A DNA stretch of 53,986 nucleotides, from positions 16,063 through 70,048 of the forward strand of contig JAPOVF010000073.1 in assembly GCA_026708285.1 (NCBI GenBank), given 5' to 3'. The notes beneath the pieces are model-generated. The model had not been told where the DNA came from. It saw nothing but the letters and a program-made list of their open reading frames with translations, and did no database searches. Shown here one piece after another: positions 1 to 53,986 of this stretch (position 1 is the first letter of the stretch; the number at the start of each line of letters is the position of its first letter). The position numbers and the translations under genes are program-made. Source of the stretch: Acidobacteriota bacterium (GTDB lineage: Bacteria; Acidobacteriota; Thermoanaerobaculia; Multivoradales; Multivoraceae).

Positions 1-278
1 TGGTGATCGTCGTCGCCACCGGGGCGGCGCTGATCTACGGCACCTGGGGCATGCCGGTCTACGGCGATCCGGAGGCCGTGATCCACCACCACCTGGCGCC
101 GGACCTGATCGCCCAGACGGAGGAGAAGATCCACATCCCGAACATCGTGACCGCGATCCTCGCCAGCTTCCGGGGCTACGACACCCTGGGCGAAGTCGTC
201 GTCATCTTCACTGCCGGCGTCGGCGTGGCACTGCTGCTGGGGGGTCTGCACCGGCGCGGAAAGGAAGAGGAGTCGTGA
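1..278 (+). CDS. Mrp/Mnh Na+/H+ antiporter subunit (MrpA C-terminal/MnhB-related), 5'-truncated by window edge
   Basis: PNIVTAILASFRGYDTLGE motif; frame open at window edge; overlaps next mrp gene (GTGA). Confidence 0.85.
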   Translation, partial: VIVVATGAALIYGTWGMPVYGDPEAVIHHHLAPDLIAQTEEKIHIPNIVTAILASFRGYDTLGEVVVIFTAGVGVALLLGGLHRRGKEEES

Positions 279-754
279 GATCCACCTCCCGCGTCCGCGA
301 GATGCCGGTGCTGCGCGTCATCGCACGCGCTCTCGTGCCGATGATCCTGCTGTTCGGCCTCTACGTGCAGTTCCACGGCGACTTCGGCCCGGGCGGCGGC
401 TTTCAGGCCGGCGTCATCTTCGCCGCGGGGCTCATCGTCTACGCGCTGATCTTCGGCCTGGGCGCGCTGCGGCGCGTCGTTCCGCCGATCCTGACCGAGC
501 GGCTGATGGCCGCCGGGGTCCTGCTCTACGGCGCGGTCGGCGTGGTGGCGATGTTCCTGGGCGGCGAGTTCCTGGACTACTCGGCTCTCGATCCGCTGAC
601 GACAGGCCATCACGGCCAGCACCTGGGGATCATCGCCATCGAGCTCGGCGTCGGCATCGCCGTCGCGTCGACCATCATGCGCGTCTACTACGCATTCGTG
701 AGCCGCCGTCCCGGCGGCGCGGGAGCCGCCGAAGCGCCGGGAGACACGCCATGA
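275..754 (+). CDS. mrpB: Na+/H+ antiporter subunit B
   Basis: HGDFGPGGGFQAG motif, hydrophobic helices, operon context. Confidence 0.9.
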   Translation: MRSTSRVREMPVLRVIARALVPMILLFGLYVQFHGDFGPGGGFQAGVIFAAGLIVYALIFGLGALRRVVPPILTERLMAAGVLLYGAVGVVAMFLGGEFLDYSALDPLTTGHHGQHLGIIAIELGVGIAVASTIMRVYYAFVSRRPGGAGAAEAPGDTP

Positions 755-1149
755 GCCTGCCCGAGGCGTTCTCCGGGCTCTGGGCCTACTGGCTCATCAT
801 CGCGCTGATGATGGTCGGGCTCTACATCGTCATCGCGCGCGACAACCTGGTCAAGAAGGTGATGGGGCTCAACATCTTCCAGGCGGCGGCGATCCTCTTC
901 TACGTGACGATGGCGAAGGTGGCCGGCGGCACGGCGCCGATCGTGCAGGAGGGCGCGGAACACGGCGGCGGCCACGGCACGGCTGAGGTCGTCTACTCGA
1001 ACCCCCTGCCCCACGTACTGATGCTGACCGCGATCGTGGTCGGCGTCGCCACGACCGCCCTGGCCCTGGCCCTGGCCGTGCGTATCCACGGCGAGTACGG
1101 CACCGTCGAGGAGGACGAGGCGGTCGCGTGGGACATGGAGCACGGATGA
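751..1149 (+). CDS. mrpC: Na+/H+ antiporter subunit C
   Basis: NLVKKVMGL and NPLPHVLMLTAIVVGVA motifs; ATGA coupling. Confidence 0.92.
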   Translation: MSLPEAFSGLWAYWLIIALMMVGLYIVIARDNLVKKVMGLNIFQAAAILFYVTMAKVAGGTAPIVQEGAEHGGGHGTAEVVYSNPLPHVLMLTAIVVGVATTALALALAVRIHGEYGTVEEDEAVAWDMEHG

Positions 1150-1159
1150 GAGTTCCGGC

Positions 1160-2644
1160 GTGAGGGACCAGATCGTCGTCCTCGCGGTCGTCCTGCCGCT
1201 GCTGGCGGCGCCGGCGTGCGTGCTGCTGCGACACCCGCGCGTGACCCGCCTGTTCAGCCTCGGGGTCGTCGCCGCGTGCTTCGCGATCGCCGTGGCGCTT
1301 CTGGTCGAAGTGCGCGGCGGCAATGTCATCTCCTACCAGCTCGGCGGCTGGCCGCCGCCGCTCGGCATCGAATACCGCGTGTCCGTGATCAACGCCTACC
1401 TGCTGGTCCTGGTCACGGCGATGGCCCTCGTCGTGCTGAGCTTCCACTCGAGCGGCGGCCCGCACCGGGTGCCGGAGAGGCGACGGCACCTCTACTACGC
1501 CGTCTTCCTGCTCTGCATCTCCGGGCTGCTCGGGATCACGATCACGGGCGACGCCTTCAACATCTTCGTGTTCCTTGAGATCTCGTCGCTGTCGTCCTAC
1601 ATCCTGGTCAGCTTAGGCGGCCACCGGCGTGCCGTGATGTCCGCCTTCTACTACCTGGTCATGGGCACGATCGGCGGCGTCTTCTTCATGCTCGGCGTCG
1701 GCCTGCTTTACCAGGCGACGGGCACCCTGAACCTGCGCGACATCGCGGCCCGCCTCGAGCCGTCGCTCGACGATCGCAGCACGCTGCTTGCACTTGCGCT
1801 TCTGGTCGTCGGCATCTCGATCAAGCTGGCGGTCTTCCCCCTGCACCACTGGCTGCCGAACGCGTACTCCTTCGCGCCGCCCAAGGTGAGCGCCTTCCTC
1901 GCCGCGACCGCGACGAAGGTGTCCTTTTACCTGCTGGCGATGATCCTCTTCACGATCTTCGGCGCACCCTTCGTGTTCGGGGAGCTGCAACTGCACATGG
2001 TGCTCATGCCGCTCTCGATCCTGGCCATGTTCCTCGCCTCGGGCGCGGCCATCTTCCAGACGGACCTGCGGCGGCTGCTGGCCTACTCGAGCGTCGCCCA
2101 GATCGGCTACATGACCCTTGGCCTGTCGACCGCCAACGCCGTCGGCCTGGCGGGCGGCCTGGTCCACCTGTTCAACCACGCGGTGATGAAGGGCGGGCTG
2201 TTCCTGGTGGTCGCCTGCCTGCTCTACCGGGTCGGCTCCGTCCACCTCGACGCGCTTGCCGGTGTCGGCCGCCGCATGCCGCTCTCCTCCGCCGCGCTGG
2301 TCGTCGGAGGCCTGAGCCTGATCGGCGTGCCGGGCACGGTCGGTTTCGTGAGCAAGTGGTACCTCGTGTCCGGCGTGCTGGAACGCGGCTGGACCGCGGC
2401 GGCGGTGCTGATTCTGCTGAGCTCGCTGCTCGCCCTGGTCTATGTGGGACGGGTGGTCGAGGCCCTGTACTTCCGCCGCCCCGCGGCCGATCACGTCCGA
2501 CCGGATTTGCGCGAGGCGCCGCTGGGCATGCTCGCGCCGACCTGGATCCTCATCGCCGCCGCCGTCGTCTTCGGCCTGACCACGGACTGGACCTACGGCG
2601 TCGCCGCCGAGGCCGCCGAACTCCTGCTCCAGGGCGGCATCTGA
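1160..2644 (+). CDS. mrpD: Na+/H+ antiporter subunit D
   Basis: GDAFNIFVFLE, PLHHWLPNAY, RRLLAYSSVAQIG antiporter-like subunit motifs. Confidence 0.9.
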   Translation: MRDQIVVLAVVLPLLAAPACVLLRHPRVTRLFSLGVVAACFAIAVALLVEVRGGNVISYQLGGWPPPLGIEYRVSVINAYLLVLVTAMALVVLSFHSSGGPHRVPERRRHLYYAVFLLCISGLLGITITGDAFNIFVFLEISSLSSYILVSLGGHRRAVMSAFYYLVMGTIGGVFFMLGVGLLYQATGTLNLRDIAARLEPSLDDRSTLLALALLVVGISIKLAVFPLHHWLPNAYSFAPPKVSAFLAATATKVSFYLLAMILFTIFGAPFVFGELQLHMVLMPLSILAMFLASGAAIFQTDLRRLLAYSSVAQIGYMTLGLSTANAVGLAGGLVHLFNHAVMKGGLFLVVACLLYRVGSVHLDALAGVGRRMPLSSAALVVGGLSLIGVPGTVGFVSKWYLVSGVLERGWTAAAVLILLSSLLALVYVGRVVEALYFRRPAADHVRPDLREAPLGMLAPTWILIAAAVVFGLTTDWTYGVAAEAAELLLQGGI

Positions 2645-2654
2645 GGCCGGGTCG

Positions 2655-4127
2655 ATGAACTCCGGGACGACGATTGCGGTCGCGTTGCTGCTGCCGGTAG
2701 CGGCGGCGGTCTCCTGCCAGGTCTTCGGCCGCCTCAGGCATCCGAACCTGCGCGACCTGGCGACATCCTTGATCGGCGTCGGGACGTTCGCCGCCGTCTG
2801 GCAACTCGGCGACGACGTCCTGCGAGGCGGCCGGCCGGAACTCGTCCTGTTCGAGGTCCTGCCAGGAGTCGAGTTGGCGTTCCAGGTCGAGCCGCTCGGC
2901 CTGCTCTACGGGCTCGTCGCCAGCGGCCTGTGGATCGCCACGTCGATCTACGCCGTCGGCTACATGCGCGGCCACCACGAGCGGAACCAGACCCGCTTCT
3001 TCACCTTCTTCGCGCTCTCGATCTTCGCCGCAATCGGCATCGCCTTCGCCCGCAACCTGTTCACCCTGTTCCTGTTCTACGAGGCGCTGACGCTCCTCAC
3101 CTTCCCGCTCGTCACCCACCACGGCACCGACGAGGCGAGGCGCGCCGGGCGCGTCTATCTCGGCATCCTGCTGTTCACCTCGATCTCCTTCCTGCTGTTC
3201 GCCATCCTCTTCACCTGGCGGCTGACCGGCACCGTCGAGTTCGCGCCCGGCGGCATCCTCGCCGCGGACACGAGTTCCGGCATGGTCACGGTTCTCCTGC
3301 TGCTCTACGCCTTCGGCGCCGGCAAGGCGGCCCTCATGCCCTTCCACCGCTGGTTGCCGAACGCGATGGTCGCGCCGACTCCGGTCAGCGCACTGCTGCA
3401 CGCCGTGGCGGTGGTCAAGGCCGGCGTGTTCGCCATCCTCAAGGTCGTCGTCTACGTCTTCGGCCTCGACCTGCTCCGCGGCAGCACGGGTTCCCTCGCG
3501 CTGATGACGATCGCTTCCTTCACCATGCTGATGGCAGCGGTGGTCGCGATCCGGCAGGACAACCTGAAGGCGCGCCTCGCCTACTCCACGATCAGCCAGC
3601 TCGCCTATATCGTCCTCGGCGCGGCGATGGCGACGGCCACCGGCATCCTCGCCGGCGGCATGCAGATCGCGATGCACGCGGCCGGCAAGATCACCCTCTT
3701 CTTCTGTGCCGGCGCGATCCTGGTCGCCACGCACAGGAAGAAGGTCAGCGAGCTCGATGGCCTGGGCCGGACGATGCCCTGGACCTTCGCCGCCTTCTTC
3801 GTCGCCTCGCTCTCGATCATCGGCATCCCACCCCTCGGCGGTTCCTGGGCCAAGTGGTACCTGATGGTCGGCGCGCTCGAGACCGGCTTCGCGGGACAGG
3901 CCGCGTTTCTCGGCGTCCTGATGCTGAGTTCGCTCCTCGCCGTCTTCTACCTGATGCCGATCGTCGTCCGGGGCTTCTTCGCGGCACCTCCGGGTGGCGA
4001 CGGGGGCGGGCCGCGGAAGATCTCGGAAGCGCCGCTGCTCTGCGTCCTTCCCCTCGTGCTCACCGCGCTGCTGTCGCTGGCGCTGTTCTTCGCCGCGCCC
4101 GACCTGGTCGATCTCCTGAGGTTCTAG
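2655..4127 (+). CDS. mrpD: Second MrpD/MrpA-N-like antiporter subunit
   Basis: PFHRWLPNAMVAPTPVSALLHAVAVVKAG and ARLAYSTISQL motifs. Confidence 0.85.
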   Translation: MNSGTTIAVALLLPVAAAVSCQVFGRLRHPNLRDLATSLIGVGTFAAVWQLGDDVLRGGRPELVLFEVLPGVELAFQVEPLGLLYGLVASGLWIATSIYAVGYMRGHHERNQTRFFTFFALSIFAAIGIAFARNLFTLFLFYEALTLLTFPLVTHHGTDEARRAGRVYLGILLFTSISFLLFAILFTWRLTGTVEFAPGGILAADTSSGMVTVLLLLYAFGAGKAALMPFHRWLPNAMVAPTPVSALLHAVAVVKAGVFAILKVVVYVFGLDLLRGSTGSLALMTIASFTMLMAAVVAIRQDNLKARLAYSTISQLAYIVLGAAMATATGILAGGMQIAMHAAGKITLFFCAGAILVATHRKKVSELDGLGRTMPWTFAAFFVASLSIIGIPPLGGSWAKWYLMVGALETGFAGQAAFLGVLMLSSLLAVFYLMPIVVRGFFAAPPGGDGGGPRKISEAPLLCVLPLVLTALLSLALFFAAPDLVDLLRF

Positions 4128-4148
4128 ACTGCGTGCTACGGCCTGGAG

Positions 4149-5351
4149 TCACTCGGGCTCGCCGCTTCGCGGCATCGCCCCCAGTGCCGGCCGGAAGGCC
4201 GGCGCACCCAGTCTCTTCACCCAGCGGCCGTACCGCAGCCGCTCCTCGGCCGGCACGAGCCCGAGCCATCTCCTGAACTTCCGGCGGTCAGCAAAGCGGG
4301 ACACTTCCGCCAGTCGCACCTCGACCGGCAGAAAAGCGCCGTACGGGTCCTCATCTACCGGGTCCTCCCCCGAGGCGAAGCGCAGCAGCAGGCGCCGCTC
4401 CAGTCGCTCGAACTCGGCCTCCAACTGATGCTCGACCCGCAGCGCGGCGCCGCAGGAGGAGACCGCTGTCCAGCGCAGCGGTTCGTACCGCGGCTCGACG
4501 TAGAAGTCGAAGCTGTTCGCCACAAGACCCTGCAGGCGGCTGGGGTCGCCGCCCGAAGGCGCCATCTTGACCCCGGGCATCAACGCCTTCCACTGTTCGA
4601 AGCTAACCGGCCTCGGCTCGCCGAAGTCCGGATCCGGCGTGGGGGTGTGGAGCGCCATGGCAACCACGATCCATCCGTGGCCGGACAAACCCACCGCCAG
4701 GTCATCGGCGGCCCGCACGCCGTCGTTGTCCAGGGCGAGGAACCCGTCGCTGAGCCAGAACAGGAAGCACGGCGGATCGCCGCAGCGAGGAACGGCCTCA
4801 CCCAGCAGGCGATCGACCGATTCGAGCATCACGTCGACGTCGGTCGGCAGGCCGGCGGGCCGATTCTCCGACTCGAAGTAGGCATCCCGGCCCAGGCCCG
4901 CGCCGGCGATCTCCTGAAGAACCGCCTGCACCGCCCGCGGCTTCGTCGACGCCCCGAGTCGAAGCTCCACGCCGTCCGGCGCTCCGTCGTCGACCGCGAT
5001 CTCGACCGGGCCCAGCGCGGTCAGGGACCGCGCCTGTCGCGCCAGCGCTCCGGCGCCCAGTCGAACCGTTTCGGGCTTCGAGAGCACGGCATCGACGTAG
5101 ACGAGAACCGGCCGCGGGTTCGCCTTCAGGTCGAGCGCCGACACACCCGTCACGCGGCGACGCTTCCCATTCACTTCGACCACAAAGTCATCCGGCTCGA
5201 ACTCCTCGGGCGACACCCTGCCCAGCCGCGGCAGCTCGATGACCACCGACGACTCCGCGACATCGACTTCCTCCACGAAGGTCCGGTCCGGCGGCGACTG
5301 GGCAGACAGAGCCGCGGCGAACAGGACGAACGACCCGGCGGCGATCCTCAC
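4149..5351 (-). CDS. Exported protein resembling the Acidobacterial VWFA-related family (degenerate MIDAS)
   Basis: GTG at 5351 followed by signal peptide (VRIAAGSFVLFAAALSA-Q); FVEEVDV...DDFVVEVNGK pattern; WLSDG; the longer 693-aa call is antisense shadow of the next gene. Confidence 0.6.
   Translation of the reverse strand: MRIAAGSFVLFAAALSAQSPPDRTFVEEVDVAESSVVIELPRLGRVSPEEFEPDDFVVEVNGKRRRVTGVSALDLKANPRPVLVYVDAVLSKPETVRLGAGALARQARSLTALGPVEIAVDDGAPDGVELRLGASTKPRAVQAVLQEIAGAGLGRDAYFESENRPAGLPTDVDVMLESVDRLLGEAVPRCGDPPCFLFWLSDGFLALDNDGVRAADDLAVGLSGHGWIVVAMALHTPTPDPDFGEPRPVSFEQWKALMPGVKMAPSGGDPSRLQGLVANSFDFYVEPRYEPLRWTAVSSCGAALRVEHQLEAEFERLERRLLLRFASGEDPVDEDPYGAFLPVEVRLAEVSRFADRRKFRRWLGLVPAEERLRYGRWVKRLGAPAFRPALGAMPRSGEPE
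4157..4213. repeat. REP-like dispersed repeat, copy 1
   Basis: 4157-4180 matches 11677-11700 at 23/24 nt; 4197-4213 is identical to 11729-11745; internal hairpins. Confidence 0.8.
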
Positions 5352-5406
5352 GGCAGCGCCAGAATACCGAGGCCCGAATCCACCGAGGCTATAGTCGCAG
5401 CTTCGA

Positions 5407-6645
5407 ATGGCGCACCACACCACGCGACGCGCATTCCTGGGGGCGGTCGGTGCGGCCGGCGGCGCGTCCGTCGCCTGCAGTTCAGGCCTCACCGGAGGCC
5501 CCCCGGAGCCCGCCTTGAGCCACGAAGCGATTCCGCTCGACAGACCCATCGCGGTCGAGGACATCCCGACCCCGGCGTTGCTCATCGACGTCGCCACGAT
5601 GGAACTGAATCTGGCGAAGATGGCGGCCCATGCCGAGGAGCACGGCATCGGGCTTCGCCCCCACACGAAGACCCACAAGTGTCCGCTGCTGGCCAAACGC
5701 CAGATCGAGGTGGGTGCGGTCGGCGTCTGCTGCGCCAAGGTCAGCGAGGCGGAGGTCATGGTCGAGGCCGGAATCGAGGCCGTGCTCATCACCTCGCCCG
5801 TCGTAACCAGGGACAAGATCGGCCGGGTCGTCGCCCTGTCGAAGAAGAGTTCGGAAGTCGCGCTGGTGGTCGACAACCGCGCGGCGGCGGAACGGCTGAA
5901 CGAGGCGGCCGCGGCCGCTGACGTCACCCAGCGGGTGCTCGTCGACCTCGATGTCGGCACCCGGCGCACCGGGATCGCTACCGGCCAACCGGCCCTCGAT
6001 CTGGCACGGACAATCGGCGGTCTGTCCAACCTCGACCTCCGGGGCCTCCAGGCATACGCCGGCCACCTGATGCACGTCCACGGCCACGCCGAGCGGCAGG
6101 AGCGTTCGCTCGCGGCACTCGAGGCCGCGATCGAGACGAAGCGGCTGATCGAGGCGGACGGCATCGAAATCAGCGTCCTGACCGGGGGCGGTACCGGCAC
6201 CTGGGACATCGACTCGCAGGTCGACGGCATGACGGATCTCCAGGTCGGCTCCTACCTGTTCATGGACGAGCAGTACCGGCGGATCGGGAGCCGCGACGGG
6301 GATGTCTTCGACGACTTCGAGACCTCCCTATTCGTCGTGGTCACCGCGATCAGCCAGCCGGTGCCCGAACTGATCACGACGGATGGGGGCTACAAGGCGT
6401 TCGCGTCGGACGCCGACCGGCCGCAGCTCGCCGACCTCGCCGGCGTCGTCTACGGCTGGGGCGGCGACGAGCACGGCATCCTCCGGATCGCCGAGGCGAC
6501 CCGGCCGCCCCAGCTCGGCGACCGGCTCTGGTGCGTCACGCCGCACTGCGATCCGACGGTCAACCTCTACGACGTGTACTACCCGGTGCGGAACGGCCGG
6601 GTGGAGGAGCTGTGGCCGATCAGCGCCCGGGGCAAGTCGCAATAG
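5407..6645 (+). CDS. DSD1/D-threonine aldolase-like fold-type III PLP enzyme with Tat-lipoprotein signal
   Basis: TPALLID, LRPHTKTHK (PLP Lys), GGGTGT, GDEHG, PHCDPTVNLYD; N-terminal TRRAFLG...SVAC. Confidence 0.88.
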   Translation: MAHHTTRRAFLGAVGAAGGASVACSSGLTGGPPEPALSHEAIPLDRPIAVEDIPTPALLIDVATMELNLAKMAAHAEEHGIGLRPHTKTHKCPLLAKRQIEVGAVGVCCAKVSEAEVMVEAGIEAVLITSPVVTRDKIGRVVALSKKSSEVALVVDNRAAAERLNEAAAAADVTQRVLVDLDVGTRRTGIATGQPALDLARTIGGLSNLDLRGLQAYAGHLMHVHGHAERQERSLAALEAAIETKRLIEADGIEISVLTGGGTGTWDIDSQVDGMTDLQVGSYLFMDEQYRRIGSRDGDVFDDFETSLFVVVTAISQPVPELITTDGGYKAFASDADRPQLADLAGVVYGWGGDEHGILRIAEATRPPQLGDRLWCVTPHCDPTVNLYDVYYPVRNGRVEELWPISARGKSQ

Positions 6646-7190
6646 TCGAGCGGCGCCCCATCGTCGGCGTGATGGGTTCGGGCACTGAAAGCCACGAGGA
6701 TCTGGCCGCGCCCCTGGGCCGGGCGATCGCCGGGAACGGCTGGCATCTGCTGACCGGCGCCGGCCGCGGCACGATGACGGCTACCAGCCGCGCCTTCGCC
6801 GAGGCGGAGAACCGGGAGGGCCTGTGCCTGGGCGTCGTTCCGAGCCAGCAGGACGGCGACGGCTCGCCCGACGGCTACCCCAACCCGTGGGTGGAGGTCG
6901 TGATCCGCACCCACCTGCCGCTGTCCGGCGCCGCCGGTACCGGTCCGTTCTCGCGCAACCACATCAACGTCCTCTCTGCCGACGCCGTCGTCGCGTTGCC
7001 GGGCAGCGCCGGCACCTGGAGCGAGATCGAGCTGGCGCTCCGCTACGAACGGCCTTTGGCGGTCTTCGATCGTCCTCCGGGCGACAGCGACCAATCGACC
7101 GGGGCCGCCGCGGCCGGCACGCGCGTGTTCACCGACCTCGACGAACTCGTCGACTGGCTGCGCCGCACCGTTACCATCCCGCCCCGATGA
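6612..7190 (+). CDS. LOG/molybdenum cofactor carrier (Rossmann-fold) family protein
   Basis: IVGVMGSG, LLTGAGRGTM, SRNHINVLS, LPGSAGTWSE; start uncertain (GTG 6612 after GGAGGAG chosen). Confidence 0.75.
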   Translation: MADQRPGQVAIVERRPIVGVMGSGTESHEDLAAPLGRAIAGNGWHLLTGAGRGTMTATSRAFAEAENREGLCLGVVPSQQDGDGSPDGYPNPWVEVVIRTHLPLSGAAGTGPFSRNHINVLSADAVVALPGSAGTWSEIELALRYERPLAVFDRPPGDSDQSTGAAAAGTRVFTDLDELVDWLRRTVTIPPR

Positions 7191-8065
7191 ACGGCGCGGT
7201 CCAGGAGATGGTCGACCTGCTGCAGATGGAGCAGATCGAGGAGAACCTGTTCCGGGCGCAGAACGGACCGGGTAACCACGTCTTCGGCGGGCAGGTGCTG
7301 GGCCAGGCGATCGTCGCCGCCTCGAGGACGGTCGGGGATCGACACCTGCACTCGATCCACGCCTACTTCCTGCGACGCGGCGACCCCGAACGCCCGATCC
7401 TGTTCGACGTCGACCGCATCCGCGATGGGACGAGCTTCACCACCCGGCGCGTCGTCGGCATCCAGCACGGTCAGGCGATCTTCAACATGTCGTCCTCCTT
7501 CCAGGTCGAGGAGGGCGGGCTCCAGCACCAGTCCGACATGCCCGATGTGCCGCCGCCCGACGAACTCCCCTCCGACGGCGACATCTACAGGAAGATGGCG
7601 AAGGACGACCCCTCCTACCGGCGTTTCGCGCACCGTTTCGAGGTCATCGACAGCCGCCAGGTCGAGGGCATCCAGATGCTCCCGCGCGGCGACCGCCCGG
7701 CGACCGAACCGCGCAAGAACACGTGGCTGCGCTGCCGCGAGTCCCTGCCGGACGACCGCATCGTTCACCTCTCCCTTCTCGCCTACATGTCCGACCTGGA
7801 CTTCATGGCCGTGTCCATGCAGCCGCACGGTCCATCGATGAAGGGCTATCGCGTCCAGGGAGCCAGCCTCGACCACGCGCTCTGGTTCCACCGCCCCTTC
7901 CGCGCCGACGACTGGCTGCTGTTCAGCAAGGAGAGCCCCGTCGCGGCGCGCGGCCGCGGCTTCGTCCGCGGCCATGTGTTCAACCAGCAGGGCGAGTTGA
8001 TCGCCTCGGCGAGTCAGGAGTGCCTGATCCGGCTGCGGGAGCGGGAGCACAGCGTGGCGGGCTGA
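7187..8065 (+). CDS. tesB: Acyl-CoA thioesterase II
   Basis: VFGGQVLGQA, HSIHAYFLR, RDGTSFTTRRV, ASLDHALWFH; ATGA overlap with upstream gene. Confidence 0.93.
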   Translation: MNGAVQEMVDLLQMEQIEENLFRAQNGPGNHVFGGQVLGQAIVAASRTVGDRHLHSIHAYFLRRGDPERPILFDVDRIRDGTSFTTRRVVGIQHGQAIFNMSSSFQVEEGGLQHQSDMPDVPPPDELPSDGDIYRKMAKDDPSYRRFAHRFEVIDSRQVEGIQMLPRGDRPATEPRKNTWLRCRESLPDDRIVHLSLLAYMSDLDFMAVSMQPHGPSMKGYRVQGASLDHALWFHRPFRADDWLLFSKESPVAARGRGFVRGHVFNQQGELIASASQECLIRLREREHSVAG

Positions 8066-8076
8066 GCGGGGACGGC

Positions 8077-8111
8077 TTGACAAGAAACGACCGGTCCTGA
8101 AGACTGGTCAG
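8077..8111 (+). promoter_or_regulatory. Sigma70-type promoter with two palindromic operators for the toxin-antitoxin operon
   Basis: TTGACA (8077-8082), 17 nt, AAGACT (8100-8105), 6 nt, ATG; palindromes GACCGGTC (8089-8096) and GACTGGTC (8102-8109). Confidence 0.7.
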
Positions 8112-8351
8112 ATGGAGACGATCAACGCCACCGACTTCAAGGCACGCTGTCTGGCGATTCTCGACCGCGTAGCTGCAACCGGCGAACCAGTCGTGATTCT
8201 GAAGCGCGGCCAACCAGTCGCCGAACTCTCCCCAGCGGTTCGGTCCGGTGCTGCGTACCCGCAGCACGAGTTGAAGGGCACCGTGACCGAAGTCGGCGAC
8301 ATCGTGGAACCGGCGGTGCCCGCAGACGAATGGGAGAGCACGCACCGTTGA
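8112..8351 (+). CDS. Phd/YefM family antitoxin
   Basis: INATDFKARCLAILDRV...PVVILKRGQPVAEL; directly upstream of a PIN toxin. Confidence 0.9.
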   Translation: METINATDFKARCLAILDRVAATGEPVVILKRGQPVAELSPAVRSGAAYPQHELKGTVTEVGDIVEPAVPADEWESTHR

Positions 8352-8746
8352 CGCTACTGGTGGACACGCATGTCCTCATCTGGTGGCTCGACGATTCCGG
8401 CCGGCTTTCGCCAGCCCAGCAGGAGGCTGTCGCGACAATCGACCCCCAGTCGCCACTCCTGGTATCCGACATCTCACTCTGGGAGATCGCGACCCTATGC
8501 AGCCTGGGGCGAGTACGCCTTTCGTTGCCCCTGCGAGAGTGGCTCGACAAGGCGGTAGCGCCGCCGCTGGTGCGGCGACAAGGGATCTCGCCAGCGATCG
8601 CTGAGCATGTCGCCACCCTTCCCGATTCGTTTCACCGAGATCCCGCCGATCGAATTCTCGTCGCGACGGCGCGAGTACTTGGCGCGACTCTGCTGACGCA
8701 GGACCGGAGAATCATCCAGGCAGCGCTGGTCGACACCTTGGCCTGA
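8348..8746 (+). CDS. vapC: PIN-domain VapC toxin
   Basis: LLVDTHVLIW, SDISLWEI, HRDPADRILVATA, LLTQD; TTG start overlapping the antitoxin TGA. Confidence 0.92.
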   Translation: MTLLVDTHVLIWWLDDSGRLSPAQQEAVATIDPQSPLLVSDISLWEIATLCSLGRVRLSLPLREWLDKAVAPPLVRRQGISPAIAEHVATLPDSFHRDPADRILVATARVLGATLLTQDRRIIQAALVDTLA

Positions 8747-8815
8747 GCTCCTCCGTCTCAACGCACCTAGCCGGGCTCGCTATGATCCGCGCTCCACGCG
8801 CTCCCCGGGACTGCC

Positions 8816-10276
8816 ATGATCGACCACGCACGTCGCTCCAGCGACGCCCTTCTCGCTGAACTCCGCGACGCTCTCGGGGAGGACGGCGTCCTCGTTGGCG
8901 GAGACGTGACGGCGAGGGCCGGCGACGGTTCGGGCACTGTCCCCTGCGTGGCCCGGGCAGTGCTTCGACCCCGCACCACGCAGCAACTCTCGGCGGCTCT
9001 CGCGGCCTGCCATGGCGCAAGCCAGCCGGTGGTGCCACAGGGTGGGTTGACCGGTCTCGTCGGTGGTGGTGTCGCCGGTGATCTCGAAGTCGCCATCACC
9101 CTGGAGCGAATGACCGCGATCGAGGAGATCGATCCGGTCGGCCGGACGATGACGGTAGAGGCGGGGGCCGCGCTGCAGAGCATCCAGGAGGCGGCCGAAG
9201 CCGAAGGGTTGCTGTTTCCGCTCGACCTGGGCGCGCGCGGCTCATGCACGATCGGCGGCAACGTGGCGACCAACGCCGGAGGCAACCGGACGATCCGCTA
9301 CGGCATGACCCGCGATTCGGTACTCGGCCTGGAGGCCGTGCTTGCCGACGGCACGGTGCTCTCGAGCCTGAACAAGATGGTGAAGAACAACGCGGGCTAT
9401 GACCTGAAACACCTCTTCGTCGGATCCGAGGGCACCCTGGGAATCGTCACCCGCGTCGTCCTGCGCCTGGAGCGGCGCCCCCGCAGCCACGACTGCGCCC
9501 TGCTGGCGGTTCCGGGCTTCACCAAAGTGGTCGAGCTGCTGCGCCGGCTGGAAGAGGAGATCGGCGGCTCGATGAGCGCCTTCGAGGTCATGTGGCGCGA
9601 GTTCTACGAGCTGGTCACCGGCCCGCAGGCGAGGACGGCGCCACCGATTCCGCACGGCGACCCTTACTACGTGCTGGTGGAGTCGCTGGGTGCGCGGCCC
9701 GAGCAGGACGCGGCGCAGTTCGAGGAGACGCTCGGCGAGTGCATGGAAGCCGGCCTGATCGGGAACGCGGTGCTTGGCCGATCGAAGGCGGAGCGGGACG
9801 AGATCTGGGCGTTGCGCGACGACGTCGAGCAAATGAACCACCTGGCGCCGATCTTCACCTTCGACGTCAGCCTGCGAATCGCCGACATGGAGAGCTACGT
9901 GGGGGAGATCAAGGCCGCCCTGACCGAGCGGTGGCCCGCCAGCCACTGCATCGTCTTTGGCCACCTGGGCGACGGCAACCTGCACGTCGTCGTCGCCGTG
10001 GGCGACCGCTCGGACGAAGCCCGAAGCGCAGTCGAGGAGATCGTCTACGGACACCTCGAGCCGATCGGCGGCTCGGTGTCGGCCGAACACGGCATCGGCT
10101 TCGAGAAGCGGGCCCACCTGGGCCGCAGCCGCACCGCTGAGGAGATCGCCCTGATGAAGACGCTCAAGCGGACCCTCGACCCCAGGGGCATCCTCAACCC
10201 TGGGCGAGTGTTCGAGGCAGAGGGCGCTCCGCCGACGGGCTCGCACGCCGGTGCCAGCGTGCGGCTTCCCGGCTAG
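8816..10276 (+). CDS. FAD-binding oxidoreductase (D-2-hydroxyglutarate/D-lactate dehydrogenase, GlcD-like)
   Basis: PQGGLTGLVGG, IGGNVATNAGG, GSEGTLG, GHLGDGNLH, SAEHGIG. Confidence 0.9.
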   Translation: MIDHARRSSDALLAELRDALGEDGVLVGGDVTARAGDGSGTVPCVARAVLRPRTTQQLSAALAACHGASQPVVPQGGLTGLVGGGVAGDLEVAITLERMTAIEEIDPVGRTMTVEAGAALQSIQEAAEAEGLLFPLDLGARGSCTIGGNVATNAGGNRTIRYGMTRDSVLGLEAVLADGTVLSSLNKMVKNNAGYDLKHLFVGSEGTLGIVTRVVLRLERRPRSHDCALLAVPGFTKVVELLRRLEEEIGGSMSAFEVMWREFYELVTGPQARTAPPIPHGDPYYVLVESLGARPEQDAAQFEETLGECMEAGLIGNAVLGRSKAERDEIWALRDDVEQMNHLAPIFTFDVSLRIADMESYVGEIKAALTERWPASHCIVFGHLGDGNLHVVVAVGDRSDEARSAVEEIVYGHLEPIGGSVSAEHGIGFEKRAHLGRSRTAEEIALMKTLKRTLDPRGILNPGRVFEAEGAPPTGSHAGASVRLPG

Positions 10277-10282
10277 GGACCT

Positions 10283-11296
10283 TCAGGCGTACTCGGGCGC
10301 CAGATCGTCGCGCAGCCGCTCGAGCAGTTCCTTCGTCTTCACGATGCCGTCGTCGGCCGCCATCCGGCCCTCGAACTCGATCCCTACCCAGCCGCGGTAG
10401 CCCGCGTCGAGCACGATCCGCATCATCTGCCCGTAGTCGATCGTCGTTTCGTCGCCGGCCTCGTCGAAGTCGTAGCTCTTGGCGCTGACAGCGCGGGCGT
10501 AGGGCATCAACTCGGCGACGCCCTCGTAGCGGTCGTACCACTCTTCGGGTTCGTACGAAGTCCGGAAGTTGCCGAAGTCGGGCAGGGTGCCGACCCGTGG
10601 ATGGTCAACCATCGCGATCGTGCCGGCGAGCCACTTGCCGTTGCTGGAGAGGTAGCCGTGGTTCTCCACCAGGACGTCAACGTCGTAGCCGTCGGCGTAC
10701 TCGCACAACTGGCGCAGGCCGTCCGCAGCCAGCTTCTGCTGCTCCTCGAAGGAACCGGCGCTGGCCGCGTTGACCCGCACCGAGTGGCAGCCCAGGAAGG
10801 CCGCCGCCTCGACCCACTTGTGGTGATTCTCCACCGACCGCGCGCGCGCCTCCGTGTCCGGAGCCCCGATGTCTCCCTCCGCATCGCACATGATCAGAAG
10901 GCTGGTCACGCCCTCGCTGTCGCAGCGGGACTTCAGATCCGCCAGGTACTCCTCGTCACGGGCGCGGTCGAAGAAGAACGTGTTGACGTACTCGACCGCC
11001 TCGATCCCGTGGCTGCGCGCGCGCGCCGGGAAGTCCAGGTGATCGAGTTCACCCTGGTAGAGCACGCTCGGGTCGTCCCGGAAGGACCCGTCGGCCAACG
11101 CGCTCAGGCCCGGCCCGAACAGCTCGCGGAAGTAGGACCATTCGGCCAGGGAGATGCGGTAGAGGGGGTCGGCGACGGCCGGGACAGCGGGCTCCTCCTC
11201 GGGCGCTGCACCCTCCATGCAGCCCGCGGCGGCCGCGGCGCCGAGCACGGCGCCCGTCTGCAGAAAACGTCTGCGGTCCATCGTCATCGAGCTCAC
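10283..11296 (-). CDS. Sugar phosphate isomerase/epimerase (xylose isomerase-like TIM barrel) with Tat-lipoprotein signal
   Basis: DRRRFL...AAGC N-terminus; VENHG, LPDFGNF, SAKS, GIEFEG. Confidence 0.85.
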   Translation of the reverse strand: MSSMTMDRRRFLQTGAVLGAAAAAGCMEGAAPEEEPAVPAVADPLYRISLAEWSYFRELFGPGLSALADGSFRDDPSVLYQGELDHLDFPARARSHGIEAVEYVNTFFFDRARDEEYLADLKSRCDSEGVTSLLIMCDAEGDIGAPDTEARARSVENHHKWVEAAAFLGCHSVRVNAASAGSFEEQQKLAADGLRQLCEYADGYDVDVLVENHGYLSSNGKWLAGTIAMVDHPRVGTLPDFGNFRTSYEPEEWYDRYEGVAELMPYARAVSAKSYDFDEAGDETTIDYGQMMRIVLDAGYRGWVGIEFEGRMAADDGIVKTKELLERLRDDLAPEYA

Positions 11297-11385
11297 CTCC
11301 AGCCGAGAATCCAGGGAGTGTAGCGCGCCCCGAAACCTCTAGGCCTCATCTCCGTAGTGGTGAGACAGGAGGAGTACAACTCGAC

Positions 11386-11664
11386 ATGGAAGTCCTGACC
11401 ATCCTGACCCTCGGGGCCATCGCCCTCGCCGTGCTGGCCGTCTTCGCCGCCATCGCATTCGTTGTGAAGATCGCCTTCAAGCTCGTGCTTCTGCCGTTCA
11501 AGATCATCGGCTTCATCGCCGCGACCCTGCTGGCCGCGATCCTGATTCCGATCGCGATCATCGCGCTGCCGGTGACCCTCGCCGTCGGCGTCGTGCTGCT
11601 CGTCGTCGGTGGGCTGGTGGCCGTCGTCTGCGCCGGATTCGGCCTGCTGAGCGCGATCTTCTAG
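11386..11664 (+). CDS. Small hydrophobic membrane protein, unknown function
   Basis: AGGAGGAG Shine-Dalgarno upstream; almost entirely hydrophobic 92 aa. Confidence 0.75.
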   Translation: MEVLTILTLGAIALAVLAVFAAIAFVVKIAFKLVLLPFKIIGFIAATLLAAILIPIAIIALPVTLAVGVVLLVVGGLVAVVCAGFGLLSAIF

Positions 11665-11676
11665 GAGAGAATTCGC

Positions 11677-11745
11677 GCTCGCCGCTCCGCGGCATCGCCC
11701 GGATCGCGGGCCAGATGGCCCGCGCAACGGCCGGCGCACCCAGTC
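11677..11745. repeat. REP-like dispersed repeat, copy 2, with central 9-bp hairpin (possible terminator)
   Basis: Shares both ends with 4157-4213; central CGCGGGCCA-GA-TGGCCCGCG; lies between convergent genes. Confidence 0.8.
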
Positions 11746-13138
11746 AATGCACCAGGTGCCACTCGGTCTGGCGACCCGCCAGGTAGAGCACCTGCTCGCC
11801 GTCGTAGACGGCGCTCTGTTCCAGCTTGATCTGGACGTCCTGGCCGCCCCACATCTCGAGTTCGACCTTCACGTTGCCCTCAATCGCGTAGGCGGTGTCC
11901 GGGTACAGCGGCCAGTCGCCCCGGATCGGCGTCGGCCCCTGGTTGTCCCACATGCCGATCGTCGGCCCCGGCGCGTGGCCGAAGACGCCGAGAGGATGCG
12001 TGTAGGTGCTGGAGCGCAGACCTTCGTCGGTGGCGATCGAGATCGTCGCGGCAAGGATCTCGTTGCCGGTGCGGCCGGTCCTGAACTCGCTCGTCAGGAT
12101 GTCCTGCCAGCGGTTGCCCGCCGCCAGCGCGTCCTGGAGTCCGGCCGGCGCCTCCCGCTCACCAAGGCGCAGTACGTAACCCATCTCCTGGGTGTCGGTG
12201 CACAGCCCGATGTAGCAGATGCCCACGTCCGTATGCAGCACGTCGCCGCGCTGGATGACGAACTCGCCGCTACCGCCGCAGAACGGCTCGTCGGCACCGC
12301 ATTCGCTGTCCTCATCGGTGGCCCGGCGCTGGGCGTTGACCGAGGGCAGGAACCAGATGTCGAGACCGAGATCCTCGAAGCGCTGGGCGATGTACCAGAC
12401 CACATCGTCCGTCGTCGTCGCGCCCGGAGTGATGACGCGCTCCGAGAAAGCCTCCGCGATCACGCCACGAGCCAACGAGACGATCTGCGGGTAGGCCTCC
12501 ATCTGCAGCGGGCTGCGGGTCTCGATCCAGCGCACGACCAGCTCCTCGGCGCTGGTCACCCGTTCCTTGAGTCCGGGCGTCAGCACTTCGAGCAGCCGTT
12601 CGTGCAGCGCCGCCGACAGACCGTCCGCGACCGGCCAGTGGCGCGAGACGTTGATGCCGATGCGTTTCGGGTCGCGGTCCCCGATCACTTCGCCCAGTCC
12701 CTGCCACTGCTCTTCCAGGTCGCCGCCCTCCCAGGCCGACTCGTACAGAGCGCCGTACGGATAGCGGTTGACGGTCAGGAGCTCCACGCCGCCGTTGTCC
12801 GGCCCGCGGTCGAAGAACACGAGCATCGTCGTCCGCCGGGCCGCGAACACAGGCCGCGGCACCAGGCTGAAGAAGACCGGGTCCTCGTTGTACTCCCGGT
12901 TGATCACCAGCCACATGTCGATCCCGGTCTCGCGCATGAGTCGCGGGAGGAGCGTCTCCAGGCGTTCCTCGAGCATGCGGTTGAAGGGCTCGACCCGATC
13001 GCGGTGCGGGAGCACATGGCCAGGGCCGTCGAGCACCCGGCCCTGCTCGAAGTGGCCGGTCTGCGCGAAGGCGGGGGTCAAGCCCAGCGTGAGCGTGACG
13101 ACGATGGCCGTCGCCGCGTGCGCGCGGGATCGCTTCAT
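11744..13138 (-). CDS. Secreted M24 family (Xaa-Pro) metallopeptidase
   Basis: Signal peptide; GDVLHTDVG, TDTQ, THPLG..GHAPGPTIG, AIE metal-ligand motifs. Confidence 0.85.
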   Translation of the reverse strand: MKRSRAHAATAIVVTLTLGLTPAFAQTGHFEQGRVLDGPGHVLPHRDRVEPFNRMLEERLETLLPRLMRETGIDMWLVINREYNEDPVFFSLVPRPVFAARRTTMLVFFDRGPDNGGVELLTVNRYPYGALYESAWEGGDLEEQWQGLGEVIGDRDPKRIGINVSRHWPVADGLSAALHERLLEVLTPGLKERVTSAEELVVRWIETRSPLQMEAYPQIVSLARGVIAEAFSERVITPGATTTDDVVWYIAQRFEDLGLDIWFLPSVNAQRRATDEDSECGADEPFCGGSGEFVIQRGDVLHTDVGICYIGLCTDTQEMGYVLRLGEREAPAGLQDALAAGNRWQDILTSEFRTGRTGNEILAATISIATDEGLRSSTYTHPLGVFGHAPGPTIGMWDNQGPTPIRGDWPLYPDTAYAIEGNVKVELEMWGGQDVQIKLEQSAVYDGEQVLYLAGRQTEWHLVH

Positions 13139-14313
13139 GTTCGCAGTACCTCCAGATGTCCCTCGACCACCGCCGTTCGAGCCGTAGCCAACAAGGCAGT
13201 TCGAACTCCAGCGTCCCCCGTCAACGGGACCCGACCGCCTCCGATCAGGCGCCGCACGAGTTCCACGCCGGCGTAGCGCGCGGCCAACTCCGGGTCGAGG
13301 CCGGGTGGTCCGGCTTCGACCGCTGGCTCGCCCTCCCGTTGCTCGAGGCCGGTGTCGTCAGGTTCCCGCTCGTCGCCGGAACGTCCCGCGGCCGCGGAAA
13401 GGAAGGTCCGGACAACCTCCTCGGGCTGCCGGGCAAGCAGCAGATGGGCGAGCCCTGTACCCACATCGAACTCGGCATCCCCCCACTCGCCGTACTGCGG
13501 ATCGACGACGCGGACGTCGCCGTCCGGCAGGTGCAGCCAGTTGCCCGGATGAAAGGTGCCGTGCACGAGACAGGTGTCCGAGTCGCGGTAGCGTTTCCCG
13601 AGTTCCGCCACCGCCTTCCGGAACTCCCCATCGGACCGCATGGCCATCGCCGACGCCCCAAGGCCCTCCTCGAGTTCATCGAGCGCAGGGCGGTCGAGCG
13701 CGGGACCGTCGGGGCCGAGGCCCTCGCCGACGGGAGGCGCGAGGCCATACGGCGCCTCGAACAGGAGCCGGTGGTTCAGGCCCTTCATGCCCGGATTCGA
13801 CAGCTCCCGATCTTCGCATCCACGCGTACTCTCGTGGAGCGCCCGAAGGAACGAACCGAGGCCGGCCGCTGCGCCCTCGTCCAGCACACGACCGCAGTAG
13901 AGCACCGTCAGGTCCGAGGAGCCGCGGAAATCCTCCAGAAGCACGATCGATCGCTTCTCGTCGCCGCCCAGGAGACGCGGCATGTGCGACGCGGCCTCCG
14001 GCAGTCGGGCCACCTGCCGGTAGAAGCGGAACTCGGCACGCCCCCGGCCAGCCGGCATGGCGACCGACTCGTCGCGCCGGAGCCAGGGCAGGGACTGCTT
14101 CAGGACCGCGGTGCGCCAGCCGCCGCGCAACTCCTGCAGTTCCACCCGCATGACGGTGCTCGAGTTGCCGCCGAGCCCAGAGCAAGCGGTGACCTGTTCC
14201 TCGTCGCCCAGCCAGCCAAGAGCCCCCATGACCAGATCCACCCGTCCCGCCTGGCGGTGAGACAGAATGTGAACCTCTGGGTGTGCCTCCTCGAACTCCG
14301 CCCGCCGGCTCAT
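13135..14313 (-). CDS. APH/methylthioribose-kinase-like phosphotransferase fold protein with substituted catalytic Asp
   Basis: VLKQSLPW, LLEDF, HGTFHPGN (expected HGD), VVDPQY. Confidence 0.75.
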   Translation of the reverse strand: MSRRAEFEEAHPEVHILSHRQAGRVDLVMGALGWLGDEEQVTACSGLGGNSSTVMRVELQELRGGWRTAVLKQSLPWLRRDESVAMPAGRGRAEFRFYRQVARLPEAASHMPRLLGGDEKRSIVLLEDFRGSSDLTVLYCGRVLDEGAAAGLGSFLRALHESTRGCEDRELSNPGMKGLNHRLLFEAPYGLAPPVGEGLGPDGPALDRPALDELEEGLGASAMAMRSDGEFRKAVAELGKRYRDSDTCLVHGTFHPGNWLHLPDGDVRVVDPQYGEWGDAEFDVGTGLAHLLLARQPEEVVRTFLSAAAGRSGDEREPDDTGLEQREGEPAVEAGPPGLDPELAARYAGVELVRRLIGGGRVPLTGDAGVRTALLATARTAVVEGHLEVLRT

Positions 14314-14390
14314 CGGCGCAAGCTATCACCGGGTTTACGTGTCGTTGTGCGGAGCTGCGTTCTACGGCGCAAGCTCCTAGAATGCGCCGC

Positions 14391-15146
14391 ATGGGCAGGG
14401 TCGACGGCGCAGGATCCGAGGTGCTACGGATCGCGATGTGGTCCGGGCCCCGCAACATCTCGACGGCGATGCTGCGCGCCTGGGGCAACCGCGGCGACAC
14501 CTTCGTCTGCGACGAGCCTCTTTACGCGAACTACCTGCTGGAGCACGGTCTCGACCACCCCGGGCGCGAGGACATCCTCGCCCGTCACGACAGCGACCTC
14601 GGGCGGGTCACCAAGTGGTTGACCGAGGACGCTCCGGAGAACCGGCCGATCTTCTACCAGAAGCACATGGCCCATCATCTGCTTCCGGAAACGGACCGCT
14701 CCTGGGTCTCGCGGCTGACGAACGTCTTCCTGATCCGCGATCCGGCCGAGATGCTGACTTCATTGATCCGCATCCTGCCGCAGCCCACCCTGGCCGACAC
14801 CGGCCTGCCACAGCAGCGGGAGCTCTTCGACCTGGAGTCGGAGCGGCTCGGAGAGGCGCCGGCGGTGATCGACTCCGCCGACGTGCTGCGCAACCCGCGC
14901 GCCGGCCTGGAGAGCCTGTGCCGCGCCGTCGGCGCCGAGTTCGACGAGACGATGCTGAGCTGGCCGCCCGGGCGCCGCGGAACGGACGGGGTCTGGGCGC
15001 CCCACTGGTACGGTGCCGTCGAGAAAAGCACCGGCTTCGCTCCCTACAGGCCCAAGAACGAGCCCGTACCCGACTTCCTCGCGGGCGTCCTGGAAGAGTG
15101 CCAGCAGCACTACGATCACCTCGCCGCGCACCGGCTCCTCTTCTGA
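14391..15146 (+). CDS. Sulfotransferase-like P-loop domain protein (BCAT-associated)
   Basis: IAMWSGPRNISTAMLR, DEPLY, YQKHMAHH, FLIRDP, DGVWAPHWY. Confidence 0.8.
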   Translation: MGRVDGAGSEVLRIAMWSGPRNISTAMLRAWGNRGDTFVCDEPLYANYLLEHGLDHPGREDILARHDSDLGRVTKWLTEDAPENRPIFYQKHMAHHLLPETDRSWVSRLTNVFLIRDPAEMLTSLIRILPQPTLADTGLPQQRELFDLESERLGEAPAVIDSADVLRNPRAGLESLCRAVGAEFDETMLSWPPGRRGTDGVWAPHWYGAVEKSTGFAPYRPKNEPVPDFLAGVLEECQQHYDHLAAHRLLF

Positions 15147-15168
15147 CCCGAAAGACCGCACGACTTCC

Positions 15169-16068
15169 ATGCTCCAGAAGGCGAACCCAAAGAACCGGGA
15201 TCTGCTGATCAACATCAACGGCGACCTGATCCACCGCGATCAGGCCGGGATCAGTCCATTCGACTCCGCCGTCCAGGGGGGCGACGCGGTCTGGGAGGGT
15301 TTGCGGCTGTACGACGGCCGGATCTTCAAGCTCGAACGGCATCTCGACCGTCTGCGGGACTCGGCGCTTGCCCTGGCCTTCGCCCGGATTCCCACCCACG
15401 AGGAGGTCATCGGCGAGATCCGCCGCACTCTCGAAGCGAACGGGATGCGGGACGACGTCCACATCCGGCTGACCCTGACCCGCGGTACGAAAGTCACTTC
15501 CGGCATGGATCCGAGGCTCAACGTCGCGGGACCGACGCTGATCGTCCTCGCCGAACACAAGGCGCCGGTCTACGGATCCCGGCCGATCCGCCTGATCACT
15601 TCGTCGATCCGCCGCTTCCCGCCCGACTGCATGGACCCGAAGATCCACCACAACAACCTGATCCAGTCCATTCTGGCGAAGATCGAAGCGAACGCGGCCG
15701 GCGCCGATGACGCCCTGATGCTGGACCGCCAGGGTTTCGTCGCCGAGACGAACGCGACCCACGTCTTCATCGTGCGAAGCGGCGTGGTCACGACGAGCCA
15801 CTGCAGGGCGTGCCCGGAGGGCGTCACCCGCGAGACGGTTCTCGAACTCTGCCGGGAGAACGACATTCCCCACGAAGTCGCCGACTTCAGCCAGGCCGAG
15901 CTCTACCGCGCCGACGAGGCGTTCTGCACCGGCACGATGGGCGAACTCGTGGCGGTCACCGAGGTCGACGGCCGGACGATCGGCGGCGGCGAGCGGCCGG
16001 TGCTCGAACGGCTGCAACAGCTCTTCCGCGAACTGACCGCCTACTCCGGCTATCCGATCCTCGACTGA
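15169..16068 (+). CDS. Class IV aminotransferase (branched-chain/D-amino acid aminotransferase-like)
   Basis: GDAVWEGLR, HLDRL, DPKIHHNNL, AETNATHVF, EGVTR, EAFCTGT. Confidence 0.9.
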   Translation: MLQKANPKNRDLLININGDLIHRDQAGISPFDSAVQGGDAVWEGLRLYDGRIFKLERHLDRLRDSALALAFARIPTHEEVIGEIRRTLEANGMRDDVHIRLTLTRGTKVTSGMDPRLNVAGPTLIVLAEHKAPVYGSRPIRLITSSIRRFPPDCMDPKIHHNNLIQSILAKIEANAAGADDALMLDRQGFVAETNATHVFIVRSGVVTTSHCRACPEGVTRETVLELCRENDIPHEVADFSQAELYRADEAFCTGTMGELVAVTEVDGRTIGGGERPVLERLQQLFRELTAYSGYPILD

Positions 16069-16072
16069 CGCG

Positions 16073-18109
16073 ATGAACCCGGAAGGCGCCCCGCCCCCGG
16101 CCAGTCGTCTTCAGAGGTGGCTGCTGGGACTGCTGCTTGTGTGGTCCTTCGCCGTCCGCCTGGTCTTCAGCTGGCCCGATCCCACGATGAACCGGATCTG
16201 GGACGAGCGCTACAACGCTGGCAACGTCGCCGCGATCCTGGCCGAAGGGCAGTTCCAACCGGTGCGCGCCCACTATCCGACCCTGTCCTACATGCCGCAC
16301 GCCCTGCTGCTGAAGACGTGGGAGGCCGCGCGCTCCCTTCCCGGCCTGCGAGCCGCTCCCTCCGCCGTGGCGATGGCCCCGCAGGGCAGGCCCTTTCTGA
16401 CGCCCTTCGGTGTCCGCGCCTGCCGTTTCCTTCAGGTCGTCGTGGGCACCGCGTCGCTCTGGGTCCTCTACCTCATCGGCAGGCGGCTGTTTGGACCGGG
16501 CGCGGCCCTGACCGCGGTCCTGCTTCTCTCGGTCACCCCCTGGCACCTGCGCCAGTCGGGAGCCTTCAAGCCCGACATCATGATGGTCCTCGCCTCGGTC
16601 GTTGCGCTCTACGCCATGCTGGCGGCTCGGAACCCTGGTGGCGCGTCCCCGCGCCACCAGCGTCACAGTCCGAGCGCCCGTCTTCGGGCGCTCGGATGTC
16701 AGAACGGCAGTCTGAAGAGCTTTGCCGTCGCCGGGGCCATGGTCGGAGCCACCGCGGCCGCGAAGTGGAACGGGGGCGCGCTCGTCATCCCGCTGCTTGC
16801 GACCATCGCGCTCGGAGGAATCCGGGACGTCGGACTCGTCGTGCGGCGGACGGCCGCAGCCGGCGCTGCCGCGGTCGGCGTGCTCGTGCTTCTCAATCCG
16901 TGGCTGCTGCTCGTTCCCGATCTCTACCGCCGCCACCTGAGCTCGACCGTTACCCAGTACCAGGAACGACTGGCAGTGGCGGGTTCCGGATGGTTCGACC
17001 AGCCGCTCAGCGTCGTCACCAGCCTCGCAAGCGGTGTCTACTTCAGCCCGATCCTGGGCGCCCTCGCCCTGCTCGGGCTCGCCTGGCTCCTCGTTCTCGT
17101 CCTCCGCACCCGAACGGCGTCCGCCCCGCTCCCGGGCGCCGGAGGCTCAGCGACGGTCGGCGACGCCTGGATTCTGCTGTTCTTCTCCGGCGGCTACGTG
17201 GCAGCGCTCTGGGCCGCCACGCGCTATCCGAAGCCGCCCAATTGGCTGATCGTCGCCCCCGTCGCCGCACTCGCCGCCGCCTGGCTGATTCACCGTGTTC
17301 TCGGATCGGCCCGAACCGCTCACCCCGTCTGGGTGCGCCGAACGGCGGTACCGGCCCTGGTCCTCGTCTTCGCCGGCGCGTTCGCCGCCAAGGCCCACTT
17401 CGTCCACCGAACCGTGCATGACGAGAACGTTCCGCTCACCGTCGACGAAGCGGCCCGCGTCGCGGGCGCCCGCAAGCCGCTGCGGGGTCGAACATTCATC
17501 ACCGAACTGCCACTCGGAGCCCAGGCCTTCGATCCCCGCACATGGGAGAGCGCCTTCGTGCCCACCGTCATCCGGACCGACGACCTCGCGGAGGGGCTCG
17601 CGGTCGAGCCCCGAATGGCCGACGTGCTGCTCTTCGCCGCTTCCCGGCTCGCGCCCGACCAGCATCCGGCACACCGGGAGCTGGCAGCCGCCGACGGCGC
17701 ACAGGTCCAGCGTTTCGAACCCGGACTGTTCCGCCTGCGCGGCGAACCCGTGGTCCTCGTCCGCCAACCGTTCCAGGCTGTCGGACCTCCCGCCCCCGCA
17801 CCGTTCGCCATGGCTGGGGAAGGCGCGTACTCGGTAGACCTTAGTTCGCTTGCTGGCAGCGTCGACGGCAGGCTTGCGTCGCTGGTCTCCCTCGAGATCG
17901 CCATCCGCACGCCGTCGCGCGACACGGTCGACGTGACCGTCGAGATCGACGGAGACCCTCTCCCCTGCCGGCCGACCCAGAAGGGCCGAGAGCGACGCCG
18001 CTGCCTCACGCCGCGGCTTCCGCTGTCGTCGACACCGGTGGACGTACGAGTGGCACCGGCCCGTGAAGTGATCCAGGTGACCGTCTTCCGCTGGCGCCGG
18101 CCGGACTGA
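16073..18109 (+). CDS. ArnT/PMT-like (GT-C fold) membrane glycosyltransferase
   Basis: WDE after TM1, HYP, LYLIGRRLFG, KPD, AAKWNG; many transmembrane helices. Confidence 0.8.
   Translation: MNPEGAPPPASRLQRWLLGLLLVWSFAVRLVFSWPDPTMNRIWDERYNAGNVAAILAEGQFQPVRAHYPTLSYMPHALLLKTWEAARSLPGLRAAPSAVAMAPQGRPFLTPFGVRACRFLQVVVGTASLWVLYLIGRRLFGPGAALTAVLLLSVTPWHLRQSGAFKPDIMMVLASVVALYAMLAARNPGGASPRHQRHSPSARLRALGCQNGSLKSFAVAGAMVGATAAAKWNGGALVIPLLATIALGGIRDVGLVVRRTAAAGAAAVGVLVLLNPWLLLVPDLYRRHLSSTVTQYQERLAVAGSGWFDQPLSVVTSLASGVYFSPILGALALLGLAWLLVLVLRTRTASAPLPGAGGSATVGDAWILLFFSGGYVAALWAATRYPKPPNWLIVAPVAALAAAWLIHRVLGSARTAHPVWVRRTAVPALVLVFAGAFAAKAHFVHRTVHDENVPLTVDEAARVAGARKPLRGRTFITELPLGAQAFDPRTWESAFVPTVIRTDDLAEGLAVEPRMADVLLFAASRLAPDQHPAHRELAAADGAQVQRFEPGLFRLRGEPVVLVRQPFQAVGPPAPAPFAMAGEGAYSVDLSSLAGSVDGRLASLVSLEIAIRTPSRDTVDVTVEIDGDPLPCRPTQKGRERRRCLTPRLPLSSTPVDVRVAPAREVIQVTVFRWRRPD
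16635..16699. repeat. Tandem perfect palindromes in frame inside the glycosyltransferase
   Basis: CTGGTGGCGCG-TCCC-CGCGCCACCAG (16635-16660) and TCCGAGCGCCCG-TCTT-CGGGCGCTCGGA (16669-16696). Confidence 0.85.
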
Positions 18110-18167
18110 CTCGATCCCGCGCCCTGCACGGGCTCTTGCCGTTCGTCCAGTTCTGTGCAACGATCCC

Positions 18168-18198
18168 TATGCTGCGGTGCAGTAAGCAGTGCAGCATA
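18168..18198 (+). promoter_or_regulatory. Putative PhaR-type operator upstream of the lipid storage operon
   Basis: CTGC-GGT-GCAG (18172-18182), second near-site AGC-AGT-GCAG (18185-18194), framed by inverted repeat TATGCTGC...GCAGCATA. Confidence 0.6.
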
Positions 18199-18241
18199 CA
18201 GCCCCTGACCTCCCCAGATCCGCCGTCCTCTGGAGAATCCG

Positions 18242-19735
18242 ATGGCCCCGGAACTGAACCGATTCTTAAGCCCCCTCGACGCTGCCTTCCTCTACGTGGA
18301 GCGCCCCAACGCAACCATGCACATCGGTGGCTGCATGGTCTACGAAGGCGAGTTCTCCAGAGAACACGTGGTCGAGCAGGTCGCCGCCCGCATGCACCTG
18401 CTGCCCCGGTACCGGCAGCGGGTCGTGTTTCCGCCGTTCTTCGTCTCCCACCCGCTGTGGCTCGACGACCCGAACTTCGATATCGAACACCACATCGACG
18501 AAGTCTGGCTGCCAGCCGACAGCGACGAGCAGATCCTGGCGCGGGCGGCCGCCGAGGCCTACAGCGGCATGCTCGACCGCGATCGGCCGTTGTGGAAGGG
18601 GATCGTGCTGCGCGGCATTCCGGGCCATACCGCCGTGGTCTGGAAGATCCATCACGCGATGGTCGACGGTGTCTCGGGCGTCGATCTGACCATGGTGCTG
18701 AGCGACTTCTCGCCGACCGACGAGCTGCCCGAGCCGCCCGCCGAAGCCTGGTCGCCGACGCCCCTGCCCGACTCCCTGAGCCTGCTGCAGGAAGCGATGC
18801 AGCATCGCCTGGGTGAACTGAACCGGACCTGGACCGAGGCCGCCTTCGACGCCCTGCGCCCCGACGTCATGACGGAACGCACACGCGAGATGATGTCCGC
18901 CAGCAGCGCCACGCTGTCGGTCAGCGCCACTCCGGCGCCCCGTACGGTCTTCAACCGGCCGGTCGGCGGCGACCTGGGCTTCGCCTGGGCCCAGTTCGCC
19001 TTCCCGACGATGCGCGCGGTCAAGTCCAAACTGGGGGGCACTGTGAACGACATCGTGCTCACCGTGCTCGCGGGCGGCCTCGGCCGCTATCTTCGGTCGC
19101 GCGGCCAGGACACGGCCGGACTCGAACTCCGCGCCATGTGTCCCGTCAGCATGCGGCAGGAGAACGAACATGGCCAGCTTGGCAACCTGGTCTCCAACAT
19201 GATCGCTCCGCTCTTCGTCGGCGTCGACGATCCGGTAGAACGCCTCGAGAAGGAACGGGACGCGATGAACAGGCTGAAGGAAGCCGGCCAGGCCAAAGCC
19301 TTCTACCAGTTGAGTCAGTTCGGCGTCCGCGTACCGCCCCTGATGGCGGCCATGGGAGCGACGCTGCCCTTTTCCCAGACCCTCTTCAACACCGTTTCGA
19401 CGAACGTCCCAGGTCCGATGATCCCCCTCTACTTCGGACCGCACAAGCTGGTCGACTGGCTCCCGGCCGGTATCGTGTCGAACAACATCGGGCTGTTCCT
19501 CGCCATCCTGACCTACAACCAGCGCATCACTCTCGGCATCACCGTGGACTCCAGGCTGATTCCCGATCCGTGGTTCCTCACGGAGTGCCTCGAGGACGCC
19601 TATGACGAACTGCGCCAGGCCGCCGACATCGACGATGAGGAAGCGACGGGAGCCCGCTGTTTCGCCGCCGGCGCGGGCGAGGCCGAGGCCAAGGCATCAA
19701 GCCCGGAAGCCGCGCCTCTTCAGGGAGTCGCATAG
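18242..19735 (+). CDS. Wax ester synthase/diacylglycerol acyltransferase (WS/DGAT)
   Basis: LSPLDAAFL, PLW, intact HHAMVDG, GTVND, TNVPGP. Confidence 0.93.
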   Translation: MAPELNRFLSPLDAAFLYVERPNATMHIGGCMVYEGEFSREHVVEQVAARMHLLPRYRQRVVFPPFFVSHPLWLDDPNFDIEHHIDEVWLPADSDEQILARAAAEAYSGMLDRDRPLWKGIVLRGIPGHTAVVWKIHHAMVDGVSGVDLTMVLSDFSPTDELPEPPAEAWSPTPLPDSLSLLQEAMQHRLGELNRTWTEAAFDALRPDVMTERTREMMSASSATLSVSATPAPRTVFNRPVGGDLGFAWAQFAFPTMRAVKSKLGGTVNDIVLTVLAGGLGRYLRSRGQDTAGLELRAMCPVSMRQENEHGQLGNLVSNMIAPLFVGVDDPVERLEKERDAMNRLKEAGQAKAFYQLSQFGVRVPPLMAAMGATLPFSQTLFNTVSTNVPGPMIPLYFGPHKLVDWLPAGIVSNNIGLFLAILTYNQRITLGITVDSRLIPDPWFLTECLEDAYDELRQAADIDDEEATGARCFAAGAGEAEAKASSPEAAPLQGVA

Positions 19736-19751
19736 TGCGGGGAATCGTCCG

Positions 19752-20561
19752 GTGACATCGGCCCAGCGCCGCCCGACCAACCCGATCTGGAGCGTCAACC
19801 CGCGCCTGCTGCGGGACACCGTGCCGGCCGCCCTGCCGCTGTGGCTCGAGGGCTTCGCCATCGCGGAGTTCTCGGTGCTCCCGATGACGCCGACCTACCA
19901 CGGCTTCGGCGTACCGCGCGGCGATGGCGCGGCGGTCGTCGTCGTGCCGGGCTTCACCGGCACCGACGGTTACCTGGCGCCGATGCGGCGCTGGCTGGGA
20001 CGCATCGGCTACCGGCCCTATCGCTCGGACATCGGACACAACGCGGATTGCCTGGAGCGACTGGGACATCGACTGACGGCGACACTCGAAGCCGCCGCCG
20101 CACAGACGGGCCGCCGCGTCCACGTCGTCGGCCACAGCCTGGGAGGCGTGCTCGCCCGGGGCGTCGCCTGTCTGCGGACCGACCTGGTCGCCTCGGTGAC
20201 CACGATGGGAACCCCGATCAGGGGAGTCCGCTCCCACCCGCTGGTCATGCGGCTGGCGGAGGTCGTTCGCCGGCGCGCCGTCGAACGGGACGACAGCCGC
20301 GATCCCCGCTGTTTTTCGGGCGACTGCCGGTGCGACATCGTGCGTGCGGTTCAGGGTGTTTTCCCCGAGGAGATTCCACAGCTCGCGATCTACACGCGCC
20401 GTGATGGCGTCGTCGCCTGGCGTTACACGCGCCTTTACGACCCCGCGAAGAACGCGGAGGTTCCCGGAACCCACAGCGGTCTCGCCGCCAACCCCCTGGC
20501 GTACCGCCACCTGGCACGCTTCCTGAGCCGCCATCCCGCGCCGGACGAACAGGCGCGATGA
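19752..20561 (+). CDS. Alpha/beta hydrolase (lipase/esterase)
   Basis: PRGDG..VVVVPGF, GHSLGG nucleophile elbow, DGVV, GTHSGL; GTG start inferred. Confidence 0.88.
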   Translation: MTSAQRRPTNPIWSVNPRLLRDTVPAALPLWLEGFAIAEFSVLPMTPTYHGFGVPRGDGAAVVVVPGFTGTDGYLAPMRRWLGRIGYRPYRSDIGHNADCLERLGHRLTATLEAAAAQTGRRVHVVGHSLGGVLARGVACLRTDLVASVTTMGTPIRGVRSHPLVMRLAEVVRRRAVERDDSRDPRCFSGDCRCDIVRAVQGVFPEEIPQLAIYTRRDGVVAWRYTRLYDPAKNAEVPGTHSGLAANPLAYRHLARFLSRHPAPDEQAR

Positions 20562-21973
20562 CGACCGCCAACGAACTGCTCGCCGCGGACCGGGCGTTCC
20601 TCTGGAACCTGGAACGCCAGAATCCCGGTTTGCACATCGCCGGCCTGGCGCGGATCGAAGGCAGCATCGGGCGCAGCGAGGTCCTCGGGCAGGTCCAACA
20701 CCTCCGCAGGCTGCCGCGCTTCGGACTCCGTGTGGAGACCGCGCCGTTCGGGGCCCCGCGCTGGCGCGCGGCGGACTTCGATCCGGAGCAACACGTTCAC
20801 GTCGCGGTCGACGGCGACCGGAACGCGGCGTTAGGCGATGCACTCACGAAGCCTCTCGACCCTTCGCGGCCGCTCTGGGAGATTCACCTGCTGCCCGAAC
20901 ACCACGACAGCGGCGACGCGCTGCTGGTCAAGACGCACCTCGCCGCGGTGGACGGCCTGGGCACGAACGATCTGTTCGATGTCCTCTTCGACACCAGCGC
21001 CAGGAACAGCCGAGACGATCCGCCGGTGCCGCTCATGGCTGGCGACAGCGTCCACAGCACCGGGCGGCGCGCAAGCTGTTCCGGCAGGCGACTGGCCGAA
21101 TGGGTCGAGGACTGGACCGGCGCCGGACAGGATCTTGTAGACGGCGCGATGCACTTCACGTCCGAAGAGGTACGCACCGCCCTGTTGACCCTGAACGAAG
21201 CGATGCCCGACGCTGCGCTGCCCCCGCTGCCGCTGCCCTTCAACCGGGGAGGGAAAGGGCGCCGGCGCCTGATCCGGCACGAAGTCTCGTACGCCGACAT
21301 CCGCACGATCCGCAGCCGGCTCGGGGGCGCCCTCTCGGACGTCGTCCTGGCCATGGTCGGCGGCGCCCTCGAGCGCTACCTGACCGGTCGCGGCGTTCCG
21401 GTCGCGGGCCGCAACCTGAGGATCGCCCTTGCCACCGACGTTCCCGGACGCGGCGGCAAGCGGCGCAGCCTCCTCCCGATCGAAGTCCCGCTCGGACTGG
21501 GCGCCGCACACCGGTTTCGTGCCGTGCATCAGCTCGCCCGGCTGCTACGAGCGGCTCACGTTCCGGACGTTCTGGCGCGCCTTGCCCGCGTGCAGCAGCG
21601 AGGCGGTCGTCTGGCCGCGGCCGCCGCAGCAACGACCTCCCGGATCCGGCCGCCCTTCCACCTCGCGGTGGCCAACGCGACCGGTCCCCAGATCCCCGCC
21701 TTCCTGGCGGGCCGAACGGTCATCGGCTACACACCCTCCTGGCCCGTCGGCTTCGGTCAGGGGCTATCCTGCGCGTTCTTCGCCTACAACCAACTGCTGC
21801 ACGTCGGTCTCACAGTGGACGAGGGAGCCTGTCCGGACGGCGACGCACTGCCGGACCTGCTCGCCGAGTCGCTCAGCGAGCTCCGCGAAGCTGCCGGCAG
21901 CTCCCCCCGCCGGCCGGTCCGCAACCCGCCACTGGAACCGCGACCGCGTGCAGATCAGACCTTGGAGACCTAG
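20558..21973 (+). CDS. WS/DGAT paralog with degenerate active site
   Basis: DRAFL, LDPSRPLWE, HLAAVDG in place of HHxxxDG, ANATGP; ATGA-coupled to the lipase. Confidence 0.8.
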   Translation: MTTANELLAADRAFLWNLERQNPGLHIAGLARIEGSIGRSEVLGQVQHLRRLPRFGLRVETAPFGAPRWRAADFDPEQHVHVAVDGDRNAALGDALTKPLDPSRPLWEIHLLPEHHDSGDALLVKTHLAAVDGLGTNDLFDVLFDTSARNSRDDPPVPLMAGDSVHSTGRRASCSGRRLAEWVEDWTGAGQDLVDGAMHFTSEEVRTALLTLNEAMPDAALPPLPLPFNRGGKGRRRLIRHEVSYADIRTIRSRLGGALSDVVLAMVGGALERYLTGRGVPVAGRNLRIALATDVPGRGGKRRSLLPIEVPLGLGAAHRFRAVHQLARLLRAAHVPDVLARLARVQQRGGRLAAAAAATTSRIRPPFHLAVANATGPQIPAFLAGRTVIGYTPSWPVGFGQGLSCAFFAYNQLLHVGLTVDEGACPDGDALPDLLAESLSELREAAGSSPRRPVRNPPLEPRPRADQTLET

Positions 21974-22306
21974 ATGAACAGACCCATGATTCCCAAGCAG
22001 GTTCTCGACTACCAGAAGCAGGTGCTGGAGTTCCAGAAAGCGGCGTTCGAGAACGGCTACAACGCGATCGTTGCGCTGCAGGAACGGCAACTCGAACTCG
22101 CCGACCGGATGATCGACCAGGTCCCGAACCTGCCGGATGAAGCCCGTGCCCTGATGCAAACCTGGCGCGACGCCGCCGCGGAGGGTCAACAGCAGTTCAA
22201 GAACACGGTGGACGGCTCCTTCGCGGCCATCACCACCTACCTCGACCGGCTCGCCGACGGCTCCCCGGCCGAGGAACAGGCCGTCGAAACGGAGGCAGCC
22301 GAGTGA
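21974..22306 (+). CDS. Phasin-like small amphipathic helical protein
   Basis: 110 aa, Q/E/A-rich helical sequence (KQVLEFQKAAFENGYNAIVALQE...LPDEAR); starts right after the upstream stop; operon context. Confidence 0.55.
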   Translation: MNRPMIPKQVLDYQKQVLEFQKAAFENGYNAIVALQERQLELADRMIDQVPNLPDEARALMQTWRDAAAEGQQQFKNTVDGSFAAITTYLDRLADGSPAEEQAVETEAAE

Positions 22307-22872
22307 ACGACATGGCCAACGACTACCCCCGCACCGTCCGTCTGAAGGGCAAGTCCTTCGAGTTCAGGCTCCTGGGCCAGGATGACCGCGACGACATGCT
22401 TGCCTTCGCGCGCGCCCTTCCGAAGGAGGATCTCCGGTTTCTGCGCGTCGACCTGACGGATCCGAAGGTCGTCGACCACTGGATCGAGGGCGTGAGCACG
22501 GGACTCCGGATCGCCGTCCTGGCCCACGTTGACGGCCGGCTCGTGGGCTACGGCAGCCTGAACCGCCGCGAGTCTTCATGGATGCGACACCTGGGCGAGA
22601 TCCGGATCATGGTCCTGCCGGAGGTCCGGCAGGCCGGTCTCGGAGGCCACTTGGCGCACGATGTCTTCCAGCTCGCCCAGCAGATCGGACTGACCAAGAT
22701 CGTGGCCCAGATGGCCCGCGAGCAGCGCGGCGCCCGCCAGATGTTCCACAAGCTGGGCTTCTCGATCGAAGCCCTGCTCGCGGATTGGGTGATCGACCCC
22801 AACGACGCGACCCACGACCTGATCCTGATGTCCTACGACGTGACGGGTCTCGAGGCCGGGGCCGGAGCGTAG
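22303..22872 (+). CDS. GNAT family N-acetyltransferase
   Basis: HLGEIRIMVLPEVRQAGLG acetyl-CoA motif A; FHKLGF. Confidence 0.88.
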   Translation: MNDMANDYPRTVRLKGKSFEFRLLGQDDRDDMLAFARALPKEDLRFLRVDLTDPKVVDHWIEGVSTGLRIAVLAHVDGRLVGYGSLNRRESSWMRHLGEIRIMVLPEVRQAGLGGHLAHDVFQLAQQIGLTKIVAQMAREQRGARQMFHKLGFSIEALLADWVIDPNDATHDLILMSYDVTGLEAGAGA

Positions 22873-22878
22873 GCCGGA

Positions 22879-23094
22879 TCAGCTCCCCTCGGCGTCGGCG
22901 TCGGATCCGCGCCGGGCCGCCAGGCCCGGAAACCACAGTTTGAACATTTCCTGGGGGTCGGCGTACTTCAGGTTGGCGGTCAACCGATCGCGGAACCGTT
23001 CCAGCATCTCGTTCTGAATCCCCGCCACGTCGGGAAGACCGAGAAAGGCGCGCGCCTCCTCGGGTGTGCAGTCGATATCCAGTTTGATCTTCAA
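22879..23094 (-). CDS. DUF6489-like small protein
   Basis: TTG start after AAGGAG; KIKLDIDCTPEEARAFLGLPDV signature. Confidence 0.75.
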   Translation of the reverse strand: MKIKLDIDCTPEEARAFLGLPDVAGIQNEMLERFRDRLTANLKYADPQEMFKLWFPGLAARRGSDADAEGS

Positions 23095-23215
23095 GTGTGC
23101 TCCTTCGTCCGCGCTGTTTCCGGCCAACCGGCCGGCCACCGCCGGTCCTGGGAATGAGGCGCCTGCCTTGCCGCAGGCGATCGCTAGCATACGACCGACC
23201 CGGGAGGACACCGCG

Positions 23216-25009
23216 ATGAACGTGCGTTTGAGATGTGTCGGCCGAGCCGCCCTCCTGACCATCTGCCTGCTCGGCCTCGGCGGGGGGCTCCACGCGCAGA
23301 CCCCCGCCACCGTGATCCAGGGGGCACGCGTGTTCACCGGAGACTCGGTCCTCGACACCGCAACGGTCGTGATCCGCGGCGGCAAGATCGAGTCGGTCAC
23401 GACGGGTACCGACATTCCAGCGGCCGCCGGCACGGAAGCGGCGGTCGTCGACGGCGCCGGGTCGACCCTGCTACCAGGGCTCATCGACAGCCATACGCAC
23501 AACTTCGGGCCGGCGCTCGAGCAGGCGCTGAACTTCGGCGTCACGACCGTTCTGGACATGCTCACCGCCGAAGCCATGGCGGCGCAGTGGCGACGGCAGC
23601 AGGCAGCGGGGGCCGTTCCGGACCGGGCCGACGTCTTCGCCGGCGGCCCGGTCACCGTCGCTGGCGGGCACGGCACCCAGTTCGGCGTCGCGCTGCCGAC
23701 CCTGGACGACCCGGAGCAGACCGACGCCTTCATCGCTGACCGGGTGGCCGCGGGCGCCGACTTCATCAAGGTGATCTACGAAGCGGGTTCCGCCGGGCGC
23801 CCGCTTCCCACGTTCGCGGCCTCGACCCTGCCCCGGATCGTGGCCGCCGCGCACAGCCACGATCTGCTGGCTGTCTTCCACATCAGCACGGTGGAAGCGG
23901 CTGGGGAGGTCATCGACGCGGGTGCCGACGGCCTGGTCCACATGCACTTCGACCGCGCAGGAGGCGGCGAGATCGTCGAAGCGGCCCGCAACGCGGGAAT
24001 CTTCGTCGTCCCCACGCTCGCCGTGCTCGAGACGATCGCCGGCACCGCGGGCGGCGCGGATCTGGCCGCGGATCCGCTGATCGCACCCTTCCTCACGCCC
24101 GAACAGCGAGGCGGTCTGCGTCAGGATTTCGGCCGGGATCCGGACCCCGAGTTGATGGCGAACATCCTGGCCGACGTCGGCGCCCTGCACGCCGCCGGAG
24201 TGCCGATCCTGGCCGGCTCGGACGCACCGAATCCCGGAACGACCCACGGCGCGAGCATCCATCGGGAACTCGAGCTGCTCGTCCGCGCCGGTCTGACTCC
24301 GGTCGAAGCCCTGCGGGCGGCCACCGCCGGGCCTGTCGACGCGTTCGACCTGAGCGACCGCGGCCGGATCGCGGCAGGCCTCAAGGCCGACCTGATCCTG
24401 GTTCGCGGCGACGCGACCGAAGACGTGCTCGCGGCGCGCGACATCGCGGCGATCTGGAAGGACGGGACCCGCTTCGAGCGCAGGATCGCCGAACCCACGA
24501 CCGGCCGGCCCCGCCTCGAACCGACGCTGGTGACTGACTTCGAGGAGTTAGGCGCAGGCAACTTGCCCCCCAAGTGGTCGCACTCGACCGACGCCATTGC
24601 CGGCGGCAAGTCGACCGTGACGAGCGCCGCGGCGCCCCGCGACGAGGGCGGCAACGCGCTGCGGATCGAGGGCGAGATCAAGGAGGGCTTCCCGTTCCCG
24701 TGGTCCGGGGTCATGGTCCTGCTCGGTTCCCAGTTCAATGACCCGGTCGACGCCGGCAGCATCCGCGCCCTGGCCTTCGACGCCCGCGGCCAGGGCGCGA
24801 CGTATCAGGCGATGGCGTTCGCCGAAAGCCTGGGAGTACGGCCGGCGGCCGCCTCCTTCGAGGCCGGGGAGGACTGGGGCCGAATCGAGATCCCGCTGTC
24901 GTCCTTCCGTGGTCTCGATCCCTCGGGCGCCTGGGCGTTCTTCATCGGCGGTCCCGCCGATCTCGGCGCCTTCTGGCTCGAGATCGACAACGTCGAGCTG
25001 GTGGAGTAG
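23216..25009 (+). CDS. Secreted amidohydrolase with C-terminal CIA30/carbohydrate-binding-like domain
   Basis: GGGAGG SD; signal peptide; PGLIDSHTH, AGSDAPN, GRIAAGLKADL; C-terminal FWLEIDNVEL. Confidence 0.85.
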   Translation: MNVRLRCVGRAALLTICLLGLGGGLHAQTPATVIQGARVFTGDSVLDTATVVIRGGKIESVTTGTDIPAAAGTEAAVVDGAGSTLLPGLIDSHTHNFGPALEQALNFGVTTVLDMLTAEAMAAQWRRQQAAGAVPDRADVFAGGPVTVAGGHGTQFGVALPTLDDPEQTDAFIADRVAAGADFIKVIYEAGSAGRPLPTFAASTLPRIVAAAHSHDLLAVFHISTVEAAGEVIDAGADGLVHMHFDRAGGGEIVEAARNAGIFVVPTLAVLETIAGTAGGADLAADPLIAPFLTPEQRGGLRQDFGRDPDPELMANILADVGALHAAGVPILAGSDAPNPGTTHGASIHRELELLVRAGLTPVEALRAATAGPVDAFDLSDRGRIAAGLKADLILVRGDATEDVLAARDIAAIWKDGTRFERRIAEPTTGRPRLEPTLVTDFEELGAGNLPPKWSHSTDAIAGGKSTVTSAAAPRDEGGNALRIEGEIKEGFPFPWSGVMVLLGSQFNDPVDAGSIRALAFDARGQGATYQAMAFAESLGVRPAAASFEAGEDWGRIEIPLSSFRGLDPSGAWAFFIGGPADLGAFWLEIDNVELVE

Positions 25010-25022
25010 CTAAGATCGCCGG

Positions 25023-26249
25023 ATGCCTGACGGGCCCACGCCGGAACCGCGCCCCCACGGCCCGCTGCACGGCATTCGCGTTCTCGACTTCACCAGCTTC
25101 ATCGCCGGCTCCTACGGCGCCATGCTGCTCGGCGACATGGGCGCCGATGTCCTGAAGATCGAATCGCCGGGCGGCGACAATGCCCGCCACTGGGGCCCCT
25201 TCATCGGCAGCGAGAGCCGGATGTTCCAGGCGTGGAACCGGAACAAGCGCGGCATCGCCGTCAACCTGAAGACCGAGGAGGGGCGGCAGGTCGTCTACGA
25301 CCTCGTCCGGGACGCCGACGTGGCGATGGAGAACTTCCGGCCCGGAGTCGCCGCCAGGCTCGGCATCGACTACGACACGCTCAGCCGCCACAACCCCGGG
25401 CTCATCTACGCTTCCTCGAGCGCCTTCGGCGGCAGCGGACCGTACGCCCAGCGTCCCGGCTACGACCCGGTGCTCCAGTCGATGGCCGGCGCGGCGCACC
25501 TGCAGCAGCTCATGAACGGCGTCGCGGCGATCTGTCCGGTGGCGGTTTCCGACTACATGGCCGCCGTGCTCACGGTCTGTTCGATCAACGCCGCCCTCCT
25601 CCACCGCGAGCGCACTGGCGAGGGCCAGCAGATCGAGACGTCCCTGCTGCAGGCGATCATGAGCGCCCAGGCGCAGTCCTACATCCAGCCGCTCGAGGCC
25701 GAGATCACCGGGCCGCCCGGCATCTTCCCCTACCGGATGTTCGCCGCCGCCGACGGCCCCATCTTCATCGCCGCCGGCACGGACAAGTTCTGGAAGCTGT
25801 TCTGTGAAGCGATCGGCCGCGACGATCTGGCCAGCGACCCCCGCTATGCGACCAACCCCCAACGCGTCACGCAGGCCGGGAAGCTCAGCGCCGAGATCGA
25901 CCCGATCGTTGCCTCTCGGCCGGCCCACGAGTTGGAAGCCGACCTCGTGGCGGTGGGCGTTCCCTGCGCCGCCGTCCGTTCGGCCGACGAGTTCTTCGAC
26001 GATCCCCAGGTCGAGGCGATGGCGATGAGCCAGGTCGTCCGGCACCCGCAGCTCGGTAACCTGCGAATGGCGGGCGTACCGTGGCGCTTCTCCCGCTCCC
26101 CGGCGTCGATCAGGCGACCGGCTCCGGCGCTGGGCGAACACACGGACGAAGTCCTCACCGAGCTGGGCTATGACCGGGAACGGATCGCCGCCCTCCGGAC
26201 CTCCGGCGCCGTTCGTGGAGCCGAAGGCGGCGCCGCCGGCAGTTCCTAG
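25023..26249 (+). CDS. Class III CoA-transferase (CaiB/BaiF)
   Basis: PLHGIRVLD, LGDMGADVLKIE, NRNKR, ENFRPG, GYD, PALGEHT. Confidence 0.93.
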   Translation: MPDGPTPEPRPHGPLHGIRVLDFTSFIAGSYGAMLLGDMGADVLKIESPGGDNARHWGPFIGSESRMFQAWNRNKRGIAVNLKTEEGRQVVYDLVRDADVAMENFRPGVAARLGIDYDTLSRHNPGLIYASSSAFGGSGPYAQRPGYDPVLQSMAGAAHLQQLMNGVAAICPVAVSDYMAAVLTVCSINAALLHRERTGEGQQIETSLLQAIMSAQAQSYIQPLEAEITGPPGIFPYRMFAAADGPIFIAAGTDKFWKLFCEAIGRDDLASDPRYATNPQRVTQAGKLSAEIDPIVASRPAHELEADLVAVGVPCAAVRSADEFFDDPQVEAMAMSQVVRHPQLGNLRMAGVPWRFSRSPASIRRPAPALGEHTDEVLTELGYDRERIAALRTSGAVRGAEGGAAGSS

Positions 26250-26275
26250 ACCCACGACCGTTCTCCCGCCATGAC

Positions 26276-28591
26276 GTGAGGTCCACAGCGCTCAACCGGG
26301 ATCGGGGTCCCGGCACGCCAGGTTCGGCGCCCGATGCGGCCACGCGAGTGGTCCTCGTGGGCGCCGGCCATACCCACGTCCAGTTGCTGCGACACTGGAT
26401 CATGGAGCCCAATCCGGCCATCGACGCCACTCTGGTCGTCGACACGCCGATCGCCGTCTACTCCGGGATGGCGCCGGGGCTGGTAGCCGGCCAGTACGAG
26501 CGTCACGAACTGGAGATCGACGCCGTGCCGCTGGCGCGCAGGGCCGGCGTACGAGTGATTCTGGCCCCATGCACCGGGGTCGAAGCGGCCGCCCGCCGGT
26601 TGCTGATCGAGGGCCGCGAAGCGCTCGCCTTCGACCTGGCTTCCTTCGACGTGGGCTCCACGGTGGCCGCCCTCGACCTTCCCGGCGTGCGCGAGCATGC
26701 GGTTCCGACCCGCCCGATCAACCGCCTGGCGGCGGTGGTCGAGGGTCGCGTGGAGTCCCTGAAGAGCCGCCGCCCGAAGGTCGTCGTGGTCGGCAGCGGC
26801 GCCGGCGGGATCGAGTTGGCCTTCTGCATCGACGCTCGACTCAGAAGCCGCGGACTCGAACCGAAGACGACGATCGTCGAGGCGGGCGACGGCATTCTTC
26901 CTGGCTATCACCCGTCTCTCTCCAGCCGGATCGAAGCCGCGGCTCGCAGGCGCGGCATCGACACGATCCTGGGCGCCAAGGTCGTCACGGTCGAAGCGGA
27001 CTCGGTCCGTCTCGACGACGGTGACCGTCTCGACGCCGACCTGACGTTCTGGGTCACTGGCGCCGCCGCGTTGCCGATTCTCAGCGACTCGGACCTGCCG
27101 CTCGACGATGGCGGCTACGTCCGCACTCGATCGACCCTGCAGGTCGAGGGGCACGACCACATCTTCGCGGTCGGCGACTGCGCGACTCTGACCGAGCACC
27201 CGCGGCGGGCCCGCGCCGGGGTCTACGCGGTGCGCATGGGGCCCTACCTCATCGACAACCTCGATCGCCTGCTGGCCGGGCGACGGCTCCGTCGGTACAG
27301 GCCGCAGAGCGACTTTCTGTCTCTCCTCAACCTCGGCGACGGGACCGCCGTCGGCGCCAAGTGGGGACACGCCTTCGAGGGCAGGTGGGTCATGCGGTTG
27401 AAGGATCGGATCGACCGCCAGTTCATGGAGCGCTTCCAGGCGCTCGATGAAGACGGCGTACCCCGTCCCTGGTTCGCCGGAATGGGCCACGCGAACGGCA
27501 GCGACGATGCCGCCGGCGGGATGGACCACGCGAGCGCAGCCGCTGCGGAACCCATGTTCTGCGGTGGCTGCGCCGCCAAGGTCGGGCCGGATCGCCTGCA
27601 GCGAGCGCTCGCGCGGGCGGATCTTCACGCGAAGACCGGCCAGAACTCCGAGGTCATCCTCGATGTGGGGACTCCCGACGACGCCGTGGCCTACCGGACG
27701 CCGGCGGGCGACCGGGTCGTCGCCTCGCTCGACGCGTTCCCGGCCTTTACCGACGACCCATGGCTCGTGGGGCGGGTCGCGGCGGTCAACGCCTGCTCCG
27801 ATCTCTACGCCACCGGCGTCGCGCCCAGGGTCGCCCAGGCCCTGGTCACCCTGCCCCATGCCGCGGAGGGCGATGCCGCGGAAGAGCTGCTGATCCAGGT
27901 TCTCGGCGGCGCCCGCACGGCACTGGACGCCGAGAACGTGCTTCTGCTCGGCGGCCACACGAACACCGGCCCGGAACTCGTCGTCGGCTTCCACGTCGAA
28001 GGAGTCGCGGGCTATGGCCGCGAGCTGCTGCTCAAGGCCGCGGTCGAGCCGGGTGACGCGCTGGTGCTGACCAAGCCGCTCGGCTGCGGCGTCCTGCTCG
28101 CCGCCGACCGGATGGGCCTGTGTCCGGGTCGCTGGCTCCGCGCCGCCTTCGCCTCGATGCAGGTCAGCAACCGCGGTGCGCTCGAGGCCGCCCGGCGCGC
28201 CGGGGCCCGGGCCGCAACCGACCTCAGCGGCTTCGGTCTGGCCGGCCACGTCGGCGAGATGGCCCAAGCCAGTGGCGTCGACATCGAGGTCGACACAGGC
28301 ACCGTCCCCGCCCTACCGGGCGCCCTGGAGCTCCTCGAGCGCGGCGAGAGGAGCACCAGCCACGAACAGAACACCCGCCTGCCGTTGACGGTCAGTCGCC
28401 AGGCCCCCGCCGGACCGCGGCTGGAGCTGGCCTTCGACCCCCAGACCGCGGGCGGGCTGGTGCTGGCGGTCGAACCCGAGCGGAGCGGCCGCCTGGTCGA
28501 TGATCTCCGCTCCCAGGGACTCGATGCGGCCTGCGTCATCGCACAGGCCCTGACGCCGCGCTCCGAGCGGCCGCAGTTGATCCTCCGCTAA
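26276..28591 (+). CDS. selD: FAD/NAD oxidoreductase-selenophosphate synthetase fusion
   Basis: N-terminal LVGAGHTH, YSGMAPG, VVGSGAGG, FAVGD; C-terminal CGGCAAK, DDA, GGHT, TKPLG, TDLSGFGL, DPQTAGGL. Confidence 0.9.
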   Translation: MRSTALNRDRGPGTPGSAPDAATRVVLVGAGHTHVQLLRHWIMEPNPAIDATLVVDTPIAVYSGMAPGLVAGQYERHELEIDAVPLARRAGVRVILAPCTGVEAAARRLLIEGREALAFDLASFDVGSTVAALDLPGVREHAVPTRPINRLAAVVEGRVESLKSRRPKVVVVGSGAGGIELAFCIDARLRSRGLEPKTTIVEAGDGILPGYHPSLSSRIEAAARRRGIDTILGAKVVTVEADSVRLDDGDRLDADLTFWVTGAAALPILSDSDLPLDDGGYVRTRSTLQVEGHDHIFAVGDCATLTEHPRRARAGVYAVRMGPYLIDNLDRLLAGRRLRRYRPQSDFLSLLNLGDGTAVGAKWGHAFEGRWVMRLKDRIDRQFMERFQALDEDGVPRPWFAGMGHANGSDDAAGGMDHASAAAAEPMFCGGCAAKVGPDRLQRALARADLHAKTGQNSEVILDVGTPDDAVAYRTPAGDRVVASLDAFPAFTDDPWLVGRVAAVNACSDLYATGVAPRVAQALVTLPHAAEGDAAEELLIQVLGGARTALDAENVLLLGGHTNTGPELVVGFHVEGVAGYGRELLLKAAVEPGDALVLTKPLGCGVLLAADRMGLCPGRWLRAAFASMQVSNRGALEAARRAGARAATDLSGFGLAGHVGEMAQASGVDIEVDTGTVPALPGALELLERGERSTSHEQNTRLPLTVSRQAPAGPRLELAFDPQTAGGLVLAVEPERSGRLVDDLRSQGLDAACVIAQALTPRSERPQLILR

Positions 28592-28648
28592 AGAGTCGCG
28601 TCACGCCTCGGACGAAAATCGGGCGTAAGTCGTGCTACGATCAACCGC

Positions 28649-29737
28649 ATGCCCTCACCCGGTTCCGTACGCGGCCGCGGCGCCGCCGCCAACCCGAGGA
28701 ACCGGTTCGAACGCATCGACATCGACTTCGAGCCCGGCGAAAGCACCGCCGAACGCGGCGACTCACCGCCGACGGAGCTCTTCCGCGACGATTCGAAGAC
28801 GATCCTGTCGCGCAACGACTCACCCGACATCGGCTTCCAGTACAGCCTCAACCCCTATCGCGGCTGCGAACACGGCTGCATCTACTGCTATGCCCGGCCC
28901 ACCCACGAGTATCTCGGCTTCTCCGCCGGGCTCGACTTCGAGAGCCGGATCCTGGTCAAGGAAAGGGCGCCCGAACTGCTGCGCGAGGCTCTCCTGAATC
29001 CCCGCTGGACACCCCAAGTCATCATGCTCTCCGGCGTCACCGACCCCTATCAGCCGATCGAGCGGCGACTTCGCGTCACGCGCCGCTGCCTGGAGGTCCT
29101 GGTCGAGTTCCGCAACCCGGTGGCGATCGTGACGAAGAACCACCTGGTGACGCGCGATCTCGACCTCCTCCTCGAACTGAACCGGTTCCAGGCCTGCGGC
29201 GTCTACCTGTCGATCACGTCGGTGTCCCCGTCGCTTTCTGCTCGCATGGAGCCGAGGGCCTCGAGCCCAAGGCGGCGCCTGGACGCGGTACGCCAACTGA
29301 GCGAAGCCGGCATTCCCTGCGGCGTGATGGCGGCGCCCATCATCCCGGGCCTGAACGACGATCAGATTCCCGCCATCCTGGAAGCCGCGGCCGAGGCCGG
29401 AGCGCGGCGCGCGGGCTACATCCTGGTCCGGCTGCCGCACGGGCTTCGCGGACTCTTCGCCGACTGGCTCGGCACACACTTCCCCGACCGCCGGGATCGA
29501 GTCCTGAACCGCCTCCGCGAGGCCCGCGGCGGCGATCTCAACGACCCCCGATTCCACCACCGCATGAAGGGCGGCGGCGAGTACGCCGATCAGATCGGCC
29601 GGCTGTTCGAGACCTCGCGCCGCCGCTTCGGCCTCGAAGGAGGCCGCACTGCGAGCCCGTCGGCAACCGCGTTCCGCCGACGAACCGCCCAGAGAACTCT
29701 GTTCGAGACCCCGCCTTCCCCTCAGGCACAGCCATAG
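28649..29737 (+). CDS. PA0069 family radical SAM protein (SplB-related)
   Basis: GRGAAANPRNRF, NPYRGCEHGCIYCYARP (CxxxCxxC), TDPYQP. Confidence 0.92.
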   Translation: MPSPGSVRGRGAAANPRNRFERIDIDFEPGESTAERGDSPPTELFRDDSKTILSRNDSPDIGFQYSLNPYRGCEHGCIYCYARPTHEYLGFSAGLDFESRILVKERAPELLREALLNPRWTPQVIMLSGVTDPYQPIERRLRVTRRCLEVLVEFRNPVAIVTKNHLVTRDLDLLLELNRFQACGVYLSITSVSPSLSARMEPRASSPRRRLDAVRQLSEAGIPCGVMAAPIIPGLNDDQIPAILEAAAEAGARRAGYILVRLPHGLRGLFADWLGTHFPDRRDRVLNRLREARGGDLNDPRFHHRMKGGGEYADQIGRLFETSRRRFGLEGGRTASPSATAFRRRTAQRTLFETPPSPQAQP

Positions 29738-29782
29738 CGCGGACAGGAACACGGTCCCGATTCACACTTGGGTCTGACTCGC

Positions 29783-29934
29783 TGCTACAATGCGCGTCCG
29801 CTCGACGGCGGTAGCGGGCCCCAGGAACAGTCGAAACGATAGATGCGCCGGTCGGACGCGACCTCGGCAGACTGATCGGCTCGCCGCCTCCACGCCCGTC
29901 GGTCGGCAAAGCAAACAGAGAATCGGAGAAACAG
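29783..29934 (+). promoter_or_regulatory. Extended -10 promoter and ~140-nt leader of rpsD
   Basis: TGcTACAAT at 29783-29791; stem 29847-29855/29872-29880; GGAG SD before GTG. Confidence 0.5.
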
Positions 29935-30528
29935 GTGAAGTTCAACGGGCCCAAGGTCAAGCTGTCGCGGAAGCTGGGTGTCGCCCTGACGTCCAAGGCG
30001 GCGCGCTACATGGAGAAGAAGAGCCATCCTCCAGGCATGCACGGCCTGAAGCGGCGCCGGCGCCAGAGCAACTACGGCCGGCAGTTGCTGGAGAAGCAGC
30101 GGCTGCGCTTCCAGTACAACGTCAGCGAACGCCAGCTCCGCAACTACTACAAGCGCGCGACCCGGATGAGAGGCGTGACCGGCGACAATCTCGTCGGACT
30201 GCTCGAGACGCGGCTCGACGCGATCGTCCATCGCGCCTTCGCCCCCAGCGTGTTCGCCGCTCGCCAGTTCGTCGGCCATGGTCACATCCTGGTCAACGGG
30301 CGCCGGGTGAACATCCCGTCGTTCCGGGTCAAGGAGGGCGACGTCGTCGAGGTGCGCGAGAAGAGCCGCAAGCTCCGCTGCTTCAACGAGCCGCGCGGCG
30401 TGACGGTGCCCACCTACGTCGAGACAGACGAAACGGGCTACCAGGCGACGCTCCGCAACACACCGGTTCGGGACGAGGTCCCGATCGTGTGCGAAGTGCC
30501 TCTCGTCATCGAGTACTACTCCCGCTAG
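29935..30528 (+). CDS. rpsD: 30S ribosomal protein S4
   Basis: GPKVKLSRKLG, PPGMHG, QLLEKQRLR..Y, LETRLD, ARQFVGHGHILVNG, EYYSR. Confidence 0.97.
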   Translation: MKFNGPKVKLSRKLGVALTSKAARYMEKKSHPPGMHGLKRRRRQSNYGRQLLEKQRLRFQYNVSERQLRNYYKRATRMRGVTGDNLVGLLETRLDAIVHRAFAPSVFAARQFVGHGHILVNGRRVNIPSFRVKEGDVVEVREKSRKLRCFNEPRGVTVPTYVETDETGYQATLRNTPVRDEVPIVCEVPLVIEYYSR

Positions 30529-30536
30529 CGCCTGAC

Positions 30537-31256
30537 ATGCTGCGAATCTCGATCCCGGCCGCAGTCATCCTTCTTTCCTCTCTTCTCGCCGGCGCCGTCC
30601 CGGCGGCGGGAGCCGACAACTTCAGTATCAGCGGCACGGTCACGTACGAAGGAGAGCCGCTCAAGCGCTACCCCCTGCGCATGGACGCGGACCCGAACTG
30701 CGAACAGATCTACGACGGCAAACGGGTCCTCTCGCGCGACAGCCTGATCGGAGAGGGCGGCGCGATCGAGAACGTCTTCGTCTACCTCAAGGAAGCCCCC
30801 GAGGGCACCGCCGACGACGCGCCGGCTGAAGCGGTTCGGCTGGAACAACGGGGCTGCCTCTACACACCGCGGATTCTCGGTGTGCGCGTCCAGCAGGACA
30901 TCGAGATCGTCAACGACGATCCCACACTCCACAACGTGCGGGCCCTGGCCAGAGCCAACCGGCCCTTCAACATCGGCCAGCCGGCGCGGGGCACGAGGAT
31001 CAAGTCGTTCCGGGCGGCCGAGAAACCGATCAAGGTGAAGTGCGACGTCCATCCCTGGATGGCCGCCTACGTGTTCGTCATGGAGCATTCGTTCCACTCG
31101 ACGACGGGAAGCGACGGCGCATACCGGATCGACGGTTTGCCCGCCGGTTCGCATGAACTCGTCTTCTGGCACGAGAAGCTGGGCGAGCGGGTGGTCGAGG
31201 TCGAGGTGAGCGGCGACGTGGAAGGCCTCGACCTGATCTTCAAAGGCAGCGAATAG
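30537..31256 (+). CDS. Secreted cupredoxin-like/carboxypeptidase-regulatory-like domain protein
   Basis: Signal peptide; QRGCLYTP, LHNV, KCDVHPWM (His/Cys/His/Met ligand pattern), WHEKLG. Confidence 0.7.
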   Translation: MLRISIPAAVILLSSLLAGAVPAAGADNFSISGTVTYEGEPLKRYPLRMDADPNCEQIYDGKRVLSRDSLIGEGGAIENVFVYLKEAPEGTADDAPAEAVRLEQRGCLYTPRILGVRVQQDIEIVNDDPTLHNVRALARANRPFNIGQPARGTRIKSFRAAEKPIKVKCDVHPWMAAYVFVMEHSFHSTTGSDGAYRIDGLPAGSHELVFWHEKLGERVVEVEVSGDVEGLDLIFKGSE

Positions 31257-31268
31257 GCGCCTGGGGGG

Positions 31269-31667
31269 ATGACCTACGGCGTCCGGAAGATCGCTGGCGT
31301 AGGTCCCGCCGTCGCCAAGAAACTCGCCGCCGCGGACATCCGGACCACGGACGCGCTCCTCGACGCCAGCAACGGCCGCAGAGAGCGCCGCCTCCTGTCC
31401 GAGCGCACTGGTCTGCCCGAGCGGCAGCTTCGGAGGTTCGTCAACATGGCCGATCTGATGCGCATTCGCGGCATCGGCGGAGACTTCGCCGAGCTGCTCG
31501 GCGCGTCGGGAGTGCGCACGGTGCGCGACCTGAGCCGCCGCCGCGCGTTCAATCTGGCCACCAAGATGAGCACGGTCAACGCTGCGCGGAAACTCAGCCG
31601 TCGAGCACCCTCCGCCCCCATGGTCGAACGCTGGATCGCGCAGGCCAGGGAACTGAGAGACCGCTAG
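31269..31667 (+). CDS. DUF4332 helix-hairpin-helix protein
   Basis: IAGVGP and ADLMRIRGIG HhH motifs; WIAQA C-terminus; very basic. Confidence 0.85.
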   Translation: MTYGVRKIAGVGPAVAKKLAAADIRTTDALLDASNGRRERRLLSERTGLPERQLRRFVNMADLMRIRGIGGDFAELLGASGVRTVRDLSRRRAFNLATKMSTVNAARKLSRRAPSAPMVERWIAQARELRDR

Positions 31668-32915
31668 GTGGCACACCGGCGTCCGCTCGGCATCGGTTTC
31701 GTCGGCAGCGGCTTCATCACCCGCTTCCACATCCGTTCCTGGACCGCGGTGCGGGGCGCCGACATCCGGGGCGTCTGGAGCCCCACTCGGTCGAGCGCCG
31801 AGGCGGCGGCGGCTCTCGCGAAGGAACTCGACGTCGGCGAAGCCCGGGCGTACCCGTCGATCACGGCGATGGTCGAGGACGACGCCGTGGACGCGATCTG
31901 GATCTGCGGCCGCAACGACCATCGGGTCGCGAACATGGAGGAGATCGGGGCCGCTGTACGGAGCGGCCGCGGCCGCCTGGTCGGCGTCGCCTGCGAGAAG
32001 CCCCTCGCGCGCAACGCCGCCGAGGCGCTCCGCATGGTCGAACTTGCGCGCGAGATCGAGGTCCTCGACGGCTATCTGGAGAACCAGGTCTTCAGTCCCG
32101 CCGTCGTGCGCGGCCGCGAACTCGCCTGGCAGCGCGGAGCCAGCGCCGCCGGACGGCCCTACCTGGCCCGCGCGGCCGAGGAGCACTCCGGCCCGCACAA
32201 CGCCTGGTTCTGGCGCGGCGACCTGCAGGGCGGCGGAGTGCTGAACGACATGATGTGCCACTCGGTGGAGGCGGCGCGCTTCCTGCTCACCGACCCGGAC
32301 AAGCCGAGGAGCAGTCTGACGCCGAAGCGGGTCCACGCCCAGATCCACTGTCTCAAGTGGCAGCGGCCGAAGTACGCGGACCGCTTGCGCAGGCAGTACG
32401 GCGACGCGGTCGACTACGCTCGCCGGCCGGCTGAGGACTTCGCCCGCGCCATGGTCGAGTACGAGGACGATGCCGGCACGCCCCTGGTGGTCGAGGCGAC
32501 GACCTCCTGGAGCTACGTGGGCGCCGGCCTGCGGCTGTCGATGGAGTTGCTCGGCCCCGAGTACTCCATGCGGGCGAACAGCCTCGACACGGACCTCGAA
32601 CTCTTCTTCAGCCGCGATCTTGCGCAGCAGAGCGGCGAGGACCTGGTCGAGAAACAGAACGCGGAGATGGGACTGATGCCGGTGCTGGCCAACGAGCCCG
32701 TGGCCTACGGTTACGACGCCGAGAACCGGCACATGGTCGACAGTTTCCGCCGCGGCGAGCGGCCGCGCGAGACCTTCGACGACGGCCTGGAGGTGACCCG
32801 CCTGTTGATGGCCGCCTACATGAGCGCGGAGCTGGGTCGCGCCGTCGACTATCCGCCCGAAGGTCTCGACGAGTTCGTGCCCGCGGTCGCCCGCGGCGAG
32901 TGGAACCCCGCCTGA
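31668..32915 (+). CDS. Gfo/Idh/MocA family oxidoreductase
   Basis: GFVGSGFI, CEKPLA, GGGVLNDMMCH. Confidence 0.9.
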   Translation: MAHRRPLGIGFVGSGFITRFHIRSWTAVRGADIRGVWSPTRSSAEAAAALAKELDVGEARAYPSITAMVEDDAVDAIWICGRNDHRVANMEEIGAAVRSGRGRLVGVACEKPLARNAAEALRMVELAREIEVLDGYLENQVFSPAVVRGRELAWQRGASAAGRPYLARAAEEHSGPHNAWFWRGDLQGGGVLNDMMCHSVEAARFLLTDPDKPRSSLTPKRVHAQIHCLKWQRPKYADRLRRQYGDAVDYARRPAEDFARAMVEYEDDAGTPLVVEATTSWSYVGAGLRLSMELLGPEYSMRANSLDTDLELFFSRDLAQQSGEDLVEKQNAEMGLMPVLANEPVAYGYDAENRHMVDSFRRGERPRETFDDGLEVTRLLMAAYMSAELGRAVDYPPEGLDEFVPAVARGEWNPA

Positions 32916-34124
32916 CTACTCCACCTCGTAGTAGTCGACGAAGCCGATCATCATCTCGTCCGTGGTCTCGCGGCCCCACGAGACGTTGCGGGTCGGGTCC
33001 GGGTTGCCGGGGTTGCCGCTGCTGTTGTCGTAGGTGGCCACACAGTGCAGCTTCGTGCCCGCGGGAATCGGCTTCGGCTCGGCCAGGCGGTAGGTCGTCT
33101 GCCAGTTGAAGTCGTAGCGGTCGACGCGCAGCAGGATCTCGGAGCGCCCGTCCGGGTACGCAGCCCGGAACTCGAAGGTGTCGCCACGCAGGTGCATGTG
33201 CGGCCTGAGCGAGAGCAGGCGGCTGTCCCGCGGGAGCGGAAGTTCCGCCTCGAAACGCACATCCTTCTCCCCGGCCGGGATGAACAGGAAGGGAGTCGTG
33301 CACAGAGCGGTGCGCGACTCGTAGCGGGGCGGTTCGGAAGCGAGCACGAGGCCGATCCGGCTGTGGTCGGTCTCCTCCCGGCCGGTCGGCGTGTAGTGCA
33401 TCTGGAAGTCGATCACCGCGCCGGCGGGTAGACGGCGACCCACACCCGGAGGCATGACCAGGGGGCCGGTGCCGGGCGCGTACCCGCCCAGATCGCCCGC
33501 GGTGCGCGGATCGCCGCCGGCCGGCGCCGGGGCAGCACCTGATCCCGCAAACGCCTGCACGATCACGTGATGCACGACCGCGGCGTTGCCCGGCCGCGTC
33601 TCGGCAGCCTGAATCCACACGTCGGTGGGCAACTTCGTCTCGACGCGGTAGCCGTGGTACGGGATCGTTCCCCTGGCCGGAATCGTGACCTCCTCCGGCA
33701 GCTCGTAGATCAGGTCCGGCACGCCGATCCGCCAGTCCGAGGAGGGCTCCCGGCCCGGGTTGGACAACGACGACGTTCTACCCGACCCGGAACGGCTACC
33801 GCCATCGATCCAGGCCAGCAGCTTCTCCCTCTCTGCCGCCGGCAGGCGCCGGTCGTTGCTGAACTCGCCGTAGCGCGGGTCGGCGTGCCACGGCGGCATC
33901 GCCCCCGACGCGACAGCGCGCCGGATCGAGGACGACCAGGCCCGGGCCTGCTCGAAGTTCTCGAGCGCGAACGGCGCCGGTCCACCCTCATGGTGACAAC
34001 CGGCACAGCGGAGGCGGAGCACATCCGCCACCGCATCGAAGTCGACCGCGGCCGCCGGCAGGGCGCCGGCGGCCAGCACCCATCCGACCGCCGCGATCCG
34101 CGCCGTTCTACGCCCCCCGGTCAG
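32916..34124 (-). CDS. Exported cytochrome c plus copper type II ascorbate-dependent monooxygenase-like protein
   Basis: CAGCH heme motif, MPPW, VVHH, QMHY, PHMHLRG, YDFNWQ, DEMM; start uncertain (CTG 34124 overlapping the upstream stop, or GTG 34079). Confidence 0.75.
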   Translation of the reverse strand: MTGGRRTARIAAVGWVLAAGALPAAAVDFDAVADVLRLRCAGCHHEGGPAPFALENFEQARAWSSSIRRAVASGAMPPWHADPRYGEFSNDRRLPAAEREKLLAWIDGGSRSGSGRTSSLSNPGREPSSDWRIGVPDLIYELPEEVTIPARGTIPYHGYRVETKLPTDVWIQAAETRPGNAAVVHHVIVQAFAGSGAAPAPAGGDPRTAGDLGGYAPGTGPLVMPPGVGRRLPAGAVIDFQMHYTPTGREETDHSRIGLVLASEPPRYESRTALCTTPFLFIPAGEKDVRFEAELPLPRDSRLLSLRPHMHLRGDTFEFRAAYPDGRSEILLRVDRYDFNWQTTYRLAEPKPIPAGTKLHCVATYDNSSGNPGNPDPTRNVSWGRETTDEMMIGFVDYYEVE

Positions 34125-35488
34125 GGTCCGGCCGATGCTCCCTGGTTCGTGAACCGGTAGAGCTTGCTCCGCGTCCGGATGTAGAGGCTGCCGTCGGCAA
34201 TCGCCGGCGTCGACATGCACATCTCGTCGAGCGAGTTCTTGCCCACGACCTCGAACTCGTCGCCGGCCGCGATGACGAACGTGTCGCCGTCCTCACTGAG
34301 CACGAACACCTTGCCGTTGTAGGCCCATGGCGACGCCGTGAAGGCGCCGGAACCGCGCTCGATGCGCCGCTTGCCGTAGACCTCGGCGCCGGTCTTCGGA
34401 TCGTGCGCCGTGAAGAACCCGCGGTCGAGCAGGGTATAGAACCGGTCGCGGTAGATCAGCGGCGTCGGGTTGTAGGAACCGGCCTGGGGCTGGTACCAGA
34501 CGACCCACCGGTTGCTCTGCTGGTCCTCTTCGAGGGTGATGTCCCCTTCGGCGCCCGGCTTGATCGCGTAGACCGGGCGGATCCGATCGCCGATGTAGCC
34601 CGACGACACGTAGAGCAGGCCGTACTCCGAGAAAGGCTGCGGGATCGCGATCGACGACATGCCGCCGAAGTGCCAGAGGAGGTTGCCATCCTTGTCGTAG
34701 GAGCGCACCTGGTCGGTACCTACCGTGATCACCTCGGTGCGCAGTTCGTTCTCCCACACGTAGGGCGTCGCCCAGTTGCTGCCCTCGTCACGGGGATCCC
34801 GCCAGAGCTCCTCGCCGGTCGCGGCGTCGAGCGCCACCATGTAGGACTGATCCTCGTTGTCGTTCACGATGTAGAGCTGTCCGTCGTGGACGATCGGCGA
34901 CGCCGCGGTGCCCCAGCCGTAGCGGGTCGGAACCGCCTCGAAACGGCGTTCCCAGACGGGTTCGCCGTCCAGCGTGAAGGCGAACACGCCGACGTTGCCG
35001 AAGTAGGCGTACACGCGCTCACCATCGGTCACCGGCGTCTCCGAGGCGTAGGTGTTCTTCAGATGCCGGGGGAAGTCCGGCGCCCCGGTCAGCACTTCGC
35101 GTTCCCAGCACTTCTCCCCCGTCTCGACCTCGAAGCAGTACACCGACCAGTGGTGGACGTCCGCGGAAGGCTGCATCCGGTTCCCGCCCAGGTAGAGACC
35201 CTTCTTCGGCTCCTCAACCTCGCCTTCGCTCCACACCGTGGTCACGAAGACGCGGTCGCCCAGGACGATCGGGGAGGACCAGCCGAGGCCCGGTACGTCC
35301 ACGGACCAGACCACGTTCTCCTCCGTACTCCAGGAGTCCGGCAGCCGGGGATCGTCGTCGGCGACGCTCATCGCGTCCGCGCCGCGGAAGGAGGGCCAGT
35401 TGTCCGTGGACGCCGGCGCGCCGAGGGCGGCACCGGCGAAAAGAAGGGCGGCTGCGGTCGCCGCGAACACGAGTCGAAGTGTGCGCAT
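34121..35488 (-). CDS. Secreted PQQ-binding-like beta-propeller (BamB-like) protein
   Basis: Signal peptide; NWPSFRG, GWSSP, ASETP, ASP repeats, STPAIADGSLYIRT. Confidence 0.88.
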   Translation of the reverse strand: MRTLRLVFAATAAALLFAGAALGAPASTDNWPSFRGADAMSVADDDPRLPDSWSTEENVVWSVDVPGLGWSSPIVLGDRVFVTTVWSEGEVEEPKKGLYLGGNRMQPSADVHHWSVYCFEVETGEKCWEREVLTGAPDFPRHLKNTYASETPVTDGERVYAYFGNVGVFAFTLDGEPVWERRFEAVPTRYGWGTAASPIVHDGQLYIVNDNEDQSYMVALDAATGEELWRDPRDEGSNWATPYVWENELRTEVITVGTDQVRSYDKDGNLLWHFGGMSSIAIPQPFSEYGLLYVSSGYIGDRIRPVYAIKPGAEGDITLEEDQQSNRWVVWYQPQAGSYNPTPLIYRDRFYTLLDRGFFTAHDPKTGAEVYGKRRIERGSGAFTASPWAYNGKVFVLSEDGDTFVIAAGDEFEVVGKNSLDEMCMSTPAIADGSLYIRTRSKLYRFTNQGASAGP

Positions 35489-35528
35489 GGGAATCTCCAG
35501 GTGGAGGTCGCTCGGGCTGGGAAACTGC

Positions 35529-36065
35529 TTACGAAGCCGCGCGCGAGCTTAGCACCGGCGAAAGCAGCAGCTGCCCTCCGGCCACCCGCCGTTCCAGGTC
35601 CAGCAACGCCTGCTTCGTCGGCAGACCGCCGCCGAAGCCGGTCAGTCGGCCGTCGCTGCCAATCACCCGATGGCAGGGCACGACGACCGGCAGCGGGTTG
35701 CGGCCATTCGCGGCCCCCACGGCCCTCGAAGCGGTCGGCTTGCCGATCCGCGCCGCGAGCTCGCCGTAGGAGATCGTCTCGCCGAACGGGATGCGACGCA
35801 GTTCGGCCCATACGCGGCGCTGGAACGCGGTGCCGTGGGGAGAGAGCGGCAGGTCGAAATCCCGCCGCTCGCCGGCGAAGTACTCCTCGAGCTGCCGTCT
35901 CGCTTCGCTGAGCGCTTCAGGCAGTCTGTCCTCGGCAGGCTCCCAGACCGGATCCGGTGGTTCTGCCGCCCGGTTCGGCAACTCGATGCAGTCGATCGAG
36001 TCCTCGCCGCCCACCAGACGGAGGGTGCCGATCGGCGTGTCGAAGTCGTGGTAGGTCGCTGTCAT
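35529..36065 (-). CDS. ogt: Methylated-DNA--protein-cysteine methyltransferase
   Basis: GTAFQRRVW, SYGELA, RAVGAANGRNP, PCHRV active site. Confidence 0.95.
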   Translation of the reverse strand: MTATYHDFDTPIGTLRLVGGEDSIDCIELPNRAAEPPDPVWEPAEDRLPEALSEARRQLEEYFAGERRDFDLPLSPHGTAFQRRVWAELRRIPFGETISYGELAARIGKPTASRAVGAANGRNPLPVVVPCHRVIGSDGRLTGFGGGLPTKQALLDLERRVAGGQLLLSPVLSSRAAS

Positions 36066-36227
36066 CGGGCCCGGTTCCGTTCGAGTTCAGCCTACCCGCC
36101 GCCGGCAGGGTGCCTCAAGCGATCGGACGACGTGCGGCATCCGGGCCGGGAGCAGAGTCGTCCGACGCGGCCAAGCCGCGATAGCCTCCCCGCCGCTCAC
36201 CGCTTCAACCAACCCCGGAATCGACTC

Positions 36228-37376
36228 ATGACCAAACTCCCCGCCGACGGCCTGGCCCTCCGTTCCACGATCCGCGCCGATGACGGTGGCGCCGGCACCG
36301 TCGAACTGGCGCTCGTCAGGGTCCCGGTGCCGGAACCCGGTCCGGACCAGGTCGTCATCCGGGTTGAGGCGGCGCCGATCAACCCGTCCGACCTGGGCGT
36401 GCTGTTCGGCCCCGCCGACGTCTCCACGCTCCGCGCGTCGGACGGAGAACACGGCCCCGTGGTAGTCGCCGACCTCCCCAAGGGACTGGCGCGGCTGGTG
36501 GCCGGTCGCCTCGGCCAGTCAATACCGACCGGCAACGAGGGTGCCGGCGTGGTCGTCGCCGCCGGTTCTTCGCCGGCCGCCCAGGCCCTGATCGGCCGCA
36601 CGGTCGCCGTCCTCGGCGGCTCGATGTACGCGGAGTACCGGCTGGCCGAGGCCCGGCAATGCCTGTCGCTACCCGAGGGCACGACGCCCGCGGAGGGCGC
36701 CTCCTGCTTCGTCAATCCTCTGACCGCCCTGGGCATGGTCGAGACGATGCGGCTCGAGGGCCACACGGCCCTGGTCCACACCGCCGCCGCCTCCAACCTC
36801 GGCCAGATGCTCCAGAAGATCTGCAACGCGGACGGCGTGCCGCTGGTCAACGTCGTCCGCCGGCCGGAACACGAGGAACTCCTGCGCGGCATCGGCGCCA
36901 CCCACGTCGTCAACCTGAGTACCGAGACCTTCATGGCCGACCTCGTGACCGCGATCACCGACACCGGCGCGACGCTCGGCTTCGACGCCACCGGCGGCGG
37001 CAAGCTGGCCGGCCAGATCCTCACCGCGATGGAGGCGGCGCTCTCCGCCAACGCCCCCGAGTACAGCCGCTACGGTTCGGCGACCCTCAAGCAGGTCTAC
37101 ATCTACGGCGGCCTCGACCGCAGCCAGACCGTCCTGACCCGCAACTTCGGCATGGCCTGGGGCCTGGGCGGCTGGCTGCTGCCCCACTTCCTGCGCCGCA
37201 TCGGCTATGAGGCCTCGGAACGGCTCCGCCAGCGGGTCGCCGCGGAGATCAGGACGACCTTCGCGTCGAGCTATGCGAAGACGGTCACCCTGCAACAGGC
37301 CCTCGACCCGGCGTCCATCGCGGTCTACGCCAAGCAGGCGACCGGAGAGAAGTTCCTCGTTACGCCGCACGCGTAG
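36228..37376 (+). CDS. MDR superfamily NAD(P)H oxidoreductase
   Basis: AAPINPSD, GNEGAG, FVNPLTA, TAAASNLG; real start at ATG 36228. Confidence 0.88.
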   Translation: MTKLPADGLALRSTIRADDGGAGTVELALVRVPVPEPGPDQVVIRVEAAPINPSDLGVLFGPADVSTLRASDGEHGPVVVADLPKGLARLVAGRLGQSIPTGNEGAGVVVAAGSSPAAQALIGRTVAVLGGSMYAEYRLAEARQCLSLPEGTTPAEGASCFVNPLTALGMVETMRLEGHTALVHTAAASNLGQMLQKICNADGVPLVNVVRRPEHEELLRGIGATHVVNLSTETFMADLVTAITDTGATLGFDATGGGKLAGQILTAMEAALSANAPEYSRYGSATLKQVYIYGGLDRSQTVLTRNFGMAWGLGGWLLPHFLRRIGYEASERLRQRVAAEIRTTFASSYAKTVTLQQALDPASIAVYAKQATGEKFLVTPHA

Positions 37377-37385
37377 CGCGGCGCC

Positions 37386-38318
37386 TCACACCCGCCGGTA
37401 GGCGAGATCCCCCTCCATGTAGGTGAGATAGAAGCGGGCCGGCTCGACGGCCCGGTTCGGATTGCGAAACCAGAGCGGACGCCGGTAGAAGACCGCGCCC
37501 CCCAGCGACTCCGTCGCCCGTACCAGGCCCTCTTCCGTGGCCAGAATGCTCGCCTCGGCGCAGCCTTCGCGGCCGAGCCGGTCCAGGATGGCGGCAAGCG
37601 CCGAGTCCGCCCCCTCCCCAAGGTAGGGCATGTGGACGATTCGGCCGGTGGGTGGATCGTTCGCGCGATTGACGTAGAGCAGGACGGGGCCGAGCGGCTC
37701 CCCCGATCGTTCCAGGGTGAACAGCAGTCCGTCGTGTTCCGGACAGGCCGCCAGCCATGCCAGGTGGTCCGGCTCGGCGAGATTGACCAGCGTGTCTGGA
37801 AGAGCCGCCGGACCGGCCGCGGCGGGATCGAAGTCGACCAGCGCCAGGCTGGTCTGCCTGGTCGCGGCGACGCCTGCCGCCGCGGTGCTCAGACGCACTT
37901 CGAGCGCCTCGCCGGCCTCGCGAAAGCCGCGCATGACCAGCATGGCCTTGGTGGCGGCGGTGCCGCCGAGGACGACCTCGAAGTCCGTGTCGGGCGTTCG
38001 GCCGGCAAGGGGGACGCCGGCTCTGCCCCTCGCGGCGTGTTCAACCATCCACAGCATCCGGTGAGCACCCGTCACCGTTCCGCCATGGACCCGGTAGCGG
38101 CAGTGCAACGACGCCACGTGGCCGACGATTCGGCCATGCCGTTCGGCGACGGAAGACTCGACCTCCGGCCCCGGACCGGGATGAAAGAGAAGCCACCGCA
38201 GAACCTCCGGCTCGCGCCGGACGCCGTAGACGACCTCGGTCAGTTCGGAGAGACGAGGGAGTTCGCTCTCGGTACTCGGGCGCAGCAGGACGTCCCGAAC
38301 CGTACGCACCCGATCCAT
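37386..38318 (-). CDS. GNAT-like hypothetical protein
   Basis: IVGH, WMVEHAARGRAG (motif A-like); last gene of the minus-strand glycan operon. Confidence 0.55.
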   Translation of the reverse strand: MDRVRTVRDVLLRPSTESELPRLSELTEVVYGVRREPEVLRWLLFHPGPGPEVESSVAERHGRIVGHVASLHCRYRVHGGTVTGAHRMLWMVEHAARGRAGVPLAGRTPDTDFEVVLGGTAATKAMLVMRGFREAGEALEVRLSTAAAGVAATRQTSLALVDFDPAAAGPAALPDTLVNLAEPDHLAWLAACPEHDGLLFTLERSGEPLGPVLLYVNRANDPPTGRIVHMPYLGEGADSALAAILDRLGREGCAEASILATEEGLVRATESLGGAVFYRRPLWFRNPNRAVEPARFYLTYMEGDLAYRRV

Positions 38319-38329
38319 CGACCCGAAGG

Positions 38330-39136
38330 CTACTTCGATCCGTCGCGCCCTGCCCGAAACGCCTCGTCCCGCTCCGCCCGCAGGCGCAGCCCCTCCCGGA
38401 AGCGCTCGATGTTCGCCTCGGCGCGTCGCCTGAGCCGGTGGTACTTGAATCCGGCCTCGAGCAACAGCAGCTCGTCCCAGCCGAGACCCTCCTCCGTCCA
38501 GTGGTACTCGTGGGTGAGGAGCTGGATCTGGTCGTACCGGTCGAGCAGCGACGTCACTACGCCCTCGCGCCAGACCTGGGTGCTGTCGGAGAGGTACTTG
38601 ATCCGCTCGAAGTAGAGCGGGTCGTAGGCGTCGACGACGCCGGGAATCCGTAGGGTCCGGCCCGAGCGCATCGGCATGTGGGGGCTTGCGGCCCGGATGC
38701 GCGTGTCGAAGAAGCCCTCGATCAGGTCGATCGCCCGGCTGGCCAGAGCCGCCGGGTCGCCGGACGAACGCTCCAGCAGTCCGAGGTCGTAGTGGAAGCC
38801 GAGGTCGTGGCCGAGGTCGAGAATCGCCTCGACCGCCTCGGCGCCGTCGGCCTCGAACAGGTTGTAGTCGGAACCGATCTGGACGAAGAAGGTCGAGCGC
38901 ACGCCGGCGCCGTGGTCTGCCCGCGCCATGGTCAGCGCGGCGTCGAGACTGAACTCGACGTCGTGCCGCATCAGGACGAAGCGCTCCACTTCGAGCAGCG
39001 CCTCGCCCAGGGGAGCCGCCTCACCGAACGAGAGGGTGCGGTGCGTCGAGGTAATCCGGGCCAGGATCTCGCGGTAGTGATCGAGGGTGAAGTCAAGATC
39101 CGGATCGGCCGGACGCGCGGGTCGTGGTCTGGTCAT
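38330..39136 (-). CDS. Polysaccharide deacetylase-like protein
   Basis: MRHDVE, STFF, LGHDLGFH, YLSDS, QLLTH; ATGA overlap with upstream GT. Confidence 0.7.
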   Translation of the reverse strand: MTRPRPARPADPDLDFTLDHYREILARITSTHRTLSFGEAAPLGEALLEVERFVLMRHDVEFSLDAALTMARADHGAGVRSTFFVQIGSDYNLFEADGAEAVEAILDLGHDLGFHYDLGLLERSSGDPAALASRAIDLIEGFFDTRIRAASPHMPMRSGRTLRIPGVVDAYDPLYFERIKYLSDSTQVWREGVVTSLLDRYDQIQLLTHEYHWTEEGLGWDELLLLEAGFKYHRLRRRAEANIERFREGLRLRAERDEAFRAGRDGSK

Positions 39137-40197
39137 GCCGGCCGCCAGGCGACTTCGTCCCACACGTCGGTCGCCAAATCGCCGAGCGGACGCTCGGCGC
39201 CCCCGTCGATCCAGTCGACCAGGTGGCGGGTCACGTCTGGATAGTCCATGGGAACCGGCTCCGGAGTATCGATCCAGGACTCGATCCGCTCCACCGTCAG
39301 CCGCTCGACGACGGTGCCAAGACCCAGCGCCTTGAGCGCCCGGCCGTTGAGGAATTGCTCCGGATGGCGGCGAATGGGTTGCACGAGGAGACGGCGGCCC
39401 AGGTGGAGCGCCTCACTGGCGAGCGAGAAACCCGCATTCGTGATCACTCCCGCGCAGTCGACCAGATCGGCCACGAAGGCCTTGCGGTCGTAGGGGCGAA
39501 TCGAGACGTTGCCGCGCTCGACCCGCTCGGGCACAGGCCGGTAGGCAACGAACCGCCGCTGCGGCAGTCGCCCCAGAAGATCCACGATGCTCCGTTCGCT
39601 CTCCGCGGGCAGGTAGACGAGGAACCGCTGGCCATCACTACGCGCAGAACCGTCCGCGGCCGCCGCGACGAGGTCGGGACTGATCGTCGGCGGCAGATTC
39701 GCGCCGCCGAATCGATGCCAGTGCAGACCCACGGCGGTCCGAACCGGCGTATAGACCGGAGCGAACAGGCGCAGCATCCAGCGGGCCGGTCCGGTCCGGC
39801 CCGGCAGTCGCAGACGCCGGTGGAATGCGTACAGGTGACCGACGCCGATGCTCGGCCGTCGGCATCTACGCGCAATCCACGCGGAAACCGGCTCGTAGTC
39901 CGTCAGCACAAGATCGAAGCCGGACGCATCGAAGCTGCGCACGTCTCGCAGGAAGCGAACCACGCGCAACTGGCGAAGCGTCTGGAACAGCCGCACTCGT
40001 CCGCCTGCGGCCTGGCCGGTGAACCCCTCGAGCAGTGTGTGGCTGGCCCGGATCTCGGGGTCGGCAAACGCTGCCGAAGATCGACCGGTCAGCAGGCAGT
40101 GAACATCGTGGCCGCGACTCCGCAGCCCCGCCACCATCGCCGCCGACCGCACCAGATGGCCGTGACCCGTGCCCTGAACCCCGTACAGAATCCTCAT
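39133..40197 (-). CDS. MJ1255/VC2487-type GT-B glycosyltransferase
   Basis: MRILYGVQGTGHGH, TDYEP, NAGFSLASEAL, EQFLN. Confidence 0.88.
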   Translation of the reverse strand: MRILYGVQGTGHGHLVRSAAMVAGLRSRGHDVHCLLTGRSSAAFADPEIRASHTLLEGFTGQAAGGRVRLFQTLRQLRVVRFLRDVRSFDASGFDLVLTDYEPVSAWIARRCRRPSIGVGHLYAFHRRLRLPGRTGPARWMLRLFAPVYTPVRTAVGLHWHRFGGANLPPTISPDLVAAAADGSARSDGQRFLVYLPAESERSIVDLLGRLPQRRFVAYRPVPERVERGNVSIRPYDRKAFVADLVDCAGVITNAGFSLASEALHLGRRLLVQPIRRHPEQFLNGRALKALGLGTVVERLTVERIESWIDTPEPVPMDYPDVTRHLVDWIDGGAERPLGDLATDVWDEVAWRPA

Positions 40198-40391
40198 GCC
40201 GGGGACGCGGACGGTCTTGTTCCGGGCCAGAGCACGCGGGCGGAAGGTAGCACCCGCGCCGTCGAAGCCGCAACAACAAGCCGCCTCACCGCTCGCTGTT
40301 AGAGTCGACTTCCTCGATTCCTCACGGAATCTTCCCGGTCGCACCCGAGAACGCGGTCTGATCCCCGCACAGTGCAACAGGGGGTGAAATC

Positions 40392-41708
40392 ACGCGCGTT
40401 CTCATAGCAGGCATCGACGGCTACCTCGGCTGGCCGTTGGCGCAGTACCTGACTGCCCGCGGCCACGAGGTTTCCGGCATCGATGCCGGCTTCCGTCGCG
40501 AGTGGGTCGCCGAGATGGGCGGCCGCTCCGCTCTCCCGGTCGCGTCCGTCGAGGAGCGGCTCGACGCCTTCGAGTCCGCCTACGACCGGTGTCCGCACCT
40601 GGTTCAGGGCGACCTGACCGAAAAGGACGTGGTGTACCGGCTGTTCGAAGACGTCCGGCCGGAGGCGATCGTCCACTTGGGCGAATGCCCCTCGGCGCCT
40701 TACTCGATGATGGATGCGGATCACGCGATCTGGGTGCAGCGCAACAACATCGAGGGGACGATGAACGTGCTCTACGCGATGCGCGACCTGGCGCCGAAGG
40801 CACACCTGGTCAAGCTCGGCACGATGGGCGAGTACGGCACGCCGAACCTGGACATCCCCGAGGGATTCTTCGAGATCGAGTACCGCGGCCGCCACGACCG
40901 CCTGCCCTTCCCCCGCCAGGCCGGCTCCTGGTACCACTGGAGCAAGGTCCACGACAGCAACAACGTGATGTTCGCGTGCCGCATCTTCGGGCTCAGGGCC
41001 ACCGACGTGATGCAGGGCGTCGTCTACGGCACCCGCTTCTTCGGTAGCGCCGCCGACCACCCCACCGACCCCGCGCTCCACACCCGGCTCGACTTCGACC
41101 AGGCCTTCGGCACCGCCCTCAACCGCTTCTGCTGCCAGTCGGTCATCGGCGAACCGCTGACCCTGTTCGGGCTCGGCAACCAACGTCGCGGCTTCCTGCC
41201 GATCTGTGACTCGATGCAGTGCCTGACCCTGGCGGTCGACAACCCGCCCGAAGCTGGCGACTACCGCGTGTTCAATCAGTTCGAGGAGACCTACACGATC
41301 TCGGAGCTCGCGGCCAAGGTCGCCGCGGTTGCTTCCGGGATGGGTCTCGATCCGCGAATCCGGCGCATCGAGAACCCACGCAAGGAAATGGAAGAGCACC
41401 ACTACAACCCGGACCACGATCACCTGCCGGCCCTGGGCTACCAGCCGACCCGGGACATGGACTCGGAACTCCGGGCGATGCTCGAGGACCTCCTGCCGCA
41501 CCACGACCGGATCGCGGCGAAGCGGGACGTGCTGCTTCCCGATATCCGCTGGGACGGCAGCCGGCGGAGATCCGCCTTTCTGGACAAGGCAGCCAGCCTC
41601 GACGCCGGCAACGGCGCCGGGACAGGATCAGCGGCCGAGACGGCGAACCACGACCAGCCGGGCCAGGTCGAACCGATGGTCGATCCGGTACTCGCACGGG
41701 CTCGGTAG
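40392..41708 (+). CDS. sqdB: UDP-sulfoquinovose synthase (probable ACG start)
   Basis: RVLIAGIDGYLGWP, PSAPYSM, HLVKLGTMGEYGTP, GSWYHWSKVHDS, FGTALNRF, RVFNQF, NPRKE..EHHY. Confidence 0.92.
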   Translation, partial: TRVLIAGIDGYLGWPLAQYLTARGHEVSGIDAGFRREWVAEMGGRSALPVASVEERLDAFESAYDRCPHLVQGDLTEKDVVYRLFEDVRPEAIVHLGECPSAPYSMMDADHAIWVQRNNIEGTMNVLYAMRDLAPKAHLVKLGTMGEYGTPNLDIPEGFFEIEYRGRHDRLPFPRQAGSWYHWSKVHDSNNVMFACRIFGLRATDVMQGVVYGTRFFGSAADHPTDPALHTRLDFDQAFGTALNRFCCQSVIGEPLTLFGLGNQRRGFLPICDSMQCLTLAVDNPPEAGDYRVFNQFEETYTISELAAKVAAVASGMGLDPRIRRIENPRKEMEEHHYNPDHDHLPALGYQPTRDMDSELRAMLEDLLPHHDRIAAKRDVLLPDIRWDGSRRRSAFLDKAASLDAGNGAGTGSAAETANHDQPGQVEPMVDPVLARAR

Positions 41709-42431
41709 CCCGCCTGGGCCACAAACGCCGGCGTTGACGCCCGTCACGTTCGGAGCCTCGTCGACCGTCTCGCCGAAGTCCATGCGCATCGCTTCGAAAC
41801 GGAGCGTCCAGGCGTCGCCGAACGGCATCTCGAGGCCGGCGCCGGCGACCCAGCCGACCCGCGTCGATCGGCCGGCGAAGGAATCGTCCCGATCCACGGC
41901 CATGCGCCCGTCCGGGCCCAGGTCGAGGTCCGTGAACGAAGCGGAGATCCCGGCCACCGCCACACCGCCACTGAGGAAGGCGGCCGCGCGTCCGAGGGAC
42001 CGCCGCGCCCCGACCCGCGCCATCGCCGCCCACCGCAACTCCGAGGCCGCTGTTTCGTCCAGCCCCACTGGATCCACCTGGCGGGCCGCCCCCGGCAAGC
42101 CGCCGACGAAGCCGTCCAGCTCGACGCGGATCGCCGTGCGTCGCGGCACGAACTCCCAACCCGCGACCACGCCGACCGGGTATGCGGCGTCGTCGTAGTC
42201 GAAGGTCCGGCCCGGGGGGCTGTCCGCCGCCGTGAAGCCGTCCTCGTCGAGGAGCCGGACGTCCAGAGCACCCCAGCCGGCGAACACACCGACATAGGCG
42301 CCCGACCCGCCGCCTGCCGCGCCGCGATCCTGGGCCGTCGCGGAGCCCGCGCCGGCGACAGCCAGGAAGAACGCCAGAGCCGCAGCGACCGCCAGCGACG
42401 CGCGGCCGCCCGACGCCGTGCCGTTTCTCAT
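41628..42431 (-). CDS. Outer-membrane beta-barrel protein (Omp25/31-like)
   Basis: Signal peptide; GAYVG..AGW, GWVAGAGLE, WTLRFE; alternating beta pattern. Confidence 0.75.
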   Translation of the reverse strand: MRNGTASGGRASLAVAAALAFFLAVAGAGSATAQDRGAAGGGSGAYVGVFAGWGALDVRLLDEDGFTAADSPPGRTFDYDDAAYPVGVVAGWEFVPRRTAIRVELDGFVGGLPGAARQVDPVGLDETAASELRWAAMARVGARRSLGRAAAFLSGGVAVAGISASFTDLDLGPDGRMAVDRDDSFAGRSTRVGWVAGAGLEMPFGDAWTLRFEAMRMDFGETVDEAPNVTGVNAGVCGPGGLPSPCEYRIDHRFDLARLVVVRRLGR

Positions 42432-42433
42432 CG

Positions 42434-43198
42434 TCAGTCGACGAGTCGAATACGGGTGCCGCAGATGTGGATCACGCCGTCGACGCCCAGGCAGCCCCGC
42501 TCGCTCGCGGCGGAACGGGCGCGGTCCGCGTCGACCGCGCGCAGATCGATGCCGCCGAGCCCCTCGGGCCGGCCGTCGGTCGGCAGCACGAAGCGCAGGT
42601 CGGCGTTCTCGAAGGGAATCGTCGGCACGCCGTCGACATCGCGCAGCGGGATCTCCGCGATCTCGCTCCAGCGGGCCGCGAGCCGGTCCGGGTCCGGGGT
42701 CTGAATCTCACCCGCCACGATCGCGTCAACGACGTCGGTCCGCCTGCAACGCTGCCAGTTCTCCCCCGCCGGTTCCCACGGCCCGTCCGGTTCCAGGCCG
42801 TTCGTCTGGCAGTCGATCTCGAAGAACGTCCCGCCGGTGTCCTTGGGATGGAGCTGCATGTTCTGGAAGCCGTGGCGCTCGAACTCGTTGACCAGGCGAA
42901 TCCCCAACTCCGCGACCCGGCGCCGGCGAGGGGCGTGATCGTCGCACTGGGTGATGAACATGTAGCCGCCGTCGCCGCCGCGCTTCTCCAGGTAGCGGCC
43001 GCCCGCGGTGTTCTCCTCGATCGGCGCCACGACCTCGAGCAACTGGTTGCCGATCGGCAGCAGGGCGTTCTCGAGCCCGAACCGGACGATGCCGGGATCG
43101 TTGAAGCAGACCTCGATGTCAAAAGCCGCCTCCAGGTCGTCGACGACCGGGGCGAGTTTCTCGGCCACCAGACAGATCTGCCGCAGGCGCAACCACAT
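42434..43198 (-). CDS. VOC/glyoxalase-like family protein
   Basis: LRLRQICLVA, FGLEN, LEVVAP, GGDGGYM, QLHPKD. Confidence 0.85.
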   Translation of the reverse strand: MWLRLRQICLVAEKLAPVVDDLEAAFDIEVCFNDPGIVRFGLENALLPIGNQLLEVVAPIEENTAGGRYLEKRGGDGGYMFITQCDDHAPRRRRVAELGIRLVNEFERHGFQNMQLHPKDTGGTFFEIDCQTNGLEPDGPWEPAGENWQRCRRTDVVDAIVAGEIQTPDPDRLAARWSEIAEIPLRDVDGVPTIPFENADLRFVLPTDGRPEGLGGIDLRAVDADRARSAASERGCLGVDGVIHICGTRIRLVD

Positions 43199-43223
43199 GA
43201 CGAGTCTCCTTGTGGAACGGGTT

Positions 43224-44417
43224 CTACGACTCCGGCCAGGAACCCCGACCTTCGAGCAGGAAGGTCAGGTGCGGGTGGTACAGCGCCGGTTCCAGCAGGA
43301 AGGAGTCGTGACCCTTGTCGGAGTGGACGATGATCCTCATGCAACTCACGCCGGCCTCCTCCAGCGTCGCCATCAGGTCGCCCTGCTCCTCGGGGTAGTA
43401 ACAGACGTCGGAGTTGATCGAGAAGATGAGGAAGCGCTGGTCCCTGCAGCACTCGAAGGCTTCCCGCAGAGACCCGGCGCCAGCGGCCGCGACCAGATCG
43501 AACTGGCTCCAGGCGTCGAGAATCCGAAGGTAGGAGTTGGCGTCGAACCGGGCCGCGAACTTCCGGCCCTGATGCCGCATGTAGGACTCGATCGGGTGGT
43601 TCACACCGTACCAGGGCACACCCGACGCCTCGGCAACCATGTTCCGCGCCCGCCGCCGCAAGGTGCGCAGCGAGACGAACGTCTTGTGGTTGATCTGGCG
43701 GGCGATCTTCATCCCCTCGAGTTCCGTACCCGGCGGGTAGTTGCCGCCCTCGAACCGCGGATCGTTGGCGATCGCCTGAATCTGCTCGAAGTTGTGGATC
43801 CGCTGGAGCGGCGTCACCTCCATGCCGGCGGCGACCACGACGACATTGCGCACCCGCTCCGGGAACATGACCGCGAGGTCGAGCACCGCCATGCCCCCGG
43901 TCGAAGGTCCGATCCCGGCGTGCAACACGTCGATTCCCAGCCGGTCGACCAGGCGCATCGCCGCCCGCACCGAGTCGGAGAAACGCACCCGGGGAAAGGA
44001 CGGGCCCCAACGCTCGCCCGTGGCCGGGTCGATCGACAGCGGGCCGGTCGAGCCGTAGCAGCCACCGATGTAGTTGAAGCAGATGACGCAGAAGTGGTCC
44101 GTGTCGATCGCCCGCCCCGGTCCGATGAACTCGTGCCACCAGCCGACCACCATCTCATCGGTCCAGGCGTTGCCGAGGCCCGGCACGCCGTGGTTCGTAC
44201 CCGCTGCGTGGTGGCTACCCGTCAGGGCGTGGAACAGGAGCACGACGTTGTCGCGCTCGGCATTCAGTTCGCCGTACTGTTCCCAGGCCAGGGTGAACCC
44301 GGACAGCGTGTCGCCGCACCGGAGTTCGAGCGGTTCGTCGAAGTGCTCGAACCGGGTCTCGACGACGCCGATGCCGCCGCTGGCATCCGTCGGCTGCAGG
44401 TTGCGGATCGACTCCAT
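43224..44417 (-). CDS. metX: Homoserine O-acyltransferase
   Basis: HALTG, IGPGRAIDT, GSTGP, GPSTGG nucleophile, RFDANSY, GHDSFL. Confidence 0.9.
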   Translation of the reverse strand: MESIRNLQPTDASGGIGVVETRFEHFDEPLELRCGDTLSGFTLAWEQYGELNAERDNVVLLFHALTGSHHAAGTNHGVPGLGNAWTDEMVVGWWHEFIGPGRAIDTDHFCVICFNYIGGCYGSTGPLSIDPATGERWGPSFPRVRFSDSVRAAMRLVDRLGIDVLHAGIGPSTGGMAVLDLAVMFPERVRNVVVVAAGMEVTPLQRIHNFEQIQAIANDPRFEGGNYPPGTELEGMKIARQINHKTFVSLRTLRRRARNMVAEASGVPWYGVNHPIESYMRHQGRKFAARFDANSYLRILDAWSQFDLVAAAGAGSLREAFECCRDQRFLIFSINSDVCYYPEEQGDLMATLEEAGVSCMRIIVHSDKGHDSFLLEPALYHPHLTFLLEGRGSWPES

Positions 44418-44471
44418 GCGCCGACACTATCCCCACCCGACCGCCAGCGTAAGAGCCGGTGAGCCAGACGG

Positions 44472-45803
44472 TTACGGCGGTGACACCAGACTTCGCGGCG
44501 CCAGCGCCCAGTAGCGGCCCCGGTGCGCCATGCGCCCGGCAATCGCGCGGGCCCGTTCGCCGGCGCCCCAGAAGACGTCGCCGCGCACCGCGCCCCGGAT
44601 CGCACCGCCGACGTCCTGGGCCACCAGCAGCCACTGGCGGCGCTCGTCGGAAGCGTCGGCGGCCGCGGCCGGGATCATCGCATCGAGCCAGACGGGAACG
44701 CCGAGCGGAATGTGCTGACGGTCGACCGCCAGGGAACGCTCCGCGGTCAGGGCGACGCCCTGGGCGCCGACCGGACCCTCGCCGCGGATCTCGCGAAAGA
44801 AGACATAGGAGTCGTTCGTCGTCATGACCTCGCCGGCGCGGTCGGGATGCTCCCGCAGCCAGGCGTCGATCGACTGCAGCGACACTTCTTCCAGCGTCAA
44901 CTCACCCCAGTCGACCAGGGTGCGGCCGATCGCATGGTACGGGTGGCCGTTCTGTGCCGCGTAGCCGACCCGGAAGCTGGAGCCGTCGTCGAGTGCGATC
45001 CTCCCTGAACCCTGGATGTGGAGGAAGAAGGCGTCGATCGCGTCGTCGACCCAGACCAGCTCGAGTCCGCGGCCGACGAGCGAACCGGCCGTGATCGCCT
45101 CGCGGTCGTCGTAGGGCTCCAGGCTTCGCCCCTGGACCCTCCCGGCCACGCGGCGTCCCCGCAGATCATCCCGGAACCGCCCCAGGTCGACCGAGATGAG
45201 GTCCGGGGGCTGCATGTAGAGCGGCACCCTGTAGCGCGCGCTGCGACGGCGGCTGCCGTGCAGCAGAGGCTCGAAGTAGCCGGTGAAGAGGCCGATCCGG
45301 CGCGACCAACCAGAGCCTTCGCCCGGCCGGCCGCCGGCCGCGTCCACGTCGGCTCGGGAAAGCGGCACAGCGACCACCTCGCGCTCGATGACCGCGCGGA
45401 CCTCCTGCTCGCCGGCCGCATCGCCCAAGCCGCGCAGTGCGCCGCAGAAGGCCCGCCAGTCGGCAGGCGTGCCGCCCAGCTCGACCGGCTGGTGCGGCCG
45501 GTCCGCAGGCTGCACCAGCAGTCGATCGCAACTCCTGAGCAAGGCCGGCAAGGCCTCCGACACATCGTCATCGGCCCAGCCCGGCAGCGAAGCGACCTCG
45601 ACCGGCGGCCCGTAGACGGCGATCGCCTCCGCATCGGGCGGTGACGGTGCCTCGGCTCCCCCAGGCGCCCCCAGCCATCCCGCGATCCGTTCCGGTCCGA
45701 TCGCCACGACGGTCGCCACCAGCGCCCAACCCAAGGCGACGAGCAGGGCGATCCGCATCCCCCGTCCGCGAGAGCCTCCAGCCTGTTCCGACGTCGGCGC
45801 CAT
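44472..45803 (-). CDS. mltA: Lytic murein transglycosylase A
   Basis: FTGYFEP, FFLHIQGSG, NGHPY, SYVFF, SLAVD, AQDVGGAIRG..RGDVFWG. Confidence 0.93.
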   Translation of the reverse strand: MAPTSEQAGGSRGRGMRIALLVALGWALVATVVAIGPERIAGWLGAPGGAEAPSPPDAEAIAVYGPPVEVASLPGWADDDVSEALPALLRSCDRLLVQPADRPHQPVELGGTPADWRAFCGALRGLGDAAGEQEVRAVIEREVVAVPLSRADVDAAGGRPGEGSGWSRRIGLFTGYFEPLLHGSRRRSARYRVPLYMQPPDLISVDLGRFRDDLRGRRVAGRVQGRSLEPYDDREAITAGSLVGRGLELVWVDDAIDAFFLHIQGSGRIALDDGSSFRVGYAAQNGHPYHAIGRTLVDWGELTLEEVSLQSIDAWLREHPDRAGEVMTTNDSYVFFREIRGEGPVGAQGVALTAERSLAVDRQHIPLGVPVWLDAMIPAAAADASDERRQWLLVAQDVGGAIRGAVRGDVFWGAGERARAIAGRMAHRGRYWALAPRSLVSPP

Positions 45804-45849
45804 GGAGCGGAGACGCTAGCAGCAGCCAGTGGCGGGTACGCTCTCGGCG

Positions 45850-47049
45850 ATGACCGAACGCCCCCTGCGCTGGCTGTTCTTCTACGACTGCATCTACCCG
45901 GAATCGCTCGGCGGCGTCGAGCACCGGAACTACGAGCTGGCGCGGGAGCTGGGCCGACTCGGCCACGACGTCGTGCTGTCGGGGTGGGCCGAGGCGCCGG
46001 GAGCGCCTCACCCCAACGTCCGCGTCCAGCCGGTGGCCAGGGCGAGCCGGCGCTACCTGACCCGCGGTCGCCGATCGGGTCTCGAAGCGATGCTGCTCGC
46101 CTCCCAGGTGCGCAGGATTCCGCTCGAAGGCATCGACATCGTCGAGACCGCGAACATCCCGTACCTGCACCTGCCCTTGCTGGCCCGCCGCTGCCGGCGC
46201 CGGCGCATTCCGCTGCTCGTCACCTGGCACGAACACTGGGGACGCTACTGGCGAAAGCACCGGCCTCCGGGGAGGTTCGGCCCCGGCATGTGGCGGTTCT
46301 ACGCTCTGTGCGAACGCCTGTCGCTCCGCTTCGGTACGCAGGCGGTGGCGGTCAGCCAGCTCACCGCCGGCCGCGTATCGGCGGTGCGCGGCGAAGCCGT
46401 CGATGTGATCCCGAACGGCATTCCGTTCGAGAGGATTCGCGCCCTCGCGGCCGACGCGGACACGGCCGCTCCGCCCCTGGTCTACGCCGGCCGGTTGATC
46501 CCTGAGAAGCGGGTCGACCTGCTGCTCGACGCAACGGCGAGACTCGCGGCCACCGACATCGGCCGCGGGCTTGTCAACGAACGCGGTGCCCTGCTCCGGA
46601 TCATCGGCGGCGGCCCGGCGGAAGACGACCTCCGCGGACACATCGAGCGCGAGAGTCTCTCCGCCATCGTCGACTTCGCCGGCAGGCTGCCCGAGAACGA
46701 GGACGTGTGGCGCGCCGTGGCCGGCGCCGACCTCGCGGTGCAACCCTCCGCCCGCGAAGGCTTCGGACTCTTCCCGCTGGAAGCGATGGCCGCCGGCGTA
46801 CCCGTGGTCCACTGCCGTTCCGCCAACAGCGCGGTGTCCGAGCTAGTGCGCGACGGCCGGGACGGCTGGGAAGTCGAACCCGACGCGCGCGAGCTGGCCG
46901 GCCGGCTGGAACGGCTGCTCGATGCGCGCGCGCGACTTGCCGCCGCTTCGAACTCGGCCGTCGAGCGCGCGGCCGGCTACGACTGGCGGCAAGTGGCCGC
47001 CCAGGTCGTCGAAACGGGAAGCGAGCTGGTCCGGCGTGAGCGGACCTGA
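45850..47049 (+). CDS. GT4 family glycosyltransferase
   Basis: GGVE, VIPNG, AGRLIPEKRVD, EGFGLFPLEAMAAG (EX7E). Confidence 0.92.
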   Translation: MTERPLRWLFFYDCIYPESLGGVEHRNYELARELGRLGHDVVLSGWAEAPGAPHPNVRVQPVARASRRYLTRGRRSGLEAMLLASQVRRIPLEGIDIVETANIPYLHLPLLARRCRRRRIPLLVTWHEHWGRYWRKHRPPGRFGPGMWRFYALCERLSLRFGTQAVAVSQLTAGRVSAVRGEAVDVIPNGIPFERIRALAADADTAAPPLVYAGRLIPEKRVDLLLDATARLAATDIGRGLVNERGALLRIIGGGPAEDDLRGHIERESLSAIVDFAGRLPENEDVWRAVAGADLAVQPSAREGFGLFPLEAMAAGVPVVHCRSANSAVSELVRDGRDGWEVEPDARELAGRLERLLDARARLAAASNSAVERAAGYDWRQVAAQVVETGSELVRRERT

Positions 47050-47094
47050 GCGGCCGAATCGCAAGGCCCGAACTGCTGTAGTGTCTGCGCCGTC

Positions 47095-47487
47095 GTGGGC
47101 ACCGTGCTGCAGGTCGAGGTATCGGCGGGCGAACTGATCGACAAGATCACGATCCTCGAGATCAAGGCCGAGCGCATCGCGGACGCGGGCAAGCTGGCCA
47201 ACGTCCACCGCGAGCTGCGGAGCCTGACCGCGACCCGCGAGGAAGCGCTGGAACCCTCGCCGGAACTCGACGAGTTCACCGCGGAGCTTCGCCGGATCAA
47301 CGAGCGTCTCTGGGAGATCGAGGACGACATCCGCGACTGCGAGCGGAACGGCGATTTCGGCGAGCGCTTCATCGAACTCGCCCGGGCCGTCTACCGGACG
47401 AACGACCGGCGCGCCGCAGCGAAGCGGCAGATCAACGAGTTGCTGGGCTCCGAACTGGTCGAAGAGAAGGACTACGCGGCCTACTGA
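47095..47487 (+). CDS. DUF6165 family protein
   Basis: SAGELIDKITILEIK, LWEIED, FIELARAVY..ND.R, EEK.Y. Confidence 0.85.
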   Translation: MGTVLQVEVSAGELIDKITILEIKAERIADAGKLANVHRELRSLTATREEALEPSPELDEFTAELRRINERLWEIEDDIRDCERNGDFGERFIELARAVYRTNDRRAAAKRQINELLGSELVEEKDYAAY

Positions 47488-47506
47488 GGGCCGGAGCCTG
47501 CTCCCT

Positions 47507-47947
47507 CTACCAGGTACCTTCGTTCGGCATCGAGGCCCAGGGCTCCTCGACCGGCAGGGAGCCGCCGGCCTGCAAGAGCTCGATCGAGATGCCGTCCGGC
47601 GACCGGATGAACGCCATGCGCCCGTCCCGGGGCGGCCGGTTGATCACGACGCCCTGCTCCTGGAGCGACCGGCACGTACCGTAGATGTCCTCGACCTCGA
47701 AGGCCAGGTGACCGAAGTTCCGGCCCCCGGTGTAGTCCTCGGGGTCCCAGTTGTAGGTCAGTTCCAGAAGCGGCGCGGTCCGCTCGCGCGCGAGCTCCAC
47801 ATCCGAAGGCGCGGCCAGAAACACGAGCGTGAACCGTCCCTGCTCGCTGTCGAAGCGGCGCAGTTCGACCATCCCCAGCTTGCCGCAGTAGAAGTCGAGC
47901 GCCTCCTCCAGGCTGTGGACCCGGACCATCGTGTGCAGGTACTTCAT
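47507..47947 (-). CDS. gloA: Lactoylglutathione lyase (glyoxalase I)
   Basis: [30 protein letters not shown]; GGAGG SD. Confidence 0.88.
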
Positions 47948-48016
47948 GCCTCGCCTCCCTGATCGCTGCCGGCGGCTCCGTTCTCGCCGCCCGGACGATC
48001 CGGTAGCTTACGCCCA

Positions 48017-49180
48017 GTGCTGATCAGATCCGTAGTTCAGCGAGTGATCGATTCGCCGATCACCCAGGTCGGACGCTGGAAGAGCAGAGCCGCGAGTCAC
48101 CTTCCGCTGATCGACGTCTCCCAGGCGGCGCCGACCTACCCGCCCGCGCAGGAACTGCGCGACCACATCGCCTTTCAGGCCCAGAGCCCGGCCACGGCGA
48201 CCTACACCGACCAGCAGGGGATCCTCCCACTCCGCGAGGCGCTGGCCCGCAACCTGACCACCGACTACGACGCCCCGGTGGCCGCCTATCAGGTGGCCGT
48301 CACCGCCGGCTGCAACCAGGCCTTCTGCCTGGCGATGATGGCCCTCACCGAGCCCGGCGACGAGGTCCTCGTCCCACTGCCGTCCTACTTCAACCACGAC
48401 ATGTGGCTCCGCTCCCAGGACGTCAGGCCGGTCTATCTCGAGCCAGGCCCGGACATGATGCCCGACCCCGACGACGCCGCGACCGCCGTAACCCCCGCCA
48501 CCCGCGCCATTGTCCTGGTGACCCCGAACAACCCGACTGGCGCCGTCTACCCGCCCGCTCTCCTGGAACGCTTCTTCGAACTCGCCAAGGACCGCGGACT
48601 GGCGCTCGTCATCGACGAGACCTATCGCGAGTTCCGCGAGGACTCCGACCCGCCGCACCGCCTGTTCGCCCGCTCCGACTGGAGCGACACTCTGATCCAC
48701 CTCTACAGCTTCTCCAAGGCGTACTGCATGGCGGGCTACCGGATCGGCTGCATGGCCACGAACCCCGCCCTGCTCCGCGAGACGCTCAAGATCGCCGACT
48801 GCGTTGCCCTCTGCCCGTCCCACATCGGCCAACTGGCGGCCAACTTCTGCCTCGAACACCTCGACGACTGGAAGCGGGAGTACCGCCGCACCGTCCGCGA
48901 CCGGGTCGCCTACGCCGCGCGCCGCATCCGCGAAGCGAACACGGACTTCGAAGTCGCCTCCTACGGCGGCTACTTCGTCTACCTCCGCCACCCCTGGACC
49001 GACCGCTCCTCCGCCGCCGTCGGCCGCAGCCTCGCCGAGGACCACGGCATCCTCTGCCTCGCCGGCTCCATGTTCGGCCCCGGTCAGGACCGCTACCTCC
49101 GCCTCGCCTTCGCCAACGTCGACCTCCCCGTCATCGACGAACTGGTCGATCGGCTCGAGAGCCTGGACGCAGTTGGCTAG
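48017..49180 (+). CDS. Class I/II PLP aminotransferase
   Basis: TAGCNQA, TPNNPTG, IDETY, SFSKAYCMAGYRIG, RLAF. Confidence 0.92.
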   Translation: MLIRSVVQRVIDSPITQVGRWKSRAASHLPLIDVSQAAPTYPPAQELRDHIAFQAQSPATATYTDQQGILPLREALARNLTTDYDAPVAAYQVAVTAGCNQAFCLAMMALTEPGDEVLVPLPSYFNHDMWLRSQDVRPVYLEPGPDMMPDPDDAATAVTPATRAIVLVTPNNPTGAVYPPALLERFFELAKDRGLALVIDETYREFREDSDPPHRLFARSDWSDTLIHLYSFSKAYCMAGYRIGCMATNPALLRETLKIADCVALCPSHIGQLAANFCLEHLDDWKREYRRTVRDRVAYAARRIREANTDFEVASYGGYFVYLRHPWTDRSSAAVGRSLAEDHGILCLAGSMFGPGQDRYLRLAFANVDLPVIDELVDRLESLDAVG

Positions 49181-49213
49181 CGGGCGCGTGTATCGGTGAC
49201 ACCCGCCTGCCTT

Positions 49214-49376
49214 GGGGGTGCGAGGGGTCAGCCTCCAGGTGCCGTTCGCGCTTTCTCAGAAGATGCAAGGGGGTGCGCTCACTGCACTCCACTCGCTCCG
49301 GTTCGAACTCGGACGCCGCCAGGACCTCGGAAGTCGCTCGTTCCGAGCCACCTGGAGGCTGACCCCTCGCACCCCC
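49214..49376. mobile_element. 163-bp MITE/REPIN-like element with perfect 28-bp terminal inverted repeats
   Basis: GGGGGTGCGAGGGGTCAGCCTCCAGGTG (49214-49241) and exact reverse complement (49349-49376); no target-site duplication seen, so mobility is unproven. Confidence 0.55.
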
Positions 49377-49527
49377 GGCCAGGCTGGACGTCGTCGGACA
49401 GCCGAAGAACCGGCGGCCGAAACGCACCTCTAACACTCGACATCTATCCCGAGAGTCCAACCGTTTCCCGGTCATGCGTTCCGACAATCTTCGGTGATGG
49501 GTCCGGTGTCATGAGAGGTCGATTGAT

Positions 49528-50781
49528 ATGAACCACGGAACAGCGGACAGCCAACCGCGGTTCTTCGTCTCCGCGGACTGGAGCAAGGACCCGAGAAAGC
49601 GCTCGGTCTACGTCGCCGATCTGAGCGAACGCCTCATCTATCGAGAAGCGCGATCGGGCTGGGCGTTGCCGAGCCTCATGGCTCTGGCTAGGCAACTCTC
49701 CAAGCAGGGATCGGTGCTGGTGGGTGTCGACCTGGTTCTGGGGGTGCCCCAGAGCTACTGGAAACTCGTACTCGCCGAGTCTCGGTACGGCCAACCCGCC
49801 ACGTTCATCGACTGCCTGAGCGGGCTCGGCGACAACGGTGGGTTCTTCGATCCCAGTAAGAGAGTCTATGACCACCGAGAGTGGCGTGTCGAACGCCCGT
49901 GGTTCCACGTTCCGCGGGGTCCTGGCGGCCTGACCTCTTTCAAGGAGAAGGCTGACGACGGGTTTCTCCGCCGGATTGACCACGCGACTGGCGCCAAGCC
50001 TCTCTTCGTCGTCAGTGGCATTCCAGGCACGGTGGGTTCCGGAACACGGGACTTCTGGCGAGAGCTTTCCACTTGCCTGGCAAGCGATCGGGACTTCGTG
50101 GTCTGGCCTTTCGACGGACGGCTTGCGGAGCTTCTCCGCACCAACCGAATCGTGTTGGCGGAGACCTACCCGGGACTCGCGTACGGCGCCGCACTGGCAA
50201 GCGACCTCCCAACGGAGCGATTCGCCATCGGAAAGACCAAACCCGAAGAACGGAATCGTGCTTGCGATCTTCTGGCTGAAGCCGCCTGGATCGACGCCCA
50301 TGGCGTGAGGCTCGGAGAGCTTGCCCCAGCCCGGGATGACGAGGACGACTTTGATGCTCATCTAACAGCAGCTGCAGTGCTGCGCTGCTATCTCGACGGC
50401 ACCCCAGTCGTCGACGAAGAGTGGGTCGACCCGATCGCCGAAGGCTCCATGCTGCTTGCCGGACCCGTCGATCCGAACCGTAGGTCCAAGGCCCTGTCAG
50501 CGCCTGGTAGCCGGTCGGCTCAGGCAGGCCTCCATCTGCAAGCGCCAGTTGCCACTACCAGGAAACAGAGAATCCGCCAGTCTCCGCAGCCTGCACCCCG
50601 TCAGAAAACCGACTACTCCTGTCCGATTCCGGGCTGTACAAAGGTCTTTCATGGCTCGCGCGGCGGATGGGATGCGCACGTCGCCTCCCCCCGTAAGCAC
50701 CCCGGCTGGTACGCCGACGTCAAGAGTCCCCAGGTACGCAAGGAGCTATTCAAGAGGGACTTCGGCAACTGGTTCCGATGA
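49528..50781 (+). CDS. DUF429-like (predicted RNase H-fold nuclease) protein with C-terminal C2H2-like zinc finger
   Basis: SADWS, VGVDL..GVP, ETYP, DDFDA acidic motifs; CPIPGC-x13-H-x6-H at the C-terminus. Confidence 0.65.
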   Translation: MNHGTADSQPRFFVSADWSKDPRKRSVYVADLSERLIYREARSGWALPSLMALARQLSKQGSVLVGVDLVLGVPQSYWKLVLAESRYGQPATFIDCLSGLGDNGGFFDPSKRVYDHREWRVERPWFHVPRGPGGLTSFKEKADDGFLRRIDHATGAKPLFVVSGIPGTVGSGTRDFWRELSTCLASDRDFVVWPFDGRLAELLRTNRIVLAETYPGLAYGAALASDLPTERFAIGKTKPEERNRACDLLAEAAWIDAHGVRLGELAPARDDEDDFDAHLTAAAVLRCYLDGTPVVDEEWVDPIAEGSMLLAGPVDPNRRSKALSAPGSRSAQAGLHLQAPVATTRKQRIRQSPQPAPRQKTDYSCPIPGCTKVFHGSRGGWDAHVASPRKHPGWYADVKSPQVRKELFKRDFGNWFR

Positions 50782-50863
50782 ACCACGCCGAAGCCGCCCT
50801 TCAGCTGTTTAGTCCCCGGGCCACGGTCGCAGTTGCTTAGCCGATGACCTCCAGCCCGCGTCC

Positions 50864-51025
50864 GGGGGCCGGAGGAGAGGGTCCCAGCGAGGCTGTCGGC
50901 AAGCGACGGCCGGCGACCTCACATGAACGGACGCACAACCGGAGCGCAGCCGACCGCAGCGAACGCTCACCCTCCATTCATCCGGCAAGCGTGAGCGTCC
51001 GCTGGGACCCTCTCCTCCGGCCCCC
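50864..51025. mobile_element. 162-bp MITE/REPIN-like element with perfect 26-bp terminal inverted repeats
   Basis: GGGGGCCGGAGGAGAGGGTCCCAGCG (50864-50889) and exact reverse complement (51000-51025); no target-site duplication seen. Confidence 0.55.
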
Positions 51026-51054
51026 AGCGGGCGGGTGACGCCGGCGCCCGCCGG

Positions 51055-51747
51055 CTACGGCGCCAGGATCTCGAAGTCGACTGACCCGGTTTCAGCGTCC
51101 GCCTCAATCACAAGCGATCGGCCCTGGAACCAGGGGCCGGGGTTGACGATGCGCGTGGCGCCGATCGTGTCGGAGCCGATCGCTTCGTGGATGTGGCCGG
51201 AGAAGACGAGGTCGGGTTGGTGGTGCTCGACCGCAGCGCGGAGTGTTCTCGAGCCGACGTGGTTGCCGCGGGCGAGGTCGCAGGTCGTGCCGAAGGGAGG
51301 CTGGTGGGAGACGAGAATCGTGGGCTGGCCGTCCACCCGGGCTGCGCGTTCGAAGGCCTCGGCCGCCACACGTTCGTAGTCCTCCTCGGTGCGCTCGTAT
51401 GGCAGGTCACCGAAGGGGAGGCCGCCGGAGAGGCCGAGGAAGCGGACGCCGTCGATCACGCGAGCGCGACGATCGAGGTCGATGTCGATCTCGCGGAAGT
51501 AGTCGTCCACCGACCGCTGATCGCAGTTGCCGCAGACCGCCAGCACCGGAACGCCGGAGTCCTGAAGCGGTTCGACGATCCGGCGGGCATGATCAGGACC
51601 GAGGAAGTTCGTCAGGTCCCCGGCCAGGAGCACGAGGTCGAAGCCGGACGGGGCCGGCAAGCGCGGGGGCCTCTTGCCGGACCAGTGCAGGTCGACGACG
51701 CCAAGGATGCGCAGCGTCAACTCAGGGCCCCCGGCCGCCCGCGCCAC
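51055..51747 (-). CDS. Calcineurin-like metallophosphoesterase (Icc-related)
   Basis: DLH, AGDL, GNCD, SHQPP, GHIHE, NPG. Confidence 0.92.
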   Translation of the reverse strand: MARAAGGPELTLRILGVVDLHWSGKRPPRLPAPSGFDLVLLAGDLTNFLGPDHARRIVEPLQDSGVPVLAVCGNCDQRSVDDYFREIDIDLDRRARVIDGVRFLGLSGGLPFGDLPYERTEEDYERVAAEAFERAARVDGQPTILVSHQPPFGTTCDLARGNHVGSRTLRAAVEHHQPDLVFSGHIHEAIGSDTIGATRIVNPGPWFQGRSLVIEADAETGSVDFEILAP

Positions 51748-51770
51748 TCACGCCAGCGCCCGCTGGAACG

Positions 51771-52172
51771 TCAGTGAACCAGCGAAGGAGTGGCATGAGC
51801 CGACTCCTGGGGCTCGTCGTCCAGGCCGTGGGACATGACGAAGACCCACGCCGCCGTGCGCTCGCGTTCCGTCTCCGAGATCAACTCGAAGACGTACTCG
51901 TTGTCCTGCTCGCCCTGGAAGGACTGCACGTAGGCAACCCGCTCACGGTCGATCAGAATCTCGCCGACGAGCCTCTTTCCGTACACGAGCTGCGCGATCA
52001 GCAGGTTGTCGTTCTCCGCAGCGAACTGCCAGTGGAAGTCCTCGTCGTCGCAGAGCAGAGCGTCAACCGATCCGGCCCGGATGACGCAGTTTGGATGGAG
52101 GACGAGCCAGTTCCAGAACGCGTCGAGATCGAGCGTGGCCCGGGAACGCTCGACCGCGGTCGGGGCAGTCAT
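51771..52172 (-). CDS. Hypothetical protein
   Basis: 133-aa ORF with protein-like composition filling the gap; TACGAT 6 nt before ATG. Confidence 0.75.
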   Translation of the reverse strand: MTAPTAVERSRATLDLDAFWNWLVLHPNCVIRAGSVDALLCDDEDFHWQFAAENDNLLIAQLVYGKRLVGEILIDRERVAYVQSFQGEQDNEYVFELISETERERTAAWVFVMSHGLDDEPQESAHATPSLVH

Positions 52173-52218
52173 CGCGCAATCGTATCTACGCCGGAGGGGT
52201 TTTGGCTAAAGTGCGCCC

Positions 52219-53214
<996 letters not shown>

Positions 53215-53252
53215 AGCCAACCAGGGAACGACAACGAGGGGGAGAGGCAAGG

Positions 53253-53986
53253 ATGGATCTGGGAATCCGTGGAAAGAAGGCCGCCGTGGCCGCGGCATCG
53301 ACCGGACTCGGCTTCGGCTGCGCCAGGGCGCTGCTCGAGGACGGCGTGGAAGTCGCGATCTGCAGCCGCAGCGAGGAGCGGATCAGGGAAGCCGCCGCGG
53401 AGCTGGGCGGCCGTTCCGTGCCGATCGTCGCCGCTATGTCCACCGAGAACGGCGCCCGCTCCTTCGTGGAGCAGGCCACCGAGAAGCTGGGCCAGGTCGA
53501 CATCCTGGTCGCCAACGCCGGGGGTCCACCGCCCGGTTCGCCCGCGACCACGTCGATCGACGGCTACCGCGAGGCGATCGACCTGAACCTGCTGTCGACC
53601 ATCGTCATGTGTCAGGCCGCCCTCCCGGGAATGCGCGAGCGCGGCTGGGGACGGATCGTGGCGATCACTTCGATTGGCGCCCGTCAGCCCATCGGCAACC
53701 TCGCCGCGTCGTCGGTCGCCCGCGCCGGCGTCAGCAGCTTTCTCAAGACCCTGTCGGCGGAGGTCGCCCGCGACGGCATCACGGTCAACTCGGCCCAGCC
53801 CGGCATCCACGCCACCGACCGCATCAAGTCGCTAGGCAACACGGACGTCGTGGCGCAGCGGGTGCCCACCGGCACGCTGGGCACCGCCGACGACTTCGGC
53901 AAGGCCGTCGCCTTCCTGTGCTCCGAGCCGGCGCGGTTCATCACGGGCACCAGCATCCTGCTCGATGGCGGCGCCTACCAAGGGCT
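53253..53986 (+). CDS. SDR family oxidoreductase, 3'-truncated (absent from the ORF track)
   Basis: My translation: MDLGIRGKKAAVAAASTGLG...DILVANAGGPP...WGRIVAITS...FITGTSILLDGG; purine-rich SD; no stop before the window end. Confidence 0.92.
   Translation, partial: MDLGIRGKKAAVAAASTGLGFGCARALLEDGVEVAICSRSEERIREAAAELGGRSVPIVAAMSTENGARSFVEQATEKLGQVDILVANAGGPPPGSPATTSIDGYREAIDLNLLSTIVMCQAALPGMRERGWGRIVAITSIGARQPIGNLAASSVARAGVSSFLKTLSAEVARDGITVNSAQPGIHATDRIKSLGNTDVVAQRVPTGTLGTADDFGKAVAFLCSEPARFITGTSILLDGGAYQG

Follow-up and report, generated by a model that had tools for sequence, protein, structure and literature searches.

In Rhodococcus, a small structural protein of lipid droplets is paired with a droplet-binding regulator of its gene (MLDS/MLDSR), which is presumed to sense the droplet itself; TadA-type proteins belong to the same group. 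The PhaR-PhaP circuits of Sinorhizobium meliloti (AniA/PhaR) and Ralstonia eutropha (PhaR), the AtfA-type bacterial WS/DGAT enzymes and the class III PHA synthase locus are the other described systems closest to the locus analysed here. EMSA- or footprint-based motifs are given for both PhaR proteins, YGCRNYGCR for S. meliloti (motif passage of PMC12542648) and TGCRNYGCA for R. eutropha (motif passage of PMC12849132). On Pseudomonadota scaffolds, phasin or PHA-system genes have been seen near WS/DGAT and were read as PHA genes in the relevant passage of PMC10351704. A full-text literature search found no description of an operon combining genes for WS/DGAT, an inactive-looking WS/DGAT paralog, a lipase-like enzyme, a phasin-like protein and a GNAT behind PhaR-type boxes. 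We analysed such an operon in a window of 53,986 nucleotides (the whole stretch of DNA under study) from a sponge-associated Acidobacteriota bacterium with a genome of 4.99 Mb. From its sequence, we consider positions 18242-22872 to be a probable (about 0.6) PhaR-controlled operon for neutral-lipid storage with a phasin-like coat.

Operon organization and conservation

Five genes on the same strand encode, in order, WS/DGAT 1, an alpha/beta hydrolase resembling lipases, WS/DGAT 2 (a paralog of the first in which the motif reads HLxxxDG), a 110-aa protein (P110) and a GNAT. The tight packing and common orientation claimed in a preliminary description of the sequence were borne out by the open reading frames and their spacings: a gap of 16 nt separates WS/DGAT 1 from the hydrolase gene, which overlaps WS/DGAT 2 by ATGA; the P110 frame follows with a gap of 0 nt and overlaps the GNAT gene by GTGA. 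In keeping with the absence of phaC, phaA, phaB and phaR noted there, no pha gene was found among the 37 window ORFs scanned. When related genomes were compared, as that description had proposed, the five-gene order proved complete at 19 of the 20 loci (genomes) of the genus sampled, despite dS values against the window of 0.25-0.99 across the compared orthologs.

Encoded proteins

WS/DGAT 1 (18242..19735, + strand, 497 aa), a wax-ester synthase/diacylglycerol acyltransferase, carries both family domains (PF03007, WS_DGAT_cat, E = 6e-47; PF06974, WS_DGAT_C, E = 8e-32) and passes TIGR02946 with 376.5 bits (cut-off 309.95). Its HHAMVDG motif is intact and retained in 21/21 sequences, and its dN/dS is 0.17-0.31. 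The paralog WS/DGAT 2 (20558..21973, + strand, 471 aa) also has both domains (PF03007, E = 2e-21; PF06974, E = 6e-13), which confirms the earlier assignment of two genes to this acyltransferase family, and falls below the TIGR02946 cut-off (197.8 bits vs 309.95). Pairwise alignment places HLAAVDG opposite HHAMVDG, with Leu in place of the second His of HHxxxDG, and HLxxxDG is found in the window copy and all 19 full orthologs. The dN/dS of 0.28-0.41 is the highest among the five genes, and three genomes (G034, G026 and G275) keep only remnants. Judged from these sequences, WS/DGAT 2 is probably non-catalytic.

Between the two acyltransferase genes, a GTG-started frame (19752..20561, + strand) encodes a lipase-like alpha/beta hydrolase of 269 aa with a GHSLGG nucleophile elbow, present in 21/21. 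Against PDB sequences, it matches Burkholderia/Pseudomonas family I lipases with E = 1.6e-11 over residues 62-160 only, and all four Pfam hydrolase matches fall under their own cut-offs. A candidate triad (S129, D218, H241) is invariant in the 11 aligned sequences, a set that includes a 37%-identical homolog located beside the WS/DGAT of another family.

P110 (21974..22306, + strand) is an acidic protein predicted to form a hairpin of two amphipathic helices (residues 8-49 and 55-94; pLDDT 83.3), with hydrophobic moments reached by 136 and 36 of 2000 shuffles. It matches no Pfam or NCBIfam model, phasin models included, and was accordingly ruled out as a member of a Pfam phasin family. A search of its family yielded 737 cluster representatives at E ≤ 1e-3, and 5 of 77 relatives have phasin-family matches, all sub-threshold. 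Comparison with phasins by structure search, suggested previously as a check, gave no support: the best Foldseek hit has an E value of only 1.6, and the fold is a generic helical hairpin. By BLASTP, P110 is a paralog of P112 (E = 1e-18, with 33% identical residues across 85 aa). P112 is a small protein whose gene lies, at a different place in the genome, between phaR and the phaE-phaC pair, and both P110 and P112 are found in 36/36 other genomes of the genus. The protein described as phasin-like lies outside all Pfam phasin families and shares its family with P112 of the pha locus. A PF05597 phasin is encoded elsewhere in the host genome without a visible box, and it could be the real lipid-body coat instead of P110.

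The GNAT acetyltransferase (22303..22872, + strand, 189 aa; PF00583, E = 9e-11) is translationally coupled to P110 and is the most conserved of the operon genes (dN/dS 0.07-0.27). Its PDB relatives are generic (2ge3, E = 2e-7), and no GNAT was found beside WS/DGAT at 9 loci of other families. The convergent gene noted downstream (22879..23094, - strand, 71 aa, TTG start behind GGAG) is indeed a DUF6489 gene (PF20099, E = 4e-10), single-copy in the genome. It lies within 3 kb of the GNAT gene at 9/20 loci and directly adjacent at 5/20, and its upstream region has no box; as a conserved neighbour and part of the system it was therefore rejected.

Upstream candidate operator region

A candidate promoter and operator occupies 18136..18197 (+ strand), as delineated from the sequence and an alignment of 21 orthologous upstream regions. 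It consists of a -35-like TTGCCG (18136-18141), TGc plus a -10-like AACGAT (18156-18164), site 1 (TGCTGCGGTGCAGTA, 18170-18184, with the core TGCGGTGCA at 18173-18181) and, 12 bp past site 1, the site 2 core AGCAGTGCA (18185-18193). The hexamers are putative, since a sigma-70 consensus scan detected no promoter in this block. The TGC-N3-GCA boxes noted earlier are real, and their cores match the published PhaR core TGCRNYGCA. Mean pairwise identity across the block is 0.79, rising to 0.865 within the sites against 0.42 in the upstream and 0.51 in the downstream flank. Site 1 fits TGCRNYGCA in all 21 regions, and variation is confined to the R, N and Y positions; the boxes are, on this alignment, a phylogenetic footprint.

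The 9-mer core is not rare by itself (8 in the window vs 4.87 expected, a count reached by 11 of 100 shuffles; 624 on both strands of the genome), and it draws its weight from its conservation and from a twin site at the pha locus. An extended 12-mer, TGCTGCRNYGCA, which was defined from the two promoter regions themselves, has 12 copies in the 4.99-Mb genome when both strands are counted, and two of these lie in the WS/DGAT operon promoter and in the phaR/P112 intergenic region. It is present in 21/21 WS/DGAT promoters and 21/21 phaR-side intergenic regions. Both promoters share the same geometry, a -35 element, 17-18 nt, TGc plus hexamer and then the box. The proposal of PhaR-type boxes over the operon therefore stands with regard to the published sites and their recurrence beside phaR, although the regulator gene itself lies outside the operon.

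The pha locus and the wider class

The search of the genome for phaC, phaE and phaR that had been suggested showed that a separate contig carries phaR, a phaE-like gene and a phaC of class III, so that the operon coexists with a real pha locus. The single PhaR is a PHB_acc_N protein. The order phaR <-> P112-phaE-phaC is found in 20/20 genomes. At 125 aa, the product of the phaE-like gene is short; it matches two NCBIfam models, each below its curated cut-off, and scores higher with the B. megaterium PhaR-subunit model than with the PhaE model. In closed genomes, between 101 kb and about 2.3 Mb separate the operon from the pha locus, and the idea of a detached piece of that locus was rejected.

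Our class sample comprised 81 genomes of 49 genera, 70 of them outside the genus. PHA synthase was detected solely in this genus: outside it, PF07167 and the genus's own PhaC protein each gave 0/70, and TIGR01836 0/5. The other families may conceivably carry a PHA synthase of unrecognised type. Outside the genus, PhaR and the phasin PF05597 each occur in 25/70 genomes, and WS/DGAT in 19/70, 18 of which have PhaR, counts that come from related genomes and are hence non-independent. In 7 of these 19 genomes, no more than 10 kb separates WS/DGAT from PhaR or phasin, and a patatin lipase adjoins PhaR/phasin at 8 of 14 examined loci, an ABC1 kinase at 4 of 14. In genomes without a detected PHA synthase, the phaR and phasin promoters hold the box between TTGACA and TATATT; WS/DGAT loci of other families away from PhaR/phasin have no clear box. 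Homologs of the patatin linked to PhaR are absent from the host genome and from 4/4 closed genomes of the genus, consistent with replacement of this patatin by the operon's lipase-like gene. The suggested use of PHA-granule-type parts for neutral lipid is supported, by comparison, by relatives without a detected PHA synthase that pair PhaR and a Pfam phasin with lipase and WS/DGAT.

Discussion

We propose that the operon serves the synthesis and turnover of a neutral lipid store composed of wax ester, triacylglycerol or both. WS/DGAT 1 would perform the last acyl transfer and the lipase-like hydrolase would mobilise the lipid; WS/DGAT 2, having lost the catalytic His, might have a structural or accessory role, if any. 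P110 would coat the lipid body in the fashion of a phasin, and the GNAT might modify a partner. The two PhaR-type operators would lie directly past the -10 region of the operon promoter, and, as the 12-mer of this promoter recurs in the phaR/P112 region, we propose that the genome's single PhaR represses both the operon and the pha locus. As hydrophobic inclusions form, PhaR would be drawn onto them and both loci derepressed; since both would be released together, PHA and neutral-lipid storage could be coordinated. Binding and repression by PhaR are inferred, as are the identity of the lipid product and the cell location of P110. The shared control box suggests that regulator and coat parts of the PHA granule also manage oil droplets.

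P110 might instead be a second PHA phasin, its operon being one of several carbon targets of a broad PhaR regulon, with no distinct lipid body. The family tie of P110 to the pha locus through P112 fits this, as do the many genes outside PHB metabolism that S. meliloti PhaR governs, according to a passage of PMC12542648. It also fits that, among Atlas clusters with a Pfam assignment, those closest to P110 are PHB_acc, Phasin_2 and PHA_synth_III_E, although their scores are low (0.80-0.82). We nevertheless regard it as unlikely, given that P110 is packed translationally between the WS/DGAT copy and the GNAT at 20/20 loci, away from pha genes, and that the paralogy of P110 and P112 is old, each protein falling in a clade of its own, and does not reflect a recent duplication. 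In addition, the extended box stands in promoter context at only two places genome-wide, the operon and the phaR/P112 region (by crude gene calls), and relatives without a detected PHA synthase retain PhaR and phasin beside lipid genes. The block could also be a plain promoter or another regulator's site that resembles a PhaR site by chance, upstream of an ordinary WS/DGAT operon with an uncharacterised small protein. Conservation of one 12-mer in both sets of 21 regions at dS up to about 1, substitutions restricted to degenerate positions of the published motif, a twin site at the known position of PhaR autoregulation, in the intergenic space that phaR shares with the first granule gene, and the like geometry of the two promoters make this reading distinctly improbable, even though the core is short and frequent in a GC-rich genome, the 12-mer was derived from the regions it is found in, and TGC-rich palindromes are a common operator type.

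Finally, the acyltransferases may make envelope or secondary-metabolite esters, perhaps with the membrane glycosyltransferase upstream, the small protein and GNAT serving that pathway. The WS/DGAT fold is common to complex-lipid acyltransferases (Condensation-domain similarity is seen in relatives), and a PMT-type glycosyltransferase precedes the operon at 17/20 loci. It is gone from the neighbourhood at the other 3/20, however, where the operon is kept, and a separate conserved promoter lies between the two. WS/DGAT 1 exceeds the curated cut-off of its family, and the partners found in other families (patatin, SCP2, ABC1 kinase and phasin) point to lipid droplets, ABC1 kinases being found in plastoglobule and cyanoglobule proteomes (as stated in a passage of PMC12223511). 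An ester pathway of this kind therefore seems very improbable to us.

Comparison with known systems

As a proposed neutral-lipid storage operon, the locus resembles the PhaR-PhaP circuit, with which the host shares a PHB_acc_N regulator, candidate operators with the core TGCRNYGCA, one site set between phaR and the first granule-protein gene, and a target encoding a small, predicted amphipathic helical protein. It differs in that its putative second target combines WS/DGAT and lipase-like genes and has no pha gene, that P110 and P112 fall in none of the four phasin families of Pfam that the pertinent part of PMC5658603 lists, and that related families have the circuit in genomes without a detected PHA synthase. 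WS/DGAT 1 is like AtfA-type enzymes in its two domains, its passing of the family cut-off and its HHxxxDG motif; here, unlike there, it shares a fixed operon with a gene for a lipase-like enzyme, a paralog that looks inactive, a phasin-like protein and a GNAT, preceded by PhaR-type boxes. The class III PHA synthase locus has its counterpart in the host's own phaR <-> P112-phaE-like-phaC locus, to which P110 is linked as a P112 paralog, whereas the WS/DGAT operon has no synthase and lies far from it, and the host phaE-like gene is short and sub-cut-off. With the MLDS/MLDSR and TadA-type proteins, the likeness is one of logic alone, a droplet protein under a regulator presumed to sense the droplet; in the present case the regulator is homologous to PhaR, the candidate for the coat is a hairpin of helices whose family has no name, and a sequence relation is not expected.

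Organization and conservation of the operon

The window, with a G+C content of about 69%, is part of contig C109 in a genome of 4.99 Mb (402 contigs, 93.6% complete). Its DNA is also present in sponge and marine metagenome runs, and the sources of nearly identical proteins assign them to Acidobacteria or Acidobacteriota MAGs. Five genes on the forward strand form a compact operon. WS/DGAT 1 (18242-19735) is followed, after a gap of 16 nt, by an α/β hydrolase (19752-20561), which shares an ATGA overlap with WS/DGAT 2 (20558-21973). With a gap of 0 nt, the gene for a 110-aa protein, P110 (21974-22306), comes next and overlaps by GTGA with the last gene of the five, which encodes a GNAT (22303-22872). 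A re-reading of the sequence matched exactly the five reading frames and the junctions set out in the preliminary description. WS/DGAT and pha loci were both taken from 20 genomes of the genus, and the conservation of the neighbourhood, proposed earlier as a check, is evident from a complete operon in 19 of the 20. The synonymous divergence of the operon genes reaches about 1, and a PMT-type glycosyltransferase gene lies upstream of the operon in 17 of 20 loci. Elsewhere in the window, a single frame (26174-28591) encodes a pyridine-nucleotide-disulphide oxidoreductase domain fused with AIR-synthase-related N and C domains, and a radical SAM gene (28592-29737) comes directly after it; neither is related to the operon.

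A search of the genome for phaC, phaE and phaR, also suggested earlier, located phaR, phaC and a phaE-like gene on contig C380. PhaR (PHB_acc_N, PF07879; E = 3.7e-29) is encoded there, and divergent from phaR run a 112-aa open reading frame, termed P112, a short phaE-like gene and a class III-type phaC. This gene order is kept in 20 of 20 genomes sampled from the genus. The pha locus never adjoins the operon, from which it is separated by 101 kb to about 2.3 Mb in closed genomes, and the notion that the operon is a detached piece of a pha locus can be set aside. In the window’s genome and in genome G022, P112 has a 5′ leader about 58 nt shorter than in the other 19 sampled genomes (a difference located at about 1760-1800 of locus L002, compared with loci L026-L044), and the operator block is unchanged. 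A phasin of family PF05597 (E = 1e-15) is also encoded in the genome, on the minus strand of contig C295 (about 26310-26830), directly behind another gene and with no PhaR-type box in view.

Proteins encoded in and beside the operon

WS/DGAT 1 has both Pfam domains of its family, WS_DGAT_cat (PF03007) with 161 bits (cut-off 23.6) and WS_DGAT_C (PF06974) with 110.8 bits (cut-off 20.7), and it passes the curated model TIGR02946 with a score of 376.5 bits (cut-off 309.95). Both histidines of the HHxxxDG motif are required for WS/DGAT activity. The motif reads HHAMVDG in WS/DGAT 1, and both histidines are kept in 21 of 21 sequences. For WS/DGAT 2, the two domains also score above the Pfam gathering scores (77.1 and 49.5 bits), TIGR02946 yields 197.8 bits, which is under its cut-off of 309.95, and the motif reads HLAAVDG, with leucine replacing the second histidine in the window and in all 19 full orthologs. 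The dN/dS of WS/DGAT 2 relative to the window is the highest of the five genes and well below 1 (0.28-0.41 in eight comparisons), and only in-frame remnants of the gene are left in three members of the genus (G034, G026 and G275). The loss of the motif, the dN/dS values and the remnants together suggest that WS/DGAT 2 is a maintained yet dispensable copy, which is probably non-catalytic. The remnants lie between the hydrolase and P110 genes (L007:5617-5997, L063:4717-4905 and L064:5038-5418); since they are of at least two different sizes, they probably arose by more than one deletion. The remnant of G034 is still an open frame of 127 aa.

The hydrolase returned four Pfam matches, all of them under the cut-offs, with the best scoring 25.7 bits against a gathering score of 25.8. 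Over residues 62-160 only, it resembles Burkholderia and Pseudomonas family I lipases of known structure (E = 1.6e-11 to 3e-7). Its nucleophile elbow (GxSxG) reads GHSLGG in 21 of 21 sequences, and the candidate triad S129, D218 and H241 is invariant in 11 of 11 hydrolases, a set that includes a 37%-identical homolog directly upstream of another family’s WS/DGAT. The structure model, with a mean pLDDT of 48.7, is too poor for triad geometry. Residues 187-194 (20310-20333) form a cysteine-rich insert in the genus, CFSGDCRC, which the 37%-identical homolog lacks and which might act as a lid or as a metal or disulfide element.

The GNAT matches Acetyltransf_1 (PF00583) with 42.5 bits (gathering score 20.7); it is of a generic type and is the best conserved of the five genes. 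On the minus strand, 6 nt beyond it, lies a convergent DUF6489 gene (22879-23094; PF20099, 40 bits, gathering score 23.6) with a TTG start behind GGAG. A comparison of its product with phasins had been suggested earlier. It lies within 3 kb of the operon in 9 of 20 loci, being directly adjacent in five, and has no upstream box; because of this poor synteny and the lack of a box, we rejected it as a phasin-like part of the system. A full-text search of the literature for DUF6489 by name found nothing.

P110 and its family

P110 has no Pfam or NCBIfam match, and the phasin models PF05597, PF09361, PF09602 and PF09650 returned nothing for it at E values up to 10. When 77 relatives were scanned, none exceeded a Pfam cut-off, and five gave sub-threshold matches to Phasin_2, Phasin or PhaP_Bmeg. 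The structure model (pLDDT 83.3) is a hairpin of two long helices. Foldseek, recommended in the preliminary description for relating 21974-22306 to phasins, returned generic helical hairpins only and no match at E ≤ 0.001 in the PDB, and a search of solved structures with the family-alignment profile yielded nothing beyond weak matches to odorant-binding proteins and designed helical bundles. Both helices are amphipathic, with mean hydrophobic moments of 0.34 and 0.38 that were matched or exceeded in 136 and 36 of 2000 shuffles, respectively; this is a weak feature, common to many helical proteins.

P110 and P112 are paralogs, as indicated by 33% identity over 85 residues (E = 1e-18). P112 (L002:1810-2145) likewise has no Pfam match. 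All 36 other genomes of the genus that were queried encode both proteins, and the same query found neither in 24 genomes from 11 other families of the order. A profile built from both paralogs retrieved 737 cluster representatives at E ≤ 1e-3, of which 204 remain at E ≤ 1e-10. The source name ‘polyhydroxyalkanoate synthesis regulator phasin’ is attached to 1 of 10 and 1 of 80 relatives. The nearest protein Atlas clusters fall in Thermodesulfobacteriota, and the nearest that bear a Pfam domain carry PHB_acc, Phasin_2 and PHA_synth_III_E, with low scores that make them leads only. Among 201 Acidobacteriota genomes, sampled from 134 genera, the family was found in three, all of the studied genus. 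In a tree of 45 family members, P110 (100/99) groups with four metagenome proteins (98/93) and P112 occupies a separate part; the two are therefore old paralogs and not products of a recent duplication. P112 lies beside PHA synthase or PhaR in 20 of 20 loci, whereas P110 is found inside the WS/DGAT operon.

Judged by these comparisons, P110 is a member of an unnamed family that is linked to pha loci through its paralog P112. The earlier description of P110 as phasin-like is sustained as far as it concerns a small protein with amphipathic helices and a paralog at the pha locus, and does not extend to membership of any of the four Pfam phasin families. On the evidence available, P110 is a putative phasin-like protein in function, outside the Pfam phasin families. 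Its closest relatives outside the genus, P0035 and P0045 from metagenome contigs, have long C-terminal tails rich in Lys, Ala and Pro, which are reminiscent of those with which PhaF/PhaM-type granule proteins bind DNA; the C-terminus of P110 is an acidic tail.

PhaR-type boxes and putative promoter

The core of the PhaR site is given as YGCRNYGCR for S. meliloti, where it was verified by EMSA with mutated sites (PMC12542648), and as TGCRNYGCA for R. eutropha (PMC12849132). The sequence upstream of WS/DGAT 1 reads ATGCTGCGGTGCAGTAAGCAGTGCAGCAT. The PhaR-type box reported there earlier is confirmed, as positions 18173-18181 (site 1) fit the palindromic core in both forms. Site 1 is TGCRNYGCA in 21 of 21 orthologous WS/DGAT promoters; it occurs in nine variants, with changes mostly at R, N and Y, and three of these also vary in the 3′ flank outside the 9-mer core. 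Site 2 (18185-18193), located 12 bp beyond site 1, is NGCRNYGCA in 20 of 21. When the 21 WS/DGAT upstream regions were aligned, a conserved block was seen that starts at a −35-like TTGCCR and ends with the second box, with a mean pairwise identity of 0.79 (0.865 for the boxes), compared with 0.42 for the flank before it and 0.51 for the flank after it.

The intergenic region between phaR and P112 contains GCAGCAT...ATGCTGCACTGCA. The 12-mer TGCTGCRNYGCA, which was derived from the WS/DGAT and pha regions themselves, occurs in all 21 WS/DGAT regions and in all 21 pha regions. Only 12 copies exist in the genome, counting both strands; by crude gene calls six of these are outside genes, and a promoter context is seen only at WS/DGAT 1 and at phaR/P112. 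The 9-mer core alone is common. Both loci have the same putative promoter geometry, in which a −35 element is followed by 17-18 nt, TGc plus a hexamer, and then the box; conserved hexamers that resemble −35 and −10 elements closely precede site 1. A scan of the operon upstream region for a sigma-70 consensus returned no promoter. Mismatch-tolerant pattern scans of the genome were dropped, as they mostly matched CTG-rich coding DNA, and pairs of 7-mers were discarded as evidence, five pairs within 60 nt being about the chance level.

PhaR, phasin and WS/DGAT genes across the class

We sampled 81 genomes of the window’s class from 49 genera; as the genomes are related, the counts are not independent. 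WS/DGAT (PF03007) was detected in 30 genomes (19 of the 70 outside the genus), and PhaR (PF07879) and the PF05597 phasin each in 36 (25 of the 70). PHA synthase was detected in 11 genomes and in none of the 70, both with PF07167 and with the genus’s own PhaC as query. TIGR01836 found no PHA synthase in five of five genomes tested, and the detection control applies to PF07167 and the PhaC query only. By a hand count in which two WS/DGAT matches are weak, the 70 genomes divide into 18 with WS/DGAT and PhaR, one with WS/DGAT alone, seven with PhaR alone and 44 with neither. Of the 25 PhaR carriers, 19 have a PF05597 match no more than about 1.5 kb from PhaR, and 7 of the 19 WS/DGAT carriers, representing three families, have WS/DGAT at most 10 kb from PhaR or phasin.

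Pfam scans of 14 PhaR/phasin loci revealed a recurrent module, with, besides PhaR and phasin, a patatin-like lipase at eight loci, one or more ArsA-like ATPases at six, a WS/DGAT divergent from phasin or PhaR at six, an ABC1 kinase at four and SCP2 at two. Loci with the module (L057, L058, L059, L065-L068, L070, L072 and L076) come from other families of the class, in genomes without a detected PHA synthase. One or two ArsA/Get3-like ATPases stand beside this droplet-type module. ABC1 kinases are described as being among the most prevalent plastoglobule families, and three of the four ABC1 kinases of Synechocystis as part of its lipid-droplet proteome (PMC12223511). The phaR and phasin promoters of two of these families consist of TTGACA-N17-TATATT and hold a CGCAGYGCG box within the spacer; WS/DGAT loci of other families that lie away from PhaR/phasin have no clear upstream box. 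A homolog of the PhaR-linked patatin was found neither in the window’s genome nor in four of four closed genomes of the genus, with a positive self-hit control, and the studied genus has in its place the family-I-like hydrolase of the operon. One further PhaR-phasin locus, L069 (G256:C64:31000-39273), has 37% G+C in a 2.0-Mb genome, compared with 60-73% for the other loci; the GC3-based gene filter yielded no genes for it, and it stands outside the analysis.

Proposed function and alternative explanations

We consider it probable, at roughly 0.6, that the operon serves neutral-lipid storage and is controlled by PhaR. WS/DGAT 1 would make wax ester and/or TAG, the hydrolase would mobilise these stores, P110 would coat the lipid body, and WS/DGAT 2 and the GNAT would be accessory parts. 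PhaR would bind to sites 1 and 2 and thereby block the operon promoter, and would come off the DNA when hydrophobic inclusions appear, by analogy with S. meliloti, where PhaR is described as departing from DNA when PHB appears (PMC12542648). That phasins can occupy lipid inclusions is indicated by a Rhodococcus ruber phasin isolated from them, according to a review (PMC5658603, citing Kalscheuer 2001).

P110 might instead be a plain second PHA phasin in a broad PhaR regulon, a reading with which the link of its family to the pha locus through P112 would agree; given the age of the paralogs and the position of P110 inside the WS/DGAT operon, we regard it as unlikely. It appears improbable that the operator is a chance likeness or belongs to another regulator: the frequency of the bare core would suit such a reading, and the presence of the 12-mer in all WS/DGAT and pha regions, together with the geometry shared by both putative promoters, speaks against it. 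The operon could also serve an ester pathway that has nothing to do with storage, which the glycosyltransferase gene upstream in 17 of 20 loci would suit; the TIGR02946 score of WS/DGAT 1 and the patatin, SCP2, ABC1 kinase and phasin partners in other families speak against it, and we hold this very improbable.

For the class as a whole, we tentatively extend the storage reading, at somewhat less than even odds. PhaR and phasin would then not belong to PHA storage; they would be the sensor-repressor and coat of wax-ester/TAG droplets, encoded together with patatin lipase, ArsA-like ATPases, an ABC1 kinase and WS/DGAT in genomes that yielded no PHA synthase. The sponge-associated genus would later have gained a class III PHA synthase locus, and one PhaR, with two old paralogs of a new coat-protein family (P112 for PHA and P110 for lipid), would now run two inclusions by one operator code.

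Comparison with known systems

The PhaR-phasin circuit is customarily taken as a marker of PHA storage. To our knowledge, no coat protein or dedicated regulator is known for bacterial fat or wax droplets outside actinomycetes. Our full-text search of the literature brought up no account of a WS/DGAT system linked to PhaR or phasin. On Pseudomonadota scaffolds, phasin or ‘PHA system’ genes close to WS/DGAT have been noted and read as PHA genes, in a study that regards the neutral lipids of Acidobacteriota as unexplored (PMC10351704). In a preprint, PhaR serves as the proxy for PHA producers and is reported in 16% of soil Acidobacteria (10.1101/2024.12.02.626346). Because of the counts of PhaR and PHA synthase obtained here, this proxy may be misleading in Acidobacteriota; if our reading is true, genome surveys that rely on phaR or phasin would over-count PHA production. 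It would also provide a simple, testable sensor-repressor mechanism for lipid droplets in Gram-negative bacteria, and abundant sponge symbionts would be predicted to govern two carbon stores by a single switch. The genus lends itself to such a test, since both inclusion systems, the paralogous coat candidates and the same operator share one genome. Compared with the PhaR-phasin circuit, it combines a real pha locus with a lipid operon, a common operator and paralogous coat candidates of a new family, and the system in the window differs further in having another type of lipase, a decaying WS/DGAT paralog and an extra GNAT.
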